Virus record (IMG/VR): IMGVR_UViG_3300046780_000733
DNA from: a virus
Strand: one strand, 5' to 3'
Length of the DNA stretch: 64,000 nucleotides
Shown: in pieces, positions 1 through 64,000 of the stretch
How the letters are laid out: every line of letters starts with the position of its first letter
Numbering within the stretch: the stretch's first letter is position 1
The notes under the pieces: model-generated
Databases searched by the model: none
What the model was told of the DNA's origin: nothing
What the model saw: the letters and a program-made list of their open reading frames with translations, nothing else
Position numbers and translations under genes: made by a program

Positions 1-52
1 GACCGTTGAGATCGCCCATCGGCACCGAACTGGCGGTGTATCTCTGTGCCAT
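1..52 (-). CDS. 5' end of a gene running off the window (MAQRYTASSVPMGDLNG...), possibly portal by position
   Basis: ATG at 52 with GAGGA upstream; lies downstream of terL and the moron. Identity is positional inference only. Confidence 0.35.
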   Translation of the reverse strand, partial: MAQRYTASSVPMGDLNG

Positions 53-118
53 CTAGTCCTCGCGCAAGAAAGCCGTTCGCTGTCCCACTTTGAGGGCTGT
101 CTCGGCAACGAGGCGCAT

Positions 119-147
119 AAAAAAGGCCCACCGGAGATCCGATGGGC
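119..147 (-). terminator. Rho-independent terminator closing the moron
   Basis: Minus-strand hairpin GCCCATCGGA/TCCGGTGGGC followed by T6. Confidence 0.8.
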
Positions 148-174
148 ATTGGGAGAGCGAAGAGGATTCGTTTT

Positions 175-687
175 CTATTCGACGGTCATCAGGTGACGCG
201 ATCCGACCTCGCAGTTAGGAAAGACGCCATCTTCGCTGGTGTTCACCATCTGTTCGGTTGCCACGTAGATGCCGACCGAGTATTCCCCAGGTTCCATGTC
301 GGGTATGACCCAGGAGACGTCCTTGGACCAGTGGCCAACGCCCTTGCGGTCGGTGACGTGATCGATCTTGATAAGGGGAATCAGCAGAGTCCCGTCAGAC
401 TCGCCCACGCGAATCCAGACGTCATATTCTCGGGCGTCCGGCACGTGAGGGCTCGTCTCGGGCAGCACCACCTCTATCTTGGCGCGAACTTCGAGGACTC
501 CCGGTGCCCCATAGTTCTGATGGTCGTACACGATGCGCATGTGCGTGTTGTCAGGTCCATGTTGGCCCCTGACTAACTCGACGCGCTTCCCGTCCTGGAA
601 CACCTGGGCGCAAATCGCGGTCGCTCCAATCCAGCCGACGAACGCGCTGATTACGACGACGGCCAGAATCTTGATCGCTTTACTCAT
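175..687 (-). CDS. Exported beta-rich partner protein, module copy 1 (paralog of 54574-55098)
   Basis: GGAGG SD, signal-like N-terminus MSKAIKILAVVVISAFVGW; shares NYGxP..L..R and KI..V.D..G.G.WS.D.SW...M.PG.Y.VGI.V with copy 2. Confidence 0.8.
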   Translation of the reverse strand: MSKAIKILAVVVISAFVGWIGATAICAQVFQDGKRVELVRGQHGPDNTHMRIVYDHQNYGAPGVLEVRAKIEVVLPETSPHVPDAREYDVWIRVGESDGTLLIPLIKIDHVTDRKGVGHWSKDVSWVIPDMEPGEYSVGIYVATEQMVNTSEDGVFPNCEVGSRHLMTVE

Positions 688-743
688 GATCATTCCTCCG
701 AAATTTGTCGTTGATGGTAAAACTCGCGTGCTCCTCCAGGTTA

Positions 744-1274
744 TCACGGAGGCGTTGTGGCCACAACCGTGGTGTCCTGGTCCCAGCCTGAGTAACTCAT
801 CGTGTCCGTGTCAGACCCCGAGTAGTTGTACCCCGTGTAGACTGTGGCGGTCGTCTGATAACTGGTGTTTGCACGGGCCTCGCACGCTCCGCACGTGCCG
901 TAGAACAGCGTGTTGTCGTAGTAATTGCTGCATCCCCAGAAGTCACAACTGAATGTCCCTGGGTTGAGTCCGGAATCGCTGAGGACCGTCCCGAAGCCGT
1001 TGGCTATGATGATTTGCACCCGGAATGCGTACTTTGCAGTCGTACGCATTGCCATGCCGCCGCCGCCGTACATCCTTGCATAGCAAGTCCCCTTCACGTC
1101 GTATGTTCCAGACGCACAACTGCATCCCGTGGGGTAAGTCGGGCCACCGGGGGTCGGATAATACGGGCACACACCGGCCGACGAGCAGTACGTTGCCGTC
1201 GCGCTCGCCGTCATGGACAATAGCGCAACGACAGCCAAACCAAGCCTTCTCATCATGATCGTCCAATCTTTCAT
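744..1274 (-). CDS. Secreted Cys/Gly/Tyr/Thr-rich protein, module copy 1 (paralog of 55142-55612)
   Basis: Sec signal RRLGLAVVALLSMTASATA, 9 Cys in mature part, AGGAG SD, own promoter. Confidence 0.8.
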   Translation of the reverse strand: MKDWTIMMRRLGLAVVALLSMTASATATYCSSAGVCPYYPTPGGPTYPTGCSCASGTYDVKGTCYARMYGGGGMAMRTTAKYAFRVQIIIANGFGTVLSDSGLNPGTFSCDFWGCSNYYDNTLFYGTCGACEARANTSYQTTATVYTGYNYSGSDTDTMSYSGWDQDTTVVATTPP

Positions 1275-1348
1275 CTGTCAAATCACTCCTGAAAGGGAGA
1301 AAAACTTCCCTGGACACCAGGCCAAGATCGATTCGCAATCCGAGAACG

Positions 1349-1376
1349 ATTCTAATCCCGAATCACAGGAATGCAA
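1349..1376 (-). promoter_or_regulatory. sigma70-like promoter for the moron
   Basis: TTGCAT-N16-TAGAAT in the terL/moron gap. Confidence 0.6.
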
Positions 1377-1406
1377 GCCCAATCCGAAAGATTTTCACCG
1401 GAAACA

Positions 1407-2933
1407 TCATCCTCTCCATGCTTGGAATGGGTTGTCCGCTATTTCCGCTCTCTGGGCGTGCTTCTTGGCGAGCGCGTTAGTCAGAAATCCGCATCCAATA
1501 CTGAGAGCGAGAGCGCGGTCGTCGTGGGAACCAGCGACTGCGCAACTTATGCCTCGTTTGTTCACGTGCAGGGACTGGAGTTCCGCGATCGTGGCTTCGT
1601 CGTGGATGATGATCGATCTGTCCCTGAGATGGCCGGCTAGAGACGAGACAGCAGGCTCTCTCGTGACCTCGTTGGTGAGCCACCCCGGCTTGCCGTCGTG
1701 GCCGACGCCGATCCTTCGGTACTTGGAGAGTTTCAGAGCCGTTAGTACGGCATGCCCGTGATTGTTGCGTTCCACGACAATCTCCGGGAGCGTCCGAGGA
1801 TCTCTCGCGTCCGAGTACCAGTGAGCCAGCTTCATCATGTACATAGCGAACACGTCTGGCTCCCATCGCCCGTGGAGCACGCACTGGACGGCGAGTTTGT
1901 CCAGGCTGATCACGAATCCGGCTGAGTAATCTGGGTCGCCCTCGCCATCTTCGAGTCCCTCGGCGACGTCCGCGCAGATCAAATACTTACGGCCCCCAAC
2001 TGGAGCATTGTAGAGGCTTACCCCCGGGATGGCCTGGATGTTGAGAGGGAGTTCGCCGCGAGGAGTAGGACTGCGGACCAACTTGGTCTGATATTCGATC
2101 CACTCGTACTCGAATCTCGCGCGTCCACTCGACACGAACGCTTCAAACGCCGTCGCCGGGTAGTTCTGGGGGATCTTCTTTGGATCGGGGGATTCCGCCC
2201 TGACCTTCTCGAACCATTCGGCGGTTCGCGTTGGCCTCGCCCACCAAGGCAAGAAGACAGTCGAAAATCCATTTTTGTTGTCGCGAGCCTTAGACCACAG
2301 GCTATGGAACATTCCGCCGACGCCGTTGGCGGTGCTGAACACGATCATCTGGCCACCGGCGTCGATCGTCGGCTTCACGGAGTTCATTAACTCCGTCGCC
2401 TGCAAAATATGGGCAGCCTCGTCGATCACCAGGATCGATGCCGTATAGGATACGCCGGACGACTTGGTCGCCGGCATCGACCTTATTTTGGACCCATTGG
2501 TGAGCCTGAAGTCCCGCTTGGTCTCACCCTCGGGCCGCGGGAGAATCTCGCGCAACCAATCGGGCAGCCGTTCGTACATCGCCTTGATGCGGCGAAGCAA
2601 CTCGTTGGCCTCGCTCTGGCCCTTCGAGAACAGGAAGATGTCCTGGTTGCCCTTGAATAACGCCGCCCAGAGCACGAACGAGCATACCACCCACGAGATC
2701 CCGAGCTGGCGAGCCTTGAGCATCACCAGTCGCTTCTCACGCATCAACCGCCAGAACACCTGGACCTGCGCGGGCCACAGTTTGAATGGCGTGGTTCCCG
2801 CGCATTCCCCCGCGACGCCCTGGGTGTCGTCGATGATGCAGTAATTGTGGCAAAAATAAGAGGCGTCGGCGGCACACGCCAGGTATTCGGAGGACGGATC
2901 GGCAACGCCATCCTTCAGGTTGTCATCGCTCAC
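1407..2933 (-). CDS. terL: Terminase large subunit
   Basis: LKARQLGISW (Walker A), ILVIDEAAH (Walker B), STANG, ICADVAEG and HDDRALA nuclease motifs; GTG start overlaps terS stop (GTGA). Confidence 0.93.
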   Translation of the reverse strand: MSDDNLKDGVADPSSEYLACAADASYFCHNYCIIDDTQGVAGECAGTTPFKLWPAQVQVFWRLMREKRLVMLKARQLGISWVVCSFVLWAALFKGNQDIFLFSKGQSEANELLRRIKAMYERLPDWLREILPRPEGETKRDFRLTNGSKIRSMPATKSSGVSYTASILVIDEAAHILQATELMNSVKPTIDAGGQMIVFSTANGVGGMFHSLWSKARDNKNGFSTVFLPWWARPTRTAEWFEKVRAESPDPKKIPQNYPATAFEAFVSSGRARFEYEWIEYQTKLVRSPTPRGELPLNIQAIPGVSLYNAPVGGRKYLICADVAEGLEDGEGDPDYSAGFVISLDKLAVQCVLHGRWEPDVFAMYMMKLAHWYSDARDPRTLPEIVVERNNHGHAVLTALKLSKYRRIGVGHDGKPGWLTNEVTREPAVSSLAGHLRDRSIIIHDEATIAELQSLHVNKRGISCAVAGSHDDRALALSIGCGFLTNALAKKHAQRAEIADNPFQAWRG

Positions 2934-3607
2934 ACTGATTCCCTCACTGGCACTTCGATCGGGTTGACTGAGGTGCCGGGCGGATTCAGTTCGATGCTCT
3001 CCAGGGACTTCAACTGCTCCTGGCGGAACTGGGCAAGTTTCCGCTGTGCTTCCTCGATCGTCTCTTCCGATGGGTCGAACTGGGCCTTGTTGCCCTCGTT
3101 GAGCAGATCGACGCACTCCAGTTCGCAGGCTGTCTTGGCCAGCACCGCGATGTCTCGCAACTGCCACTTCGCTGGCTCCATCACCACCGAGTGGTAGGTG
3201 ATGGTCCCGTCCTCGTTGGTGGTCTTGGAGTCCTCGATGACGCGCGTCGTGGGGGTGCGGAGCATCTCGTGCACCTTGTCACGGAGCAAGTCTGCCACAT
3301 GCAGATTGGCGTCAATACGTCGCTCTCGGTCGGCAGCACGCCGGATCGCCGACCTCTCCTGGGTCCGCAATTCAGTGCTGGCTTTTTTCTCAGCCAGCCG
3401 GGCTTCCCAAGCGAGACATCGATCGTCCCACTTGAATTTGCGACTCCATTTTCGCAAACCGGCGACATTCGAGACGCAGTTGAATTGCTCGTCAAACTGG
3501 ACCCGGAGATCCTCGATATTGCGCCCAGGTCCTGAGTCTCTGTAAAAAATAAACGCAGCGTAACTTCTTGATGTTTCGCCTTTAATCGGCTGCCAAGGCT
3601 CTTTCAC
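2930..3607 (-). CDS. Probable terminase small subunit
   Basis: Directly upstream of and coupled to terL; PWQPIKGETSRSYAAF.FYRD.GP.R...WS.K..W..R motif typical of phage TerS-like proteins; GGAGG SD. Confidence 0.65.
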   Translation of the reverse strand: MKEPWQPIKGETSRSYAAFIFYRDSGPGRNIEDLRVQFDEQFNCVSNVAGLRKWSRKFKWDDRCLAWEARLAEKKASTELRTQERSAIRRAADRERRIDANLHVADLLRDKVHEMLRTPTTRVIEDSKTTNEDGTITYHSVVMEPAKWQLRDIAVLAKTACELECVDLLNEGNKAQFDPSEETIEEAQRKLAQFRQEQLKSLESIELNPPGTSVNPIEVPVRESV

Positions 3608-3684
3608 GACCGTCCTCCGGTGAACAGTTTCTCCCCGTTGATTGGCCGATTTCGGAAACTTTGGGTATTTTTTGAAGATTGCTC

Positions 3685-3712
3685 TTGCGGAATTACGAAT
3701 CCAGGTTAAATT
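3685..3712 (+). promoter_or_regulatory. sigma70-like promoter
   Basis: TTGCGG-N16-TAAATT in the divergent terS/recombinase gap. Confidence 0.5.
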
Positions 3713-3750
3713 CAGGATATGGATCACGAACGCTAGGCAGGAGTCAAGCG

Positions 3751-4473
3751 ATGTGCAAAGCAATCGGATACAAGAGGGTCAGCAAAGACAGTCAGGCTGA
3801 ATCTGGCGCTGGCATGAACGCCCAGGACGACGTCATCAAGGCGTGCGCCGATCGCCTCGGCGTTGAGCTGGTGAGGATTTTCGCCACCGAAGACGCCGGA
3901 GTGAGTTCGGTGTCACCGCTCGAAGATCGGCCAGAGTTATTCGAGGCGATCTCCTGCCTCGAAAAAGGCGACATCCTGATCGTCGCCAAGCGAGACCGGC
4001 TCGGCAGAGACCCGATCATCGTCGCAATGATCGAAGCCGCAGTTCGGCGAAAAGGTGCCCGAATTATCTCTGCGGCCGGCGAAGGCACCGAAAGCGACAG
4101 CCCAACCGACGTGCTGATGCGCCGAATCGTCGATGCTTTCGGCGAGTACGAGCGGCTCATCATCAAAGTCAGAACCATTTCAGCCCTTAAGGCCAAGAAG
4201 ATTCGCGGCGAGCGAACTGGTTCTGTCCCGTTTGGTAAAAAACTTGCCGAGAACGGCAAAACCTTGCTCGACAATCCTGGTGAAATGGAAATCGCACGCA
4301 TCGCACGGCGGCTGCGTCGAGAAGGCTTGTCTCTCAAAGAGATCGCCGACCGACTAAACGAAGACGGGATCTCGACCAAGAACAAGGGTGTCGTACGCAA
4401 GGATGGACGTGTCATCGTTGGCCGATGGCACAAGATGTCGGTCCAGCGGATTCTGAAAGCGAACATCCTCTAG
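3751..4473 (+). CDS. Serine recombinase (resolvase/invertase family) with C-terminal DNA-binding domain
   Basis: GYKRVS (catalytic Ser), EDAGVS, RPEL, KRDRLGRD motifs. Confidence 0.92.
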   Translation: MCKAIGYKRVSKDSQAESGAGMNAQDDVIKACADRLGVELVRIFATEDAGVSSVSPLEDRPELFEAISCLEKGDILIVAKRDRLGRDPIIVAMIEAAVRRKGARIISAAGEGTESDSPTDVLMRRIVDAFGEYERLIIKVRTISALKAKKIRGERTGSVPFGKKLAENGKTLLDNPGEMEIARIARRLRREGLSLKEIADRLNEDGISTKNKGVVRKDGRVIVGRWHKMSVQRILKANIL

Positions 4474-4491
4474 GCACCCGGAGACCCACGA

Positions 4492-4746
4492 ATGGCTCTC
4501 AGCGACAAATGGTACCTTTTCGTCGGTGGCCCATGGAACAACTTGCTGCTAAACATGGGACATGGGAAGCACACGGAGTTCCGTGTTCCTCGCCTGCAAG
4601 AGACGATTCAGTTTGATGCAGATGATTTGCAGCAAACCATGTACGAGACGTACACGCTTGACCATCCCCTGCCCACCGGAGTCAAGGTGATGTCGTGCCT
4701 GTTTCGTCACTCGTCGATGCTCGGACGGGTTCCAGTGAACCCATGA
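4492..4746 (+). CDS. Hypothetical phage protein (FVGGP.. family)
   Basis: GGAG SD, ATGA coupling to next gene; LFVGGPW resembles YVGGPD in 7981-8268. Confidence 0.55.
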   Translation: MALSDKWYLFVGGPWNNLLLNMGHGKHTEFRVPRLQETIQFDADDLQQTMYETYTLDHPLPTGVKVMSCLFRHSSMLGRVPVNP

Positions 4747-4964
4747 TATACGCGCCTGAAGCCCCGTGGTGCCGACGCTGCGGCGAGGTACTTGAGCAAG
4801 AACCTATGGACTGGTCATACGTAGAACACGGATGGGTGTGCGGGCGGTGCGTGCGGACCAGCGATGCGCCACCGCCGACCCAAGAAGAACTGGACGAACT
4901 CACGGATCGCCGGATCGCTGAGTTTGAGAAAAGTTTCCGTCGGAAACCACAGGAGAAAAGCTAG
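4743..4964 (+). CDS. Small CxxC..CxxC zinc-finger protein
   Basis: CRRC/CGRC; coupled on both sides. Confidence 0.55.
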   Translation: MIYAPEAPWCRRCGEVLEQEPMDWSYVEHGWVCGRCVRTSDAPPPTQEELDELTDRRIAEFEKSFRRKPQEKS

Positions 4965-5458
4965 TGAAAGCACCGAAAGAGTTCCCCTTGCCGTGGAAGC
5001 CGTACGACGCGCAAGGAATCCATGATTCACCAGGATACATCGTCGCCTACTGCGATGCGATGCGAAACAGCGAACTTCGCGACTACGCGGTTCACGCAGC
5101 CAACAACTACCCGAGGGCCGTCAAACTCCTTGGAGAGTCGCTCTATATTCTTCAGCACGTCGATATCGTCGGCGAGAAACTCAAGGAAGACATCGTGGCG
5201 TTCCTGAAGGATGTCGGCGACCTTCCGGAAGACGCGAATCCGAAGTTCTTCAGGGCATTTGCAGAGGAGTCTGACCGATATTCGCGCGCCGACATCGAGG
5301 CCATCATTGACACAGTGGTCAAGAAAACGGTCAGCGAGTTCTGGAATCAGCCGATCCAGCCAAACGTAGGAGCCTCACGTCTCATGTTTGACGGGCAACC
5401 GATCACCATGACTCTCTCGACTCAGGAAGTCAACAAGGAGACTGACAAAGATGCCTAA
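4964..5458 (+). CDS. Hypothetical protein
   Basis: AGGAG SD, coupled ORF. Confidence 0.6.
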   Translation: MKAPKEFPLPWKPYDAQGIHDSPGYIVAYCDAMRNSELRDYAVHAANNYPRAVKLLGESLYILQHVDIVGEKLKEDIVAFLKDVGDLPEDANPKFFRAFAEESDRYSRADIEAIIDTVVKKTVSEFWNQPIQPNVGASRLMFDGQPITMTLSTQEVNKETDKDA

Positions 5459-5702
5459 GCCACGTTTCTACTGGCGCAAAGGATGGGGGTACGAAGGCCG
5501 CATGCGGCTTGTTCCGTCGTTCGAGTGCCGATTGGACCGCAGGAAGATTGCCACTGTCCAGCAGGGCGAGAGCCCAGATCAATGGTACTGGTACGGCGGC
5601 GGGTACAACTCGCTCTCCAATGGCGGCAGTTACCAGTCGCTGGAAGACTGCAAGAAGGGCGTGATCGAGGAGTACACGAAGAACCCATGGGAGATATTCT
5701 GA
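5451..5702 (+). CDS. Hypothetical protein
   Basis: AAGGAG SD, overlap coupling. Confidence 0.55.
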   Translation: MPKPRFYWRKGWGYEGRMRLVPSFECRLDRRKIATVQQGESPDQWYWYGGGYNSLSNGGSYQSLEDCKKGVIEEYTKNPWEIF

Positions 5703-5929
5703 TGACCTGCGACCATCACCCTGACGTATTGACTCTAGAGAATGCCCGCAGGCTCGCCTTGAGCACCGGCTGCCAAGAGGGGTCGCTATTGCACCAAAAG
5801 AGGATTCGCGACGCCTACAAAACATTGGCCGGCGGGTGCTACCCTGTGTCGCTGAAACAGTGTCTGGCCGACATGAACGCCGCAATCGCCGCCAGGGAGG
5901 CCAAAGAGTGCAGGCAACTGAATCCATAG
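5702..5929 (+). CDS. Hypothetical protein
   Basis: TGATG coupling. Confidence 0.5.
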   Translation: MTCDHHPDVLTLENARRLALSTGCQEGSLLHQKRIRDAYKTLAGGCYPVSLKQCLADMNAAIAAREAKECRQLNP

Positions 5930-6495
5930 AGGATTTCGCGGAGTCCCGAGGGATCGGGGTCGGGCTCGCTGGACTTGTTGTGGCGGAACTCTGGCTCCGC
6001 AGTCGTCCACCGTTCGTCCCGACCGATGACGAAACACGGGTTCTCGATCGGCACCCTGGGGCCGAATGCCGATACGCCAGCTACTTCTCGAAATACTACG
6101 CTGAGATATGGATAGACTGCCAAGTTGCGTCCAGGGCTCGCACGGAAGCCAAGGCGTGGTCCAAGGCGCTCGCGTGGATCAACGATGCCTGGATGAGAGA
6201 CGAGACGCCTCCAGTGGTCCCACAAGGACCACCCGCGCTCGCGGATACATTGTCAAAGATCGTCGATCCGTCAGCCTCCATGGTTCCGATCAGCGCCAAG
6301 GCCATAGAGGTCCTCCGCGGCCAAAAGCCTATGTCTGCAAGGCAAGTATCTCTTGCACTGTGGGGCACGGTCAGCAAAGCGATGGCGGCTCGCAAAGTTC
6401 TCGGGAAGCTCAGGGCAGACGGACTCGTGTCCAGAGCAGGCGTCAAAGGGAGAGTCCGATGGAGGCTCGCCGATGGGGAAGGATTACACGCGTAG
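5908..6495 (+). CDS. Hypothetical protein with C-terminal winged-helix domain
   Basis: GGAGG SD; MSARQVSLAL...ARKVLGKLRADGLV.R wHTH pattern. Confidence 0.55.
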   Translation: MQATESIEDFAESRGIGVGLAGLVVAELWLRSRPPFVPTDDETRVLDRHPGAECRYASYFSKYYAEIWIDCQVASRARTEAKAWSKALAWINDAWMRDETPPVVPQGPPALADTLSKIVDPSASMVPISAKAIEVLRGQKPMSARQVSLALWGTVSKAMAARKVLGKLRADGLVSRAGVKGRVRWRLADGEGLHA

Positions 6496-6827
6496 GATGT
6501 GCGAATCTCGATTCAAAATCCTGGGGGTCATGGACGCCGCACAGGACATCCAGGACGCCGATCTGTGGGAGTCGATGGCGCAGGCGATGCACGAAGCCCT
6601 CAACGCCTACAAGCCAGGGCCTGCCGAGGTGCCGACGGTCGCAGAGGCCGTTGTTGACATGACCGATCTCGGGGCAATGATGTGGGAGGGAACATGCTTG
6701 TGAACGACCTACGATCGATCGCTGTGCTGATCGGTGGAACCCGGCGGCGTCGCCATTCTTCTCTGCAATCAAAACGGCTCTGGTACGCTCAATATCGACA
6801 GGCGAGATTCGCCAGGAGGATGCTAGG

Positions 6828-7718
6828 ATGATCGAGATTCCTCGAGAAAACACAAGTTACGAACACGTGCTCCGATCCATCTTGGATTACGGCGAGAAGG
6901 TGCCAACCGGCACATTCCTGGAGAAAGAGCAGAGGCAACCGCATGCGATCTCGTTGGTCGGCGTCCAGTTTATCCACGACCTGCGCACTGGGTTCCCGGC
7001 GATCACGACCAAGAAACTCCAGTGGGTCTCGGTGGTCAAGGAACTTCTGTGGTTCCTTCGCGGGGACACCAACATCGGAACCCTCGGATGCGGCATCTGG
7101 AACCAGTGGGCCGACAAGCGTGGAAACGTCGGACCCGTGTACGGATACCAGTGGCGTAGATGGGAGTACGAGGACGGACCGCACGACTACAAGGACTGGG
7201 ACCAGATCGGACGCCTGGTTGATGACCTCAAGAGAGTCCACGAGAACCCATTCGATCGTTCTCGACGCCGGCTGGTTGTCTCGGCCTGGAACGCACCCGA
7301 TGTGCCCAAGATGGGGCTAGCCCCGTGCCACACACTTTGGCAGGTGCTACCCGTAAACGGCCGCCTTGACATGATCTGCCACTGGCGATCCATAGACATG
7401 TTTTTCGGATTCCCTTTTAATCTCGCGAGCTACGCTCTCTTGAACCACATCCTGTGCGAGGTCACAGGATTGACTCCAGGAGTGATCTACATGCACATCG
7501 CCGACTGCCACATCTACGACAACCAGGTCGAGGCGGTCCTAGAGCAGATCGACCGCGAGCCTCTGCCGTGGCCTAACCTGACCGTCTACGGGGCAGTCAA
7601 GAGCCTGGCTCCGGACCTGTCGGTGGACCAGTGCCGTCTCCTTGTGCCAGAGATGTTCGCGTTGAATGACTACCAGCACTACGGGCCGCTGAAATCAGCA
7701 CCGGAGATCGCCGTATGA
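6828..7718 (+). CDS. thyA: Thymidylate synthase
   Basis: TTKK, ELLWFLRGDTN, GPVYGYQWR, SRR, SAWN, LAPCH catalytic Cys, RS.D..FG.PFN.ASY, DCHIY. Confidence 0.97.
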   Translation: MIEIPRENTSYEHVLRSILDYGEKVPTGTFLEKEQRQPHAISLVGVQFIHDLRTGFPAITTKKLQWVSVVKELLWFLRGDTNIGTLGCGIWNQWADKRGNVGPVYGYQWRRWEYEDGPHDYKDWDQIGRLVDDLKRVHENPFDRSRRRLVVSAWNAPDVPKMGLAPCHTLWQVLPVNGRLDMICHWRSIDMFFGFPFNLASYALLNHILCEVTGLTPGVIYMHIADCHIYDNQVEAVLEQIDREPLPWPNLTVYGAVKSLAPDLSVDQCRLLVPEMFALNDYQHYGPLKSAPEIAV

Positions 7719-8011
7719 GCGAGAAATCGACTGGCCATGTCGCCACAACCAAAGCGCAACGCGAGATCCTTCGCCACTCGCTGTTCGGATCGAGTCGGGC
7801 CAAGAAGCCGTTTCGCAACTATTTCTGCGAAACTGTTGGCGGTGAACACGAATCCGACATCGCCAAACTGATCGAACTCGGCCTCATGAAGCGAGGCCAC
7901 ACGATTAACGGAGGTCGCGACTACTATGTGCATGTGACCGAGGCGGGTGCCGCAGAGATAGACACCCTACTTCCGGAGGAGTGCGCGTCACGAAGATCTT
8001 CGACTTCCTGA
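7715..8011 (+). CDS. Hypothetical phage protein (wHTH-like)
   Basis: ATGA overlap with thyA; RHSL...RNYF...L..LGLM...VT.AG pattern. Confidence 0.6.
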   Translation: MSEKSTGHVATTKAQREILRHSLFGSSRAKKPFRNYFCETVGGEHESDIAKLIELGLMKRGHTINGGRDYYVHVTEAGAAEIDTLLPEECASRRSSTS

Positions 8012-8311
8012 AGCGATCGAAGCCAAACAACGTGCCCCAGGATCTGACCAACGACGTTCCCCAAGACCTATCCAAGGACTTCGTATACGTGGGTGGCCCC
8101 GACGATGGGCACTCCATGGTTCCCCTGTGCAAACTGACGCGACACAGTTGGGTTATTTCGGACAGCGGAACCAGGTACTACGTGTACGAGACCGTACCTG
8201 GCAACAGGCTGCGGTTCATCGGGTACGCGGGCAAAGTTGGCGAGATGCCTGTTGTTGTTGGTTCCTAAGAAGCATGCAACACTCAACCGTTTTTTCAAGG
8301 AGATTCTCAAG

Positions 8312-8575
8312 ATGAAGCGATTAGTTACAGAAGTGGAACGCGATGGGCTCGACAAACTCATCGGCGAAGAAGTCGTGCTGTTCTGCGCCGTCTACATTTA
8401 CGCCGGGAAATTGATCGGCGTCAACAACACCTGTGTTGCTCTCCAGGACGCGAAGATCGTCTACGAGACCGGGGCATTCTCGGACAAGACGTGGAAAGAC
8501 GCTCAGCCGCTTCCTTCCAAAGAATGGTTTGTGCAACTCGGAATGGTGGAAAGTTTCGCGGCCGTTGCCAAGTAA
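8312..8575 (+). CDS. Sm/Lsm-fold-like protein
   Basis: AAGGAG SD; Sm1-like pattern LDKLIGEEVVL..YIYAGKLIGV....LQDA and a closing WFV..GMVESF strand pair. Confidence 0.6.
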   Translation: MKRLVTEVERDGLDKLIGEEVVLFCAVYIYAGKLIGVNNTCVALQDAKIVYETGAFSDKTWKDAQPLPSKEWFVQLGMVESFAAVAK

Positions 8576-8602
8576 CACACACAAGTACAGGAGGATGAAG
8601 CA

Positions 8603-8785
8603 GTGTTAGCAGTCAAGAAAAGAACAAGGTCGTGGTCTGGCTGGAAGGCGAGGTCGATGTCGAGGTCGATGTCGAGGTCGTGGTCGTGGTCTGGCGGGAA
8701 GGCGTGGTCGATGTCGGGGTCGATGTCGAGGTCGTGGTCGTGGTCGTGGTCGAGGTCGTGGTCGGTGGCGGGGTCGGGGTATTAA
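8603..8785 (+). CDS. 60-aa basic RS/WS/MS dipeptide-repeat peptide
   Basis: GGAGG SD 8 nt before GTG; follows the Sm-like gene. Confidence 0.55.
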   Translation: MLAVKKRTRSWSGWKARSMSRSMSRSWSWSGGKAWSMSGSMSRSWSWSWSRSWSVAGSGY

Positions 8786-9011
8786 CCCTCAGTTGATCCT
8801 GTGGCAGGAAGAAGTGACCCACGAGAACGCCCAGGGCGAAAACCATGACCAAACTGATCACCGGGTACGCCTGGTGTGCACGGAGCCACACGCGAGAAAC
8901 CGTGGCCTCGACGCCGAACACTCGCCATATCATCAGGTCGTACCCGATGATAGACATGGCCGTCATGGTCATGAACCCAACCGTAACCCATTGAATTTGG
9001 TTCGGATTCAT
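8613..9011 (-). CDS. Small two-TM membrane protein with Thr/Ser-rich tail
   Basis: Two hydrophobic segments; EATVSR..YP.I...GVLVGHFFLPQ pattern; tail read from the antisense of the repeat. Confidence 0.6.
   Translation of the reverse strand: MNPNQIQWVTVGFMTMTAMSIIGYDLMIWRVFGVEATVSRVWLRAHQAYPVISLVMVFALGVLVGHFFLPQDQLRVNTPTPPPTTTSTTTTTTTSTSTPTSTTPSRQTTTTTSTSTSTSTSPSSQTTTLFFS
8628..8780. repeat. NNGTCG hexamer tandem array containing a ~54-bp duplication
   Basis: aggtcg/tggtcg/atgtcg units; ggtcgtggtctggc.ggaaggcg occurs twice. Confidence 0.9.
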
Positions 9012-9061
9012 CAATGGCTCCCAGGTCTGTCACCCTGAGAGCAAAAACGGAACACACTTTC

Positions 9062-9538
9062 ATGATCACGAGTTGGAGCGGAAGCATTCTGGATCGCAAG
9101 TTCGAGGCCCTCGTGAACCCCGTCAACTGCGTCGGGGTCTGCGGAGCTGGGTTGGCGGCTCAGTTCAAGGCCAAGTTCCCGCAGAACTTCGACCTGTACC
9201 GAAAGGAGTGCGAGGCAAAACGGATGATCCCCGGCCGAGTCTTTGTCACCAACGTGCCAGGGATCGGATCTGGTTACCCGGCGTGGATCATCAACTTCCC
9301 GACCAAACGGCACTGGAGAGACAAGTCGCTGCTCAAGGACATCAGCGACGGCCTTGACCACCTGGTCGAGGTGATCGAGATACTGGACCTTCGCGAGATC
9401 GCGATCCCCAGGCTGGGATGCGGGCTCGGTGGGCTTGACTGGCATGGGCAGGTTCGGCCACTCGTGGTAACCAAACTAGAGAAACGCAAGGTAGACATTC
9501 ATCTGTTTGAGCTGACGGGAGGAATCGGTGGGGTTTAG
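9062..9538 (+). CDS. Macrodomain protein, DarG-like ADP-ribosyl hydrolase
   Basis: ALVNPVNCVGVCGAGLAAQFK, WIINFPTKRHWR, IAIPRLGCGLGGLDW. Confidence 0.9.
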   Translation: MITSWSGSILDRKFEALVNPVNCVGVCGAGLAAQFKAKFPQNFDLYRKECEAKRMIPGRVFVTNVPGIGSGYPAWIINFPTKRHWRDKSLLKDISDGLDHLVEVIEILDLREIAIPRLGCGLGGLDWHGQVRPLVVTKLEKRKVDIHLFELTGGIGGV

Positions 9539-9776
9539 CAGGGAAATCAACGTGTCGCTGGCTAGTTCTCGCGACGAGGGCAGTTGCAATGGATGCACGA
9601 GGTTCACGACACCAGACGGTATCGACGAACACATCGTGACTGTGATCAGTTTGAGACACGTGTCAATGCGTGTCTGCGACAATTGCATGGGCATTCTGCT
9701 AAAGAAACTATTCGAGTCCACAGCCAAGAAAAAACCCAAGACAAAAAACGGAGGAACCGGTGCTGCTGAATCTTGA
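9528..9776 (+). CDS. Small Cys-containing hypothetical protein
   Basis: GGAGG SD; CNGC/CDNC. Confidence 0.5.
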   Translation: MGFSREINVSLASSRDEGSCNGCTRFTTPDGIDEHIVTVISLRHVSMRVCDNCMGILLKKLFESTAKKKPKTKNGGTGAAES

Positions 9777-9975
9777 GACGATATGCCCGACATGCAATGG
9801 GATGGGCAGAATCCATCTCCCTGGATCAACAAGCGTCGTGGACTGCGAGAACTGCCACGGCACAGGCGTGGTTCCAAACAATGACGGAAACGCGATCATC
9901 GAGTTCCTGAACCGGCACTGGAGACCGACTATTCGGTCAGAGATCGTTCACCCTGGACCACTGAGGATCACTTGA
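9760..9975 (+). CDS. DnaJ-type CxxCxGxG zinc-finger small protein
   Basis: CPTCNGMG and CENCHGTG. Confidence 0.7.
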   Translation: MLLNLETICPTCNGMGRIHLPGSTSVVDCENCHGTGVVPNNDGNAIIEFLNRHWRPTIRSEIVHPGPLRIT

Positions 9976-10233
9976 TCAAGAATTTCGAGACCTTTCTGAG
10001 GACGAGCGAAGCAAATCTGGTGAACGATCGCCACAGAGCGGCGCTCCGGGTGTGCGAGTTGATATTTGGATCGATAGCGGACGGAGGAACAGCGTACGAC
10101 ACGTGGCCAGAGATCGAACGGCTTGCGTTTTTCGCCGTCGGACGCGATATTGAGTATAAGCGGATCATCAAGGAACGCGAAGAAATGGCCCAGAGACTCG
10201 AATGGCAGTACGGACTGCTAAAAGGAGAACGAA

Positions 10234-10524
10234 ATGCTGTCTTTGATTCTAGCCGTGGCCCTGACCACCCAGACACCCTCGGACAGGATTCGCACCCGGG
10301 TCACCCCGAAGCCTCACCAGACCCAGACACAACGAGAGAAGGAACGCGATGCCAGACTCAGGCAGGGGTTCGGGATGGCGCACCGCGGGAAGATGAGACC
10401 GATCGATCCCCGAAGGAGGCCAATGATAGCGAAAATCAGGCCGACCCGCGAATACTACAAACTGAGACTCTCGCCTTCTGAGGCCGTGTATTTCATGCAA
10501 ACTCACCCGTGGCTCTGGAGATGA
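10234..10524 (+). CDS. Putative secreted basic protein
   Basis: AAGGAG SD; hydrophobic N-terminus; overlaps the 3' part of ORF 9972-10481. Confidence 0.5.
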   Translation: MLSLILAVALTTQTPSDRIRTRVTPKPHQTQTQREKERDARLRQGFGMAHRGKMRPIDPRRRPMIAKIRPTREYYKLRLSPSEAVYFMQTHPWLWR

Positions 10525-10528
10525 ACGA

Positions 10529-10747
10529 ATGCCAATTGCGCATCACCACGCGGTAACCCGAACGGCCAGAGAAGGAGATCAGATAACCAAGTTCTGCTAC
10601 TGCGGAACACAACTGTGCGGTAAGCCAACTGTAAACGATGGATGGGCTTCCCCTGCCTCGTGCACCCTCGTCTTCGGCCACTTTGGACTGTGTCGAAATA
10701 CGTTTCGCGATGCGATGGAGGAAGTTGATGCCAGTGACTCCGATTGA
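10529..10747 (+). CDS. His/Cys metal-binding small protein (paralog A)
   Basis: HHH..CYCGTQLCG..GW..CTLVFGHFGLCRNTF. Confidence 0.65.
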   Translation: MPIAHHHAVTRTAREGDQITKFCYCGTQLCGKPTVNDGWASPASCTLVFGHFGLCRNTFRDAMEEVDASDSD

Positions 10748-10961
10748 TCAGCGTCAAGTTCATACCGTCCATCACCACATGCGCAGCAAGAGTGTGGGGA
10801 ACAACTTGGACGCCGCGTGGCTCTGCGGGTGCGGGGCAGAACTATGCGGCCATGGGGTTTGGAAGGCGGGGTGGTCCGAGGCCTGCTGCAACCTGGTCAG
10901 CGGCCATCCAGGTCCATGTCGAAACACGTTTCAGGAGGGACCACGTGTCCCCGGTTCCTGA
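10728..10961 (+). CDS. His/Cys metal-binding small protein (paralog B)
   Basis: HHH..CGCGAELCG..GW..CNLVSGHPGPCRNTF; GGAGG SD. Confidence 0.65.
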   Translation: MPVTPIDQRQVHTVHHHMRSKSVGNNLDAAWLCGCGAELCGHGVWKAGWSEACCNLVSGHPGPCRNTFQEGPRVPGS

Positions 10962-11118
10962 AACGTCGAGGCTTGGGTCGCCAGCGGTTGACCATGCACT
11001 CCCCGAGTGCCTGAGCCATCGCCTCGGCGTCCGATGGAACGTCTGACGCAGACGCTTGCTCCATCTTGCGGTTGGCTGATTCAAGTAGGTTCGCGAACTC
11101 TGGTGACGAGTAGTACAT
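10897..11118 (-). CDS. Hypothetical protein on the opposite strand
   Basis: GGAGG SD 7 nt before ATG; fills the gap between plus-strand genes. Confidence 0.4.
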   Translation of the reverse strand: MYYSSPEFANLLESANRKMEQASASDVPSDAEAMAQALGECMVNRWRPKPRRFRNRGHVVPPETCFDMDLDGR

Positions 11119-11164
11119 GACTGTGCCTCCACCACGAGTCCGATTAAGGAATCGAGGAGAAACC

Positions 11165-11851
11165 GTGAAAGATCGTCGTGAACGTCCGATTGTGTTCGCG
11201 GCCCACGAAGTGAGAGCCGTCTTGAAGGGGCGTAAGACGCAGGCGCGGCGGATTGTTAGCCCGCAACCTGAGTATGACCCATTTCTGCTTGAACACGCCG
11301 ATCGCCACCGATGGAGCGACGGATTTGATTTCATCAAGTCTTGTCTGTTCGGCCAGCCCGGAGATCGTCTCTGGGTGCGTGAGACATGGGCAAAGGACAT
11401 TCCTGGGTGCGAGTCTCAATCTGGATTGTCGTATCGCGCCGATCATTTCGATCCCAAGGGCGACGGCCCAGCGAATCCCATGAAATGGCATCCTTCCACT
11501 CACATGCCTCGCTGGGCGTCCCGCATTATACTCGAAATCACCGACGTGCGGGTAGAGCGGTTGCAGGACATCGCCGAAGCGGATGCGATCGCGGAAGGAA
11601 TGCACGAATTCAAGGCAGACGGCAAGAGTTTCGGATTCGGCTATGACCCTCGCGGCACACCAGGACCGATGGTGAGCGACACCGCAACAGGAGCGTTCGC
11701 GCTTCTTTGGGAAACCACCAACGGAAAAAAAGACGGCTGCTCATGGGACGATTCACCATGGGTGTGGGTGATCTCGTTTCGCCGCATCGACAAAGGGAAT
11801 CCAGAAAATTCCCAAGATTCTACCTCGGTTGAGCCACAATGTCGGCGATAA
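11165..11851 (+). CDS. Conserved phage ASCH/PUA-like protein
   Basis: ERPIVF..VRAVL.GRKTQ.RR, GQPGDRLWVRETW, PS.HMPRWASRI.LEITDVRVERLQDI..DAIAEG. Confidence 0.85.
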   Translation: MKDRRERPIVFAAHEVRAVLKGRKTQARRIVSPQPEYDPFLLEHADRHRWSDGFDFIKSCLFGQPGDRLWVRETWAKDIPGCESQSGLSYRADHFDPKGDGPANPMKWHPSTHMPRWASRIILEITDVRVERLQDIAEADAIAEGMHEFKADGKSFGFGYDPRGTPGPMVSDTATGAFALLWETTNGKKDGCSWDDSPWVWVISFRRIDKGNPENSQDSTSVEPQCRR

Positions 11852-11907
11852 CACCATTGGGGGCTCGTGTTCAGCAAGGATCAGACCACCATCAGGAAGG
11901 CACAGAC

Positions 11908-12216
11908 ATGAGCGAAGACTTGCCGTCATGCCCGTTCTGCGGCGAAGAGGCGAAGTATCACCCAACCTTCAAGGAAAAATATCAAGTCGAGTGTTCGCGA
12001 TGCAAGATATTCATGTCTCTGAAGCAATGGAAACGCCGCACGCCAGGCCCCGCGACCAATCTGCTTCTAGAGCAATGGCGTAAAACGCGGTCCTTGCATC
12101 GATACGTCGGCATCCCAGATGAAATCGTTCGAGTTTATCCGAAAATCGTAGACGCCGTTCTCGAAGAGTTCGGCCGCACAATCGAGCCATGCGTTCCCCA
12201 GGAGGATATCAAATGA
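11908..12216 (+). CDS. Lar-family (restriction alleviation) zinc-ribbon protein
   Basis: LPSCPFCG..VECSRC..W.RR. Confidence 0.55.
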   Translation: MSEDLPSCPFCGEEAKYHPTFKEKYQVECSRCKIFMSLKQWKRRTPGPATNLLLEQWRKTRSLHRYVGIPDEIVRVYPKIVDAVLEEFGRTIEPCVPQEDIK

Positions 12217-12473
12217 ACTGTCCATCGTGCAATAAGCCGCTCGATCTAGGGCTCACCGGCTACTACCCGTGCAAGTGCAAGCAAAATCCATCGCAGTCAT
12301 CCCATCCCCACACGTCGCACAACGATTACCTGGGGACAGGGACAACGATCGTGTCCAGCCTGGACACACTGGAGATCACGTCGATGGAGACAAACATCGG
12401 GCGTGTTGTCTTTACGAATCCCATGGTGATACCTGCCGGATTCCAAGGTTCGGTAGCGTATCGGAAGTCTTAA
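12213..12473 (+). CDS. Hypothetical protein
   Basis: GGAGG SD, ATGA coupling. Confidence 0.5.
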   Translation: MNCPSCNKPLDLGLTGYYPCKCKQNPSQSSHPHTSHNDYLGTGTTIVSSLDTLEITSMETNIGRVVFTNPMVIPAGFQGSVAYRKS

Positions 12474-12487
12474 CCAAAGGATCATCG

Positions 12488-12778
12488 ATGAACAAGACTC
12501 GACGAGACTTGATCCGTGACGCCGGCATCGTGTCAGTGATCCTTGGCGGACTGGCGACACTGCTTCCGAGGGGAGTGAAGGCGGCTGGCCCTGCCAGTGC
12601 GCCACTGTATGCGATCCAATTCAGAGCCCGCGGCAGCAACGACGAGTGGCGCACTGGAATCGTCATCCATAAGAGCCTGGCAGATGCAGAGAATTGGCTC
12701 TCACCCACGTCATGGATCTTGCTTGAGCCCAGGATCGTCAAGCTCCAAATCGCGGGGGTAGCCAAGGAGTACGCATGA
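12488..12778 (+). CDS. Twin-arginine (Tat) signal small protein, paralog A
   Basis: TRRDLI + hydrophobic stretch + VKA; P.YAIQ.R.R...EW shared with next gene. Confidence 0.65.
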   Translation: MNKTRRDLIRDAGIVSVILGGLATLLPRGVKAAGPASAPLYAIQFRARGSNDEWRTGIVIHKSLADAENWLSPTSWILLEPRIVKLQIAGVAKEYA

Positions 12779-13068
12779 ACATAGGCCGCCGCGAGGTGAT
12801 CCGCGATGCCGCGGTCATCTCGGTTGCACTCGTTGCGGGAGCATCGGGGGCGAAGCTGTCCCCAAAGACAACAACCAAGGAACCGTTCTACGCGATCCAG
12901 TACCGCAACCGGGCCGCTGGAGGCGAGTGGACGTCGTCGCCGAAGATCTACGACAGCCAAAGGAAGGCCGAGATCGGCTACGCCATGGTAACCCAGATGT
13001 TCGAGTTGCACTGCGACGTCCGATTGGTCGAGGTCGAGATCACCAAGATTGTGAAGGAGACACCGTGA
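12775..13068 (+). CDS. Twin-arginine (Tat) signal small protein, paralog B
   Basis: GRREVI + hydrophobic stretch; PFYAIQYRNR...EW. Confidence 0.65.
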   Translation: MNIGRREVIRDAAVISVALVAGASGAKLSPKTTTKEPFYAIQYRNRAAGGEWTSSPKIYDSQRKAEIGYAMVTQMFELHCDVRLVEVEITKIVKETP

Positions 13069-13424
13069 GCGATGATGTAAGCTACGGCACGCCGTCAATC
13101 ACCACCATTGAGTACCGGAGGCTCCGCTCATTCGGCTCCTACGAGAACGAGGCACTCGGGGCGACAGCGGTTGTCGGGGCAGACGGACCGGAAGCGACAC
13201 TTGAGCACCTCAAGGCCTGGGTCAACGAAAAACTGGAGCTGGCCGTAGATAGCCGCGAGGAACGCAGCGAACTTTGGTCTCAGATCCGGGACGCCCGCAG
13301 CGACCTTGGCGAGATCAACGAGAAATTGGACGCCGCCAAGGCGAGGTTCGAGCGAGCCAAGGAGTTCCTGGCCAAGCACGGGGTCCACGCCGACTTTAGT
13401 TATGCCGAAGACATGCCTTTCTGA
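13065..13424 (+). CDS. Coiled-coil protein with acidic EDMPF C-terminus
   Basis: AAGGAG SD; C-terminus resembles SSB tails (DDIPF). Confidence 0.6.
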   Translation: MSDDVSYGTPSITTIEYRRLRSFGSYENEALGATAVVGADGPEATLEHLKAWVNEKLELAVDSREERSELWSQIRDARSDLGEINEKLDAAKARFERAKEFLAKHGVHADFSYAEDMPF

Positions 13425-13432
13425 GGCCACCA

Positions 13433-13675
13433 ATGAGACTAACCTTTGTCCAGAACCAAGCCCGACGAGGATGCAGAGACGAATGGACCGTCTCGGCCCA
13501 CGGCGTCGGCCGCAAAGGAATCGGGAAAACACAGTCGGACGCCGTGGACGCGTTGATCCGAGCCAACCCAGGTGACTTCAACATCACCGAGTGGAAGGTG
13601 GACACCGACCACGAGCCTAAGGACACATTGTGGGTTTCCCGCGAACGCACCCATGATCAAGGCGATGGAATCTAA
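13433..13675 (+). CDS. Hypothetical protein
   Basis: GAGG SD, operon position. Confidence 0.5.
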   Translation: MRLTFVQNQARRGCRDEWTVSAHGVGRKGIGKTQSDAVDALIRANPGDFNITEWKVDTDHEPKDTLWVSRERTHDQGDGI

Positions 13676-13691
13676 ACCGAGGAGGAACGCG

Positions 13692-14027
13692 ATGAATCGA
13701 CGTCGTTTTGTTGGCAGGATTTCCGGTATCGTGGCGGCCGGGGCAATAACCCTGGGAGTCAAGACCTCACCCGCGGTCTACCCTGGGTGCTTCAAGGCGA
13801 TCGGGCAAAACATCGGCCCCGAGCACGCCCCGGCGATAAACGCCGCCGACACATTGATACTCCGCGATTGCAACGTGTCGCTGCCAGAGTGTCTTCGGCT
13901 GACACAGAAGCACGTCGAGATAACAGGATGCAGTTTCACCGCGCCGGTGTCTGGGAAAACGGTTCCCCGGGGCGGCACCATGCTGATCAGAAATTGCACA
14001 CTTGTGGCAAACAGGAGAACGGCATGA
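13692..14027 (+). CDS. Twin-arginine (Tat) signal protein, short beta-helix-like body
   Basis: GGAGG SD; MNRRRFVG; ILRDC/EITGC/LIRNC repeats. Confidence 0.6.
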   Translation: MNRRRFVGRISGIVAAGAITLGVKTSPAVYPGCFKAIGQNIGPEHAPAINAADTLILRDCNVSLPECLRLTQKHVEITGCSFTAPVSGKTVPRGGTMLIRNCTLVANRRTA

Positions 14028-14221
14028 TCGTCGTGCTGGTCGTCAAGGTCGATGTCAAGAACGACCGAATGAGTATCGCCACCCATACCAATGGGATGGC
14101 GATTCACGCCGCCGAGAACACCGTCCACGACGCCATCTGTAAGCACTCGTCCGAGGACGAATTCGAGTTGATCGATGTCAGCGTGGACAAAGCACAGACT
14201 GTCGCGGAGAACATCCTGTGA
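14024..14221 (+). CDS. Hypothetical protein
   Basis: AGGAG SD, ATGA coupling. Confidence 0.5.
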   Translation: MIVVLVVKVDVKNDRMSIATHTNGMAIHAAENTVHDAICKHSSEDEFELIDVSVDKAQTVAENIL

Positions 14222-14228
14222 GGATGCC

Positions 14229-14537
14229 ATGATCATCAAAAGCCAGCAAGAACTTCGGTCTGCCAAAGCCAAACTCGACGACATCTATGCCAGACTAGAC
14301 TCTGGCTCATGGACGTTTGGCAGCCATGCACCTGTCATTCACGAGATAGATGAAGCCATCAAAACCTACGAGTTTATGACGGCACCGAAGCCATGGGAGC
14401 ACAAACAGGTGTTCCTGCCCGAAGACGCAAGCGTGTAGTATACGCTGAACGAGTACGGGGACCAAGGATGGGAGTTGTGCTGGCTCGACCTCGACCACAT
14501 GCTCGCCTACTTCAAACGACCCAAGGTGAATCCATGA
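14229..14537 (+). pseudogene. DUF4177-like gene interrupted by an in-frame TAG (14436-14438)
   Basis: WEHK...SV*YTLNEYGDQGWEL...AYFKRP continues in frame and ends in an ATGA overlap with the next gene. Confidence 0.7.
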
Positions 14538-14860
14538 GTGAGACGATTCTTTCCTGCCCAATGTGCGATTCAGAATCAGTCCTGTCGCACGACGGTGATT
14601 TTGATGAGCCTGATCGCGCAGGGCAGTTCTGGGTCGAATGCACCGGCGACGACTGCATGATTAATGGCTTGCCGAGCAACACGGCGGAAGAAGCAATCCG
14701 ACGGTGGAATCGGCGAGCGGTGCCGGAGACGACGAAGAGGCTGATCAATGCAGCCAGAGAGGCATTGGACGCCTGGACCGAAGACACACGAGAGTGGACT
14801 GAACTCGCAGAATCCATTGACGCGATCAAGCCGTTTTACGACCAAGAGGAGACCAAATGA
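14534..14860 (+). CDS. Lar-family zinc-ribbon protein
   Basis: SCPMC..WVEC...C..EEAIRRWNRR. Confidence 0.7.
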   Translation: MSETILSCPMCDSESVLSHDGDFDEPDRAGQFWVECTGDDCMINGLPSNTAEEAIRRWNRRAVPETTKRLINAAREALDAWTEDTREWTELAESIDAIKPFYDQEETK

Positions 14861-15252
14861 TCCAGGAACTCGTTGACAGATTCATGGCCAACGAAGAGAC
14901 CATGAAAACCAAACTCGCAGCCAATCCTCCCTCTGACTACAGGGAGATCGTCAAGCTCGTCGTGGAAGCCGTCACCGAGTATGACTACGGTCCGAACAAC
15001 CTCGACCCGACTCGCATCCACGCCATCGATGACGGAGAGTACCAGGGCACACTCGTGTTCGTGATCGGCGCCAAAGGCTACCAGCCCTCAGACTACTGGT
15101 ACTGCCGGGTCTGTTACGGATCGTGCTCAGGGTGCGACACCCTGGAAGCAATCCGCGGCCACGGGTGCGAAACACCCACCCCCCAGCAAGCCACCGACTA
15201 CTGGACACTCGCACTCCACGTGGTTCAGTCAATCAAGAAGATGGACTACTGA
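14857..15252 (+). CDS. Conserved phage hypothetical protein
   Basis: DDGEYQGTLVFVI, YGSCSGCDTL; GAGGAG SD. Confidence 0.7.
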   Translation: MIQELVDRFMANEETMKTKLAANPPSDYREIVKLVVEAVTEYDYGPNNLDPTRIHAIDDGEYQGTLVFVIGAKGYQPSDYWYCRVCYGSCSGCDTLEAIRGHGCETPTPQQATDYWTLALHVVQSIKKMDY

Positions 15253-15277
15253 CATCCGATGAAAATTCGTTGCAAGC

Positions 15278-15313
15278 AGCCATCCCCGTACCAGGATGGC
15301 TTTTTTTATTTTT
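15278..15313 (+). terminator. Rho-independent terminator
   Basis: AGCCATCC/GGATGGCT stem followed by a long T run. Confidence 0.85.
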
Positions 15314-15500
15314 CTGGTTTTAGCCTTTTCTGAATTCCACTCCTGAATCCAAAACCGGGGTAGGGGAGGGGGAGGAGGGGCGCCGTACGGGGGTTGACGA
15401 ACCAGGTAGAATCCACCCCATCCCATGGCGCAGCGGATTCCAATACCACCCTTGCAAGTAGACGTTGCTTTCCGTCGCGATCATGCTAACGAGGTGCGAC

Positions 15501-15728
15501 ATGCTCAATGCGTTCGTCAAGTACACCACGGTATACGGGGTGTCACTAACATTGGCAGCGACTCGCATCCTCGGCCATACATCTGTCCCCTTTCAGGCGG
15601 TCGCTCACCTGTGGGTCGGATCACTCTTCGGAGTCTGGCTCGTTAGACGAAATCGCGTCTTCCTCGACGCCGTAATAGCGATGGGCTCCGTAGAACTCGT
15701 CTGCTTCTTCGCGCTGGGACATCAGTGA
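15501..15728 (+). CDS. Small multi-TM membrane protein
   Basis: GAGGT SD; three hydrophobic segments. Confidence 0.5.
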   Translation: MLNAFVKYTTVYGVSLTLAATRILGHTSVPFQAVAHLWVGSLFGVWLVRRNRVFLDAVIAMGSVELVCFFALGHQ

Positions 15729-16029
15729 CCCTAGATCAACCCCATCTAGGCAGTGGCCCGCACCCACCACCCACCAGCGGACCACCCAGCCCCCTCTCCA
15801 CCCAGCCCAACGCAGAGCCACATCACACCGCCTTCCCTGGCAAACCCACGCCACAGCCACACAGGCAGACAGGCAGCACAGCAACTCCTCGTCCACGACG
15901 GTTAGCACAACTACCAGTCGGTGATCCAGGCCAGTGTCAGCAAATACCAGGATAGGATCAGTGGGTGGATCGCGGGGGCAGTATCCCAGGCGTACGTGCT
16001 CATATGTCGGGGAGTGGATGTGGGGGAGG

Positions 16030-16222
16030 GGTAGATGGGTAAGCAGGGCAATTGGCAAGATAGGAATTCCAGGCAAGGCAGAGGATTGGTAGTCTGGGCT
16101 ATCTGAATATGGATAGAAATGCTTGGAAGTCTTGCTAGCCATGGTAACCTGATGATGCTAAGCAAGATAGATAGGCTTGGATGACTTCCAGTCTAGGCAG
16201 GATAGGCATTATAAGTCGAGTT
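16030..16222 (+). repeat. Degenerate ~9-bp periodic tract A (GGNANNNTN)
   Basis: ggcaagata ggaattcca ggcaaggca ... ggcaggata ggcattata. Confidence 0.65.
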
Positions 16223-16335
16223 TAACGTAAACGTACACAAGCCGAACGGTGTGTTGCCGATGCCAGCCTGATTAGATCGTTGTTATTGCTAGGATCTTGC
16301 TGGGCAACCAGGTAGAGCGCACCAGGCAGACGCCT

Positions 16336-16436
16336 AACCTTCCGGAACGAATTCCGGAAGGTTGTATGGCAAGTGCTCCCCCTCCACCGTATGGGGAACC
16401 CACCATACAACCTTCCGGAATTCGTTCCGGAAGGTT
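16336..16436. repeat. Two inverted copies of the 28-bp site AACCTTCCGGAA-N4-TTCCGGAAGGTT
   Basis: 16336-16369 is the exact reverse complement of 16403-16436. Confidence 0.95.
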
Positions 16437-17037
16437 CCCATACTGTTACGCGTTGTAGCAGTAAAGCGCGCTCAATATCGGACAAACTTTATTAATTGTC
16501 AGCCGTGGTGGTGGTGTCAGTGCTGGTGCTGCATCCTAGCGGCCGGTTCGCTGGCCAGTCCACCAGACCAGACAGGCAAGCCTTCACTTGCCTATCATGA
16601 TCCGAGGGCCGGTTCTCGGATCTCTGGCCTGTTCAATGGGCTCTATCGACGTCCTAGGATCGTCTAGGACGAATCGCCATCGGTAGGTCTGATGGATTCT
16701 ACCTTGGTTTGTTCGGATCGTTCCCAGAGCATTCTAGACGTCCAGTCGTTTTTCCCAATCATAGGCGACTTGCCTATGATGGTGTTTTGTCCACTTGTCT
16801 TATTTCACGAGTGTCCAAGATGGTGATACATAAAACTTCGCACTCATAAGAAAACTGCTTCGTTTTGGTTTAGCGGCTTAAAAGACTGGGATTTTGTAAA
16901 AACATGGGCAACTGGAATTCTTAATCTGGATAAGATCCTGAAAAAGAGTGTTGAGAATCGTCCGGCCGATCCGTATAGATATAGTGTGGACACGCGAAAT
17001 CTTGAGACACCAACCGACACCCGAACCGGAGAAATCG

Positions 17038-17232
17038 ATGAGCGCGACCGAAAATTTCACCGTGAAAACCTGCTACGGAACCGGATGGCGAATTCCGCAG
17101 GCCCCAGAATGTCCGAAATGGATGAGTCAGTCTGAAGCCATGCGCTACGCGGAATTGCGCAATCAAGGCATGCCTCATATCCAAGCATGGCATTACACGA
17201 ATTCCGAGCGCAAGCCATGGGGGTTTCGCTAA
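17038..17232 (+). CDS. Small early-type hypothetical protein
   Basis: GGAG SD, A/C-rich leader. Confidence 0.55.
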   Translation: MSATENFTVKTCYGTGWRIPQAPECPKWMSQSEAMRYAELRNQGMPHIQAWHYTNSERKPWGFR

Positions 17233-17300
17233 CCCACCTTGGCCACGGATGGCCTTGCCTGAACTGATGAGACCTAAACCCCAACACAAGGAGAGAATCA

Positions 17301-17687
17301 ATGCAAGCCAACATCAAGCCCGGAACGAAAACTGCGGCAGTTACGCGTGAAGACATCAGAAGTCATTTCGCGTTGAGCGTAGCGAAGCTTGATGACAGGA
17401 CGGAATTGACGCTCAAGCAGAGATACCTTGACGCGGTCCGATTGCTTGACTATTTGACTTCCGCGCCTAAGCCAGTGATCGAAATCACCACCCACTTGGT
17501 GCGCCTTGCAAACCTTACCATGAGTCTAGCCGAGGGTAGGCTCATTGGAATCCGTACTTACCAGCGCGGAGAATGCCAAGTGCTGGTCGTGAGCATGTCA
17601 CGCGAAGATAACAGCGGATCAAGCTGGAATCTACGCGTCATGACAACGACTGGCGACACGTTCCACGTTTACACTAGATCCTATTGA
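17301..17687 (+). CDS. Hypothetical protein
   Basis: AAGGAG SD. Confidence 0.6.
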   Translation: MQANIKPGTKTAAVTREDIRSHFALSVAKLDDRTELTLKQRYLDAVRLLDYLTSAPKPVIEITTHLVRLANLTMSLAEGRLIGIRTYQRGECQVLVVSMSREDNSGSSWNLRVMTTTGDTFHVYTRSY

Positions 17688-17695
17688 GGTCAGCC

Positions 17696-17893
17696 ATGAA
17701 TTACCTTGTTACGCGTCGCACACTTGACCGCGAGACCGCGCGGCCCGTCACCGTGTATCACGCGATGAGATTCAAGAACGGGACGGGCCAAGAAGAATGG
17801 ACGCAAAGCCTTGACCTCGCGCATCGATACACTCGCGAGGAAGCCGATAAGATTCAATCCTGGCACCCAGGATCAACAATCGTCGAATCCTGA
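17696..17893 (+). CDS. Hypothetical protein
   Basis: GAGGT SD. Confidence 0.55.
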   Translation: MNYLVTRRTLDRETARPVTVYHAMRFKNGTGQEEWTQSLDLAHRYTREEADKIQSWHPGSTIVES

Positions 17894-17913
17894 CTACCAC
17901 GAAACGAGGAACC

Positions 17914-18105
17914 ATGCCACCACCAGAACCAAGCATCGATTCCCTTGCATCCATGATCGACGAAATCGAAGCGTCGATTCCCGGATTCTTGGACGCCATC
18001 AAGGAAGAATACTGCGATATCGTCGCCACCATGCCAACCAAGAGGAACAAGGCGATACGTCGCCTCCACGATCGACTTTCGCGCGTGATCTCTTATATGC
18101 AGTGA
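17914..18105 (+). CDS. Hypothetical protein
   Basis: GAGGA SD. Confidence 0.55.
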   Translation: MPPPEPSIDSLASMIDEIEASIPGFLDAIKEEYCDIVATMPTKRNKAIRRLHDRLSRVISYMQ

Positions 18106-18133
18106 CAACCTACCACGAGAACCCGGAGAAACC

Positions 18134-18238
18134 ATGTTGAACCAAGTCAAAGACACCTGCGTAGCAATAGGGTTGGTCCTAGCGCTGGTTACCCTGATCA
18201 GAGTCGTCCCATTGCTGGCCTTGCTAGCATCGTTCTGA
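18134..18238 (+). CDS. 34-aa single-TM peptide (absent from ORF track)
   Basis: GGAG SD with conserved leader; MLNQVKDTCVAIGLVLALVTLIRVVPLLALLASF. Confidence 0.5.
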   Translation: MLNQVKDTCVAIGLVLALVTLIRVVPLLALLASF

Positions 18239-18250
18239 AGGAGCCAAGCT

Positions 18251-18664
18251 ATGCGTCTCAAGAAGATTCAAGACATCGATTCTGGGATAACCTACGCATC
18301 CCATGAGATCAACCATGGTGACTGGCCGTTCCGTTTTCTGGTGCGCGTCCAGTATTGCGACGACTGGGATTCTGAGTGGGCGCGGAACGGCAAGTATTAC
18401 TGCATGATCCAAGCTGTTTCACCCGTTGCAGCCGTCGAAAAGATCAACGATGCAATCCGTTCAATTGGCATGGAACGGGAAGAATTCGACGGTCTTACGT
18501 CGGATTGGCAAGGGCTGATCCTAGCCGAGTACGGGACGGCTGCAACACTCTGGCAATCCCAGGGTAACAACCTGCGAAAGCTCCTCAGGGAAGCGCGACA
18601 CGAATTGAAGTCGATAGACTTCCTATTCGGGTTCGCCATGGACAAACCGCAAAAGCGCCGATGA
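18251..18664 (+). CDS. Hypothetical phage protein
   Basis: AAGGAG SD. Confidence 0.6.
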   Translation: MRLKKIQDIDSGITYASHEINHGDWPFRFLVRVQYCDDWDSEWARNGKYYCMIQAVSPVAAVEKINDAIRSIGMEREEFDGLTSDWQGLILAEYGTAATLWQSQGNNLRKLLREARHELKSIDFLFGFAMDKPQKRR

Positions 18665-18775
18665 TGCGCCGCTGGGCGCTCGAAAACCTTGCAAACCTGC
18701 GCCGTACGATCCGCGCATCGAAAACCACAATCCACAATTGAGTGGATGCACAACCTATTCACGAGAAAGGATACG

Positions 18776-19084
18776 ATGATGGAGATCAGAGATCACGACG
18801 GAACCGTTATCCAGCGATCGCGCAACCTCGCTGGTATCCGTCGCTACGTCGGCGGAATTCACGCGCCGATCATCAAGATTCTAGACGTGTCGCGCGTTGG
18901 ACAAGGAGAGGGGATGCTCTCGATTCTATTCGAGAATCGCGCCAGTTTTCAGGCCAATTTCGCGGATTACATTGTGCTTACCCGTTTCGTTCGCGCATGG
19001 CGCAACGTGCACGGTGCGCCATTGTCTATTGACGGAGTTGCTGCGGGATTCGTGTCTCGCAACAATCCACCAGAGAAGGAGTAA
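18776..19084 (+). CDS. Hypothetical phage protein
   Basis: AAGGA SD. Confidence 0.6.
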   Translation: MMEIRDHDGTVIQRSRNLAGIRRYVGGIHAPIIKILDVSRVGQGEGMLSILFENRASFQANFADYIVLTRFVRAWRNVHGAPLSIDGVAAGFVSRNNPPEKE

Positions 19085-19089
19085 TCACC

Positions 19090-19527
19090 ATGGAAAACAA
19101 TAACATCTTCGATGATGACATGTTGACCGATGCAATCCAGCCAATCTACCAATTGGCATGGGCGCACGTCGCGGAATCCCACGGTGAGAGTTTCAGTGGA
19201 TGCGAGCTCACCGAAGTTTGCCCAGAGGGGCCAGAGGATCAACTCCTCCCGATCGCGCGGAAATGGCTTGCAACTCTTGAACACGCGTTCGGCCCTCTGA
19301 AGCCGCGCTTCAAGAAACTCGGGATTGACTGGGATCAAGAGTCGGACGCGTTGTATTACTGCTTTATGACCCTACTGGGCCATGGTGTCGGATTCTCTGA
19401 TTACTGCTACGAAAACGACGTCGAAGAACCGGCTGACATGGCTTGTGGACGATGGCCACTAGGTGAGGATTGCGACGTCGCCGAAATTGCAGAGCAACAG
19501 TACGCGATTGCAAACCCCGAGGATTGA
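19090..19527 (+). CDS. Acidic hypothetical protein
   Basis: AAGGAG SD; D/E-rich; GHGVGF motif. Confidence 0.65.
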   Translation: MENNNIFDDDMLTDAIQPIYQLAWAHVAESHGESFSGCELTEVCPEGPEDQLLPIARKWLATLEHAFGPLKPRFKKLGIDWDQESDALYYCFMTLLGHGVGFSDYCYENDVEEPADMACGRWPLGEDCDVAEIAEQQYAIANPED

Positions 19528-19570
19528 TCGAGATTACCTGAACCCCAACCACCAACCGAGGAGAACCCGA

Positions 19571-20146
19571 ATGTCGTTCATGCAGCCCGAAGTTTATGAG
19601 ACTGATTACTACGCCGTTGAAGCCGACTGTGGATCAACATGGATCGTTCCGGCCGATGTTTGCAGCGCTGACACGTGGGGTGATCTTGCCGACTACGTCG
19701 AAGCAATGATTGACGAACCAGACGAACCCGCTGTCTTGTCGCATGGCTGGATATATCGAATGAGCGCGGAAGGTTACATGGATTGCACCGATTGGAGCGC
19801 GGCAGATACAGAACTGGAAGCGCTCGAAGAATTTCTTTCGATGGAGGGTTCTCAAGAGGAAACCATTGACGCCTGGGAAGTCGGGATTCAAGAGCGTATC
19901 CACGCGATCAAGGGACTGAGTCGTTTCGAGTGCATTGAGACCTCTTCCGATTTCCGCGTGCTTGACCGATACACGGGTCAAGAGGCTTGCATGGGAGACG
20001 GAGTCGATCAAGACTACGGGTCTGAAGACAACCCCCTTACCGTCGGCATGGAAGGCTTCCGCGAGGCCTGGGAGCGTGATCTAAACGATTCCCCCGATAC
20101 GCTGGAAGCTTACTTCCGGGATCAATACGAGCGGGAAAACGAGTAA
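19571..20146 (+). CDS. Highly acidic protein (DNA-mimic candidate)
   Basis: About 49 D/E versus about 10 K/R in 191 aa; RMSAEGYMDCTDW motif. Confidence 0.65.
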   Translation: MSFMQPEVYETDYYAVEADCGSTWIVPADVCSADTWGDLADYVEAMIDEPDEPAVLSHGWIYRMSAEGYMDCTDWSAADTELEALEEFLSMEGSQEETIDAWEVGIQERIHAIKGLSRFECIETSSDFRVLDRYTGQEACMGDGVDQDYGSEDNPLTVGMEGFREAWERDLNDSPDTLEAYFRDQYERENE

Positions 20147-20243
20147 CCTGCGCCCGAGTAGGCTCTGCCCTACTCGGGGTTCTATTCCGTGCATTCCGTC
20201 GAGTGCATGGAATTCAGCCCCGAGAACCCGACAGGAGAGAACC

Positions 20244-20489
20244 ATGGAATGCATTACCCTGAGTTACGGCCTGGTGCGCGGTGCAGCCAAGAATTACCCC
20301 TACCACCAGCCAGCGCGGTACGAATCACGCGTAACGCGTGACGGTCGGACAGTGTGGAGCTACGTCGGACATTGCGGCCTCGCACGTCGGTCTAGTCGTC
20401 TCGCAATCAGGGATGCGCAAGCACTAGCTGCTAGCCTAGGCATCGAGTATCGGGATTACGTGCGACACAATCACGCCGCTACTGTCTGA
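20244..20489 (+). CDS. Hypothetical protein
   Basis: AGGAG SD, conserved leader. Confidence 0.55.
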   Translation: MECITLSYGLVRGAAKNYPYHQPARYESRVTRDGRTVWSYVGHCGLARRSSRLAIRDAQALAASLGIEYRDYVRHNHAATV

Positions 20490-20531
20490 TGCATCCACTC
20501 AATCACCCCGAGAACCCGAAAGGAACCAACA

Positions 20532-20837
20532 ATGTCCACTCTGCTTTGCGACGAAACTACCGCCGATATCCTCGTGACCATTCCCCGGTTTAGCGAACGG
20601 CAGGCCCGACGCCTGAACTCGCTGGCCTGCGAATTATCCTGGATTCGCGCGGCCGGGTTCACACTGTCTGATCGCCTGGAGCGATTCAGTCGGCTCCTAT
20701 GCGATCTGGCCAGTGAAACACGGTCCGATCCGTCCGAATTGTGGGATCAGGTTACCCGATTGGCTGATCACATTGACGCCGATAGCAGACAGTCTGCTAA
20801 CGCCGATCTGGCCAGGAAAGCGAGAGTTGCGTCATGA
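20532..20837 (+). CDS. Hypothetical protein
   Basis: AAGGA SD, conserved leader. Confidence 0.55.
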   Translation: MSTLLCDETTADILVTIPRFSERQARRLNSLACELSWIRAAGFTLSDRLERFSRLLCDLASETRSDPSELWDQVTRLADHIDADSRQSANADLARKARVAS

Positions 20838-20949
20838 CGGACTGTTGCCGAACCGACGGAACTAGACGGCGCAGGCACTCAGCAGACCCAGCTAAGCGCC
20901 GATGGTACGCTCAGTACCGATGCACCAGATTTGCGCGGAGAATGCTGGG

Positions 20950-21138
20950 ATGAAGAAAATCGATGGTCGCCGAAACAATACACGGCCAAAAACCGGGAAG
21001 GCGCGAGAAGAGCTGATCAGAATTCGTGTTTCGCTCGATGAAAAACGAGCGATCGAGGATTACTCGCTGAGCCTAGGTCTCACCACATCCGAGCTAATTC
21101 GGGAAAGTCTGCTTGCCAGAATCGCAACCACGGACTGA
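20950..21138 (+). CDS. Ribbon-helix-helix (CopG/MobC-like) DNA-binding protein
   Basis: IRIRVSLDEKRAI...LGLTTSELIR. Confidence 0.7.
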   Translation: MKKIDGRRNNTRPKTGKAREELIRIRVSLDEKRAIEDYSLSLGLTTSELIRESLLARIATTD

Positions 21139-21165
21139 CCCTGCCCCGTAAACCGATCAACCCTT

Positions 21166-21199
21166 AGACCGCCCATCACTTCCGATTGGCGGTCTTCTC
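21166..21199 (+). terminator. Probable terminator hairpin
   Basis: AGACCGCC.ATC/GAT.GGCGGTCT stem with a weak T tail. Confidence 0.5.
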
Positions 21200-21369
21200 G
21201 TGCGCTCCAAGAACCGCCTAGGAACGATCGGCGCGCGAGAACGTGGAATCTATCACGCCATTGGCTCTCAACGCGTCTAGCGTCATCCTAGGACGTCTAT
21301 CGCCTATCCTGGATTGATCCGCCAGTGTGGCCCGAGACATCTTCTCGCGCCCGAGCGCACGGGCACCCG

Positions 21370-21725
21370 TACGTGATCGCGATCACGCGTAGGCACGTGC
21401 TGCGCACGTACGCGCGCGATCACGGTCGAGCGCACGCGCTACACACGTACGCGCATAGGCGCGGGAGCGCACGGGCTGCGCGTGTACGCGCACGATCACG
21501 GGCAGGCACGCGCTACGCGTACGCGCACGATCACACGCGTACGAACGCGCTACGCGTACGCGTATAGGCGCGGGTTCGCACGCGTATGCGTACGTACGCG
21601 ATCACGCCTGCGCACGCACGCCGCGCGTATACGCACTATCACGCCCACGAGTGCACGCTGCGGGTATGCGCACGATCACGGGCAAGCGCATGGGTGTATG
21701 TCGCGCGCACGATCACGCCTGCGTA
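21370..21725. repeat. ~37-bp period array (ten units) of alternating purine-pyrimidine DNA with GCACGATCACG core
   Basis: GATCAC/TATCAC cores at 21381, 21418, 21494, 21529, 21600, 21637, 21674, 21711; ATAGGCGCGGG variants at 21455 and 21564. Confidence 0.8.
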
Positions 21726-22175
21726 CGCAAGGCCCTAGGATCGCCCTAGGACGCGTTGCCTAGTCGAAACGTGGAATCTATCGACCCTATGGGTGCCGAC
21801 TCGTCCAGAGTGATTCTAGGACGTCCTAGGGCCATGATAGCATAGTCTATCCTGGGATGAGAGCTAAGCCGGCGGTCTCTACGCGTACGCGTGCGTACGA
21901 ACTGCATCCACTCAATCTTGATGTCTAGTGTACGCATGGTCCGGATTGGCATGGCCGGACAGAACTCATAAGAGTAAATTGATCCCAGACCCCAAAATGC
22001 GCAGGTGTTTATTGATATAAGAAAAAAAGTTTTATCGAGAATTCCCAGTGTTTCAAGCCACTAACGCTGTGAGTGGATGCACAATCCGCGTGTTTGAAAC
22101 GTTCCGAAGACAATATTCTGGCGCGGGCAACGAGTTACTCTCGTTACGAAAACGCAAACGACAAAGGAGAAAACG

Positions 22176-22535
22176 ATGAACTCAACCAAGAGCCGGAAAA
22201 ACGCGAGCCTAGGTCAGTACAAAGTGGTTTTCGACTCTGTGAACGCAGTGGATGGTTGGGATTGGGCGATTCTGGACGCGCAAGGCGAAGAAATCGAACG
22301 GTTTACGGAAGAAGTAGACGCGGTCAGTGTTGCCCGCGATATGGCAAAAGCAGAGGCAGAGGCAGAGGCAGAGGAGAGGGCAGAGGCAGAGGCAGAGGCA
22401 GCGGACCAGGCGGCAACAGAGCAGGCTGAGAGCGACCTTGACAGCTTGAATGATATCATCGGTGACCTCGACCCCTCCACCCCCAAAGGCCGCGCTAGAA
22501 TCGCCTATCTTCTCAAGATTGCCAAGGCAATGTAA
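22176..22535 (+). CDS. Acidic protein with (AE)n tract encoded by GCAGAG repeats
   Basis: AAAGGAG SD; solitary gene with its own terminator. Confidence 0.7.
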   Translation: MNSTKSRKNASLGQYKVVFDSVNAVDGWDWAILDAQGEEIERFTEEVDAVSVARDMAKAEAEAEAEERAEAEAEAADQAATEQAESDLDSLNDIIGDLDPSTPKGRARIAYLLKIAKAM

Positions 22536-22550
22536 ACGACCCATCCTACC

Positions 22551-22578
22551 AAGCCCCTCAAGTGAGGGGCTTTTTTTA
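22551..22578 (+). terminator. Rho-independent terminator
   Basis: AAGCCCCTCA/TGAGGGGCTT stem followed by a T run. Confidence 0.9.
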
Positions 22579-23030
22579 TGCGCACTATATAGAACGCGCG
22601 CACGTCACGCGCGTATGCGCGCACGCGTGCGCGTAATGATTGCATCAAGGACAAGACCGCGCGGAATCGCACGCGCGGCAGGCAAGGCCTCTAGGACGTC
22701 CTAGGACGCGTCGCACGGCCGCGCCGTCCAATCTATCATGCCAGTCCGTCCGGACGCGTCCTAGGGGCTGCTAGAGGCCTAGAAAATCCGAGGAGCAGAT
22801 TAAGTGTGGCAACAGACAGGACGCCGATCCCTGGGATAATGGGTAGCAGTCACGAGACTGCCCCTCGTCCCCTAGGACCGCTTGCCATGCCTGACAGTCC
22901 AATCTATCGACCGATCACCCGCGAGCCCCGCTCGGCTCATCCTGGGACGCGTAGCGGGCCGCCTGCGTGTATCGCTCCGTCCGATCCGGACAGTCACGCA
23001 CGGCCCGCGCAGCCAGGACAATACATGCTT

Positions 23031-23220
23031 GCAAGCAATGTCAAGATGGGAATCATGGCGAACATGTTAGATTTGAGCGACTTGCGAAACATTGGAAATA
23101 CGGGTATCACTGGCAACATAGGCAGTATGTGCAAAATAGGAATTGCGGGTAATTTTGGTAGACTTGGAAAGATTGGCAGAATGGGCAAAACAGGGTAAAT
23201 GGGAAGTCTGGGCGAATGCA
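23031..23220 (+). repeat. Degenerate 9-bp periodic tract B
   Basis: About 20 units: ggaaatacg ggtatcact ggcaacata ggcagtatg ... ggaagtctg. Confidence 0.75.
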
Positions 23221-23265
23221 TGCGTGTGGTTCGCGCCTGCATGAGGGTGCGCGGGCGTGCGCGTG

Positions 23266-23395
23266 TATCCGAGGGGCTGGCAAATTTGCCTATACTTTTG
23301 GGGCTTCGTTGCGCTGCCTATTTACACCGAAACTTTCCAAAGGCCTCTGGCGTGCATGTGCGCCCGAGGCTTTCTTTCTTTCGCTCATACTTTTG
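23266..23395 (+). promoter_or_regulatory. Two tandem copies of bipartite motif (CG)CCCGAG-N17-YATACTTTT
   Basis: 23266-23300 and 23361-23395; exact 17-nt spacer. Confidence 0.65.
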
Positions 23396-23888
23396 GTCTT
23401 TGGCTGGGCATGCTCTTTTCACCTGGGTTGCTAATCATCTCGACTGCCCGATCAACCGCCTTTCCTAAGAGTCCCGGGAACGGACCACCTAGTTTGCCGT
23501 TCAATCGCTCTCGGGCGATCTGGCGAAGTGTCGCCCGTGATAACCCGGCCGCCACTGCATCCAGAAAAAGCCGGTCTGAGGCGAGCACGTGGGCCGCGTC
23601 CCTGCCCTCGTGATACTCTCGCGCGATCATTTCTCGCCGTGCTACTATCTCGCGGTTCCGTTCCGTCTCTCGCTCGAATCCATCTATCCCGTATTCGGCG
23701 AGCTGGCTGCGCAGGCTCGTCTCTAGGGTTCTCTCTTTGTTGCAGGCGTTGCACTCGTGATGAAACGTGGTCGCCGTCGATCGGTTTCTGACGAATAGCT
23801 CGCGGGGTTTCTCTTGCTTGCATCGGGAGCAACGCAGGAGTGCCGGGCAATCATCTGGGATTGGCAGGTCTGAGCGTCTAGCAGCCAC
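23385..23888 (-). CDS. Zinc-finger protein (CxxC..K...F..CxxC, as in HNH/endoVII N-termini)
   Basis: CSRCKQEKPRELF...HECNACNK; GGAG SD. Confidence 0.6.
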   Translation of the reverse strand: MAARRSDLPIPDDCPALLRCSRCKQEKPRELFVRNRSTATTFHHECNACNKERTLETSLRSQLAEYGIDGFERETERNREIVARREMIAREYHEGRDAAHVLASDRLFLDAVAAGLSRATLRQIARERLNGKLGGPFPGLLGKAVDRAVEMISNPGEKSMPSQRPKV

Positions 23889-23904
23889 GGGGAAATCTCC
23901 ATAG

Positions 23905-23940
23905 AAAAACCCGGCCTAGGCCACGTGCACCTAGACCGGG
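23905..23940 (-). terminator. Rho-independent terminator
   Basis: CCCGGTCTAGG/CCTAGGCCGGG followed by T5. Confidence 0.75.
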
Positions 23941-23974
23941 GAACCCGCAAGGAACCACCCTTGCATCCATTGTA

Positions 23975-24877
23975 TTACATTCGCTCAGTGTCAAAGAGCA
24001 GCCTACGGTATTGATCCTCCCCTAGAAGTTTCTTGAGCCGGGCCGCCTGGTCTTGGGACTCGCGGAAAGACTTTTCTGCTTTCCGGGAGTCCTGATCGTA
24101 GCCGAGCTCGGCGCACCAATCCTCGAATACTCCGGTATTCTCCACCGTGGCGGCGTCGCTCGCCAGGCAGTCGAGAACCTCTTCCAGTGTGGGCGGGATC
24201 GGGCGGCCGTTCTTGACGTGGCCTAGGCCTTTGGAGTAGTGGAGCGGAAACGGCGCGCCGGCTCCAGAGATCTTGACCTTATAGTGATTCATCTCCCGAT
24301 CAGTCATGCTCGGGTTGGAGTCAACGGCTTTCCAAGTCATGGTCAACCGGTTCTCTTCGATGAACCGCTCCATAGGGCTGGTCTCATCATCGACGGGTTC
24401 GGGTTCGATCTTTGCTGGCTTGACCTTGGAGTTTCCCCAGTAAGCATGCTCGAATTCACTGGCGGTCGGAGCGTACTCGGGGTAAAACCGGCGGATATGG
24501 TGTACTCCCGCGTTGCTTTCATCGTCGAATGAGTCTAGGTCTCCTGGGTTCGTGCGGAGCGACTTCAGGTTAGACGCGTTCCAACATTCCGGCTCCGGAC
24601 CGTCGCCCTTGTAAATGCCTTTGTAGTAGCCAAGGACCCGGTAAATCCAGTCTTTGACCTCTGGGGAGTCAAGGGCAGGGGGGCGCCAGTCGTCCAATAG
24701 CTGCTTTGCCTTGGCTCGCGTCGTCTCGTCAACGTACTCGGAGTCAACGGCCGCGGATAGGCTCGTGCATCCGCATTCACCGCGGACACTGTAGTAGTGT
24801 TCGGGATGCGTGGGAGGGTTCAGGAATCCGCCCATTTCACTCCGTACGATCCGTGAATTCCGGGTTTCAGTCTTCAT
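23975..24877 (-). CDS. Two-domain phage hypothetical protein
   Basis: C-terminal PTLEEVLDCL.SDA...FEDWC.ELGYDQDSRKAE pattern; conserved leader. Confidence 0.7.
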   Translation of the reverse strand: MKTETRNSRIVRSEMGGFLNPPTHPEHYYSVRGECGCTSLSAAVDSEYVDETTRAKAKQLLDDWRPPALDSPEVKDWIYRVLGYYKGIYKGDGPEPECWNASNLKSLRTNPGDLDSFDDESNAGVHHIRRFYPEYAPTASEFEHAYWGNSKVKPAKIEPEPVDDETSPMERFIEENRLTMTWKAVDSNPSMTDREMNHYKVKISGAGAPFPLHYSKGLGHVKNGRPIPPTLEEVLDCLASDAATVENTGVFEDWCAELGYDQDSRKAEKSFRESQDQAARLKKLLGEDQYRRLLFDTERM

Positions 24878-24920
24878 TGCGTTGGTTCCTTGTTCTGGGG
24901 TTCGTTGGGGTTCACTGAAG

Positions 24921-25208
24921 TTACCACTGAGGAAAGCGTTCATCGTCGTTTCGGCAGTCGCCACCGAATTCGGGCCGATGGTAGTTGCCACAACATCCAC
25001 ACTCTACGAATTCCCCATTGTCAATTCCGGATTGCATGAGGCTTTCCATGGTTTCCACTAGATCGGTTTCTGTGAAACCGAGCCGACCGAGTATTTCGGT
25101 TTTGGTTCGAGAGTGTTGCTTGTCCCGATGCAGCAGACTGAGAATCTGAACCGCTTGAATGCGGCGGGATTTCGTTTTGGGGCTGGGGTGTTCGTTCCAG
25201 TATTTCAT
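24921..25208 (-). CDS. Hypothetical phage protein
   Basis: ECGCCGNYHR..FGGDCRND..RF; conserved leader. Confidence 0.6.
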   Translation of the reverse strand: MKYWNEHPSPKTKSRRIQAVQILSLLHRDKQHSRTKTEILGRLGFTETDLVETMESLMQSGIDNGEFVECGCCGNYHRPEFGGDCRNDDERFPQW

Positions 25209-25256
25209 TGGTTCCTATTTGGTTTTGGGTTCTCGGGTTCGTGGTCAACAGGTTCT

Positions 25257-25284
25257 AGTTTAACCTGAGTTGGAATAGTGTCAA
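25257..25284 (-). promoter_or_regulatory. sigma70-like promoter
   Basis: TTGACA-N16-TAAACT. Confidence 0.7.
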
Positions 25285-25295
25285 GGGGATGGAGG

Positions 25296-25460
25296 TCAGA
25301 TCGTGTACGTTTCAACCTCGATTGACTCGTATTCTTCGTGCGCGTTGGCGTCGCATTGGCACGCGAATGTTTCTAGCATACTGAGGAGCCGGCAACGCTC
25401 GGCTGACGTGGGCCGGCTCAAGTGAGCCAATGTCATGATTTCAAGTAACATGGGGGTCAT
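25296..25460 (-). CDS. 54-aa hypothetical protein (absent from ORF track)
   Basis: Fills the gap in the minus-strand block. Confidence 0.4.
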   Translation of the reverse strand: MTPMLLEIMTLAHLSRPTSAERCRLLSMLETFACQCDANAHEEYESIEVETYTI

Positions 25461-25472
25461 GGTGGTGACTCG

Positions 25473-25670
25473 TTAGCGTGATGGTGGTTGATCAAGGGCC
25501 GCATTGATCACGGCGTCAATCTCCGCGCGGTTCTCGCGTACAAACTGACGCATGGGAAGCCGGCTTGATCGCTTGCATTTGTATAAACCCTCGTGATTGT
25601 CTACCCATTGGGCTCGGTCGGAGTCGTTGAGGGTCCGGCGTCGTGGCTTGATCGTGTACGGTGCGTGCAT
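25473..25670 (-). CDS. Hypothetical phage protein
   Basis: LND..R.QWVDN.EGLY...FVRENR.EID; conserved leader. Confidence 0.6.
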   Translation of the reverse strand: MHAPYTIKPRRRTLNDSDRAQWVDNHEGLYKCKRSSRLPMRQFVRENRAEIDAVINAALDQPPSR

Positions 25671-25717
25671 GTCTTTGGTTCCTTGTGTTGGGGTTCTCGT
25701 TGCTCTCAACAGTATCC

Positions 25718-25745
25718 ATGTTACCCTGAATCAGAATTCTGTCAA
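25718..25745 (-). promoter_or_regulatory. sigma70-like promoter
   Basis: TTGACA-N16-TAACAT. Confidence 0.7.
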
Positions 25746-25933
25746 CAGGCTGCCGGTTCCAATTCCATGGTTTCCAGGGATTCGGCAGCGTCATCGCGGT
25801 TGGTCCATGTTCGGATCTTGCCGTGTTCATCTTCCGCGTACTGAGTTTTGCCGTTCTGGCGTCGGTACGCGAACCAAAGAATATGCTTGCGAGGCTCACG
25901 AACCTTGCAAGCCGCTAGTGTCCACGTGCTCAT
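25742..25933 (-). CDS. Hypothetical protein
   Basis: AGGAG SD. Confidence 0.55.
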   Translation of the reverse strand: MSTWTLAACKVREPRKHILWFAYRRQNGKTQYAEDEHGKIRTWTNRDDAAESLETMELEPAAC

Positions 25934-25977
25934 TGTGTTGACTCCTAGGTTAAGAGGGCAGGGGGGGAAGGTTCCAT

Positions 25978-26322
25978 TTACGCGCCAGCCGTGGCCAGTG
26001 ATTCCCGTTTCTTGGGTTTGTTGCCGATGCGCCAGAACCCGCGAATATCGCTCGGATGCTGGCCGTCGGATTCGAGCCAATGCCAGAAAGCATCTTGCCA
26101 TTCTAGCGGGAGTTCACTCCACTCGACGCGCCGGCACTTGTTCAAAAGGTATCCAGGGCTTGCACCCGTGGACGCCAACGAGGGACTAGATCCAGTCAAC
26201 GCGTTGCCTATCGCGCCATAGGTGCCGTTGCTCCGGCCGTCTATGATGTTGACAAGTAAGTAAGACTTGTCTTTTTTCTCCTGATACAACCGGCAAACCT
26301 CGTTCTTTCGTGGCCATCCCAT
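25978..26322 (-). CDS. Hypothetical protein
   Basis: AAAGGA SD, conserved leader. Confidence 0.6.
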   Translation of the reverse strand: MGWPRKNEVCRLYQEKKDKSYLLVNIIDGRSNGTYGAIGNALTGSSPSLASTGASPGYLLNKCRRVEWSELPLEWQDAFWHWLESDGQHPSDIRGFWRIGNKPKKRESLATAGA

Positions 26323-26356
26323 TGGTTCGGTTCCTTTCGTGGGTTCTGGTGGTGGT

Positions 26357-27088
26357 TTATCCGTCGCGCCGGCCAGTGATTTCAAACGTGTATTCGTTGG
26401 CGTCGGAGTCATCGGCCAATGTCTCATCCGAGGTCCGATACTCAAACTCGGCTTGCAAATCTTTGTAGATTGCGCGGCAGAGATCGAGAACGAGCTGGCA
26501 AGCGTCGGACTGGAAACCCTCGAATAGCTTGCGGAGTCGCGGAGTATCGGAGATCCACTTTTGGCCGATGCAATCCCCGTCGTCTTGCAACGATGAGGCG
26601 AACCGCACGCTTCGTTCATGACTGTAATGGGAATCGTTGCGCTCAACTGTTGCATCGATCTTGCCCGCGTCAGCAACCTTGCGTAGCTTGCTGTACTTGG
26701 GATTGAATCCCACGCCGTTGCAATCGTGGACGATCCGAGCGCGGAAGTCTTCTTTCTTGGTCTCTGCGTCATAGCCGACTGACTCCGACGCCTCAACCGG
26801 AGTCGAGAGAAACCCGATCAGCGTTTCGAGGTCAACGCAGGCCGTAAAGCTGGCTCCGTCGCCTTGACTCCAGAACCCGCGGAAACTGATCTTGGGTTCC
26901 TGGAATCCGATTTGCTCAAGGGCGGTTGTCCACCACTCGTAGACACTATCCCACCAATCGTAGGTTTGCAGTCCCTCAGTGAGCCACTGGCGGGCACGCT
27001 CAACGGCTTTCTTGTCTGCTTTCCCTTGCTTCTCAAGGTCAAGCAACTCCTGAAACGTGTAGACGGTTTTCGTGATCGTCTTAGCCAT
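26357..27088 (-). CDS. Conserved phage hypothetical protein
   Basis: VYTF.EL..A.ERAR.W, F.GFWSQGDGASF, IY..L..E.EY.TS.E, NEY.F...G. Confidence 0.75.
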   Translation of the reverse strand: MAKTITKTVYTFQELLDLEKQGKADKKAVERARQWLTEGLQTYDWWDSVYEWWTTALEQIGFQEPKISFRGFWSQGDGASFTACVDLETLIGFLSTPVEASESVGYDAETKKEDFRARIVHDCNGVGFNPKYSKLRKVADAGKIDATVERNDSHYSHERSVRFASSLQDDGDCIGQKWISDTPRLRKLFEGFQSDACQLVLDLCRAIYKDLQAEFEYRTSDETLADDSDANEYTFEITGRRDG

Positions 27089-27141
27089 GGTTTTGGTTCC
27101 TTGTTCTTGGGGTTCTCGGGTTCGGTGGTTGCGAGGTTGGT

Positions 27142-27441
27142 TCAGTCGTCGGAGTGAGTAAAACAGGGAGCATTGAGGATTGATTCAGCCGGCGCGAAAT
27201 ACTGCCGGCAGTGGCCGCACTGCCATGAACCCAACCCACAACACACACCGATGCTAACGACTGCATCAAGCGCGGTCTCGTCTTCATCGGTGTCGCAGTA
27301 CGCATACGCGCTAAGTTTGCGGCACGCCGGGCAAATCTCGATTGAGCCGTCTAGCACAAGCGCGTAATCATCGGGACGGTTGGCGGCCAGCTCGGATAGA
27401 TCGTTCGCGAATTCATCCAGGTAATCGTCTGAGCGTTCCAT
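27142..27441 (-). CDS. Acidic Cys-rich small protein
   Basis: CPAC/CGHC; conserved leader. Confidence 0.55.
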   Translation of the reverse strand: MERSDDYLDEFANDLSELAANRPDDYALVLDGSIEICPACRKLSAYAYCDTDEDETALDAVVSIGVCCGLGSWQCGHCRQYFAPAESILNAPCFTHSDD

Positions 27442-27486
27442 TGTGGTTCCCCTGTGTTCGTGGTTCGTGGTTCGGTGGTATCTGGT

Positions 27487-27741
27487 TCAACGGGCGAGCA
27501 TTTCGGCGAGGTCTTCTCGCTCGCACTGATCGACGTAGACGCGGGCCTTTTCGGTTGGTCCGCTCTTGTCTAGATACTCGTGTTTCCACAACGCCTTGAC
27601 CGTGTTAACCGAACGGGCAGGGACGGCGTCGAATCCGCCCAACACCCAAGCGCGAATCACAATGTGCTGAGGCTGAGAAAGTCGTTTCACGGTTCCGGCT
27701 CCCTGGGTTCGCTTGGCTGGGCTGGCGGTCTCGGTGGTCAT
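27487..27741 (-). CDS. Hypothetical protein
   Basis: First gene after the promoter; conserved leader. Confidence 0.6.
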   Translation of the reverse strand: MTTETASPAKRTQGAGTVKRLSQPQHIVIRAWVLGGFDAVPARSVNTVKALWKHEYLDKSGPTEKARVYVDQCEREDLAEMLAR

Positions 27742-27800
27742 TGTAGGTTCCTTTGGTTATCGGGTTCTCGGCTCAATGCCTCTTGGCTCTGACATCCACA

Positions 27801-27828
27801 ATATTATCAGGGTTCAGGGTGATGTCAA
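27801..27828 (-). promoter_or_regulatory. sigma70-like promoter (leftward member of divergent pair)
   Basis: TTGACA-N16-TAATAT. Confidence 0.7.
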
Positions 27829-27961
27829 CAAGATTCTGGAATTCTTTCCCGACTCATTGACTCCGATCGCGTTACCCTTACTATAGATGGTGACTCGATA
27901 GGGCAGGGGGGCCGGTGTGCGCACGTTCAGACTAGCCCGCAAGTACAGCGTGCGCGCTGGG

Positions 27962-27989
27962 AACCTTCCGGAATTCGTTCCGGAAGGTT
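27962..27989. repeat. Third copy of the 28-bp palindromic site
   Basis: AACCTTCCGGAA-TTCG-TTCCGGAAGGTT. Confidence 0.95.
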
Positions 27990-28036
27990 AGGCGCCGTCC
28001 TAGCTGCACTTTCCAAGATCCGCTAGGCCACCTCTG

Positions 28037-28128
28037 CGCCCGAGGTCTAGGCCTGGAGAGCGGTACTTCTGGAGGGCTGCTGGGCTGCCAGTGCGCCCGA
28101 GGATTACCGAGGTTTGCTCGTGCTTTTG
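28037..28128 (+). promoter_or_regulatory. Two tandem degenerate copies of the bipartite motif
   Basis: CGCCCGAG-N17-GGTACTTCTG and CGCCCGAG-N17-CGTGCTTTTG. Confidence 0.55.
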
Positions 28129-28193
28129 AGATGCCGCTGAAGAGGTAGTTTTTGAGGCCTTCAAGGGAATCTGGAATTTTTGCCGTTGTCCCA

Positions 28194-28222
28194 TTGACAG
28201 AATCCAGAACCGGAATTATCAT
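28194..28222 (+). promoter_or_regulatory. sigma70-like promoter (rightward)
   Basis: TTGACA-N17-TATCAT. Confidence 0.8.
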
Positions 28223-28320
28223 TGTACCAGTCAGCAACGACTGACGACGCGAGCCGCGGCGAACCAGCGGCAAACCCGCACGGCGGGACATCTGGTGGGT
28301 TGCCCACCTAGGAGACTAAG

Positions 28321-29340
28321 ATGAAGGTTGCATACAATCGGTCTAGCGAGTGGCTCAAGGCTGAACAGATCCGGCTCGGTCGGAATCTGAATCAGACAGA
28401 GAAAGCCGAAGTCGATCCCGCGAGCCTATCCGAGGCGACCAGGGCCGCGATCGTTGAGTCTCGATCTGGATACCAGTGCGCCTACCCGGACACGCTCGAC
28501 GGCATCGGCAGTAGCTCAGTCGGCAAGTTTTTCGATGACATGCATCCCGAGGACGTGACGCCAGAGACGATCGACCGAATGGTCGCTGAAGCGTTGGCCG
28601 CCATCGCTGCAAACAAGGAGCTGGACAGGGCCTCGCGGGAAGCCCGCGAGGAGGAAAAGCGGCAGAAGGAGCTGGAGAAGCAGGCCGAGCACAAGGAACA
28701 AAGCAAACTGATCGCGGCGTTCACCGCCGATCCAGCGGCGCGACCGGACGCCGTAGACTGTAGCCCACGCTACTGGATCAGGATCAACGGGTCCACGATC
28801 CGAAAGGAGCACCCCGAGTTCATCGCGCTTTGCGATGAGGTTGAACTTCGTCATAAAACCGACGACAAGGCCAAATCGGACGCCGAGATTGCCAAGAAAT
28901 TGCTCCTTCAGTCCCAAATCGCGGAGTGGGTCCAGGCGAACGGCACGGACTCACAGAGGGCTCGGTTCTCGGAGGGACTGTTACCCGATGCCGAGGTCAC
29001 GGACGCGATCAAGGCCGAACTCCTATCACCCGGAGAAGGGTTCGCGAAGTACGCCAAGATCACCGCTGGAGAAGTCAAACGCGAGTGCGGAGGTTGTGAT
29101 TGCGACGAGAACGATGTCGAATTCGAGGCCACCGATGCCTTCGCCGTGACCGACTATCAGTACCAGAGTCTACTCGCGATCAGGGCCGCGTTCCCGGGTG
29201 CCGAAGTCACCCCGCGTATCCATACGGGCACGTGGGATTGCGGCGACTCCGATTGCCCTCTTCACGAGGTCACCCGCTACTCAGCCCGTGTCCACGTCGC
29301 CCAGGGCGAGATTCACGCCGTCCAGGAATACGCGATCTAG
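28321..29340 (+). CDS. Hypothetical protein with central coiled coil
   Basis: AGGAG SD; 339-aa ORF. Confidence 0.75.
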   Translation: MKVAYNRSSEWLKAEQIRLGRNLNQTEKAEVDPASLSEATRAAIVESRSGYQCAYPDTLDGIGSSSVGKFFDDMHPEDVTPETIDRMVAEALAAIAANKELDRASREAREEEKRQKELEKQAEHKEQSKLIAAFTADPAARPDAVDCSPRYWIRINGSTIRKEHPEFIALCDEVELRHKTDDKAKSDAEIAKKLLLQSQIAEWVQANGTDSQRARFSEGLLPDAEVTDAIKAELLSPGEGFAKYAKITAGEVKRECGGCDCDENDVEFEATDAFAVTDYQYQSLLAIRAAFPGAEVTPRIHTGTWDCGDSDCPLHEVTRYSARVHVAQGEIHAVQEYAI

Positions 29341-29375
29341 CGCCCGAGGTGTCAGCACGCAGAGCTATACTTTCA
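29341..29375 (+). promoter_or_regulatory. Bipartite motif
   Basis: CGCCCGAG-N17-TATACTTTCA immediately after a stop codon. Confidence 0.7.
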
Positions 29376-29430
29376 GGCTGGGGCAATCGTGCCCCAGCCA
29401 TCACCCGAGAACCGAACCGGAGAACGAACG

Positions 29431-29799
29431 ATGAACGCGACTCCTTACACCAGACTACTCAATCAGATCACGGTGACCGAGGAAAATCTTGAAGAGGCCC
29501 GCGCGGCGTGTGTGGCGATCGACCAGGCCAGAGAGCTTGTTCCAGGCTCGAAGACATGGGGGATCATCTACGAGGGTGGCCAACGAGGCCAGATGAGCCG
29601 ATACCCGGATGACAGCGGAGCAATCTGTCTGGGCGGGCAGTCGATTTGGGGCTGGTGGATTGACTCCCATGATCCAACCGACCCATGCGTGGCCGACATG
29701 CTCCAAACCGATGACGGCCATTATTACGGTGAGCACGGGCAAGAGATGGATCAGAGCGGCTATCCGCTAACCGGCCCTTATTCGGTTAGCGGTCTTTGA
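29431..29799 (+). CDS. Hypothetical protein
   Basis: GGAG SD, conserved leader. Confidence 0.6.
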   Translation: MNATPYTRLLNQITVTEENLEEARAACVAIDQARELVPGSKTWGIIYEGGQRGQMSRYPDDSGAICLGGQSIWGWWIDSHDPTDPCVADMLQTDDGHYYGEHGQEMDQSGYPLTGPYSVSGL

Positions 29800-29811
29800 A
29801 AGGTCTTGGTG

Positions 29812-30000
29812 ATGTCCAAGGGTTCCCATCCGCGTCTTGCCGTTATCAAGGAGAGGATTGACGCCTTGTTAAAAAATCGTGGGCCGATGAGCCCGAAGAT
29901 GATCGCGACCGCGATTGGAACGCCTGTTTCAACCGTCTACGCGGCGATTGTCGTACTCAAAAACGATGGCCGCGTTGTTCACAGGCCGCGTAACCGATAA
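29812..30000 (+). CDS. Small winged-helix DNA-binding protein
   Basis: GPMSPKMIATAIGTPVSTVYAAI..LKNDGRV. Confidence 0.6.
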   Translation: MSKGSHPRLAVIKERIDALLKNRGPMSPKMIATAIGTPVSTVYAAIVVLKNDGRVVHRPRNR

Positions 30001-30060
30001 GGCGTCTCGCTAACCCACCCCGGCCCTTACCCTTCACCGACACCCGAACCGGAGGAATCG

Positions 30061-30279
30061 ATGATTACCGTCAAAAACGCATGGCACAAGCACGGTTACT
30101 CTGGGAGCGATCATCTGCTGTCAGATTCGGAGCTTGAGGACGTGATCGGCCGCGAATTTCGGTCTGTGTCTGAGGCAAAGAAATCGGCAGCAAGGCTGTC
30201 TACCGGGACGTCGGGCTATGCCAACGTACCGATAGGCCTAGAAGTCAGATTCGCGGACGGCACAACCAAGACGTTTTGA
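30061..30279 (+). CDS. Hypothetical protein
   Basis: GGAGG SD; leader near-identical to that of 17038. Confidence 0.6.
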   Translation: MITVKNAWHKHGYSGSDHLLSDSELEDVIGREFRSVSEAKKSAARLSTGTSGYANVPIGLEVRFADGTTKTF

Positions 30280-30336
30280 CGACCCGCCCCTCGCCGCCCT
30301 GGCTCACAGGACGGCCTGGGATTGGCCGTTACGAAT

Positions 30337-30585
30337 ATGACACTCGAACATGCAGAGGAGCACAAGATGAGTTTATGGCATTGCCACGATCGATGCAGCG
30401 GCGAACGATTCGAGGTAAATGGCAGCACCGAATCCGAAATCGAGAAAGGTGTCGAGGAATACATCTGGTTAGGCATCGACGCCGACGCCGGCACTGTCGA
30501 TTACGACGTGATTGCCACCGCGATTGATGGTTCCGAGTACAGTTTCAGCGGTTCGGTCCAGCCCGGGGAGGAGCCCGCTGGTTGA
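30337..30585 (+). CDS. Small acidic protein
   Basis: D/E-rich ORF in operon; start uncertain. Confidence 0.5.
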   Translation: MTLEHAEEHKMSLWHCHDRCSGERFEVNGSTESEIEKGVEEYIWLGIDADAGTVDYDVIATAIDGSEYSFSGSVQPGEEPAG

Positions 30586-30714
30586 ATCACAAGACCACAA
30601 CCACGCCACTCACCCGAAAGGAAGTTAGATGAACGCGAAATGCACTCACCCCGAGACAGACCGAACCGGAAATCCACTACGGCGATGCAGCCCAGAAAGG
30701 AGACGTGCGACGTC

Positions 30715-31170
30715 ATGCTTTACGTGGTGAGCGGTCTTCCGGGGAGCGGCAAGAGCACTTGGATAAAGAGTTTCCAGGATGTTGATGTTCGATTGCAGCA
30801 ATCAGACCTGACGCGGAGTCTCAGTGACGCCATCGATATTGTTTCCTGCCACGTCGCCAAGGGCGAAACCGTCGCGCTCGAATCGTGGGGCTGGGATTTC
30901 CCCGATCAGGAATACCCAGTTAACCGCGTGTACTTCGCCAATCAGCCCTCGCGATGCCTGGCCAACGTGATATGGGACGGGATTCACCGTCGTTACTGGT
31001 TTTCTGGAATCAGGCTAGAGGCTTTGATCCAGCATCACGATCACTACCGTCCACCCATGGGCAGCTTGCCTGTGTTTCGTCGCCAGGTCACGGATCGCGA
31101 GGTGCAGGAGTTCATGAGCCTCTACCCGAATCCGCACGACAAGATAATTCGGCGACTGCTTGAGCCTTGA
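30715..31170 (+). CDS. P-loop kinase-like (AAA_33-type) protein
   Basis: LYVVSGLPGSGKSTW Walker A. Confidence 0.7.
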   Translation: MLYVVSGLPGSGKSTWIKSFQDVDVRLQQSDLTRSLSDAIDIVSCHVAKGETVALESWGWDFPDQEYPVNRVYFANQPSRCLANVIWDGIHRRYWFSGIRLEALIQHHDHYRPPMGSLPVFRRQVTDREVQEFMSLYPNPHDKIIRRLLEP

Positions 31171-31191
31171 TCGAGATCATAGGCCTGATCG

Positions 31192-31226
31192 CGCCCGAGA
31201 CATGCATTCGCAGGCGCATACTTTTA
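31192..31226 (+). promoter_or_regulatory. Bipartite motif
   Basis: CGCCCGAG-N17-CATACTTTTA. Confidence 0.7.
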
Positions 31227-31240
31227 GAAGCCCTCCAGCT

Positions 31241-31792
31241 ATGCCTAAGCCAATCGACCTCGCAGGCCAGAGAATCCCAGGAACCAGGCTCACCGTGATC
31301 GGCCTGGCACCCAGGGAACTCTGGCCCAAGTGCAGGACAGGGAAGTCGTGGACCAAGCGGGCGTGGATCTGCCAGTGTGACTGCGGGAACGTGACCGGCC
31401 CGGTGATTACCACTCACCTGGTCGGAAAAAATTCCAATACAAAATCGTGCGGGTGTCTGCAACGAGACAAGATCCGCATGCAGGGAATCAAGAATACTCA
31501 GGCTACACTGCCCAAGGTTTGCAGGCATTGCCGAGCCACATTCCATGGAACATGCAAGCAGTTGTTTTGCTCTACGCGGTGCAAGCTGGATTTCGACCTC
31601 GCCCCGCGCGAGAAGTGGAATTGCGAGTATTGCGGCAAGCCGATCAAAGCACGCAAGGGCCAGCGGTACTGCTGCCCTAGATGCAAGTGGCTCGCGGTTT
31701 CCAAGCCGACCATGACGCCAGGCGCAGTCGTTTCCGCGTCACACCGACTACACGAGCGAACCAAAAAGGAACCCAATGAGCCAAACGAATAG
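31241..31792 (+). CDS. Multi-zinc-finger protein (homing-endonuclease-type N-terminal domain plus two CxxC..FC/YC..C units)
   Basis: DL.GQR...LTVI..WICQCDCGN..TKSCGC; CRHC..FCSTRC; CEYC..YCCPRC. Confidence 0.65.
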   Translation: MPKPIDLAGQRIPGTRLTVIGLAPRELWPKCRTGKSWTKRAWICQCDCGNVTGPVITTHLVGKNSNTKSCGCLQRDKIRMQGIKNTQATLPKVCRHCRATFHGTCKQLFCSTRCKLDFDLAPREKWNCEYCGKPIKARKGQRYCCPRCKWLAVSKPTMTPGAVVSASHRLHERTKKEPNEPNE

Positions 31793-32549
31793 CCTGCCAG
31801 TGCCGAGAGATATCCCCTCGACCCTGGAAGAGGAGTACGCGGAACTAGGCCTGATGAACACGGATCGATTGCGCGAGGAGTTGACGCGGTCGCTCCACGT
31901 GTCAGCCGCACACCTGCGTCGGCTGGCCGTGATCGTGCGTCTCCTGGAGGAGCGCGGCGAGAACCTCGCCGACCTCCGGATCGGACTCCTGCCGTACCTG
32001 CGTCAGATCGCCCACGGCCAGGTGTTGCCCGAGGTACTGGTGAGGTTCGCGCAGTCTCCGTGGATCGTTCGTCTTGTCAGCTCGCTGCCGTTGCCGGACC
32101 AAAAAAAACTTGCCGACGGAGAGCGGATAGAACTGGTGTTTCGTCGAGACACTGGATTCGACAAGCGATTGGTAGATCCTCTGGCTATGACTCGCGATCA
32201 AGTGCTCCTGGCTTTCGATCGCAACCGACTGCGCAGCGAGGAGGAGCAGGTGTTGATCCTGGAACAAAAGAAGCCGAGGCGCGACGCGTCACGGACAGCC
32301 AAGATCAGCGTGGACAAAAGGACTAACAATGTCAGGATCGGCAGGGCATCGGCGCCCATCGACGACGTGGTTGCCGCCATCGCGGAGTCCCGCGGAGACG
32401 ACGAAGAGGACGACACGGATAGAACAAAGCCAATCATGGTACACCTATCCGATGCAGAACACCAGACGTTGAAGTTAGCGTCAACCAAGATCGGTGTGCC
32501 GATGGCGGTATTGCATCGGCGAGCCCTACGCGCGTACGGACTGATCTAA
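31776..32549 (+). CDS. Hypothetical protein with C-terminal RHH-like segment
   Basis: IMVHLSDAEHQTLK...GVPMAVL.RRAL. Confidence 0.65.
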   Translation: MSQTNSLPVPRDIPSTLEEEYAELGLMNTDRLREELTRSLHVSAAHLRRLAVIVRLLEERGENLADLRIGLLPYLRQIAHGQVLPEVLVRFAQSPWIVRLVSSLPLPDQKKLADGERIELVFRRDTGFDKRLVDPLAMTRDQVLLAFDRNRLRSEEEQVLILEQKKPRRDASRTAKISVDKRTNNVRIGRASAPIDDVVAAIAESRGDDEEDDTDRTKPIMVHLSDAEHQTLKLASTKIGVPMAVLHRRALRAYGLI

Positions 32550-32579
32550 CGAGATCCATACTTTCAAAGGTTTGCCATC

Positions 32580-33137
32580 ATGCCTATTTACCTGCCGCCG
32601 CGACCGAACCCGCGCGAGCCCCACGCCAAACAGTCGCCGACTCCCGGGGACCGCGTTCACCTGGTGGTGATCGGTGACTCTCTGGTGACGCTGTGGCCGA
32701 TCAACGCCGTTAACCTCGGGGTAGGGGAGGATCGGGCCGAGAACACGCTCTGGAGAATCCTCCATGGCGACCTCAAACACTTCGAGGCCGAGAACATCGT
32801 GTTGTTGGTGGGCACCAACAACTACCGTAGGAACTCGCCGTGGCGCACCGCGGCCACGATCGAACTCATCTACCAGGCGATCCGCTTTTTTCAACCTAGC
32901 GCCACGATCTCAGTCGTCCAGGTGCTTCGGCGACGAGAGATCGCCTCGCGGCCATGGGTGTGGCTGACGAACTTTCTCGCGGCCGGTCGAGTTCCGATGG
33001 TCAGGGCTGAAATCGATCCAGTGATCCACACCGTGGACGGGCTGCACCTGAACTCCAAGGGATACAGAGTGCTTGACGAAGCACTGTCCCGGATGATTCG
33101 CTTCCCAACCCTGCAAACCCAGGAGACCCAGCAGTGA
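32580..33137 (+). CDS. SGNH/GDSL-type esterase
   Basis: IGDSL, NLGVGED, GTNN, DGLHL blocks. Confidence 0.85.
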   Translation: MPIYLPPRPNPREPHAKQSPTPGDRVHLVVIGDSLVTLWPINAVNLGVGEDRAENTLWRILHGDLKHFEAENIVLLVGTNNYRRNSPWRTAATIELIYQAIRFFQPSATISVVQVLRRREIASRPWVWLTNFLAAGRVPMVRAEIDPVIHTVDGLHLNSKGYRVLDEALSRMIRFPTLQTQETQQ

Positions 33138-33499
33138 TAGAGTTTCTCCCAAGAGACCAAATACCCGCCGGCTGCCGATGGGATTGGAACAAATTCATCT
33201 GGCCACCCGAATGCGAGTCGCTCAGCAGTGACGAAAAAACCGAGATCATCGACGCCGTCAGTTACTACGACTTGATCGACGCGCTGCACTTGGTTGTTGG
33301 GACCACCAAGGCGTTGGCCGCCGCCCAGGCGAACCACGATCAAGCGGCTGCACGCGTCCTCAAGGCGTACGGACGCAGCGAGGAGAACTGCGGCGAATTG
33401 CCCGGCCCTCCGTGGCTTATAGGCGACCACGTGGTCGAGGTGTTATACGAGAAAGGAATCATGGTTCGCGCCATCACCAAGATCGAGGAGGCGCCGTGA
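33134..33499 (+). CDS. Hypothetical protein
   Basis: GTGA coupling; AGGAG SD. Confidence 0.55.
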   Translation: MIEFLPRDQIPAGCRWDWNKFIWPPECESLSSDEKTEIIDAVSYYDLIDALHLVVGTTKALAAAQANHDQAAARVLKAYGRSEENCGELPGPPWLIGDHVVEVLYEKGIMVRAITKIEEAP

Positions 33500-33858
33500 C
33501 CAAACCTATGCTCATCGGTGGCCCGTACCGGTCGCCACGATTCGAGATCGGCTCCAGCCTAGTGTGCCGGCTCCATGGACGGGTGACCGTGCATTCTGTC
33601 AGCGAAGCGCCGGCACGCTGGCCTCAACGCCACCAGGGATCCGCAACCGTACCTGTGTTTACCTCGGAGCTGGTGAGAGCTGTACGCACCGAGTCCAGTT
33701 CGGCCATCTGTTACCATTGGGGGGTGAACCGAAAGACCGTCACGCGGTGGCGTCGAGCCTTGGGGGTGCCGAGATTCAACCTCGGCACTCGTGTAATCTG
33801 GAGTCGCAACGCAGGGAAACTAAACCGACAGGCACATACTTTTAGAGGAGCGAAATGA
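33496..33858 (+). CDS. HTH-containing protein
   Basis: LVRAVRTES..AI..HWGV...TVTRWRRALGV. Confidence 0.6.
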   Translation: MTKPMLIGGPYRSPRFEIGSSLVCRLHGRVTVHSVSEAPARWPQRHQGSATVPVFTSELVRAVRTESSSAICYHWGVNRKTVTRWRRALGVPRFNLGTRVIWSRNAGKLNRQAHTFRGAK

Positions 33859-34160
33859 GCACCAAACCCACCCACCCCATGCAGCCGCTGTACCTGGACG
33901 GGCGCGGCACCATCAGGTTTCACCGCAACGGCATCGTCGTGAAACTCCTGGATACCGGCAAGATTGACCTCTGTGCCATCGCTCAGTGGACTCACAGGTA
34001 TCCCGAGGTCACCCAGGACGACGTCGAGCAATTCTGGCAGTTGCTCGGGTACTCGGTGGACGGCTACGCTGAACTGAGTTTCATTAGCGATGATTCCGTC
34101 AATAAAGCAAACACCGCCGCCAATCAGATCATGGACAGCCTCGCGCCCGAGCCCCACTGA
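33855..34160 (+). CDS. Conserved phage hypothetical protein
   Basis: HPMQP...D..G.IRF..N.IV..LLD, QF.QLLGYSVDGY.EL. Confidence 0.7.
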   Translation: MSTKPTHPMQPLYLDGRGTIRFHRNGIVVKLLDTGKIDLCAIAQWTHRYPEVTQDDVEQFWQLLGYSVDGYAELSFISDDSVNKANTAANQIMDSLAPEPH

Positions 34161-34178
34161 TCCTTACTCATACTTTCA
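34144..34178 (+). promoter_or_regulatory. Bipartite motif
   Basis: CGCCCGAG-N17-CATACTTTCA. Confidence 0.7.
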
Positions 34179-34188
34179 GAGGAGCGAA

Positions 34189-34392
34189 ATGAACCTTCAT
34201 GTTGACGATGCTCAGCCCACGAAACAGGAAGTCCTGCAACGAGGCAGATCGATCGCGATTGGCCTGCTAAAAATGACCGACGGCGAACTCAGAGATCGAG
34301 GCCTGACTCGCCCTGGATTGCTGTGGGCGTTGCGTCGCCTACACCAGCACAGCGACCCGACGCAATATGGTCTCGCGCACGAGACTCAGTGA
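34189..34392 (+). CDS. Hypothetical protein
   Basis: GAGGAG SD. Confidence 0.55.
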   Translation: MNLHVDDAQPTKQEVLQRGRSIAIGLLKMTDGELRDRGLTRPGLLWALRRLHQHSDPTQYGLAHETQ

Positions 34393-34428
34393 TCCTTGAT
34401 CCTTACTCGTACTTTCAGAGGCCCGCCA

Positions 34429-34671
34429 ATGGCACGAAAGAAGAAACGAAAAATCAAACTGGACTTCCTGGAGCACTTGATAGCCGTAAGTGACATTGCC
34501 TACTACGCCCGCCGAGGCATGTACCAGGACAGAGATCTTTGCGAAAATGTCGAGGCGGGCGTTGAGTCTCTGATCGCGGCGATCGAACTTCAGATATCCG
34601 ATCCTGACAAGATGATATTGATCGGAAAAGGCCCATCTCGGCGTCGCGTTACAGACGAGATTAGATTCTAA
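34429..34671 (+). CDS. Hypothetical protein
   Basis: CAGAGGCCCGCCAATG leader shared with next gene. Confidence 0.55.
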   Translation: MARKKKRKIKLDFLEHLIAVSDIAYYARRGMYQDRDLCENVEAGVESLIAAIELQISDPDKMILIGKGPSRRRVTDEIRF

Positions 34672-34684
34672 CAGAGGCCCGCCA

Positions 34685-35068
34685 ATGCCGCTATCCGTGA
34701 TCACCGCCGATGGAGAAACACACGCGATTGAACCGAGGCCCATCAACCTCGTGTTCCACAACGGCACCATTGATGTCAGGTTCCCACGGGCAGTCACACT
34801 TGATCCCGATGTGACCCGGCACCACGGGGAACGCGTACGCGTGCCCCACGCCTCAACAGCGGCCCTTCTGACGATCATCGAGGGCGACCGTCCGCTACCC
34901 AGGACGTCCGCCGCCTACCACCATGTGGTGGGGCTGCTGGACCTCACGCTGAAACTTCGCGACGCCGGATGCCAGGTCGCGTGGAAACACCCCGAGACCT
35001 ACCTGCATCCGTGGCACCAGGCCAACCTCGGGGACGTTGCGATTTCACTAACAAAGGACCATCAATGA
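34685..35068 (+). CDS. Hypothetical protein
   Basis: Same 16-nt leader as 34429. Confidence 0.55.
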   Translation: MPLSVITADGETHAIEPRPINLVFHNGTIDVRFPRAVTLDPDVTRHHGERVRVPHASTAALLTIIEGDRPLPRTSAAYHHVVGLLDLTLKLRDAGCQVAWKHPETYLHPWHQANLGDVAISLTKDHQ

Positions 35069-35314
35069 CCATGGCAGCGATCATACTGATATGCGGAGCC
35101 TGTGCCATCGTGGGCGCGTCACTGGGTTGGCTCCTCGGGTACGCCCATGGCACCGAAGCCGTGACCAACGACATGGCCAAGCTTGGGATGGAAATCCGGA
35201 GGGATGAGTCGCACTGGACCGACTAAGGCAGCTTCCGAATCCTGTCTCTCAACATAAGGACCAACATAAAGGCGTCGCTGCCTGGTTGGGCCTGGATGCT
35301 GACGAGGCAGATAG

Positions 35315-36082
35315 ATGTCAGAGCAGATTGTTCTCCCGAGCGTTGAAGGTGCCGAGTTTCGTCTTGTTGAGGGCAAACCAGGCTACTGTGTCGGAGACAA
35401 CGGATCGGTGTGGAGTCGAGTCAAATCCTCAAGGAATGGGAATGTCAAGTTCAAGGATTGGGTCCAGATGAAAGCTACTCCGCAGTCTCGCGGCCACTTG
35501 ACCCTGTGGCTTGGAAGGAATGACCAGAGGTTCGTTCATCGACTCGTGCTGGAGCATTTCGTTGGGCCGTGCCCCGATGGTATGGAGTGCCTACACGAGG
35601 ACGGGAACCCAGCCAATAACCGCCTTGGCAACCTCTCATGGGGAACACCAAAGCAGAACCATGCAGATTCTGTCAGACATGGCACGGCGTACTTCAGGCC
35701 GGGTATGGAATGCCCGACCAGGATACTCGACGATGCGGACGTTCTAGAAATCGTGTCTCTCTGCCGATGTGGCATGAGCCAATCAGAGGCGGCACAGAAA
35801 TTCAACGTACACGAAACCAACGTCAATTCAATCATGACTGGGAGATCATGGTCATCGCTGACTGGAATCAAGTACATCGTCAAGCGTCCTGGACGCAAGG
35901 GCGAGAAAAGGCAAAAACTGTCCGATGACGCAGTGCTCGAACTTCGAGAGTTGGCTTCGGCAGGCTGGACGCGAAAAGCATTGTCGGAACGATCCGGGCT
36001 GCACGTGGTCACCGTTGGAATGATTATCTCGGGGCAGAGACGCGCGTCGGTAAAACGGGAGCAATTGGCGCCCTGCGTCTGA
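35315..36082 (+). CDS. NUMOD4/HNH homing endonuclease-like protein with C-terminal HTH repeats
   Basis: Y.V...G.VWS, VHRLVLEHFVGPCP.GMECLHEDGNP.NN.L.NL.WGT..QN. Confidence 0.88.
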   Translation: MSEQIVLPSVEGAEFRLVEGKPGYCVGDNGSVWSRVKSSRNGNVKFKDWVQMKATPQSRGHLTLWLGRNDQRFVHRLVLEHFVGPCPDGMECLHEDGNPANNRLGNLSWGTPKQNHADSVRHGTAYFRPGMECPTRILDDADVLEIVSLCRCGMSQSEAAQKFNVHETNVNSIMTGRSWSSLTGIKYIVKRPGRKGEKRQKLSDDAVLELRELASAGWTRKALSERSGLHVVTVGMIISGQRRASVKREQLAPCV

Positions 36083-36354
36083 GACATACATTATGTTTAT
36101 TATGAGCCGCACTGTCCGTTTATGCGTTCGGGGCAGGGGGGGTGCGTTTTGATCCTAGTTTTCGAGCAGGACCTGCAAGACCACGGCCAAGGCCGATTCA
36201 ACTGGCGGCCATCGCTGTTTCGCGGCCGATGGAGTGGCGGACTTACATGGAGGGTCGCATGGGGGCTCTGGTCGCTCAGTTATTACCCGTCACCAGGACT
36301 CCGACAGTTCTTCGATCACATCGAATCCGGGAGTACAGGATGGGTGTCGAAATC

Positions 36355-36597
36355 ATGAGGGAGAATGAAACGGAGCAACCATTGGAAACAGACATCAGCT
36401 ACCACATCCAGGAACGGTGCAAGATCGGAGGAATCGTGTTTCCCTGGCAGACTGTCCCTGTCGGGTGGTCAACCAGGGAGACAGCCTTTTGGGCCTTGGA
36501 GGCCCACATCAGATCGACCGGGGACGACATGAAAGATTTCCGGGTCGTCAAGGTTACAACGGAAGTCATGCAACCTGGATCAACAGAGAGGAAGTGA
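36355..36597 (+). CDS. Hypothetical protein
   Basis: ATGA coupling. Confidence 0.45.
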   Translation: MRENETEQPLETDISYHIQERCKIGGIVFPWQTVPVGWSTRETAFWALEAHIRSTGDDMKDFRVVKVTTEVMQPGSTERK

Positions 36598-36598
36598 G

Positions 36599-36994
36599 AT
36601 GGACGACAAGTCGATAGACAATGGCCTCGAATTCAATGGCGCTATCACATTCATGGTGTTCGATGATGGAGCGACGATCGAGATTCGAGACCGTACATCA
36701 TCAACCACCTTTGTCAAGGTGAAGCTAACCCAGCATCAGCTTTGCCAAGCATTATCACGGCTTGGAAACACCCCGTGCACCATCGAGACACGAGGTCTTG
36801 ATCACGTCGGCAAAAAGATGGCCATGGATGAATTACGATTCGAGATACCAAAGCACGATTACAGCAATCGCGACATCGTCGCCAAACAGGAAGCGCGAAG
36901 ATTGTGCCCTGAAGGGTACTTCGGGTCAAAGGTTTACTTTGCTACCGTTGATGGCAAGGTGTACGCCAACACAACAATCAGGAAATGGGATTGA
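36599..36994 (+). CDS. Hypothetical phage protein
   Basis: GAGGA SD; AGGAAGTGAGATG shared with next gene. Confidence 0.6.
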   Translation: MDDKSIDNGLEFNGAITFMVFDDGATIEIRDRTSSTTFVKVKLTQHQLCQALSRLGNTPCTIETRGLDHVGKKMAMDELRFEIPKHDYSNRDIVAKQEARRLCPEGYFGSKVYFATVDGKVYANTTIRKWD

Positions 36995-37036
36995 GAAACA
37001 TTTGCCCATGCCGGGTCTCAACTGAAAGGAAGTGAG

Positions 37037-37360
37037 ATGAGCTTAGACGTGTGGCTGACTGAGGTGAAGCCAACCGAGGTGTACTCGGCAAACATCACCC
37101 ACAACCTCGGCAGGATGGCCGACGAAGCCGGGATCTACGAGCATCTCTGGCGGCCAGAGGAGATCGGCATCACCAAGGCTAGCCAGTTGATCGAGCCCCT
37201 GGAGAATGGGCTCGCGCTCATGAAGTCAGATCCGGGTCGCTTCAAGGCGTTTGATGCGACGAACGGGTGGGGGCTGTACGAACACTTCGTGCCATGGATC
37301 GAGGAATACCTGGAAGCGTGCAAAGATCATCCAGAGGCCGAAGTGAGCGCGTCCAGGTAG
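37037..37360 (+). CDS. Conserved phage hypothetical protein
   Basis: MSLDV.L, ANITHNL..MA.EAGIY..LWRP, NGWG.Y..F. Confidence 0.75.
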   Translation: MSLDVWLTEVKPTEVYSANITHNLGRMADEAGIYEHLWRPEEIGITKASQLIEPLENGLALMKSDPGRFKAFDATNGWGLYEHFVPWIEEYLEACKDHPEAEVSASR

Positions 37361-37390
37361 ATCCGAGCCATCGATGTCGTCGGGTGATCG

Positions 37391-37425
37391 CGCCCGAGAC
37401 ACCCATGATTTTACCCATACTTTCA
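37391..37425 (+). promoter_or_regulatory. Bipartite motif
   Basis: CGCCCGAG-N17-CATACTTTCA. Confidence 0.7.
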
Positions 37426-37500
37426 AATCGCCGCTGAGGAGCCTCTATGCCACGAACATCGAACGAATTCCACTGCCTCAACGCGTGGCACCGATGGCCA

Positions 37501-37788
37501 TCAACGGGGACGAATGCCTAAATGCTCGAACAGCGCATCCTGCAAACGTCCGGCGTGCCCTTGACGACGATGATCAGGATGAGTGAAGTAGCAGAACCTG
37601 GTTCTCGCTGACCCATACTCCCATCTCATTGCCCATGCGATCCCAGGTTCAACCGCAATGGACGTCGCCGGATACTCGCCGCGGAACACCCGGAGGGCCA
37701 TCGAGTCTCCCTCGGGGCGATGCAGTCCGTTCTCGTGGCAATGCTTTAGCCACACGGCGATCTCATCTGGATCAGAAGCAATGACCAC
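37501..37788 (-). CDS. Minimal GNAT-like acetyltransferase
   Basis: FTHPDHRRQGHAGRL acetyl-CoA-binding motif A. Confidence 0.6.
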   Translation of the reverse strand: MVIASDPDEIAVWLKHCHENGLHRPEGDSMALRVFRGEYPATSIAVEPGIAWAMRWEYGSARTRFCYFTHPDHRRQGHAGRLQDALFEHLGIRPR

Positions 37789-38344
37789 TTCCGGCCCTCA
37801 CAGAAGAAGTGTCGATGCTCCATGTGCCATTGAACTTGACCAAGGTTCCATTGACCACCCGAAAATCGACGGGCTCGTAGCGAACCGTCCTTGACTCCTG
37901 CTCAGCGGCAACCGCTTGCTCGTGCCGGCGCACGATCGCCTCCGCTTGCTTCCGTTGCAGCCACGTGAGCGTGCGGTCGTTGCCATGCTCCCTATCGATC
38001 ATGTCGCAGAGTTGAATCACCATGCGAGCCAACCCGTAGTTCCGTGCGTCGCTCACTATCTGCACATGCTTCTCGGCCAATTGGCACCAGTCTCGCTTCT
38101 CGGCCACCAGAATCTGGTTGTGCTTCTCGGCTGCTTCGAGCCTGCCGCGGAGTGCGTTGGCCTCGGCCCGATCCTTGTCGATGATCTGTTGTGCTACAGT
38201 ATCGCAGCACCAAAACCTGTATCCCATGTCAGGATGATCGCTGTTCATCTTCGTGGGATAGAACGTCTGGCCGACAGTGTAACCACGAGTGTATCCGTCC
38301 ACATACGCGCGATGCACGAGTTCTTCAGCGGTAATCATAGCCAA
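37772..38344 (-). CDS. Hypothetical coiled-coil protein
   Basis: GGAGG SD. Confidence 0.6.
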   Translation of the reverse strand: MAMITAEELVHRAYVDGYTRGYTVGQTFYPTKMNSDHPDMGYRFWCCDTVAQQIIDKDRAEANALRGRLEAAEKHNQILVAEKRDWCQLAEKHVQIVSDARNYGLARMVIQLCDMIDREHGNDRTLTWLQRKQAEAIVRRHEQAVAAEQESRTVRYEPVDFRVVNGTLVKFNGTWSIDTSSVRAGSGHCF

Positions 38345-38459
38345 TTCCTCCAGTCAAACAAGTATTCTCCGATCCCCTGTACGGCGAGGATCACGGCGCC
38401 CAGGATCAACCCCAGGATCACAACGCGAACACAATCGTGGATCAGGTCCACGAGCCATC

Positions 38460-38768
38460 TCATGAGGCCACCACGTCTTCGTCAAAATCGTCACCCATTT
38501 CGCGTAATGCTTTGACTCGCTCCTGGACGATCTTCCCGAAATCCGCGACTTGACTGGGGTCAACGTCAAAGGACACCCCGATCCGCGAGTCGAGGTCGGT
38601 GAGCCTGGCCATGGCGGCATCGAGCGTGATCCCAAACCCAACCACCAGGATCGCGATCGCCAACGCGGCCCCAGCCGCCGTCCACTGGTGACGTAGAACC
38701 AGAGAGTAGCCGTGGATCATGATCAGCAGGATCGCCGCACCACATGAAACACCAAAAAAACGCCTCAA
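38460..38768 (-). CDS. Two-TM membrane protein
   Basis: Two hydrophobic helices; coupled. Confidence 0.55.
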   Translation of the reverse strand: MRRFFGVSCGAAILLIMIHGYSLVLRHQWTAAGAALAIAILVVGFGITLDAAMARLTDLDSRIGVSFDVDPSQVADFGKIVQERVKALREMGDDFDEDVVAS

Positions 38769-39124
38769 CGCTTGCCTCCTTTTCGTGAATCCTCTCGGGG
38801 TCTAGCGTCCCGCGATGGCGCACCGCTCAGCCTCAACTGTTCGCCGAGACGCCAGTCGAATCCGCTCTTTCTGCACCGTGGGCAATAGCGGTAACTGCCT
38901 GGACGGATATTGCCGAAGCAAAGACCGCACGTCTCCCCAGGCCCGGGAGGGGTCTCGTTCCAATCAGAACCGCTACCTTCAATCATTACTATGAGAGATT
39001 CAGGCACGATCAGGTCGGGCCGACGGTCGCGGAGATCCTGCCTGAACTCGTACGACGACCCGTAAGTATCCGCGCTCAGCGCATCCCACTGATTCCAGTC
39101 ACCCTTGGGCATCATCGTCTCCAA
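38765..39124 (-). CDS. Zinc-finger hypothetical protein
   Basis: CGLC..YCPRC..SG. Confidence 0.55.
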   Translation of the reverse strand: METMMPKGDWNQWDALSADTYGSSYEFRQDLRDRRPDLIVPESLIVMIEGSGSDWNETPPGPGETCGLCFGNIRPGSYRYCPRCRKSGFDWRLGEQLRLSGAPSRDARPREDSRKGGKR

Positions 39125-39485
39125 AGAGCAGGAGTTGTCTATAGTCGCCAGAGGTGTTCGGCCTGAAACGTTTCGCCCTCGGCCTAGCGCAAGGAATCCT
39201 GGCTTGAACGTCCGCCACGATCTCTTCCGCGACCTTGGTCAACGCGGCCCTGATGTCCACCGGCATGTCACGGTCAATGCGATTCCTGATCTGCCTGGCC
39301 GTCACGCCCGAGCGACCAATGCTGGCGCAATCCTCCGGGTCACATCCAAGAGAAAGCATAACAGAATAGAAGATGTCTCGGATGCGGCGAATCGTTTCCT
39401 TGTCAAGTCTCCTGCCTCGTTTGAAAACCGGCATGCACGATTCGAGAAAAACACCGGATTTGTCCTTTTGCTCGAAGTAGGGCAC
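39099..39485 (-). CDS. Hypothetical protein
   Basis: AGGAGG SD. Confidence 0.55.
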   Translation of the reverse strand: MPYFEQKDKSGVFLESCMPVFKRGRRLDKETIRRIRDIFYSVMLSLGCDPEDCASIGRSGVTARQIRNRIDRDMPVDIRAALTKVAEEIVADVQARIPCARPRAKRFRPNTSGDYRQLLLFGDDDAQG

Positions 39486-39497
39486 ATCGCCTCCTGG

Positions 39498-39863
39498 TCA
39501 TGCAGGGTAAACGGTGAGCACATGAGGCGTCGGGATTTTGTGGGAAACTCCATGGCAGTCTCGGACGGTGACGAATCCATCCTCTAGTACATCGACTTGG
39601 CGAACAGCTCCCTCGACGCGCCACGGTAGCCACACGACTTCGCCACCGACCACGTGAGGGATCTGATAGACGTGGACGGGTTCGCAGGTGACAGTACGAT
39701 CGGAGGCCTCCGTTAACCCGGGAACCAGGGGGACGCGCCACCCCTCGTCGGCGACCCGATCCTGTTTCGCCCTCCCCTGCCCTTTCTTCGTCGGATCGTC
39801 CTCGAATGCGATCCTGCCCTCGACTGGCTTCTCAATGTTCTGACGTAATGAACTGACTGACAT
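39498..39863 (-). CDS. Hypothetical protein
   Basis: AAGGAG SD; first gene of the leftward block. Confidence 0.55.
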   Translation of the reverse strand: MSVSSLRQNIEKPVEGRIAFEDDPTKKGQGRAKQDRVADEGWRVPLVPGLTEASDRTVTCEPVHVYQIPHVVGGEVVWLPWRVEGAVRQVDVLEDGFVTVRDCHGVSHKIPTPHVLTVYPA

Positions 39864-39965
39864 CGTGGTCTCCTTTTCTCTACAAGTAGAATCCCCTGCG
39901 ATTTATCGATCCGCGAGAAAATTTAGCCAAAATCCGAATTTTATTCCATTTTGGCAAGATTGGCG

Positions 39966-39994
39966 TTGATTCTATTCTCGAAAGAAGGTACTAT
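39966..39994 (+). promoter_or_regulatory. sigma70-like promoter
   Basis: TTGATT-N17-TACTAT in a divergent gap. Confidence 0.55.
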
Positions 39995-40046
39995 CCGCCT
40001 CCCTGACAAAGATGTCGTTCACAAATCCTGCCCACGGAGACAACGG

Positions 40047-40412
40047 ATGCCTCTACGTATCAACCGCGACGACGTGCTGGCTGTGGCCAATAAGATGGTT
40101 CGCCTCGGCGTGTACCCGAGCGGGCCGAAACTCCATCGAGAGATTCCCAATTTCTGCGCGGAAGCATTGGCCAGCGTGCGACGGAGCCTCGTCCAGGCCA
40201 AGATCCTGAAGATCCCAGCCGCGCTCCTGCCGCGCGGCATGGCCGGCAAAACCTGCGTCTCAGCCATCCCCGACTCCCAATTTCGAGAAATGCTGTCGTG
40301 GCGTATCGAGGCGGCGAAGAAGCTCAAGTCGCAGCGGTGCGGCGAATACATATACCGGGAGGATTTCGACGCCATCTACGGGGCAGAAAACATGTCGTGG
40401 GGAGCCAGATGA
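40047..40412 (+). CDS. Hypothetical protein
   Basis: GGAG SD; ATGA overlap with the methyltransferase. Confidence 0.55.
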   Translation: MPLRINRDDVLAVANKMVRLGVYPSGPKLHREIPNFCAEALASVRRSLVQAKILKIPAALLPRGMAGKTCVSAIPDSQFREMLSWRIEAAKKLKSQRCGEYIYREDFDAIYGAENMSWGAR

Positions 40413-41566
40413 GGTATCTGAGTTTATTCAGCGGCGTCGAGGCCGCGACGCTTGCGTGGCAGCCTCTGGGATGGACCCCGGTGGCGTTCGCGGAGATCGA
40501 GCCATTCTGCTGCTCACTCCTGGCTCACCGCTTCCCCGAGGTTCCCAATCTCGGGGATGTGTGTGGGATCGACGCTGCGGCATTGGAGCCGCTGGGGCGG
40601 ATCGATCTCGTGATGTACGGGTTCCCTTGCACGGATATCTCGGTCGCTGGAAATCAGCAGGGCATGAAGAACGACGACGGTTCTTTGACCAGGAGCGGTT
40701 TGTTCTATGAGGCAACTCGGATTGTTCGACTCGCTCAGCGACACGGATGCCGGTGGTTCGTCTTCGAGAACGTCCCCGGGTTGCTCAGCAACGACCATGG
40801 ACGAACCTTTGCCGAGGTTGTTCGCGAGATTACTAGACTTTCCTTTCCCGTTCCCGCCAAAGGTTGGAAGAACACTGGAGTCGTCCGTAATCACGTGCCC
40901 GGAGAGTGGCAGTTTGCTTGGCGAACTCTTAACAGTGAGTGGTCCGGCGTTCCACAGCGGCGCCACCGAGTCTTCGCTTGCGGCCATCTTGGTTCATGGC
41001 GAAGTTCCGCAGAAGTTTTATTTGAAGCCAACGTCCTGCATCGGACTCCTCCGGAGAGCAAAGCAAAGGGGCAGGCGATTGCCATCTTTCTTGAGGAGGG
41101 TGCTGGAGTCGGTGGCCGAACAGGAAAGGCAGTTGCCGCCTACGGAGGCGGAAACTGCCAAGGACCGATCTCCACAGCCACATGCGTCTCATCCCACCAC
41201 AAGCGATGCGACTTTGACTCAGAGACCTTTGTTGTAGAAGCAGTCGCTTTCAAACCATCCCATTACACCAGAAGCAAGGATGGCGCGCCCTCCGAGGTGC
41301 ATCCGCCGAAAGAGGCGGATGCAGACAAGGGTGACCAAGATCCGGTGATATTGGCCGGCGCAACGATTCGCCGACTCTTGCCCATCGAGACAGAACGCCT
41401 TATGGCGTTACCGGACGGTTGGACTGACGTGCCACATCGTGACAAACCGGCCTCGGACTCGGCCCGCTACCGGGCCATCGGCAACAGCATCTGCGTCCAC
41501 GACCTTAGTTGGGTCGGACAACGGATACAGATGGTCAACGACGAGATTGAAATGGAGACAAAATGA
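40409..41566 (+). CDS. DNA (cytosine-5) methyltransferase, alpha chain
   Basis: SLFSG (I), GFPC (IV), ENVPG (VI), PQRRHRVF (VIII), RYRAIGNS (X). Confidence 0.93.
   Translation: MRYLSLFSGVEAATLAWQPLGWTPVAFAEIEPFCCSLLAHRFPEVPNLGDVCGIDAAALEPLGRIDLVMYGFPCTDISVAGNQQGMKNDDGSLTRSGLFYEATRIVRLAQRHGCRWFVFENVPGLLSNDHGRTFAEVVREITRLSFPVPAKGWKNTGVVRNHVPGEWQFAWRTLNSEWSGVPQRRHRVFACGHLGSWRSSAEVLFEANVLHRTPPESKAKGQAIAIFLEEGAGVGGRTGKAVAAYGGGNCQGPISTATCVSSHHKRCDFDSETFVVEAVAFKPSHYTRSKDGAPSEVHPPKEADADKGDQDPVILAGATIRRLLPIETERLMALPDGWTDVPHRDKPASDSARYRAIGNSICVHDLSWVGQRIQMVNDEIEMETK
40707..41237 (+). CDS. Nested alternative-frame ORF, probable methyltransferase beta subunit (M.EcoHK31I-like)
   Basis: SSL..IL..GEVPQKFYL.P..C.GLLRRA..RGR.LP..L..VL pattern. 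Confidence 0.7.
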   Translation: MRQLGLFDSLSDTDAGGSSSRTSPGCSATTMDEPLPRLFARLLDFPFPFPPKVGRTLESSVITCPESGSLLGELLTVSGPAFHSGATESSLAAILVHGEVPQKFYLKPTSCIGLLRRAKQRGRRLPSFLRRVLESVAEQERQLPPTEAETAKDRSPQPHASHPTTSDATLTQRPLL

Positions 41567-41805
41567 GCGGCGACTTGCAATTTCTCATCAAGCAAGAACT
41601 AGGCTACGTTGAACCTCCGACCGATAGGTCGTGCAGGCACTGCTCCATGTTCAAGAACGAGTATTTCCCCGGGAACTCAGATGTGCCCCATGGCTCTTGC
41701 CATCTTTTGGTTGCCACGCTGGGAACCTTCGACGTGTCAGGAAATGGCACTTGTCAACACTTCATTCGCCCCGGAGAATTCCAGTGCAAAACCAATACCC
41801 CATGA
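41563..41805 (+). CDS. Small Cys-rich protein
   Basis: CRHC..F..C..V...G.C..F. Confidence 0.55.
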   Translation: MSGDLQFLIKQELGYVEPPTDRSCRHCSMFKNEYFPGNSDVPHGSCHLLVATLGTFDVSGNGTCQHFIRPGEFQCKTNTP

Positions 41806-42203
41806 TGAACATCGAAGCCGCAGACACCTGGCTGACGCCGCTCTACGAGACCGACCGCAACCGTCAGCAACGACGCGTCTACTGGTGCCGGTGCCGCTGC
41901 GGCAAGGAACTTCCGGTTCCCCTTCACTGCCTCAGAGCCAAGTCGCCGCAGAAGAGCTGTGGATGCGCGAGCAAAAAGGATAAGCGAGGAGCCTATGCGG
42001 ATCATCGAATTGCGGGTTCAGGATTTCAAGAAAATCAAGGTGGCGAGATGGAAGCTCGATCCACATTTGAACGAAATCCGGGGCCAGAACCGGCAGGGAA
42101 AGAGTTCGATTCTGGACGCCCTGTTCAGTGCTCTTGGAGGCGCGAAAGCGTGTCCCAGCGAGCCCATACGATCAGGCTCAAAATCAGCCAAGACTGTCGT
42201 TGA
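41802..42203 (+). CDS. Homing-endonuclease-type N-terminal zinc domain remnant
   Basis: WCRCRCGK..KSCGC; 3' half overlaps the ATPase gene. Confidence 0.45.
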   Translation: MMNIEAADTWLTPLYETDRNRQQRRVYWCRCRCGKELPVPLHCLRAKSPQKSCGCASKKDKRGAYADHRIAGSGFQENQGGEMEARSTFERNPGPEPAGKEFDSGRPVQCSWRRESVSQRAHTIRLKISQDCR

Positions 42204-43155
42204 CCTCGGCGACCTTCGGATCACCAGGACGTTCTCGCCGAGCGGCACGTTCCTGCAAGTCGAGGATCGTGACGGCGATGTCAAACGTGCTCCCCAGGAG
42301 TTGCTGAACAGCCTGGGCACCGCCCTCGGGATGGACCCACTGGCATTCGTGCGTGCCGATCCAAAGACGCAGATCGCCATGCTGCTCACGGCGTTTTGTG
42401 TCAGCGTTGACGATCTCGCTGTCGAGTACAAATCCGTCTCCGAGGAGAGAACTGAGACCAACCGCGAGTTGAAGCGTTTACGTGCCGCAGTCGAAAAAAT
42501 CGTCGTCGATCCCCGAGCCACGGTGATGCCGATCGACGTCGAGGGACTGAAGGCGCGTCGCTCCGAACTCATGGAACAGCGAAACGAGATCGACTCCGAA
42601 CTGAAGCGCATCACCGAGTTGTTCGATCAATCCCAGGCCCAACAGGTTGCATTGGCTCGGCTCCAGGATCGCGAGAACCTAGAAGGCGAAGCCGAGGAGG
42701 TTTCTTATGCGTCCGAGACACTAACGAAGCGTCTCGAAGAGATCCGCGAGGAGAAACGCGAGCGGCTGAAATCCGTGGAGTCCAAGATCGGCGGGCTCAG
42801 CATTGGCGACGACATGATCAGGTTCAACGGGAACCCGTTGGATCAGGCGTCGAGTGCCGAGCAGATCCAGTTGGGTCTTCAGGTCGCGATGGCCCCTGAT
42901 CCCAAACTGAGGGTCGTTTTGATCCGCGATGGAAGTTTGCTGGACAACGAAAGCCTAGAAGCACTTGAGGAGTGGGCAACAGAAAAAGATGTTCAGGTTC
43001 TTATAGAAAGGGTAGGCGAAGGCGCTCCCGAATACCCAGGCATCCTGCTTGTCGATGGAGAGATTTCCAAGAGGATCGGGGAAGAACCTGAGCAAGAGTT
43101 GTTCACCTTTTCCACGATCGACGATACCTCAAGGCAGGCGCAGGACGTTTTTTGA
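41995..43155 (+). CDS. SMC/Rad50-like ABC ATPase with short coiled coil
   Basis: GQNRQGKSS Walker A, ASSAEQ signature, VVLIRDGSLLD Walker B/D-loop. Confidence 0.85.
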   Translation: MRIIELRVQDFKKIKVARWKLDPHLNEIRGQNRQGKSSILDALFSALGGAKACPSEPIRSGSKSAKTVVDLGDLRITRTFSPSGTFLQVEDRDGDVKRAPQELLNSLGTALGMDPLAFVRADPKTQIAMLLTAFCVSVDDLAVEYKSVSEERTETNRELKRLRAAVEKIVVDPRATVMPIDVEGLKARRSELMEQRNEIDSELKRITELFDQSQAQQVALARLQDRENLEGEAEEVSYASETLTKRLEEIREEKRERLKSVESKIGGLSIGDDMIRFNGNPLDQASSAEQIQLGLQVAMAPDPKLRVVLIRDGSLLDNESLEALEEWATEKDVQVLIERVGEGAPEYPGILLVDGEISKRIGEEPEQELFTFSTIDDTSRQAQDVF

Positions 43156-43311
43156 TGCTCCCATCGCACGTTTCCTTGAAAGATCTCACGATGATTCGTG
43201 ATCTTGGCAATGTCCGCCTGACACAGTTGATCTGTGCCATCAATGACCAAGGGTGGTCACTGGCGAAGCGGACGCTGCACTCGATGCCAACGTCAACCTC
43301 AGTAACATCCC

Positions 43312-43642
43312 CGGTTTCAATGTCCAAGCCACGCAACCAGGAGAATCTATTTTGATCCCCAACAACATGTTCTACACCCAGGACGAACTCGACTCCGCTG
43401 TCAATGAGGCAGTGTCTAAGGCGCTTGACACCGCCCGCGAGTTTAGAAACTCGATGATGTCTCCTCTCGTGCAAAGGTCGCACGCTCTCTACGAGTACCA
43501 ACGGCTCCTCGACGAGATGCTCGTGTACACCCTCGGATCGCCGCAATTCTACGTCAAACTCGGCGAACTCAAGGCGTTCCACGAATGTCGGTCCGTGTCG
43601 CCGTCATCCACGGTTTCAATGTCCAAGCCACGCAAACAGGAG
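43312..43642 (+). repeat. 32-bp direct repeat pair
   Basis: CGGTTTCAATGTCCAAGCCACGCAA(C/A)CAGGAG at 43312 and 43611. Confidence 0.9.
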
Positions 43643-43651
43643 CCACAATGA
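43367..43651 (+). CDS. Hypothetical protein (paralog of next gene)
   Basis: GSPQFYVKLGELKA versus CSPEFFIALGQLKA. Confidence 0.55.
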   Translation: MFYTQDELDSAVNEAVSKALDTAREFRNSMMSPLVQRSHALYEYQRLLDEMLVYTLGSPQFYVKLGELKAFHECRSVSPSSTVSMSKPRKQEPQ

Positions 43652-43851
43652 ACGACAAAGAAACCGTGCAGTACGCCCACACTTACTGCGAAACTCGCAC
43701 TGAGCCTTCGCCGACCCAGCAAGCAAAAGATGCTCACCGCATGACCATTTACAAGACAGCATGTCGCAGGCTGTTCAGCCTGAAGACGTGCTCGCCCGAG
43801 TTCTTCATCGCACTGGGCCAACTCAAGGCTGTATTCGAGGAGCCACAATGA
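43648..43851 (+). CDS. Hypothetical protein
   Basis: AGGAG SD; coupled. Confidence 0.55.
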   Translation: MNDKETVQYAHTYCETRTEPSPTQQAKDAHRMTIYKTACRRLFSLKTCSPEFFIALGQLKAVFEEPQ

Positions 43852-44996
43852 TCAGCGTTGCCGCTGGAGACCTGAGACGAGCCGTCAAGATCGCGGCCCG
43901 CGCGTGCAGTGACCGTAGCCCCATCCAGGCCTGGGAGAAGGTGTTCTTGATCTTTCACAGTGATTCTTCGGCGGCGATGGCCACGGATGGCCGATGCATG
44001 ATCCGTGCACCAATTGCCACTGATGGCGAGTTTGATCCGTTCACGGCCGTCGTTGAGCCCGAGCGTGTGGTCCAGTGCTTGGTGGCCTGCGATGACCAGG
44101 ACGAAGTCAAGATCGGGCACGCCGGCGACCCCGACGGGACACACAGGATCACCTTCGACGTCTGTGGCAGCATGAGCACGAGCAGCTCCAGGTCGAGCAT
44201 CCGCTACAAGCCTCCGGAGTCGATCCCTGATATCCCAGAGCCCGACTGGTCAGAACCCACTGCGTTGTTCTCGCCCAACGCGTTCAACCAGATGCTCGGC
44301 CTAGTTGCCCCGGTGGCTCGCAAGATCCGCGGGGGTGCTATGACGGATGTTGTGCAACTGTACCCGGTCGATGGCAACCAAGTTCGATGCACCGCCTTCG
44401 ACGGCACCAGATTGGCTCAACTCTGGATCACCGATACGGCGCCTATGCAGTCGGAGATCCTGGTCCCGGCTGATCTCATCAAGTTGATCGGTGGGGACAG
44501 CAGGCATACCGAGGATGCAGTGGCCCTAATTGATGACGGACGCAGGATTCATGCACTCATAGACAACGTGTCTTACGTTGTGGCGTCGGTCCAGGGAGAG
44601 TTCCTGGACCGGTCCAGAGAGATGCAGATTCGTCGTGACCAGGCCACCAAGGTGGGCACGATCCGAGCTGACCACTTCCTGAGTGGACTCAGACAGGCCG
44701 AGATCGTGCTGGATGACCGCGCGGGCGTGGTAGGCGTGGATCTGCGTCGCGAGCCATCGGGACGTCTGGCAATGTCGTCTCAGAGCCCCATGCATGGCCA
44801 GTGCACCTGTTCCGTGCCGGCGAATCTGATCCAAGATTTTGCGCCAATAGCTATTCAGGCTCCTGTCATCACTGAGCAGTTGGCAAGGCTTAAAGAGGAA
44901 ACCATCGAGGTTTCCGTCATCGGTGATCTCGCGATGTTGATCGTCGCACTCGGTGGAAAGTATACGTTCATGCTCGGCGCCATCAAATTGAATTAA
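43848..44996 (+). CDS. dnaN: Diverged DNA polymerase III beta sliding clamp
   Basis: 382 aa; DL.RAV..AA, MATDG and TAFDGTRLA, ILVP, GEF motifs in clamp-like order. Confidence 0.7.
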   Translation: MISVAAGDLRRAVKIAARACSDRSPIQAWEKVFLIFHSDSSAAMATDGRCMIRAPIATDGEFDPFTAVVEPERVVQCLVACDDQDEVKIGHAGDPDGTHRITFDVCGSMSTSSSRSSIRYKPPESIPDIPEPDWSEPTALFSPNAFNQMLGLVAPVARKIRGGAMTDVVQLYPVDGNQVRCTAFDGTRLAQLWITDTAPMQSEILVPADLIKLIGGDSRHTEDAVALIDDGRRIHALIDNVSYVVASVQGEFLDRSREMQIRRDQATKVGTIRADHFLSGLRQAEIVLDDRAGVVGVDLRREPSGRLAMSSQSPMHGQCTCSVPANLIQDFAPIAIQAPVITEQLARLKEETIEVSVIGDLAMLIVALGGKYTFMLGAIKLN

Positions 44997-45002
44997 TTGG
45001 GC

Positions 45003-45030
45003 TTGACGGATTCCGAATCTGCATTAAACT
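45003..45030 (+). promoter_or_regulatory. sigma70-like promoter
   Basis: TTGACG-N16-TAAACT. Confidence 0.7.
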
Positions 45031-45148
45031 TGGAATCTGACTCAGAACTTGTTTCGCGTGCGGCAATTAATCCGCCAAACATGTCAACAGACACCACTTG
45101 ACCACGGAGGTGCACCATGACCCCCTGGACCGCGGCCTGAAACCGCAT

Positions 45149-45217
45149 TCGCGGCGATTGTTCCTCTGGCACTTAGGGGCCTTTGTGCCAGTGCGGGATT
45201 CAACACCCGGCCGCGAG
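45149..45217 (+). ncRNA. Small tRNA-like (D-armless) structure
   Basis: TCGCGGC/GCCGCGA closing stem, TGGCAC/GTGCCA arm, CGGG-ATTCAACA-CCCG T-like arm. Confidence 0.35.
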
Positions 45218-45244
45218 TTTTCTTTGTACCCGAGGATTCTGCTC

Positions 45245-45811
45245 TTGAGCCAAGACATCTACTTTACCGCAGACACTCATTTCAACCATCGCAAGTGCCT
45301 GGAGTTGTTCCGGGTGGGCAGGTTCGCGTCGATGGAAGAGATGAATGAGACGATGATCGACAGGTGGAACTCCAGGATCAAGCGATCTGATCGAGTGTAC
45401 CATTTGGGCGACTTCGCCCTGGGCCGTCAGGAAGACGCGAAGAATATCCTGGACTGCCTGAATGGACAGATTTACTTGATCCGCGGGAACCACGAGGCGG
45501 CCGTCGAGGGGACTCGGTGCCGTGACAGGTTTGTATGGATCAAGGATTACCACTGCATGAAGGTTGGAGAGCAGAAAATCGTCCTCTGCCACTATGCGTT
45601 CCGGACCTGGAACTGCATGCATTACGGTTCATGGAATCTGCACGGGCACAGCCACGGAAGTTTGCCCGAGATCAAAGGCTCAAGATCGTTAGACGTCGGG
45701 GTGGACTGCTGGGATTTTTACCCGGTCAACTTTTACGAAGTCAGAACCAAGATGATCGAGAAGACATTTCAGTCCGTGGATCACCACGGAGGCGACGATG
45801 AACACGACTGA
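45245..45811 (+). CDS. Calcineurin-like metallophosphoesterase
   Basis: ADTHFNH, HLGDF, RGNHE, CHY, HGHSH, DVGVD. Confidence 0.92.
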   Translation: MSQDIYFTADTHFNHRKCLELFRVGRFASMEEMNETMIDRWNSRIKRSDRVYHLGDFALGRQEDAKNILDCLNGQIYLIRGNHEAAVEGTRCRDRFVWIKDYHCMKVGEQKIVLCHYAFRTWNCMHYGSWNLHGHSHGSLPEIKGSRSLDVGVDCWDFYPVNFYEVRTKMIEKTFQSVDHHGGDDEHD

Positions 45812-45988
45812 CCAATGCCGAGCCTGCGGGGCAGCGATTCAAACTGGCACACTTCCTCCGCTATGCAGGTATTGCAGGATCAAGTACGGGGAACCCGACG
45901 GGCGGATCGCCGCGAGCCCGGCGAAGCGAGTCGAACTCATGAGGGCCGTGGCCGCTATGGCAGCACTACTACAGGGGGAGAACAATTC

Positions 45989-46327
45989 TTGACAGCCGGA
46001 ACTATTAATGCCTCCGTCACGCACACCGTGGACCAGGAAGGCAATAGGCGTTTTCACGTTGGGTTGCATCGACACGGCGTCCAGTTATCGGCGACGTTAA
46101 CCTCGGATCGCTTCGTGAAATTCATCGAGTCGCTGCACGAGCACATTCTCAGCGTGAAGCAACGCGGCCACTGGATGTTTGACTTCGTGTGGCCGTCGAA
46201 GACGGAGTTTCACATGATCACGCTGAGCGTCGATTCCGGGGAAGAACTCGTGAAGACGCTCGAAGCGGAGTGGTTTTACAGCCTGTGGACAAAGGAGGAC
46301 AATAATGTTCAAGCCGAATCCGCTTGA
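45989..46327 (+). CDS. Hypothetical protein
   Basis: TTGA coupling; GGAG SD. Confidence 0.45.
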   Translation: MTAGTINASVTHTVDQEGNRRFHVGLHRHGVQLSATLTSDRFVKFIESLHEHILSVKQRGHWMFDFVWPSKTEFHMITLSVDSGEELVKTLEAEWFYSLWTKEDNNVQAESA

Positions 46328-46496
46328 GCAAGAGAAACTCGATATAGCTTACCAGATGTACGTGGATGGCCGAGAGGTCCAGGACATCGCCCGACGGCTC
46401 GGCATCGCGGAGCCCAATGTGGCACCATACCTGAAGGAAGCTCGCCAGCGGAGACTCAGGGAGATCGCGGAGAAAGACCGCCAGGAGAACCGATGA
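46305..46496 (+). CDS. Small HTH protein (sigma region-4-like)
   Basis: YVDG..VQDIARRLGI....V..YL..AR. Confidence 0.6.
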   Translation: MFKPNPLEQEKLDIAYQMYVDGREVQDIARRLGIAEPNVAPYLKEARQRRLREIAEKDRQENR

Positions 46497-47002
46497 AACT
46501 CTCGCTGATCGTCTGCATGAGCCGCAACGGAGTCATCGGCAACAATCGCCGTCTTCCCTGGTACATTCCCAGGGACATGCAGGCGTTCCGCCGATACACA
46601 ATGGGTAAACCGATCATCATGGGTCGCAAGACCTACGACTCGCTCGGCGGTCCACTTGAAGGGCGAACCAATATCGTCATGACCCGAGGGTGTGGCTGGC
46701 TACCACCGGGCGAAATCATCGTCTCTGGCAGCGTCAACGAAGCCGTGGCGGCTGCCGAGAAGACAGGCCAGCCGGAGGCCGTGGTGATCGGTGGCGCCCA
46801 GGTCTACGCCGAGTTCATACCGTTGTGCGACACCGCTGTCGTGACTTACATCCACAATGAATTCGACGGAGACACGGTGTTTCCGTGCAACCTATTAAAG
46901 TCACCAGAGTGGAAACTGACGAGCCAAGAACTATGGACGTCTGCCCCTGACACCGCGTGGTGCATGGTGAGCCATCTTGTTCTGGAGAGGAGACGCAAGT
47001 GA
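46493..47002 (+). CDS. folA: Dihydrofolate reductase
   Basis: NGVIG..LPW.IP.D...F, IMGRKTYDSL..PL.GR.NIV, VIGGAQVY, GDTVFP. Confidence 0.95.
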   Translation: MKLSLIVCMSRNGVIGNNRRLPWYIPRDMQAFRRYTMGKPIIMGRKTYDSLGGPLEGRTNIVMTRGCGWLPPGEIIVSGSVNEAVAAAEKTGQPEAVVIGGAQVYAEFIPLCDTAVVTYIHNEFDGDTVFPCNLLKSPEWKLTSQELWTSAPDTAWCMVSHLVLERRRK

Positions 47003-47358
47003 AAGAGGATGTCTACTTGACGTGGCGTAAACTCAAGGACGCAATCGCAGTGATGCCACGGGATCGTCTAGACGATCCCGTGCAGATCCTGCCATCGTCC
47101 ATCGAGGACCCAGTTCCTCTGCACGGCGTTTACGGCATCGGCACGGTTGAGTATTACTGCGACTGTGGGTCGGAAACCGAGTCTTCTCAAACCAGAGGGG
47201 TTATCGACAACAAGAACCACCCAGAGCATTACGTTTTGATCTCAGACGAAAACCCTCACGATGAGCACGGAAACACGTTTTTCACCATGACGGAAGACGG
47301 ATGGATTGGCGACAAGACAGGCAAAAACCACGACTGTTGCAAAGGGAGACGAAGTTGA
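46999..47358 (+). CDS. Hypothetical protein
   Basis: GAGGAG SD; GTGA coupling. Confidence 0.55.
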   Translation: MKEDVYLTWRKLKDAIAVMPRDRLDDPVQILPSSIEDPVPLHGVYGIGTVEYYCDCGSETESSQTRGVIDNKNHPEHYVLISDENPHDEHGNTFFTMTEDGWIGDKTGKNHDCCKGRRS

Positions 47359-47522
47359 CCAGACGAATCCTATATGCATGGTTCGTGTTCGCGACCTGCG
47401 TGGTACTGGCTGGATGCAACTATAACTCGCCTGAAGAAGAGGAACAGATCCGTGTCTACCGAGACTGGCATCCAGACCACCACCGTTGCTGGCTCTGCGG
47501 CGCAACCGCGAAACAGGAGTAG
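47355..47522 (+). CDS. Small lipoprotein
   Basis: MTRR + hydrophobic stretch + LAGC lipobox. Confidence 0.55.
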   Translation: MTRRILYAWFVFATCVVLAGCNYNSPEEEEQIRVYRDWHPDHHRCWLCGATAKQE

Positions 47523-47627
47523 ACCAATATGAAATTCAACAGAATGGATGTATTGGTTGGCGTCACCTGCGCAATCGTTGGCCTCGCGATCGTCGCCACC
47601 AACACAGAGAGTTTGACGCTATAAACC

Positions 47628-48581
47628 TCACATCTCCTTGACACGCAGAAACATCTCCCGCCACTCACGCACTCCCTTTCCATGCTGCCACGAATTGTCG
47701 TCGGCGATGGCCATCTGGGCCGACGGCAACTCTTCGTTCTTGATAACGTGCTCCAGATTCCACACGTTGAACTCATCTCCGGGATAGACAGCGGCCCCTG
47801 GAAAACAGAAGTAGGGGCCGAAGTCCGTGGCCATGAACCTGGCCCCGTACCGCGCCGACTCCCAGGCCTTGATCGGCGACTTGGACAGATTGAACCTCGT
47901 GGGTTCCAGCGGCCCGAGACACACGATCGGCTTGAGCATGCGAGCCACACGGCCAGCATCGCGCCGATTCACCCAGGGGATGTGGACGCCGTGCCTGTCT
48001 AGCCACGTGGGCTCGATCCCGAAGAACACCCAGTCGTAGTCACGCTTGGTCTGGTCATACATGGTGCGAAGCAGGTCAACGTCCCGGTCGTGGCTCCGCG
48101 ACGCCGCGTACAGGATCACGCGGCTATCCTTGTTCTCGCCGCTGAACGGCTCATCGTTCAGATCGATCAGGTTGGGGACCACGATGGTCTTATCGGGGCG
48201 GTTGACCACGCGGATCAACTCGGGCACCGACACTGTGATCAGATCAGCCAAGTCTAGGCACCACTGGATCGTCGAGATGTGCTCGAATCCAGCGGATCGG
48301 TTCTCCGGCTTGTACTTGCCGATGTCTAGCACGTCGTCGTCGAGGTCCCAGATGATCTTGACGCCGTCCTTCTTCATGCGGCCGATCGCGGGAAGCGACG
48401 ACGGGTTGACCCATCGCTGGAAGAAGCAGGCACTGTAGCGACGATCCGAACGCAGGTGGTTCCTGAGATCAAACGTGACGCCGTTCTTGGCCATCTCGCC
48501 AGCCAGGTGACGCACAGGCAGGACATGGCGGTAGTAGGTTGATCCTTCGTCGTCGCCGCGGTACACCCAGAACCTGAGCAT
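47628..48581 (-). CDS. Glycosyltransferase (GT-B/GT4-like), paralog of 51470-52414
   Basis: YYR..LP, WDLDDD, ADLITVS..L, PNLIDL, SH..DV, PL....FN.SKSPIK.WE. Confidence 0.8.
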   Translation of the reverse strand: MLRFWVYRGDDEGSTYYRHVLPVRHLAGEMAKNGVTFDLRNHLRSDRRYSACFFQRWVNPSSLPAIGRMKKDGVKIIWDLDDDVLDIGKYKPENRSAGFEHISTIQWCLDLADLITVSVPELIRVVNRPDKTIVVPNLIDLNDEPFSGENKDSRVILYAASRSHDRDVDLLRTMYDQTKRDYDWVFFGIEPTWLDRHGVHIPWVNRRDAGRVARMLKPIVCLGPLEPTRFNLSKSPIKAWESARYGARFMATDFGPYFCFPGAAVYPGDEFNVWNLEHVIKNEELPSAQMAIADDNSWQHGKGVREWREMFLRVKEM

Positions 48582-48591
48582 ATGAACTCCT

Positions 48592-48634
48592 AAAAAGAAA
48601 ACCGGCACCGCCCGACGAATCGAGACAGTGCCGG
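48592..48634 (-). terminator. Rho-independent terminator just after the tRNA-like RNA
   Basis: CCGGCACTGTC/GGCGGTGCCGG stem followed by TTTTCTTTTT. Confidence 0.85.
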
Positions 48635-48641
48635 GTAGCGA

Positions 48642-48867
48642 TGGTGGCTGGTCGGTCCTGCCCCGACCACGCACAGGATAGGCGTGTGCCGACGCCTCGT
48701 TTTACTTACTCCGCTCTCGAAGGAACAGCTACCCCGTTGGTATTGTCCGAAATACTCGGACACCTAACCGCGGCAGATCCGACTCCGACACTGTTTGCCG
48801 AATCACGGATACCGGCCGGGATCTCCTGTGCTCGATTCGCATGTCATCTAGCCACGCCGCAGCCACC
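48642..48867 (-). ncRNA. 226-nt tRNA-like RNA with 145-nt structured insertion in the anticodon arm
   Basis: GGTGGCTG/CAGCCACC-A acceptor, GCGTG/CATGC D-like stem, GCACAGGA/TCCTGTGC stem, GTCGG-GGCAGGA-CCGAC T-like arm. Confidence 0.6.
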
Positions 48868-48886
48868 GTGTTCTATGACCCAGATG

Positions 48887-49045
48887 TTACTTCTTCTTGG
48901 CCTTGGGCGGATTGCCCTCGCCGCTCCCGCCCTTGGTCTTTCCCGAGAGGTTGCCCGAGCCGGGAGGACCCATCTTGTTGCCCCCGCCCTTCTTGGCACC
49001 CTTCTCGCCGCCCATCCCCTTCTTGCCGCCTTTGCCTTTGGCCAC
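48887..49045 (-). CDS. 52-aa Lys/Gly-rich basic peptide (absent from ORF track)
   Basis: GGGAGG SD + GTG; MAKGKGGKKGMGGEKGAKKGGGNKMGPPGSGNLSGKTKGGSGEGNPPKAKKK. Confidence 0.7.
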   Translation of the reverse strand: MAKGKGGKKGMGGEKGAKKGGGNKMGPPGSGNLSGKTKGGSGEGNPPKAKKK

Positions 49046-49120
49046 CGTATGCCTCCCTTGGTTGATGACTGGATCAAAACCCGATGCAACGCCTTTGTTG
49101 TTAGATCGGAATCGGAAGCG

Positions 49121-49345
49121 TTACCGGATGTTTGCCATCCAACCAACAAGCATCCCAGAAAGTATCCCAATAAACAGCACGAGTAGGATCACGCCGGCAA
49201 ACGCCCAAGGTATCCACGTCGGGGCCAGCACGATCCACCACGACCAATCGATGTGATCGGTCAACTTGAGGCCGACAAACAGGATCGTCAAGAGGTTGAG
49301 GAAACCCATCCCACAACTGCACGAACACGACGACTCAGAACTCAC
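49121..49345 (-). CDS. Small membrane protein (LKL...IDWSWW.VLAP.W phage family)
   Basis: LLTILFVGLKLTDHIDWSWWIVLAPTW; AAGGAG SD. Confidence 0.75.
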   Translation of the reverse strand: MSSESSCSCSCGMGFLNLLTILFVGLKLTDHIDWSWWIVLAPTWIPWAFAGVILLVLFIGILSGMLVGWMANIR

Positions 49346-49514
49346 GACGAACTCCTTGCATTGGTAAAATGCCGCCAGCGATCGGTGGTTGTTGGCATTC
49401 GATGCACACGGTAGCCAACTTTCTCGATCCAGTGGGGCCACACCCTTGCCGCTCGGTCGCCCCATAGCAGGGACCACTACCCCCTGCTCTCTCCGGCTGC
49501 TTTGAACCGCCGCA

Positions 49515-50294
49515 TCACGTGGCGGCGATGGCTCTTGTTGACAGTTTTGTGATCCCAGGCACAGGCTTTCCAGTAGCCATGACCGGTCTCCGCAGGTAGT
49601 TCGAGATCACCACCTCGGACCACTTCTCCCACTGATCCACCGGAGGGATGTTCGGGGCCGGGTAGTCCTCGATGTCCACGAACGCGTTGAGCAACTCGGG
49701 ACGATACTTGGCGATGATCTCTCGGTGCGTCCACCACCCCTGGAGATCGATCGAGGATTCGTCGAATATTTCCCCGATCAGCTCCGGTGGAACCGCCACC
49801 GTCCACGCGATCCCGAAATGCACGGACTCGACCCCGGCCCACGAGGAGTCGAAGATGAACCCGATCGGCTTGAGGTCGATGGGTTCGCCGTCGTCGAGTT
49901 TGAGTTCCTCGCGAATCTCTCGCTGCATCCCCCACTGGAGAGTCCGCATCTGCCAGCCGTCGCCGTCCATGGCATCCACGGGTTCGTAGTGGCCGCCGAC
50001 TCCCAGACTGAGTCGCCCGTGCAGCCGCTCCTCAGTGCCCTTTCCGGGGCGGCGGTACACGAGGATCTTCGCCGGTGGCCCGTTGTTGACCGCGGTCCAC
50101 ACCACCCCGTACGAACACAACTGCAACTGGCTCTGGTCGGCTTCTAGTTCCGCCGTGCGAGGACGGGCTTCGGCCGCGCACATGAGCCAGTTCACCCAAT
50201 CTGTTTCCATGTCTCGCCAGCCCGTCCATGGGCCAAGACCCTCAATTAGCTTTCTAGGCACGCAGAGGATTTGCTCGGAACCGTCAAGAGGCAT
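49515..50294 (-). CDS. NUDIX-like phosphoesterase (COG4112/YmaB-type)
   Basis: Q...Y, LVYRR....EERLHG..SLGVGGH, REIREEL, IGFI.D, VHFG. Confidence 0.8.
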   Translation of the reverse strand: MPLDGSEQILCVPRKLIEGLGPWTGWRDMETDWVNWLMCAAEARPRTAELEADQSQLQLCSYGVVWTAVNNGPPAKILVYRRPGKGTEERLHGRLSLGVGGHYEPVDAMDGDGWQMRTLQWGMQREIREELKLDDGEPIDLKPIGFIFDSSWAGVESVHFGIAWTVAVPPELIGEIFDESSIDLQGWWTHREIIAKYRPELLNAFVDIEDYPAPNIPPVDQWEKWSEVVISNYLRRPVMATGKPVPGITKLSTRAIAAT

Positions 50295-50517
50295 GATGGT
50301 ATATTTCTCCAAAGCGTTGATCCCACGGCTCTCCGGAGAACTCCACGAAGATCTTTCTCCCCGGCGGCATGTAGCCTTTATCCACGAGCCACGCAGCGAC
50401 ATCCGCATCGACCACCGTTTGCGAGCGGACAGACTTGAACTTCTTGGTCGCCAACAAAGCGAGCATCGAAGCCGCGATCTTGCCGATGAATCCTCGGCGA
50501 GTTATATCAAGAGGCAT
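50284..50517 (-). CDS. Small twin-arginine (Tat) signal protein
   Basis: ITRRGFIG + hydrophobic stretch; TAATG coupling. Confidence 0.55.
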   Translation of the reverse strand: MPLDITRRGFIGKIAASMLALLATKKFKSVRSQTVVDADVAAWLVDKGYMPPGRKIFVEFSGEPWDQRFGEIYHHAS

Positions 50518-50804
50518 TACCTGTCCTCCGCAACGAAAGTCGGCAGGCGACGCTCTACGCGGAATCCGTTTCGGCTCGCCCACAGCGCCACCGGAACCTG
50601 CGAGCGCCCGCTCAGGCACGAGAGCCATACGCATCCAAAAAGAAATGCCGACAAGCGTTCACGCCAACTCATCTTCCAGCACGACACGCACTGCTCGCCA
50701 TCACTCCACACGTGAAGCATTTCCACAATGCCGACGGCACGCGAATACTTCTCGTTGCTCTGGTGGAGCTTCATGTTGTACTCGGGAAACTTAACCGGAA
50801 TCAT
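50517..50804 (-). CDS. Conserved phage hypothetical protein
   Basis: M.PV.FPE.N, SCWK.SWRERL..L.FG.VWL..LSG..Q.PV. Confidence 0.7.
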   Translation of the reverse strand: MIPVKFPEYNMKLHQSNEKYSRAVGIVEMLHVWSDGEQCVSCWKMSWRERLSAFLFGCVWLSCLSGRSQVPVALWASRNGFRVERRLPTFVAEDR

Positions 50805-50856
50805 TTGATTCTCCTCTCACAGATAGAATCGCCTGCGTTTGGGAGAAACCGGAAGA

Positions 50857-51399
50857 CTATTTGGAATTTTTTCCGGATTTCAGTTCGGGCAGGTGGCCGA
50901 AGAACCGCCGAGCCATCGGGTCGCAATCCGACCCAGCGTCGTCCGGACGGCTCTCGCCGGCCAGGACGGACGACGCGCTTTCCTTCTCGTTCTCTTCCTG
51001 AACTAATTCGGTCGCAGAAGATTGCGCCCCTATGCCTGCGCCCTTGCGCGCACAAACCTTCGCCCGAAGCGCATTTATTTGCGCCCCCTCTCGACGCAAC
51101 GCGTCTCGCGTCCCAGGATGCCCCAGGAGCACGATTCGACGCTGGACGACCATGGATTCGTCCTCGACGCAGCGGATGGCGCCAGCGTCCTCCAGGGCTC
51201 TCAGGATCAACTGTACGGCTCTCGGCTTGAGACCTATGATTCCAGCGATCTTGCGGTTGCTGGGCCAGCATTCGGCCTTGCCACCAGCGGTGTCCAGGAG
51301 CACGCGCAGCACGAGCTGGCGAGAGCGGGTGTGGCGCGCCACCATCGCCCGCTCCCACTTGTACCGGTCTTTGCCGTGGAGCCTGATCGGTTCGTCCAT
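50857..51399 (-). CDS. wHTH protein, replication-initiator N-terminal (HTH_36) type
   Basis: CWPSNRKIA..IGL..RAVQ..LRALEDAG.I. Confidence 0.7.
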   Translation of the reverse strand: MDEPIRLHGKDRYKWERAMVARHTRSRQLVLRVLLDTAGGKAECWPSNRKIAGIIGLKPRAVQLILRALEDAGAIRCVEDESMVVQRRIVLLGHPGTRDALRREGAQINALRAKVCARKGAGIGAQSSATELVQEENEKESASSVLAGESRPDDAGSDCDPMARRFFGHLPELKSGKNSK

Positions 51400-51469
51400 G
51401 ACCGGATGTTACAGTATCGCGACATCCTGATCAAGCACTGTCTCCCGAATCGGGGATGATCAGTGTACA

Positions 51470-52414
51470 CTACTGAACAGCGGACGAAGCATGCAGGAAC
51501 GAAGTTAGCCAAAGATGGCGTCCACTCGCGCGCTGCCAGGAATTTGCGACGGATTCGCGAACACACTCTTCGCGGTTCGGCTCATCGAGGACGCGTTCCA
51601 AATGGTCCATGGTGAACGGCTCGTGTTCGGCGACGATCGCCGATGGATGGCCGCGGTAAGGACCGGTGTCAGAGGCGATCACCGAAGCACCATACGTCGC
51701 CGACTCCCATACTTTGATCGGGCTCTTGGACGCGTTGAACTCGCTCGGCAGCAGAGGGGCCAAGCACACGCGTGGGCGGAAAAGCCGGCACGTCGCCGGG
51801 TAGTCGTGGACCGTGCCCCACGGGATGAAGATGGAGCGACTGTCCATCCAGGGCGGACGGATGCCATGGAAGACCCAGCGGAATCTCCGGCTCGTCGCTT
51901 GGTAGATCCACCTGATCAACTCGACGTCCTTGATGTGCGACGGCGTGCCCGAGAAGAGGATCACGTCTCGCGGATGCGGGTCGTCAACGACTGGGTAATC
52001 GTCGAGGTCGATGAGGTTTGGGCACACCATGGTCTTCTCGGGATGCCCGCAGGCCCGCATGAGATGAGGGGTCGATGCCGTGATCATGTCGGCTCGGGAC
52101 AGGCACGACCTGACAGTGGATAGGTATTCCTCGCGGTGCCACGAACCCGTCGATTCCAACCTGAGCAGGTCGTCGTCCATGTCCCAGCCCAGGAACGGAA
52201 CCCTATCTCCGCTGAGCAACATCGGGAACAATCCCTTGGGGCGATGGTCGCGGTTGCAGAAGATGCCGTCGAAGGAGTCCCGGTCGTCGATCTGTCCGAG
52301 TCGAACCTGGACCCCGTGGTCCAGCAATTCCTTGGTCAGATGCCGAACGGGCAGGATTCGTCGCCAGTACGTGGGTCCTATGTCCTCGGTGCGAACCAAC
52401 AGCAGGTTGATCAC
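51470..52414 (-). CDS. Glycosyltransferase (GT-B/GT4-like)
   Basis: YWRR.LP, WDMDDD, ADMITAST..L, PNLIDL, SH..DV, APL....FN.SKSPIK.WE. Confidence 0.8.
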   Translation of the reverse strand: MINLLLVRTEDIGPTYWRRILPVRHLTKELLDHGVQVRLGQIDDRDSFDGIFCNRDHRPKGLFPMLLSGDRVPFLGWDMDDDLLRLESTGSWHREEYLSTVRSCLSRADMITASTPHLMRACGHPEKTMVCPNLIDLDDYPVVDDPHPRDVILFSGTPSHIKDVELIRWIYQATSRRFRWVFHGIRPPWMDSRSIFIPWGTVHDYPATCRLFRPRVCLAPLLPSEFNASKSPIKVWESATYGASVIASDTGPYRGHPSAIVAEHEPFTMDHLERVLDEPNREECVRESVANSWQRASGRHLWLTSFLHASSAVQ

Positions 52415-53046
52415 TTGACAACCTTGAGCGCGAACGCGTGAGAGTTTCCTACCTTGTCATCGGTTTCAAGCACGGCAACGATGTCAAGCCCGATTCCAAG
52501 CTCAACGAGCATCCCGACCATCGTCAGGTAGAGATCGACATCCCAGCAGTAATAATGGCCACCGCGGCACTCGCAGCCGTTCTCGATCGGATGGGTGTCT
52601 AGCGTGTATCCCATCCAAAAAGCTATGCATATTTCTGTGATCAGGCTTACTTCGCGGCTGCGGTCGCCGGGATGGGCATCGCGTTTCGGGATGTTCGAAA
52701 AGATGATTCCCCCATGGGCGACAACGCGGTGCCACTCGATCAACGCGCTCATGGGGTCAGGCAAATGCTCAAACACATGAGAATTTATTATCCAATTAAA
52801 TGACGAATCCGCAAAAGGAAGACGATCGCCCTGGGCCATCACGTCCACAGCGAGCGCTCGTCCGCAGAGGTGAATCTCCTCTCGCTTGTACACGGTGTCC
52901 ATGTCGTCGGTGCAATCGACGTTGATCGTGTTCGGGATTCCCCAGGAATTATGGGCGCTGCCGCCCAATTCAAGGCCTGGCCCCGGCTGCAATGGATCGA
53001 TGAGCCTATGGGCCAGTGCGGATTCAGGGAAGTACGGGTAACGCAT
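52411..53046 (-). CDS. Class I SAM methyltransferase (Methyltransf_11-like)
   Basis: GLELGG, LPFADSSF..I..SHVFEHL, W.RV...GG. Confidence 0.85.
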   Translation of the reverse strand: MRYPYFPESALAHRLIDPLQPGPGLELGGSAHNSWGIPNTINVDCTDDMDTVYKREEIHLCGRALAVDVMAQGDRLPFADSSFNWIINSHVFEHLPDPMSALIEWHRVVAHGGIIFSNIPKRDAHPGDRSREVSLITEICIAFWMGYTLDTHPIENGCECRGGHYYCWDVDLYLTMVGMLVELGIGLDIVAVLETDDKVGNSHAFALKVVK

Positions 53047-53050
53047 GGGA

Positions 53051-53449
53051 TCAGATATTCTGGGGATAGGCGTCGGACTCGTACGTCATGCCAGTAACGT
53101 GGCCTCTCCCCTGCTGGTTGACCTGGACCGTATCGGTGCCGGCCCACTTGAATGGCTTCGGGCCAGCGGGCGTCTGCACGATGATACGAAGGATGCAACT
53201 GGCGCCAGCAGGACCCGATGTCACCACTCCGTCCACCTGGGGGATCATCGTGGCTGGTGGATCGGGTAGGCCGGCGAAGGTACTCCAGTGGATCTGCGCG
53301 GGTGGATCTTGGCTGAAGTCGTACAAGATCGCCCTGGCGGTGTAATCGACGCTGATGATCGTAACCTTGCAGGGTATCCACACATCAGGGTTATTCCAGT
53401 TGGCGGGCGGTGGGGTCGGCGTGGCGACAAAAGGAATCGCGTTGATCAT
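53051..53449 (-). CDS. Hypothetical beta-rich protein
   Basis: GGAGG SD; operon position. Confidence 0.55.
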   Translation of the reverse strand: MINAIPFVATPTPPPANWNNPDVWIPCKVTIISVDYTARAILYDFSQDPPAQIHWSTFAGLPDPPATMIPQVDGVVTSGPAGASCILRIIVQTPAGPKPFKWAGTDTVQVNQQGRGHVTGMTYESDAYPQNI

Positions 53450-53461
53450 CGGTGCCTCCGG

Positions 53462-54142
53462 TTAATATTTATAGATGAACGCGATGTTCTTCGAGACGTG
53501 GACGGACTTGACCATGCCTCCCAAGAACATCACAGACGGCGAATCATGGATCGCGTCGATCAACCCAGTGATCAGATTGATAGACGTTTGTTTATTCATG
53601 GCGAGCGCGTGGCCCCCGTAGGCGGGAACGTACGCGGTCCACAGATCCTCAACAACGTAGATTCCTCCCGGGGCGAGCAACGGGAATAGCGTCTCGAAGC
53701 TCACCAGGATGTCCAACTGCACGTGAGATCCATCATCGATGACGATATCGAACGGGCCGCAGCCGTTGTCGATGTCGGCGAGGCACTCGTGGTCGCTCTG
53801 GCTACCCTTGATCGTGGTGATCCTGTCGTCGTCGAGGTGGCTCTTGTCGTGGATGTCGAGGCCGAAGATCTGGCCACTCCTGAAGTAGTCACGCCACACC
53901 TTGATCGAGTCGCCGCCGCGCCAGTCGCTCTCGTAGCCGCCGATCCCGATCTCCAGCAGCCTGAGTGGCTTGTCTCGGAGCGGTGCGAAGTGACGCTCAT
54001 ACTCGTGCTCGAAATGGTGCACGTAGAACTTGTCGGTGCCGTAGTGGGCCATGAGCAGCCCAAGGTCGTGCGGGCCAGGTCCGTCGAGCTTCGGTCGCAC
54101 CTCGGCCAGCATCGACTTGTACTGTTTCTGTTCCGGGGTCAT
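53462..54142 (-). CDS. Sugar O-methyltransferase-like (MycE/TylE-type) class I methyltransferase
   Basis: GTDK...H, LLEIGIGGY, GGDS..VW..YF, FDIVIDDGSH, GGIYVVED..TAY. Confidence 0.85.
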   Translation of the reverse strand: MTPEQKQYKSMLAEVRPKLDGPGPHDLGLLMAHYGTDKFYVHHFEHEYERHFAPLRDKPLRLLEIGIGGYESDWRGGDSIKVWRDYFRSGQIFGLDIHDKSHLDDDRITTIKGSQSDHECLADIDNGCGPFDIVIDDGSHVQLDILVSFETLFPLLAPGGIYVVEDLWTAYVPAYGGHALAMNKQTSINLITGLIDAIHDSPSVMFLGGMVKSVHVSKNIAFIYKY

Positions 54143-54414
54143 CGAATCTCCTCAGCCGCATCCGCAGGTTCGTAAGTGGCCTGGAAAATTTCATCCTTGA
54201 TTGGATACTTTTCGCCTTTGATTCCGGTGATCACCCAGTCGCCAGGAGACACTGCCATCACGCCTTCGAGGGTCTTGATGGACGCGAAATGACCTCCGGG
54301 GTGAAGCCCGGCGAAATCGGGCATCATAAACCCGTATTCAAGCCCATCGATTTTCTTGCCGGCGAACCATTGCTCGGCCTCAATGACGACCGGCTTCTTT
54401 CTAAATTTCGCCAC
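54139..54414 (-). CDS. Conserved phage protein (KKPV.IEA.Q / TLEG / PGDW family)
   Basis: KFRKKPVVIEAEQW, IKTLEG.M..SPGDWVITG.KGE.YP.K..IF..TYE. Confidence 0.85.
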   Translation of the reverse strand: MAKFRKKPVVIEAEQWFAGKKIDGLEYGFMMPDFAGLHPGGHFASIKTLEGVMAVSPGDWVITGIKGEKYPIKDEIFQATYEPADAAEEIR

Positions 54415-54504
54415 CGCCTGCTCCTTTCAAAGATAGAAACCACTTCTCTCGCGCATCATAGCGAACAACCTAGGCGAGACACCAAATCGACTCTGCCGGG
54501 GCAA

Positions 54505-54539
54505 CAAAAAACCCGCGCCCGATTTGCCGGGCGAGGGTC
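54505..54539 (-). terminator. Rho-independent terminator closing module copy 2
   Basis: ACCCTCGCCCG/CGGGCGCGGGT followed by a T run. Confidence 0.8.
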
Positions 54540-54573
54540 TACGCTGATTCGAGTCACATGGACTTATGGGACG

Positions 54574-55098
54574 TCAGTTGACCTGGATATACTGCTCGAC
54601 CATGGCCAGGTAGTAAGGCGTACGCCCACCGTCGCCGTCACCGCGCGTGAACCGAGGATCGTGAACAGCGATACCCACTTTGTAACGGCCTGGCATCATG
54701 CTTTCTGTCCAGGAGAAGTCTTGAGACCAATATCCCTTGCCGGGAACGTCAACCACGGTCCCAATCTTCTCCATATCCACGAACTTGTTGCCGTACGCGT
54801 CGGCAACAGTCAAAGAGATATCCGCCTGCACTGCCTCAATGGAACCAATCTCGTTGGGGACGCCCACATGGAACGAGCCGCGAATAGATAACTCGGAGGG
54901 CCGTCCATAGTTCGACGGGTCGAGGGTGGCAGCGGAGTGCCAGCCGACGGTGGACAAGAGGAGTTGATCCGCACGCTTGCCGGCAACGGATTTCTTCGCC
55001 CTCCGGTTTTTTGCGTATTGGGCGGCATGAGAACCGATGGCGGCGCCCACGATTGCACCAGCCAGAATCACGATTGCGCATTTGTGGTAAGTCTTGAT
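54574..55098 (-). CDS. Exported partner protein, module copy 2 (apparent ATC start)
   Basis: Paralog of 175-687; AGGAG SD 8 nt before ATC AAG ACT; signal-like N-terminus. Confidence 0.75.
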   Translation of the reverse strand: MKTYHKCAIVILAGAIVGAAIGSHAAQYAKNRRAKKSVAGKRADQLLLSTVGWHSAATLDPSNYGRPSELSIRGSFHVGVPNEIGSIEAVQADISLTVADAYGNKFVDMEKIGTVVDVPGKGYWSQDFSWTESMMPGRYKVGIAVHDPRFTRGDGDGGRTPYYLAMVEQYIQVN

Positions 55099-55141
55099 TG
55101 AACTGACTCCTAAAGGAAGGATTCTCCAGAAACGGGAACAC

Positions 55142-55612
55142 TCAAGACGGGGTTTTCCAAGCGGAGTAAATGGACGCATGGGCCAGGGTTTCCCCTGTTC
55201 CCCCGTAGCCAATTACGTACTCAGACTGATATTGCACCGTATTGACACACGGGCACCCCATGGTGTAGACCGACAGAGAATCAACGAATGGACGACTTGT
55301 GCAGTCATAATAGTTGCAGCTAATTTGAAACTCGTGTTCGCCCGAATCAACCAAGGGAGAGTTGATGTTATTGTAAGACCAAATCCTTACCCTCTGGGAA
55401 ATAAAAGCGCCAGAGCCCGACAAGCCTGCGCCCCAATGGGCCTGTCCAGCTCCCGTCCCGTTGAAATGGCCCGTCGAACAAGAGCCTCCGTTGAACACGA
55501 TGGACGTGTTGGCACCCCCGCAGTATTCCGAAACGCAAGCTGAGACACCGGATACCATGACGGCCAAGGCGAACAACAAGCACAGACCCACGATACCAAA
55601 TTTTCGACTCAT
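55142..55612 (-). CDS. Secreted Cys/Gly-rich protein, module copy 2
   Basis: Signal peptide ending VSAC (possible lipobox); SC.G, RV.I, DSG, SC....C, YQ, YS.W shared with 744-1274. Confidence 0.8.
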   Translation of the reverse strand: MSRKFGIVGLCLLFALAVMVSGVSACVSEYCGGANTSIVFNGGSCSTGHFNGTGAGQAHWGAGLSGSGAFISQRVRIWSYNNINSPLVDSGEHEFQISCNYYDCTSRPFVDSLSVYTMGCPCVNTVQYQSEYVIGYGGTGETLAHASIYSAWKTPS

Positions 55613-55644
55613 GGTCAACGTCTCCCTGGTGGAATTTGTTTTCG

Positions 55645-56103
55645 TCATCGAATCTCCTCATGGTTAATCCACTTCTGACGCGCCACAACGGCAGCATGCT
55701 CGGCATGCTCGTGCGAGGTCGGCGAGACAACCTCGATGGAGTCGTTGCCCCACTTGCAGGCCACGACATTGACCGGATCGCGCACATCGGCCTCCACGCC
55801 CCATCGCTCCAACTCGCCGGACTTCAGGCGGACGTGCACCGCGTAGGTGGGGCCGAGCACGAAGCCCTTGCAGTAGTCGATCGGGTACGGCTTCACCTTG
55901 TAGGTTCGATCCGGATGCCACATGCGGTACTCGTCGGCGACCTTCTCGCCATCTTCCCGCGAAGAGAACAGCCCGAGAAATTCGTAGTCGCCTACCTCGG
56001 CGCGGTGTAGGACGAAAACCGGATTTGATCGCTCGTGCTTCTTGGTCGCCGAGAGTGCTGCCAGGAATCCTACCAGCAACATGCAAACGAAACTGATCTT
56101 CAT
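55645..56103 (-). CDS. Putative secreted protein
   Basis: MKISFVCMLLVGFLAALSA signal-like N-terminus. Confidence 0.55.
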   Translation of the reverse strand: MKISFVCMLLVGFLAALSATKKHERSNPVFVLHRAEVGDYEFLGLFSSREDGEKVADEYRMWHPDRTYKVKPYPIDYCKGFVLGPTYAVHVRLKSGELERWGVEADVRDPVNVVACKWGNDSIEVVSPTSHEHAEHAAVVARQKWINHEEIR

Positions 56104-56104
56104 C

Positions 56105-57823
56105 TTACTGCATTCCTGAAATGTCGTTGCCGACACCGAAGTTGACGGTTCCGAGATTGGTGATGTGGATCGCGTGCTTGAACCGTTTGCCGCCGATCTC
56201 CATGTCCCATGGACTCTGCGGCGGGTTGGCCGGCGACTCATTGGTGGCCTCGGGGTTCGCCGTCCCCTGCCCTGACGCCGCTCCCGGCAATGGCATCGAA
56301 GCCATAGCCATGTGGTCACGGGGCGGGTCAGGCATCAGGTGGTCCGCGGGTCCTGGCACAGTCGCCTGAGACATGACGATGGTTTGACCTCGGTACACGG
56401 TGACACTCCCTGGTACTGGGACCGTGGCCTGATACAGGGGCAAAGTCTCGGCGGTGCCCACGGCACGCTGAGTCTCGGCGAGCATCGACTCGTTCTCTTC
56501 GAGGGTTGACATCCTGTGGTAGATGTCCATGAACTTCCGCTTGCGCCCGATGTAGGCGTCGTAGAAGGACCGGCTCACGTTTCGATCCTTGACGTCGTAG
56601 TGCTCGGTGCGCTTCGTGTCGTCGTGCTTGAGCGAGCCGAAGTAACGGGCCGGGAACGATGCCGGCCTGATCCCGCAGTAACGGAGACGGAGATAGAAAT
56701 CCGAATCCTCCGAGCCCCATGCACGAAACAGTACGTCGTATCCAGTGGCCTGCCGAAAATCGTAGGAGTGGACCACGACCGAGCCGAACTGGGACCAGTC
56801 GATGGGGTCGGCCAGTAAGTAGTGGCGGTTCTTCAGAGAGTGACGGATCGCCTCCGCCCACCCGGGCTCGCACGTCCAGTCTGCGTCCCAGAAGCACAGC
56901 CACCCCTCCTTGGCATAGGCGGCGCCGAGGTTGCGGGCGTGGGCCAGGTTGAACTTTGGCAATCCAGTCGCGTGCACCACCGTGACCTCGGGGTGGTGAT
57001 CCCTGACCCACTGCGCGGTCCCCTGCGGGCAGTCGTAATCGACCACAATCACCTCGACACCGGGCTCGACCAGCCACATCGGCAACGTCTGCTTGAGGTG
57101 ATCGAGACGTCCTTTGCACGTGGTGACCACCTGGAGCGTCGTTCCCAGGCATCGCGGTGGCACCTGGAATTTGAACGGATGGGTCACAGCGTACTTGTGT
57201 CCGAGGTTCTCCGGGGCCGGTGGACGCCAACTGCACCCGCACTCGCTCCAGTCGCCGTAGTCGAGGCCTAGGTTGCGCGTGATCCACATCAGTGACCAGT
57301 CGGTGCTGAGATAGGCAGATGCGTTACACCGCCGCCATGATGGCCAGTCTGGGGCGAACCGATCGTGGCCGCGAAGCGTGTCGTCGTCGAGGAACGGCGA
57401 TGCCAGGATTCGCGTGGCCGCGTCAGCCGTGATGGCCTGGCACGCCCCCTGGATGTTCTCGTACTCCTCGCCCTCGTATTCCAGGGTGCCCGAGATAGCG
57501 TGCTCGGGCTCGACCCGGAACCTACGCCAGACCCGCGTGTCGGGGTCGATCTTGACGATCCACCTGGTGCCCATGGCGATGCCCGCGGTGAGCGTTCGAT
57601 GCCACCACCGGCCACCACATTCGACTCGCTTCAGATACTCGCCCTCGACGTACTTGGCGTTGTGCCGGCGGCAAGACTCGCCGTACCATCGGTCGCGGGC
57701 CCCGTCCGAGATCACCGTCACGGGTGCATCCGGGTACGCGGCTCGCAAGTGACCCAAAAACCACTCCACCTGCGTGGCCCCCTCGTCGGCCACAACCACC
57801 ACGAACCCATAATCCTGCATCAT
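56105..57823 (-). CDS. Two-domain GT-A glycosyltransferase (GT-A + GT2/GT7C-like)
   Basis: Domain 1 KIDPDT, IQGA; domain 2 TTCKGR..HL, VVDY, ARNLGA, FWDAD, GYD..F..WGSED.DF..RL. Confidence 0.85.
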   Translation of the reverse strand: MMQDYGFVVVVADEGATQVEWFLGHLRAAYPDAPVTVISDGARDRWYGESCRRHNAKYVEGEYLKRVECGGRWWHRTLTAGIAMGTRWIVKIDPDTRVWRRFRVEPEHAISGTLEYEGEEYENIQGACQAITADAATRILASPFLDDDTLRGHDRFAPDWPSWRRCNASAYLSTDWSLMWITRNLGLDYGDWSECGCSWRPPAPENLGHKYAVTHPFKFQVPPRCLGTTLQVVTTCKGRLDHLKQTLPMWLVEPGVEVIVVDYDCPQGTAQWVRDHHPEVTVVHATGLPKFNLAHARNLGAAYAKEGWLCFWDADWTCEPGWAEAIRHSLKNRHYLLADPIDWSQFGSVVVHSYDFRQATGYDVLFRAWGSEDSDFYLRLRYCGIRPASFPARYFGSLKHDDTKRTEHYDVKDRNVSRSFYDAYIGRKRKFMDIYHRMSTLEENESMLAETQRAVGTAETLPLYQATVPVPGSVTVYRGQTIVMSQATVPGPADHLMPDPPRDHMAMASMPLPGAASGQGTANPEATNESPANPPQSPWDMEIGGKRFKHAIHITNLGTVNFGVGNDISGMQ

Positions 57824-57903
57824 CCTCTCCGCGCCAGATTCCGCTATTGCCCCTGCCAAGAGCGCCGTCGCGGAACCCGGCCGAGAAAATTCCGAATTTA
57901 ATC

Positions 57904-57931
57904 TTGCTTCGGAATCACTTCCTGGTATGAT
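57904..57931 (+). promoter_or_regulatory. sigma70-like promoter
   Basis: TTGCTT-N16-TATGAT in a divergent gap. Confidence 0.6.
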
Positions 57932-57950
57932 CAAGGTCGAAGGAGACGCA

Positions 57951-58325
57951 ATGCCGCGACGAAAAACTCTGTCTGGACATGGATCACTGTCATGGGGCAC
58001 GGGGCAGATCGGCATCGTGGCCCCTGTGGCTCCGGCTCCGGAACCAGTCGAGGTCAAGCGGCACGGGACGCTGGAACTTTGGGTCCTCGACCAGAGATAC
58101 GAAGTATCGGTGATCCCGATTGATCCCGGAAACCCGAGCCGGGTTCAGTACATGGTTCATAAGACGGGCGGCGATAGTTACACGGTGGCCGTGGACGAAC
58201 TCGGGGTTCCCCACTGCCAGTGCGGGTCGTTCCATTTCAGGCACGAGGGGTCATCGACCACTTGCAAACACGTGAAGGCGTGCGAGACGGCAGGACTTCT
58301 CGATCTTTACTGGAGAAACGTGTGA
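57951..58325 (+). CDS. SWIM zinc-finger protein
   Basis: YTV....CQC..F.FR....CKH..A. Confidence 0.75.
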   Translation: MPRRKTLSGHGSLSWGTGQIGIVAPVAPAPEPVEVKRHGTLELWVLDQRYEVSVIPIDPGNPSRVQYMVHKTGGDSYTVAVDELGVPHCQCGSFHFRHEGSSTTCKHVKACETAGLLDLYWRNV

Positions 58326-58576
58326 TTGTCCACTTGACCCAAGATGACATCGACAACCAAACGCGAGGAAACTGCTTCGACTGCGGTTTATCTCGCGCTA
58401 TACGTCGCGCCACCGGAGAGCCATTCGGCGTTTCCCTTACCACGGCTTTTCTCGACGGGCATCGGTATCAACTGCCTCCGGAGGCAATCGATGCAAGGGA
58501 ACGCCTGGACCGCGACGAGGCCGTTTCACCAATGTCATTTGAGTTTCCCGATGAACCACTGGAGGCCACATGCTGA
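58322..58576 (+). CDS. Hypothetical phage protein (paralog A)
   Basis: T..DI....C....AI..LPP.A....D....V.P..FE shared with next gene. Confidence 0.6.
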   Translation: MIVHLTQDDIDNQTRGNCFDCGLSRAIRRATGEPFGVSLTTAFLDGHRYQLPPEAIDARERLDRDEAVSPMSFEFPDEPLEATC

Positions 58577-58818
58577 TCAAAGTGACCAGAGATCACATAA
58601 TGCGAGGCGTACGTGTTTCTGTGTCAGGATGTCCGATCGGATTGGCGATCCAGGAAACAACAGGGTTTACCTACGAAGTCAGCCACTGCCACGCGCACCG
58701 CTCTGGGGATATTACCGTAGTTCGTCTTCCTCCGTCTGCCAAGAGGTTTATATCGGATTTCGATGGTGGGTGGGAAGTAAGTCCATTCGAGTTCGAGTTG
58801 CCCGTGGAGGCCACATGA
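58570..58818 (+). CDS. Hypothetical phage protein (paralog B)
   Basis: As above; both genes end in TGGAGGCCACATG. Confidence 0.6.
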   Translation: MLIKVTRDHIMRGVRVSVSGCPIGLAIQETTGFTYEVSHCHAHRSGDITVVRLPPSAKRFISDFDGGWEVSPFEFELPVEAT

Positions 58819-59711
58819 GTTGGAATGTGATCACCGGGGACTGCATCAGCGTGCTGCCCACGATTTCTCCGCGGCCGATTCTGATCGTGGCCGACCCTCC
58901 TTATAACCAAAAAATCTCGTACGGCTCATATTACGACGACAACAAGACGGACTCTGACTACCTTCTGTGGTGCCATCGATGGATAGAGTCAGCGTATTCC
59001 ACTTTGGGCGACGACGGTTCATTTTGGCTTCTCTGCTCACACGAGTACGTGTCCGACATCGATGTGATCGCTCGACGAGTCGGTTTCCATCGCCGCCAGT
59101 GGATCACCTGGTTTGAGTCGTTTGGCGTAAACTGCAAGGGAAAATTCAACCGGTGCTCGCGACCACTGCTCTGGTACTCTAAGCACAAGACTGAGTTCAT
59201 CTTCAACTCGGACGCACCAGAGGTTCGCAGGCCCAGCGACCGTCAGGCCAAATATTCGGACGCCAGAGCGGCAAACGGTGGCCTCAAACTTTGGGATGAC
59301 TGCTGGGGCATCAACCCTCCCATTCCCCGCGTCTGCGGCACCTTCAAGGAACGCATCAAGGGGTTCCCCACGCAACTCCCTCTGAAACTCCTGCGTCCGA
59401 TCATCGCGGTCGCGTCGAACCCAGGAGACACTTGCCTCGATCCATTTTCAGGGTCGGCTTCTCTTGGTCACGCTTGCCTTGAACTCGGACGAAACTTCGT
59501 CGGTATCGAACTGTCTGAACAGTACGCGGAACTTTCGCGAGAAAGGCTCAGGAAGGTGGAACATGATCTACGACGACAAGGACTTGAACATCGTGAGGCT
59601 GATCGGAAAACTCATGGAGGAGCAAGGGTACTCGGCCCGCAAGTACATGCAGGCCGAGGACCTGATTGCGACGATCCGCCGGCACAAGAAAAGGTATCTC
59701 AGACACATTGA
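58815..59711 (+). CDS. DNA N6-adenine/N4-cytosine methyltransferase (beta class)
   Basis: GDC, ADPPYN, FPTQLP, SNPGD..LDPFSGS, GRNFVGIEL. Confidence 0.92.
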   Translation: MSWNVITGDCISVLPTISPRPILIVADPPYNQKISYGSYYDDNKTDSDYLLWCHRWIESAYSTLGDDGSFWLLCSHEYVSDIDVIARRVGFHRRQWITWFESFGVNCKGKFNRCSRPLLWYSKHKTEFIFNSDAPEVRRPSDRQAKYSDARAANGGLKLWDDCWGINPPIPRVCGTFKERIKGFPTQLPLKLLRPIIAVASNPGDTCLDPFSGSASLGHACLELGRNFVGIELSEQYAELSRERLRKVEHDLRRQGLEHREADRKTHGGARVLGPQVHAGRGPDCDDPPAQEKVSQTH

Positions 59712-60153
59712 TCAACTCGTCAGGGTCATCCACGAGCGAGACATCAGGATTGATGCGCTACAGAAACAAATACCATCGACTGCAACCGCGCAGGAGATTG
59801 AACTCCTGAAGTCGGAACTCATGTGTCGCGACCAGGTCATCAAGGGATACAGAGAGCAAATCGGCCAACTCCAGCGGAACATTGATGCCCTTGAGAGTCA
59901 GAATACCCTATCCAACAGACTCATTGCGTCGTATGTGTCCGAAATCAACAGGAATCATGCCCAGCTAGAAAACCAGGCCGAGACGATCCGCGAGTTCCAG
60001 GAGCAACCGGTGCCGCTCGCCACCAACGACCAGATCTTTGCACTCCGTCAGGATCTAGACAGGATGCGCAAGACCATCGAGGACAGCCTCGACAAGATGA
60101 ACGACGTCCACGATGACCTCTTTTCAACACTCGCCCAGGAGACTAACAAGTGA
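59563..60153 (+). CDS. Coiled-coil protein
   Basis: AAGGT SD; heptad pattern; GTGA coupling to next gene. Confidence 0.6.
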   Translation: MIYDDKDLNIVRLIGKLMEEQGYSARKYMQAEDLIATIRRHKKRYLRHIDQLVRVIHERDIRIDALQKQIPSTATAQEIELLKSELMCRDQVIKGYREQIGQLQRNIDALESQNTLSNRLIASYVSEINRNHAQLENQAETIREFQEQPVPLATNDQIFALRQDLDRMRKTIEDSLDKMNDVHDDLFSTLAQETNK

Positions 60154-60713
60154 AGGCAGCAATCCAATCCATCGACAGATTCAGCACGGGACAGATCGCC
60201 AAGATGACCAATGTGGCACCAAGAACGGTGTCTAAATGGATCGACTCCGGGCGACTCGTCGGATACCGGATACCCGGCGGCAAAGATCGAAGGGTCATGC
60301 GCGCCGATCTAGAAGCGTTCAGCCGGACGCATGGAATTCCACTCGCCGGGCTCGAACCCACGAAGCCAAAGAACAATGTGCTCTGTGTCGGCGTGCGACG
60401 AAGCGCGAAACTCCTGGAAATCCTAAACGATCTGTCCTGCAAGTACACCTTTACATTCTCGCTGGTTACTGCTGGCATGATTATGGCCGTCGAGAAGCCG
60501 ACAGTGGTCATCGTTGACACCGCCATCGGACGCATCGACTCCGTGGTCGTCGGAGACTCGGTTCGCGGGTGCGAGATGTGCCGTGATGCCAAACTGGTCG
60601 CGATCGTACACTCCGAGGATCACGGAATCGGGAAACCATTCCAGTTCTTCCTTCACGAAAACTTTGGCCACTCCGAGATCCGCGAGATCCTGTCTCGCAA
60701 GGAGACGTCATGA
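60150..60713 (+). CDS. Excisionase/MerR-like HTH + degenerate receiver regulator (planctomycete type)
   Basis: FSTGQIAK...VAPRTVSKW.DSGRL.GYRIPG..DRR.....L..F...HG.P, then a receiver-like region with PTVVIVD. Confidence 0.8.
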   Translation: MKAAIQSIDRFSTGQIAKMTNVAPRTVSKWIDSGRLVGYRIPGGKDRRVMRADLEAFSRTHGIPLAGLEPTKPKNNVLCVGVRRSAKLLEILNDLSCKYTFTFSLVTAGMIMAVEKPTVVIVDTAIGRIDSVVVGDSVRGCEMCRDAKLVAIVHSEDHGIGKPFQFFLHENFGHSEIREILSRKETS

Positions 60714-61270
60714 GTACACAGGTGCCCAAGTCGAAAGCCATCGAGGCTTGGCATTTCCTACCTTCGGACGGATGCTTTCAGCACAAGCACAACGGAAACC
60801 GGGGACCGCGCGTAGAACCCGGGCTGATCCTTAGCGTCACTCCTCCGCCCATTATCTGTGAGCACGGACTTCACGCCAGCAGGAGGGCGATCGATGCCCT
60901 GAAATACGCGCCAGGATCAATCATCTGCCGCGTGCTGTGCTGGGGAGAGATCATCGAGGAACACAACGACAAACTGTGCGCCGAACACAGGAAAGTTTTG
61001 TGGCTCGAAGACTGTGACGACGCGCTTGGCGAGTTCGGTTGCATCGTCGCCGAACAGTCGCTGGATTTGGTCGCCAGCAAGGGATTTCACATAGACGAAA
61101 GATCTCGTCAAGCCATCTCAGTCAAGAGAAAATGGATCGCTGGAACGGCAACACAAGAGGAATTGCATGCCGCCAGGAGTGCCGCCGATGCCGCCAGGAG
61201 TGCCGCCGAGAGTGCCCAAAACGATGTGCTCGAATCTCTGTTGTTTGCCCTTAACAAGGAGTCATCATGA
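60710..61270 (+). CDS. Phage hypothetical protein with AARSAA repeat
   Basis: C.HGLHAS...IDAL.YAPG, DK.CA..R; 21-bp tandem duplication near 61167-61209. Confidence 0.7.
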   Translation: MSTQVPKSKAIEAWHFLPSDGCFQHKHNGNRGPRVEPGLILSVTPPPIICEHGLHASRRAIDALKYAPGSIICRVLCWGEIIEEHNDKLCAEHRKVLWLEDCDDALGEFGCIVAEQSLDLVASKGFHIDERSRQAISVKRKWIAGTATQEELHAARSAADAARSAAESAQNDVLESLLFALNKESS

Positions 61271-61764
61271 AGGTTTATGTTCGCTGGGGGCTACGGCGCG
61301 ACATGCCCGAGGTTCTGGCCATCGAGCACGCCAGTTTTGAGTTTCCCTGGTGCGAGGAAGAGTTCCTCCGGGTCCTACGCCAGCGCAACTGTATTCCCAT
61401 GGTCGCCGAGTGTGGCGAGCGGATCGTCGGATTCATGATCTACGAGCTGCATCGTAATCGCATTCATGTTCTCGACTTCGCCACACACCCCGAATTTCTC
61501 CGCCACGGCGTGGGACGCCAGATGGTCTCGAAGCTGGTTGGCAAACTGTCAGCACAGCGCAGGAAGAGACTCGTCCTGACATTGCGTGAGTCGAACCTTC
61601 CGGCCCAACTGTTCTTCCGCGTCGTCGGCTTTCGTGCCGTAGAAGTCGTCCGAGGCTACTACGAGGACAGCGGCGAAGACGGGTATCGCATGGCGTATAG
61701 TCTCGATGAGTCCTATGGAGAATTCACCCAGTCCAATCGCATCATCAAGCAACTCGAATCATGA
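61267..61764 (+). CDS. rimI: RimI-like N-acetyltransferase
   Basis: RRDMPEVLAIE..SFEFPW, HPEF.RHGVGRQM, RESN..AQ.FF...GF, YY...GED.Y.M. Confidence 0.85.
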   Translation: MKVYVRWGLRRDMPEVLAIEHASFEFPWCEEEFLRVLRQRNCIPMVAECGERIVGFMIYELHRNRIHVLDFATHPEFLRHGVGRQMVSKLVGKLSAQRRKRLVLTLRESNLPAQLFFRVVGFRAVEVVRGYYEDSGEDGYRMAYSLDESYGEFTQSNRIIKQLES

Positions 61765-61827
61765 GGAGGACGACACAGTGACTGAGATGTGGTTGATCCT
61801 GTGGGTAAGATTCGCGTGGGAGCGATA

Positions 61828-62184
61828 ATGACTCCTCAGCAAGAGCAAGCCATCTTGGCCGAGATCTCCGCCACCGAGGGCAAAGGCCAGCATAAGATGA
61901 TGGCCGCGTACTACCTGCTGTTCGGGAAGAACGAGGGGCGAGCCCGCTATAGCGCGTTTTGCATCAGCAAGAGGGGATGGATTCATCACCTTGTCTTCTT
62001 TGTCAATCAAGACAGGTGGGCCAACATGGCGCATCGCAACGAGGCTCTCTGCCCATGGTGCCAGACTCAGGGCGATGTCACTGGAATCAGGGCGATCATG
62101 GAGCCGGAGATCTTCGACATCGACACTCATCAGATCGTGTTCTATGTCGAGACATGGGCATACCGCTTCGACGAGCGCAAATAA
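61828..62184 (+). CDS. Hypothetical protein
   Basis: GGGAG SD. Confidence 0.5.
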   Translation: MTPQQEQAILAEISATEGKGQHKMMAAYYLLFGKNEGRARYSAFCISKRGWIHHLVFFVNQDRWANMAHRNEALCPWCQTQGDVTGIRAIMEPEIFDIDTHQIVFYVETWAYRFDERK

Positions 62185-62219
62185 AACCCCGCACCATAGC
62201 GCGAGGCCATGGCACGGGG
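62179..62219 (-). terminator. Terminator of the parAB operon
   Basis: CCCCGTGCCATGGC/GCTATGGTGCGGGG followed by TTTTATTT. Confidence 0.75.
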
Positions 62220-62295
62220 ACGAGAACCCGGCCCAACAACGTCACCGCCATTACGCCGAGCACCTGCCGGGGAACCAACCCAGCAGGTGTTTCCA

Positions 62296-63168
62296 TTATC
62301 GCAGCCGCGACGCCTGTGTCAAGGCTTGTCTGATCGCGGCGGCGAAATCCTTCCTTGAAGCGTTGGCCTTGGACAATGTCACCTCGACGGTTCCGTTCTC
62401 CACGTCGTAGGCAACCTTGGACGTTCTGGCGAGACTCTTGCGTCCGAGAGCCGCGGTCTCGGCGACGATCTGTTCGGTCCCACCCCCCTGCTCTGCCAGT
62501 TTCTCAGCTATCTCGGGTTCCACGCGGGCCAATGCAACGCCGGCCTGGACGGAGATCTTGCCCTGGGCGACCTTACGCTGCACAGACTTCGGCGCCTCAA
62601 GCAGGCTCAACATCCTAGACACATGCCCCTTGGAGAGCCCGAGTTCCTGAGCCAGATGGTCCTGGGTCCAGTTGGTCATGTCCAAGAGTCGTCGCATCCC
62701 GGCGGCTTGCTCGATCGCGGTCAGGTCGGCGCGGAGGCAGTTCTCGACGAGCTGGTCACAGAGGTCATCGTCGTCGCCTCGGTTCGACACCTCGATCACT
62801 GGGATCGTCGCCATCCCCAGTAACCCAGCGGCTCGCCATCGGCGTTCGCCAGAGACGATCACCCACGCGTTCTTCACGTCGTCAAACCTGACCCGGATCG
62901 GCTGCAAGACCCCGCGCGACTTGATCGACTCGGCGAGCCGATGGGTCGCCTCGGAGTCGAACTCCTTCCGAGGCTGCGAGGGATCGGGGATCACCCGAGA
63001 AACCGGCACTTGCATCGCCCCCGGCAGGCGCGACGTGTCCTTGAGCCTATCCTGTACGTTGGGACGGATCTTGATCGCGGCCCGGTTCTCTCGTGTGTCA
63101 TCGCGCATCGACTCATCGATGTGGTCACCGTACTGCAACCTCAGTCTCGCTGACTTTGTCGAACTCAT
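62296..63168 (-). CDS. parB: ParB partition protein
   Basis: PDPSQPRK.F, LA.SI..RGVLQPI.V, GERRWRA, QLVENC.R.DL, HTH. Confidence 0.93.
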   Translation of the reverse strand: MSSTKSARLRLQYGDHIDESMRDDTRENRAAIKIRPNVQDRLKDTSRLPGAMQVPVSRVIPDPSQPRKEFDSEATHRLAESIKSRGVLQPIRVRFDDVKNAWVIVSGERRWRAAGLLGMATIPVIEVSNRGDDDDLCDQLVENCLRADLTAIEQAAGMRRLLDMTNWTQDHLAQELGLSKGHVSRMLSLLEAPKSVQRKVAQGKISVQAGVALARVEPEIAEKLAEQGGGTEQIVAETAALGRKSLARTSKVAYDVENGTVEVTLSKANASRKDFAAAIRQALTQASRLR

Positions 63169-63956
63169 GCCGCCACCACCCCTATCGCCAATCTTTGCTG
63201 GATCTCGTCGGCCAGCGATTCAAACACTTTACCAGCCGGCGATCGTGGACGGAAGTGAGAGATCGGCTTCCTGGCCGCCACCGCTTCTTTGTACGCGCTG
63301 AGCAGCGGGACACGGGTCGAGAACACGAGTCCACCGTAGATCTCGGTGAGGCGGTCGGCGTAGGCGTGGTGGATGGAGAGACGCTGATCGAACAAGGAAA
63401 GCAGATACCCAAGAACCAACGGTGACCCGTGCTCGATTGCCACGGATCGGATTGCCCGGCCCACAGCAACCAACCCCTGGGCACCGAAATCTTCCGGAGC
63501 AAGCGGGACCACAACATGATCTGCTGCGCGGATCGCCGCGTAGGTGCAGAGATGAAGATTGGGCGGCGTGTCGATGATGCAGAAATCGAAGTCGCTGTGG
63601 ATCTCCTGGAGCACCGAACGGATCGACTCCGTACGCTGCCCCCACTGATCCCTTGGGAGCATGTTAGATGTGGCGGCGTCCTGGTGGCCTGGAATGAGCC
63701 ACAGGCGGCTCATGTGTGCTGGGGCTATGATTCGCTCAGGCAGCGGATCTGACTCGTAGCAGGCGGCCACAGAGGCTTCAGGATCAAGGTCGCGGAACGC
63801 CGCAGGACCGAACAGACCTTGGGTGAGCGATCCCTGGGGATCTGCATCAACCCAAAGAACGCGGGAGCCACGCGCTGCCAGCGTGCCGCCGATGTGGAAC
63901 GTGGTGCTCGTCTTGGCGCTGCCGCCCTTGAGATTCACAACGGCTATCGTCTGCAT
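63165..63956 (-). CDS. parA: ParA Walker-type partition ATPase
   Basis: NLKGGSAKT, VDADPQGSLT, IIDTPP; ATGA overlap with parB. Confidence 0.93.
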   Translation of the reverse strand: MQTIAVVNLKGGSAKTSTTFHIGGTLAARGSRVLWVDADPQGSLTQGLFGPAAFRDLDPEASVAACYESDPLPERIIAPAHMSRLWLIPGHQDAATSNMLPRDQWGQRTESIRSVLQEIHSDFDFCIIDTPPNLHLCTYAAIRAADHVVVPLAPEDFGAQGLVAVGRAIRSVAIEHGSPLVLGYLLSLFDQRLSIHHAYADRLTEIYGGLVFSTRVPLLSAYKEAVAARKPISHFRPRSPAGKVFESLADEIQQRLAIGVVAA

Positions 63957-64000
63957 CCCTGCCCTCCGATCCACGGACTTACCTGTCTTAGGATCGGCAG

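Follow-up and report, generated by a model that had tools for sequence, protein, structure and literature searches.

The window analysed here, a 64-kb stretch of DNA from a soil phage whose host is probably a member of the Planctomycetota, carries a two-gene cassette of about 1.1 kb twice, in versions that have diverged. In each copy, a gene for a secreted cysteine-rich protein (A) is followed by a gene for a membrane-tethered beta-sandwich protein (B). Copy 1 comprises A1 (744-1274) and B1 (175-687), and copy 2 comprises A2 (55142-55648) and B2 (54574-c.55098). Both ORF pairs are found on the minus strand where they had been predicted, and tblastn detects exactly two copies each of A and B within the window. 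The relevant features are the following:

116..147, minus strand: terminator of module 1 (9-bp stem with 7 GC pairs, 4-nt loop, T run)
175..687, minus strand: B1, 170 aa, with GGAGG 7 nt before ATG 687
744..1274, minus strand: A1, a 176-aa exported Cys-rich protein, recognised as an ORF and by homology to A2
1275..1406, minus strand: terL-A1 spacer of 132 nt, with a weak terminator-like hairpin (1327..1308) and promoter-like words (1376..1349)
54506..54533, minus strand: terminator of module 2 and its operon (7-bp stem with 6 GC pairs, T run)
54574..55098, minus strand: B2, a paralogue of B1, with candidate starts ATC 55098, ATG 55179 and GTG 55071
55142..55648, minus strand: A2, a 168-aa exported Cys-rich paralogue of A1, with ATG 55648
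55645..56103, minus strand: gene upstream of A2 for a 152-aa protein with its own N-terminal signal or anchor and a weak match to DUF7336

Public gene calls are corrected at two of these genes. A1 had been cut to 109 aa (P0002), one gene caller having begun it at an internal Met; the long form is correct because the homology with A2 extends to residues before that Met. B2 had been begun inside its membrane anchor. GTG 55071 is the choice of one gene caller; ATC 55098 is preceded by AGGAG, and in the family alignment the family-typical N-terminus of B2 falls at this ATC. A2 is a real gene, as predicted, but its start had been set at 55612 and is most likely ATG 55648. GAGGAG stands 5 nt ahead of this codon, which shares an ATGA with the stop of the preceding gene, and the source gene call (P0035) is likewise 168 aa long.

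The terminators said to end each pair were both reproduced, with stems at 147..126 (followed by CTTTTTT) and 54533..54516. Copy 1 had been described as an autonomous unit with promoter and terminator. Its putative promoter, read by eye at 1349-1376 as TTGCAT-16 nt-TAGAAT with a -35 hexamer matching at only 3/6 positions, is not reported by a sigma-70 consensus scan, the coverage of which does not extend to planctomycete and phage promoters. Autonomy does not hold for copy 2. The gene for the 152-aa protein (PF24024, DUF7336, E 1.3e-4, below the gathering score) begins 1 nt past the stop of a gene for a 650-aa GT-A glycosyltransferase. The A2 start codon overlaps the next stop in this series. 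Copy 2 thus forms the end of a glycosyltransferase operon, its translation coupled to that of the gene before it.

The neighbours of the cassettes include terL, a resolvase, the GT-A glycosyltransferase, methyltransferases and the DUF7336-like protein. GC content is 0.580 in A1 and 0.587 in B1, compared with 0.592 in terL and 0.571 in the whole window, and GC3 values are similar too. Six IMG/VR contigs with a terL at 27-41% identity, distant and mostly short fragments, carry neither A nor B. The locus is present in 24 soil or rhizosphere sequencing runs, all of DNA, and no RNA run is listed for it. In contigs of four runs the module is unchanged except for one SNP at 454, which is the B1 variant. 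The allelic diversity that had been anticipated was not encountered in the phage population, which is almost clonal at the locus, with one amino-acid variant in A1 and one in B1. A literature search on planctomycete phages returned nothing that bears on the module.

The proteins of the two copies

A1 and A2 share 28% identity over 111 aa (BLASTP, E 5e-6). Without their signal peptides they still align with a local score of 88, versus 36.3 +/- 6.8 in 300 shuffles (z 7.6), none of which reaches 88. B1 and B2 share 29% identity over 157 aa (E 3e-16). All the motif pairs quoted for genes A and B in the original prediction were found in MAFFT alignments. The similarity between the copies that it expected is therefore significant, and by these alignments A1-B1 and A2-B2 are real paralogous pairs. 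Duplication of the pair within the phage is not supported. The B tree does not join B1 and B2 as sisters: B1 groups with P0005/P0007/P0008, and B2 lies near P0004/P0009. Monophyly of the two is not rejected either (p-AU 0.09).

The phage A proteins have a Sec signal peptide and 7-9 Cys, and are rich in S/T/G/N/Y (52% and 45% in the two copies), with few charges and S/T/P-rich C-terminal tails. In A1, the signal peptide of about 27 aa has an n-region with RR, a hydrophobic core and an A-x-A type end, and the mature part contains 9 Cys and 52% S/T/G/N/Y. The signal peptide of A2 ends in V-S-A-C, compatible with a signal peptidase I site as well as with a lipobox, while that of A1 (A-T-Y-C or A-S-A) has no lipobox. 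Neither repeats nor a polymerisation motif are seen in A. No recognisable toxin, enzyme or pore-forming domain was found in Pfam, NCBIfam, PADLOC, PDB sequences or the ESM Atlas, and the AF2 model of A1, built on a two-sequence alignment, is unusable (pLDDT 37). Outside the phage, no relative of A was significant by sequence in any search made. The A profile gave only two chance-level matches in 401 Planctomycetota genomes; one of them, L005, was rejected since it sits in an alternative frame of another gene.

B1 carries a hydrophobic helix near its N-terminus (residues about 3-31), then a short basic linker and a beta-sandwich domain (50-169). One member of the B family, P0013, has a perfect lipobox (I-S-G-C) in place of the N-terminal anchor, which implies that the B domain lies outside the cytoplasm. 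B is thus firmly predicted to be held by its anchor on the outside of the cytoplasmic membrane. The AF2 model of B1, from a 26-sequence alignment, has a pLDDT of 86, with the beta-sandwich part above 90. The modelled domain superposes on solved two-sheet examples with Z 8-9.2 over about 90-105 residues. Its fold is generic Ig/FN3-like, with VIA Z up to 9.2 and no outstanding match; Foldseek, which had been suggested as a check, assigns probability 1.0 to many E-set domains, and these matches are equally generic. Its best structural neighbours, all of this fold, are in the Ig-like domain of GH2 glycosidases (7rsk, 5t9a, 3fn9), in a domain of P. gingivalis Omp28 (2r2c) and in fibronectin type III modules (Z 8.2-9.2, rmsd 2.4-2.7 A over 87-105 residues), but identity to these neighbours is only 6-15% and no match stands above background. 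The P-G-x-Y-x-V strand motif of B also matches brief segments within the repeated sandwich domains of giant surface proteins. Three such giants (P0019, P0023, P0031) were discarded as relatives of B, their matches being short and generic to the sandwich motif. The model places the B domain in the Ig/FN3-like fold class, not in a functional family, and this fold carries no functional information. A complex prediction for the B1 domain with mature A1, run without controls, gave a score of 0.09 and is given no weight for or against binding.

That neither family would be recognised was borne out: A and B have no match in Pfam, PHROGs, NCBIfam, PADLOC, PDB sequences (chance-level matches only) or GenBank phages. 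No Pfam model reaches threshold on any of 26 B members, and the best curated-family score is that of FN3_Tor_3rd (E 0.052, 14 bits versus a cutoff of 30). Word-based searches among 5.8 billion proteins, with B1, with A1 and with a profile of A1+A2, retrieved nothing beyond the proteins of the window itself. Nothing was found with B queries in the IMG/VR collection, with P0032 and P0005 in the metagenome collections scanned, or above 0.77 in the ESM Atlas for A1 or the B1 domain. A structure search of BFVD retrieved unnamed small phage sandwich proteins only. With about 28 representatives among 1.84 billion proteins, B is, as judged from these searches, a tiny undescribed family. It is present in one of 401 Planctomycetota genomes in a phylum-level sample, and the same four genomes are recovered at class and order level.

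Chromosomal relatives in Planctomycetota

A search for conserved adjacency in Planctomycetota had been proposed, and A-then-B order is indeed found at three chromosomal loci (L011, L012, L013) in two genomes, which constitute the synteny known outside the phage. The A position is matched there by features: each locus has, on the same strand and 24-256 nt upstream of B, an ORF of similar size with a signal peptide and 8-10 Cys. Among 391 ORFs of 100-230 aa (about 190 kb), only A1 and A2 answer this signal-peptide, Cys-rich description, while such a gene lies upstream of B in five of the six loci with a readable upstream side.

The two positions differ greatly in conservation. B homologues are recovered at E 1e-8 to 1e-57, whereas comparison of phage A with the bacterial A-like proteins yields z 0-3.2 and an hhalign E of 0.033, and leave-one-out HMMs fail. 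By sequence, the bacterial A-like genes are not demonstrably homologous to phage A. Because the order is conserved but the sequences at the A position are unalike, it appears that this position evolves very fast. What is new here is the A-then-B order in planctomycete chromosomes, apparently preserved despite such rapid change. Export signals are present on every A and A-like protein, of phage and chromosomes alike.

The chromosomal copies are in decay. The A-like gene is broken in all three cases, by frameshifts or a stop codon, and B is intact in three of five copies; B is intact and solo in one genome (G001), and in another (G447, contig 17) an intact B stands beside a frameshifted A. The chromosomal frameshifts could be assembly errors; genes of 280-837 aa neighbouring the broken A-like genes are intact. 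Among the neighbours are mobile-element genes, for a DDE transposase at L012 and for a large serine recombinase at L013. Two divergent pairs are present both in the phage and in G447. No terL-related prophage was found next to the chromosomal loci.

Candidate functions of the A-B pair

A-then-B order, close spacing and shared termination occur twice in the phage and three times in planctomycete chromosomes. The unit is a mobile two-gene cassette that encodes two proteins which leave the cytoplasm. We tentatively propose, as a possibility short of an even chance, that the two form a pair of secreted effector and membrane-tethered protector. A would be a Sec-exported, disulfide-rich, fast-evolving effector active at the envelope, bacteriocin-like or otherwise harmful to or modifying the envelope, and B would bind A at the membrane and shield the producing or infected cell. 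The phage would keep two non-identical pairs as accessory cargo, one after terL and the other at the end of a glycan-modification operon.

Several observations favour the effector-protector proposal: the paralogous pairs are real, both proteins carry export signals or an anchor, the order is conserved, A diverges far faster than B, mobile-element genes lie nearby, and more than one divergent pair is found per genome. The pattern of decay would likewise suit a protector of use by itself: B is intact solo in G001 and beside a broken A on contig 17 of G447. Secreted toxins with periplasmic immunity proteins are exemplified by colicin M with Cmi, and by periplasm-acting effectors with immunity proteins that bear signal peptides. 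By analogy with these, the cassette would have the effector gene first, followed by that of a small protector fixed on the outside of the cytoplasmic membrane. Further resemblances are the occurrence of orphan protectors, the presence of more than one divergent pair in a genome and an association with mobile DNA. Unlike them, A has no known toxin domain, which weakens the proposal, and a release or translocation function is missing. No release or export gene was found beside A, so that a Sec-exported A would remain in the periplasm of a diderm cell. Partners in classical toxin/immunity pairs usually diverge together, whereas here the A copies have moved further apart than the B copies. It is also hard to see the benefit to a 140-kb phage that is not known to lysogenise, and the synteny comes from three loci in two genomes, with frameshifts of possibly artefactual origin. 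A broader and still more speculative version, which we regard as doubtful, is a new mobile conflict module of Planctomycetota and their phages. In it, a hypervariable disulfide-rich effector would always be paired with a conserved Ig-like protector; there would be at least two ancient subtypes, one kept by the phage and one by host genomes, with the protector outliving the effector as orphan immunity.

A close rival, plausible enough to be kept in mind although doubtful in its own right, is a superinfection-exclusion or envelope-masking cassette. A and B in the host envelope would block or alter the receptor or DNA-entry route of related phages, and the chromosomal copies would be remnants of earlier mobile elements. 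Exclusion proteins such as T5 Llp, phi80/N15 Cor, T4 Imm and Sp, and TP-J34 Ltp are small and are either lipoproteins or anchored in the membrane, and the phage encodes two envelope proteins. Copy 1 lies behind terL, where morons are classically found, and ends in a terminator of its own. Copy 2 is transcribed together with two further surface-directed functions, a glycosyltransferase and a third exported protein. The decaying chromosomal copies near mobile-element genes would fit as well. Like envelope morons of the lambda bor/lom type, the cassettes are accessory genes between essential phage genes, both copies have a downstream terminator, and they encode proteins exported to the host envelope. 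The base composition, however, does not deviate as in morons (GC 0.58-0.59 for A1/B1 versus 0.57 for the phage), copy 2 is operonic, and host-like chromosomes contain homologous arrangements that do not belong to prophages. Neither with these morons nor with exclusion proteins (T5 Llp, phi80/N15 Cor, T4 Imm/Sp) was any sequence or family relationship found, including in PHROG and PADLOC, and known exclusion functions are single genes while A-B is a two-gene unit. Exclusion also accounts poorly for chromosomal copies with no adjoining terL-related prophage, and leaves the survival of B alone or beside a broken A unexplained.

Less likely is a surface structure, in which A would be a disulfide-bonded protein of the surface or wall that evolves fast, with B as the anchor or assembly factor presenting it at the membrane. 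The composition of A is like that of beta-rich extracellular structural proteins, planctomycete envelopes are rich in cystine-containing proteins, and a lone Ig-like domain with a membrane tether and a basic linker would suit the role of B. An anchor without its subunit would nevertheless be useless, yet B persists intact in G001 and on contig 17 of G447. A furthermore shows none of the repeats or polymerisation motifs of such subunits, and no usher-, sortase- or pilus-type gene was found nearby. It is similarly improbable that A and B are functionally unlinked exported genes, adjacent through co-transfer only. Such a reading would be consistent with the A-position genes of phage and bacteria not being demonstrably homologous, with the lack of evidence for physical interaction and with the solitary B of G001. 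Against it, a gene type found in at most two of 391 background ORFs stands upstream of B in five of six loci, the spacers are short, and A and B have strand and terminator in common. A two-component spanin (Rz/Rz1-like) lysis pair is suggested by the membrane anchor on one protein, the signal peptide on its neighbour and the possible lipobox of A2, but is very improbable. The periplasmic part of B is all-beta, confidently modelled and not coiled-coil; A1 lacks a lipobox and the V-S-A-C of A2 is ambiguous; the gene order is opposite to Rz then Rz1; the phage has the pair twice; the genes nearby are terL, glycosyltransferase and methyltransferases instead of endolysin or holin; and the chromosomal copies lie outside any terL-related prophage. 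A spanin identity was therefore rejected, for want of an i-spanin coiled-coil, an o-spanin lipobox and placement in a lysis cassette.

To our knowledge, hardly any work has been done on phages of Planctomycetota, bacteria that have an unusual envelope. The A-B cassette is a small, easily cloned candidate for a new function in phage-host or cell-cell conflict at this envelope, and host-like chromosomes hold the same arrangement in a decaying state. Even if its function proves mundane, the B family provides a searchable marker for fast-evolving A-type proteins that are missed by sequence searches.

Two A-B pairs in the phage

Gene A, which encodes a secreted Cys-rich protein, is followed by gene B, encoding a membrane-tethered beta-sandwich protein, at two places about 54 kb apart. 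This pairing, the observation at the root of the original prediction, is confirmed. In the first module A1 precedes B1 by 56 nt; in the second, A2 (stop at 55142) is separated by 43 nt from B2, which extends to 54574. Both predicted terminators were recovered.

Features of the two modules
744-1274, minus strand: A1, open reading frame of 176 aa
175-687, minus strand: B1, open reading frame of 170 aa, GGAGG 7 nt before its ATG
147..126 plus T run, minus strand: strong intrinsic terminator 3' of B1
1327..1308, minus strand: weak hairpin with T run in the terL-A1 interval
55645-56103, minus strand: third exported-type gene, 152 aa, N-terminal signal or anchor of its own, DUF7336 match below threshold
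54574-55212, minus strand: B2 including its possible starts, start codon ambiguous
54533..54516, minus strand: second terminator, 3' of B2

The pairs are real on the combined evidence of open reading frames, BLASTP, shuffling, motifs and tblastn. A1 and A2 are 28% identical (BLASTP E 5e-6), B1 and B2 29% (E 3e-16). Since signal peptides can inflate the A1/A2 score, they were stripped before shuffling; the mature proteins score 88, against 36.3 ± 6.8 for shuffled sequences (z 7.6), and none of 300 shuffles reached 88. All motif pairs quoted in the original prediction are present in the A and B alignments, and tblastn finds each gene in exactly two copies within the window.

It is less clear that one pair arose from the other by duplication, as had been proposed. 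In a maximum-likelihood tree built from 29 B proteins, B1 sits with the database proteins P0005, P0007 and P0008 and with the contig-23 copy of G447, a Planctomycetota genome. The opposite half of the tree holds B2, close to P0004 and P0009 and together with the contig-17 copy of G447. Support for the split is only 70/94 and a forced B1+B2 grouping is not rejected (p-AU 0.09), so that in-phage duplication is not demonstrated. The tree gives a weak hint of two old subtypes, with the phage and G447 both carrying one of each.

Module 1 adjoins the large terminase gene, which lies upstream of A1 (Terminase_6N, E 1.9e-6) and whose closest GenBank relatives are about 30% identical. A sigma-70 consensus scan, the scope of which does not extend to planctomycete and phage promoters, reported nothing at the predicted promoter (1349-1376); by eye, this interval holds a good -10 word (TAGAAT) and a poor -35 word (TTGCAT). 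One public gene call begins A1 at an internal Met, giving 109 aa and losing the signal peptide and five cysteines, while another caller gives all 176 aa. The long form is right because the homology with A2 extends upstream of the internal Met.

Module 2 is preceded by the 152-aa gene, which has no counterpart at copy 1. A gap of 1 nt separates this gene from the preceding one, which encodes a GT-A glycosyltransferase of 650 aa; at its other end it overlaps A2 as ATGA. This makes copy 2 the end of an operon and not an autonomous unit. The A2 start is more probably ATG 55648, judged from a GAGGAG 5 nt upstream and from the overlap with the upstream gene's TGA; the public call is likewise 168 aa. 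For B2, the family alignment places the typical N-terminus at an ATC that follows AGGAG by 8 nt. The starts chosen by public gene callers are ATG 55179 (201 aa) and GTG 55071 (165 aa), the latter of which would cut into the membrane anchor. Glycosyltransferase and methyltransferase genes surround this copy. The 91-aa gene directly past its terminator (54139-54414, minus strand) starts at GTG behind an AGGAG of its own and matches no Pfam family.

The A and B proteins

A1 and A2 carry typical Sec signal peptides. The mature proteins contain 9 and 7 Cys and consist of S/T/G/N/Y residues to 52% and 45%, respectively, with few charges and S/T/P-rich C-terminal tails. No relatives were found in Pfam, PHROGs, NCBIfam, PADLOC, PDB sequences, GenBank phages or Atlas, and word-based protein searches returned the window's own proteins only. 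An AF2 model built from the two sequences is unusable (pLDDT 37).

B matches no curated family in Pfam, PHROGs, NCBIfam or PADLOC. An exhaustive profile search with the B domain over 1.84 billion representative proteins gave 30 matches at E <= 0.001, about 28 of them small proteins (138-215 aa) built alike. Their N-terminus is short and basic and leads into some 20 hydrophobic residues; a linker, often basic, then connects to a single domain of about 125 aa that carries the motifs N-x-G-x-P-G-x-L, G-x-G-x-W and P-G-x-Y-x-V. In the AF2 model of B1 with the family alignment (pLDDT 86), residues 3-31 form a helix and residues 50-169 a beta-sandwich. Structure searches retrieved only generic Ig/FN3/E-set sandwiches (best Z 9.2, with a flat list beneath) and, in BFVD, unnamed phage proteins. 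Charge counts either side of the anchor are ambiguous. The family member P0013, however, has a perfect lipobox (I-S-G-C) in place of the anchor, which argues that the B domain lies outside the cytoplasm.

Counterparts in Planctomycetota chromosomes

A B homologue 98% identical to database protein P0011 occurs in a Planctomycetota MAG (locus L001). Among 121 genomes of that MAG's order, B is found in four, at five places; class and phylum samples of 401 genomes each added none. At three loci an A-like gene lies upstream of B on the same strand.

Chromosomal A-B loci
L011 (G447 contig 17): A-like 140-aa, 9-Cys open reading frame, signal peptide in another reading frame; gap 256 nt; B intact; broken stretch 5219-5741
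L012 (G447 contig 23): A-like frame of 172 codons, signal peptide and 8 Cys, one TAG inside; gap about 70 nt; B frameshifted; broken stretch 5191-6324
L013 (G411): A-like signal peptide, frameshift at a G6 run, then a 10-Cys S/T-rich part; gap 24 nt; B multiply frameshifted; broken stretch 5872-6946

In G001, B lacks an A-like partner and is flanked by genes for a TPR protein and a Ser/Thr kinase; in G408, the contig end cuts off its upstream side. Downstream of the G408 copy are two paralogous genes of about 186 aa (L007 957-2114, plus strand), whose products have a membrane anchor at the N-terminus and are conserved in their C-terminal part; these partners differ from the phage's. Ser/Thr protein kinase genes lie 0.2-3.5 kb from B in two genomes (L001 10864-12939; L011 9927-12437); this proximity may be coincidental, such kinases being abundant in Planctomycetota. 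No terL relatives were found near the chromosomal A-B loci.

An A-type gene thus stands upstream of B five times. This is beyond chance, since among 391 open reading frames of 100-230 aa in about 190 kb, a signal-like N-terminus occurs together with 6 or more Cys and an S/T/G/N/Y share of 40% or more in A1 and A2 alone. Phage and bacterial A-position proteins are nevertheless not demonstrably homologous by sequence. A1 matches the L012 protein with E 4e-4 (BLASTP, signal peptides included), but hhalign gives E 0.033, shuffling z 0-3.2, and leave-one-out HMMs fail. The A position would thus be either subject to extremely fast evolution or filled by analogous proteins.

All three chromosomal A-like genes and two of the five B genes are broken, by frameshifts, of which one falls at the G6 run and another at an A6 run, and by one in-frame TAG. 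Because adjoining genes of 280-837 aa are intact (epimerase, ABC-2 permease, kinase, LRR protein, DDE transposase and a 725-aa serine recombinase), real decay is favoured over random assembly error, homopolymer errors being a possible, less favoured source of the breaks.

Possible roles and distribution of the phage

Both A and B are extracytoplasmic and belong to undescribed families; their genes are tightly linked, share a terminator and are mobile. The undescribed cognate pair travelling together that was originally proposed is partly supported, by the gene order, which recurs in bacteria, and by the absence of a curated family; its duplicated, autonomous and allelic character is not supported. 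What is new is the two families and the conserved way in which they are arranged, the secreted Cys-rich partner being variable and the tethered sandwich protein conserved. Phage accessory cassettes for exported proteins are, as a general kind, already known.

We tentatively rank first an effector-protector pair, similar to toxin and immunity protein. The gene order, the small, membrane-tethered second protein, the higher rate at which the first gene evolves, the presence of more than one divergent pair per genome and the mobile-element neighbours would all fit, and most of all the persistence of intact B alone or next to a broken A. However, there is no toxin signature or release function, and the benefit to the phage is unclear. 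Superinfection exclusion or envelope masking, a close second, suits the phage setting and the predicted co-transcription of copy 2 with surface-directed functions. That A is a surface subunit and B its anchor seems unlikely, as does the view that the two are unlinked neighbours. The all-beta B domain, the absence of a lipobox from A1, the order of the genes and their neighbours all contradict a spanin pair.

The window belongs to a 140.8-kb phage contig that occurs in metagenomes of soil and rhizosphere (at least 24 runs), and both modules resemble the rest of the phage in base composition. The population is near-clonal at module 1, where a single P-to-R change in B1 and a single Q-to-H change in A1 hardly amount to the allelic diversity once expected. 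The former (454 C>G, in a loop) equals database variant P0040 and is the only population variant of module 1 in contigs of four soil runs. The closest terL relatives in IMG/VR, on six contigs, are only 27-41% identical, and neither A nor B is found on these contigs. The phage itself is absent from the IMG/VR collection searched, yet it turns up commonly in one sequencing campaign on soil and rhizosphere.
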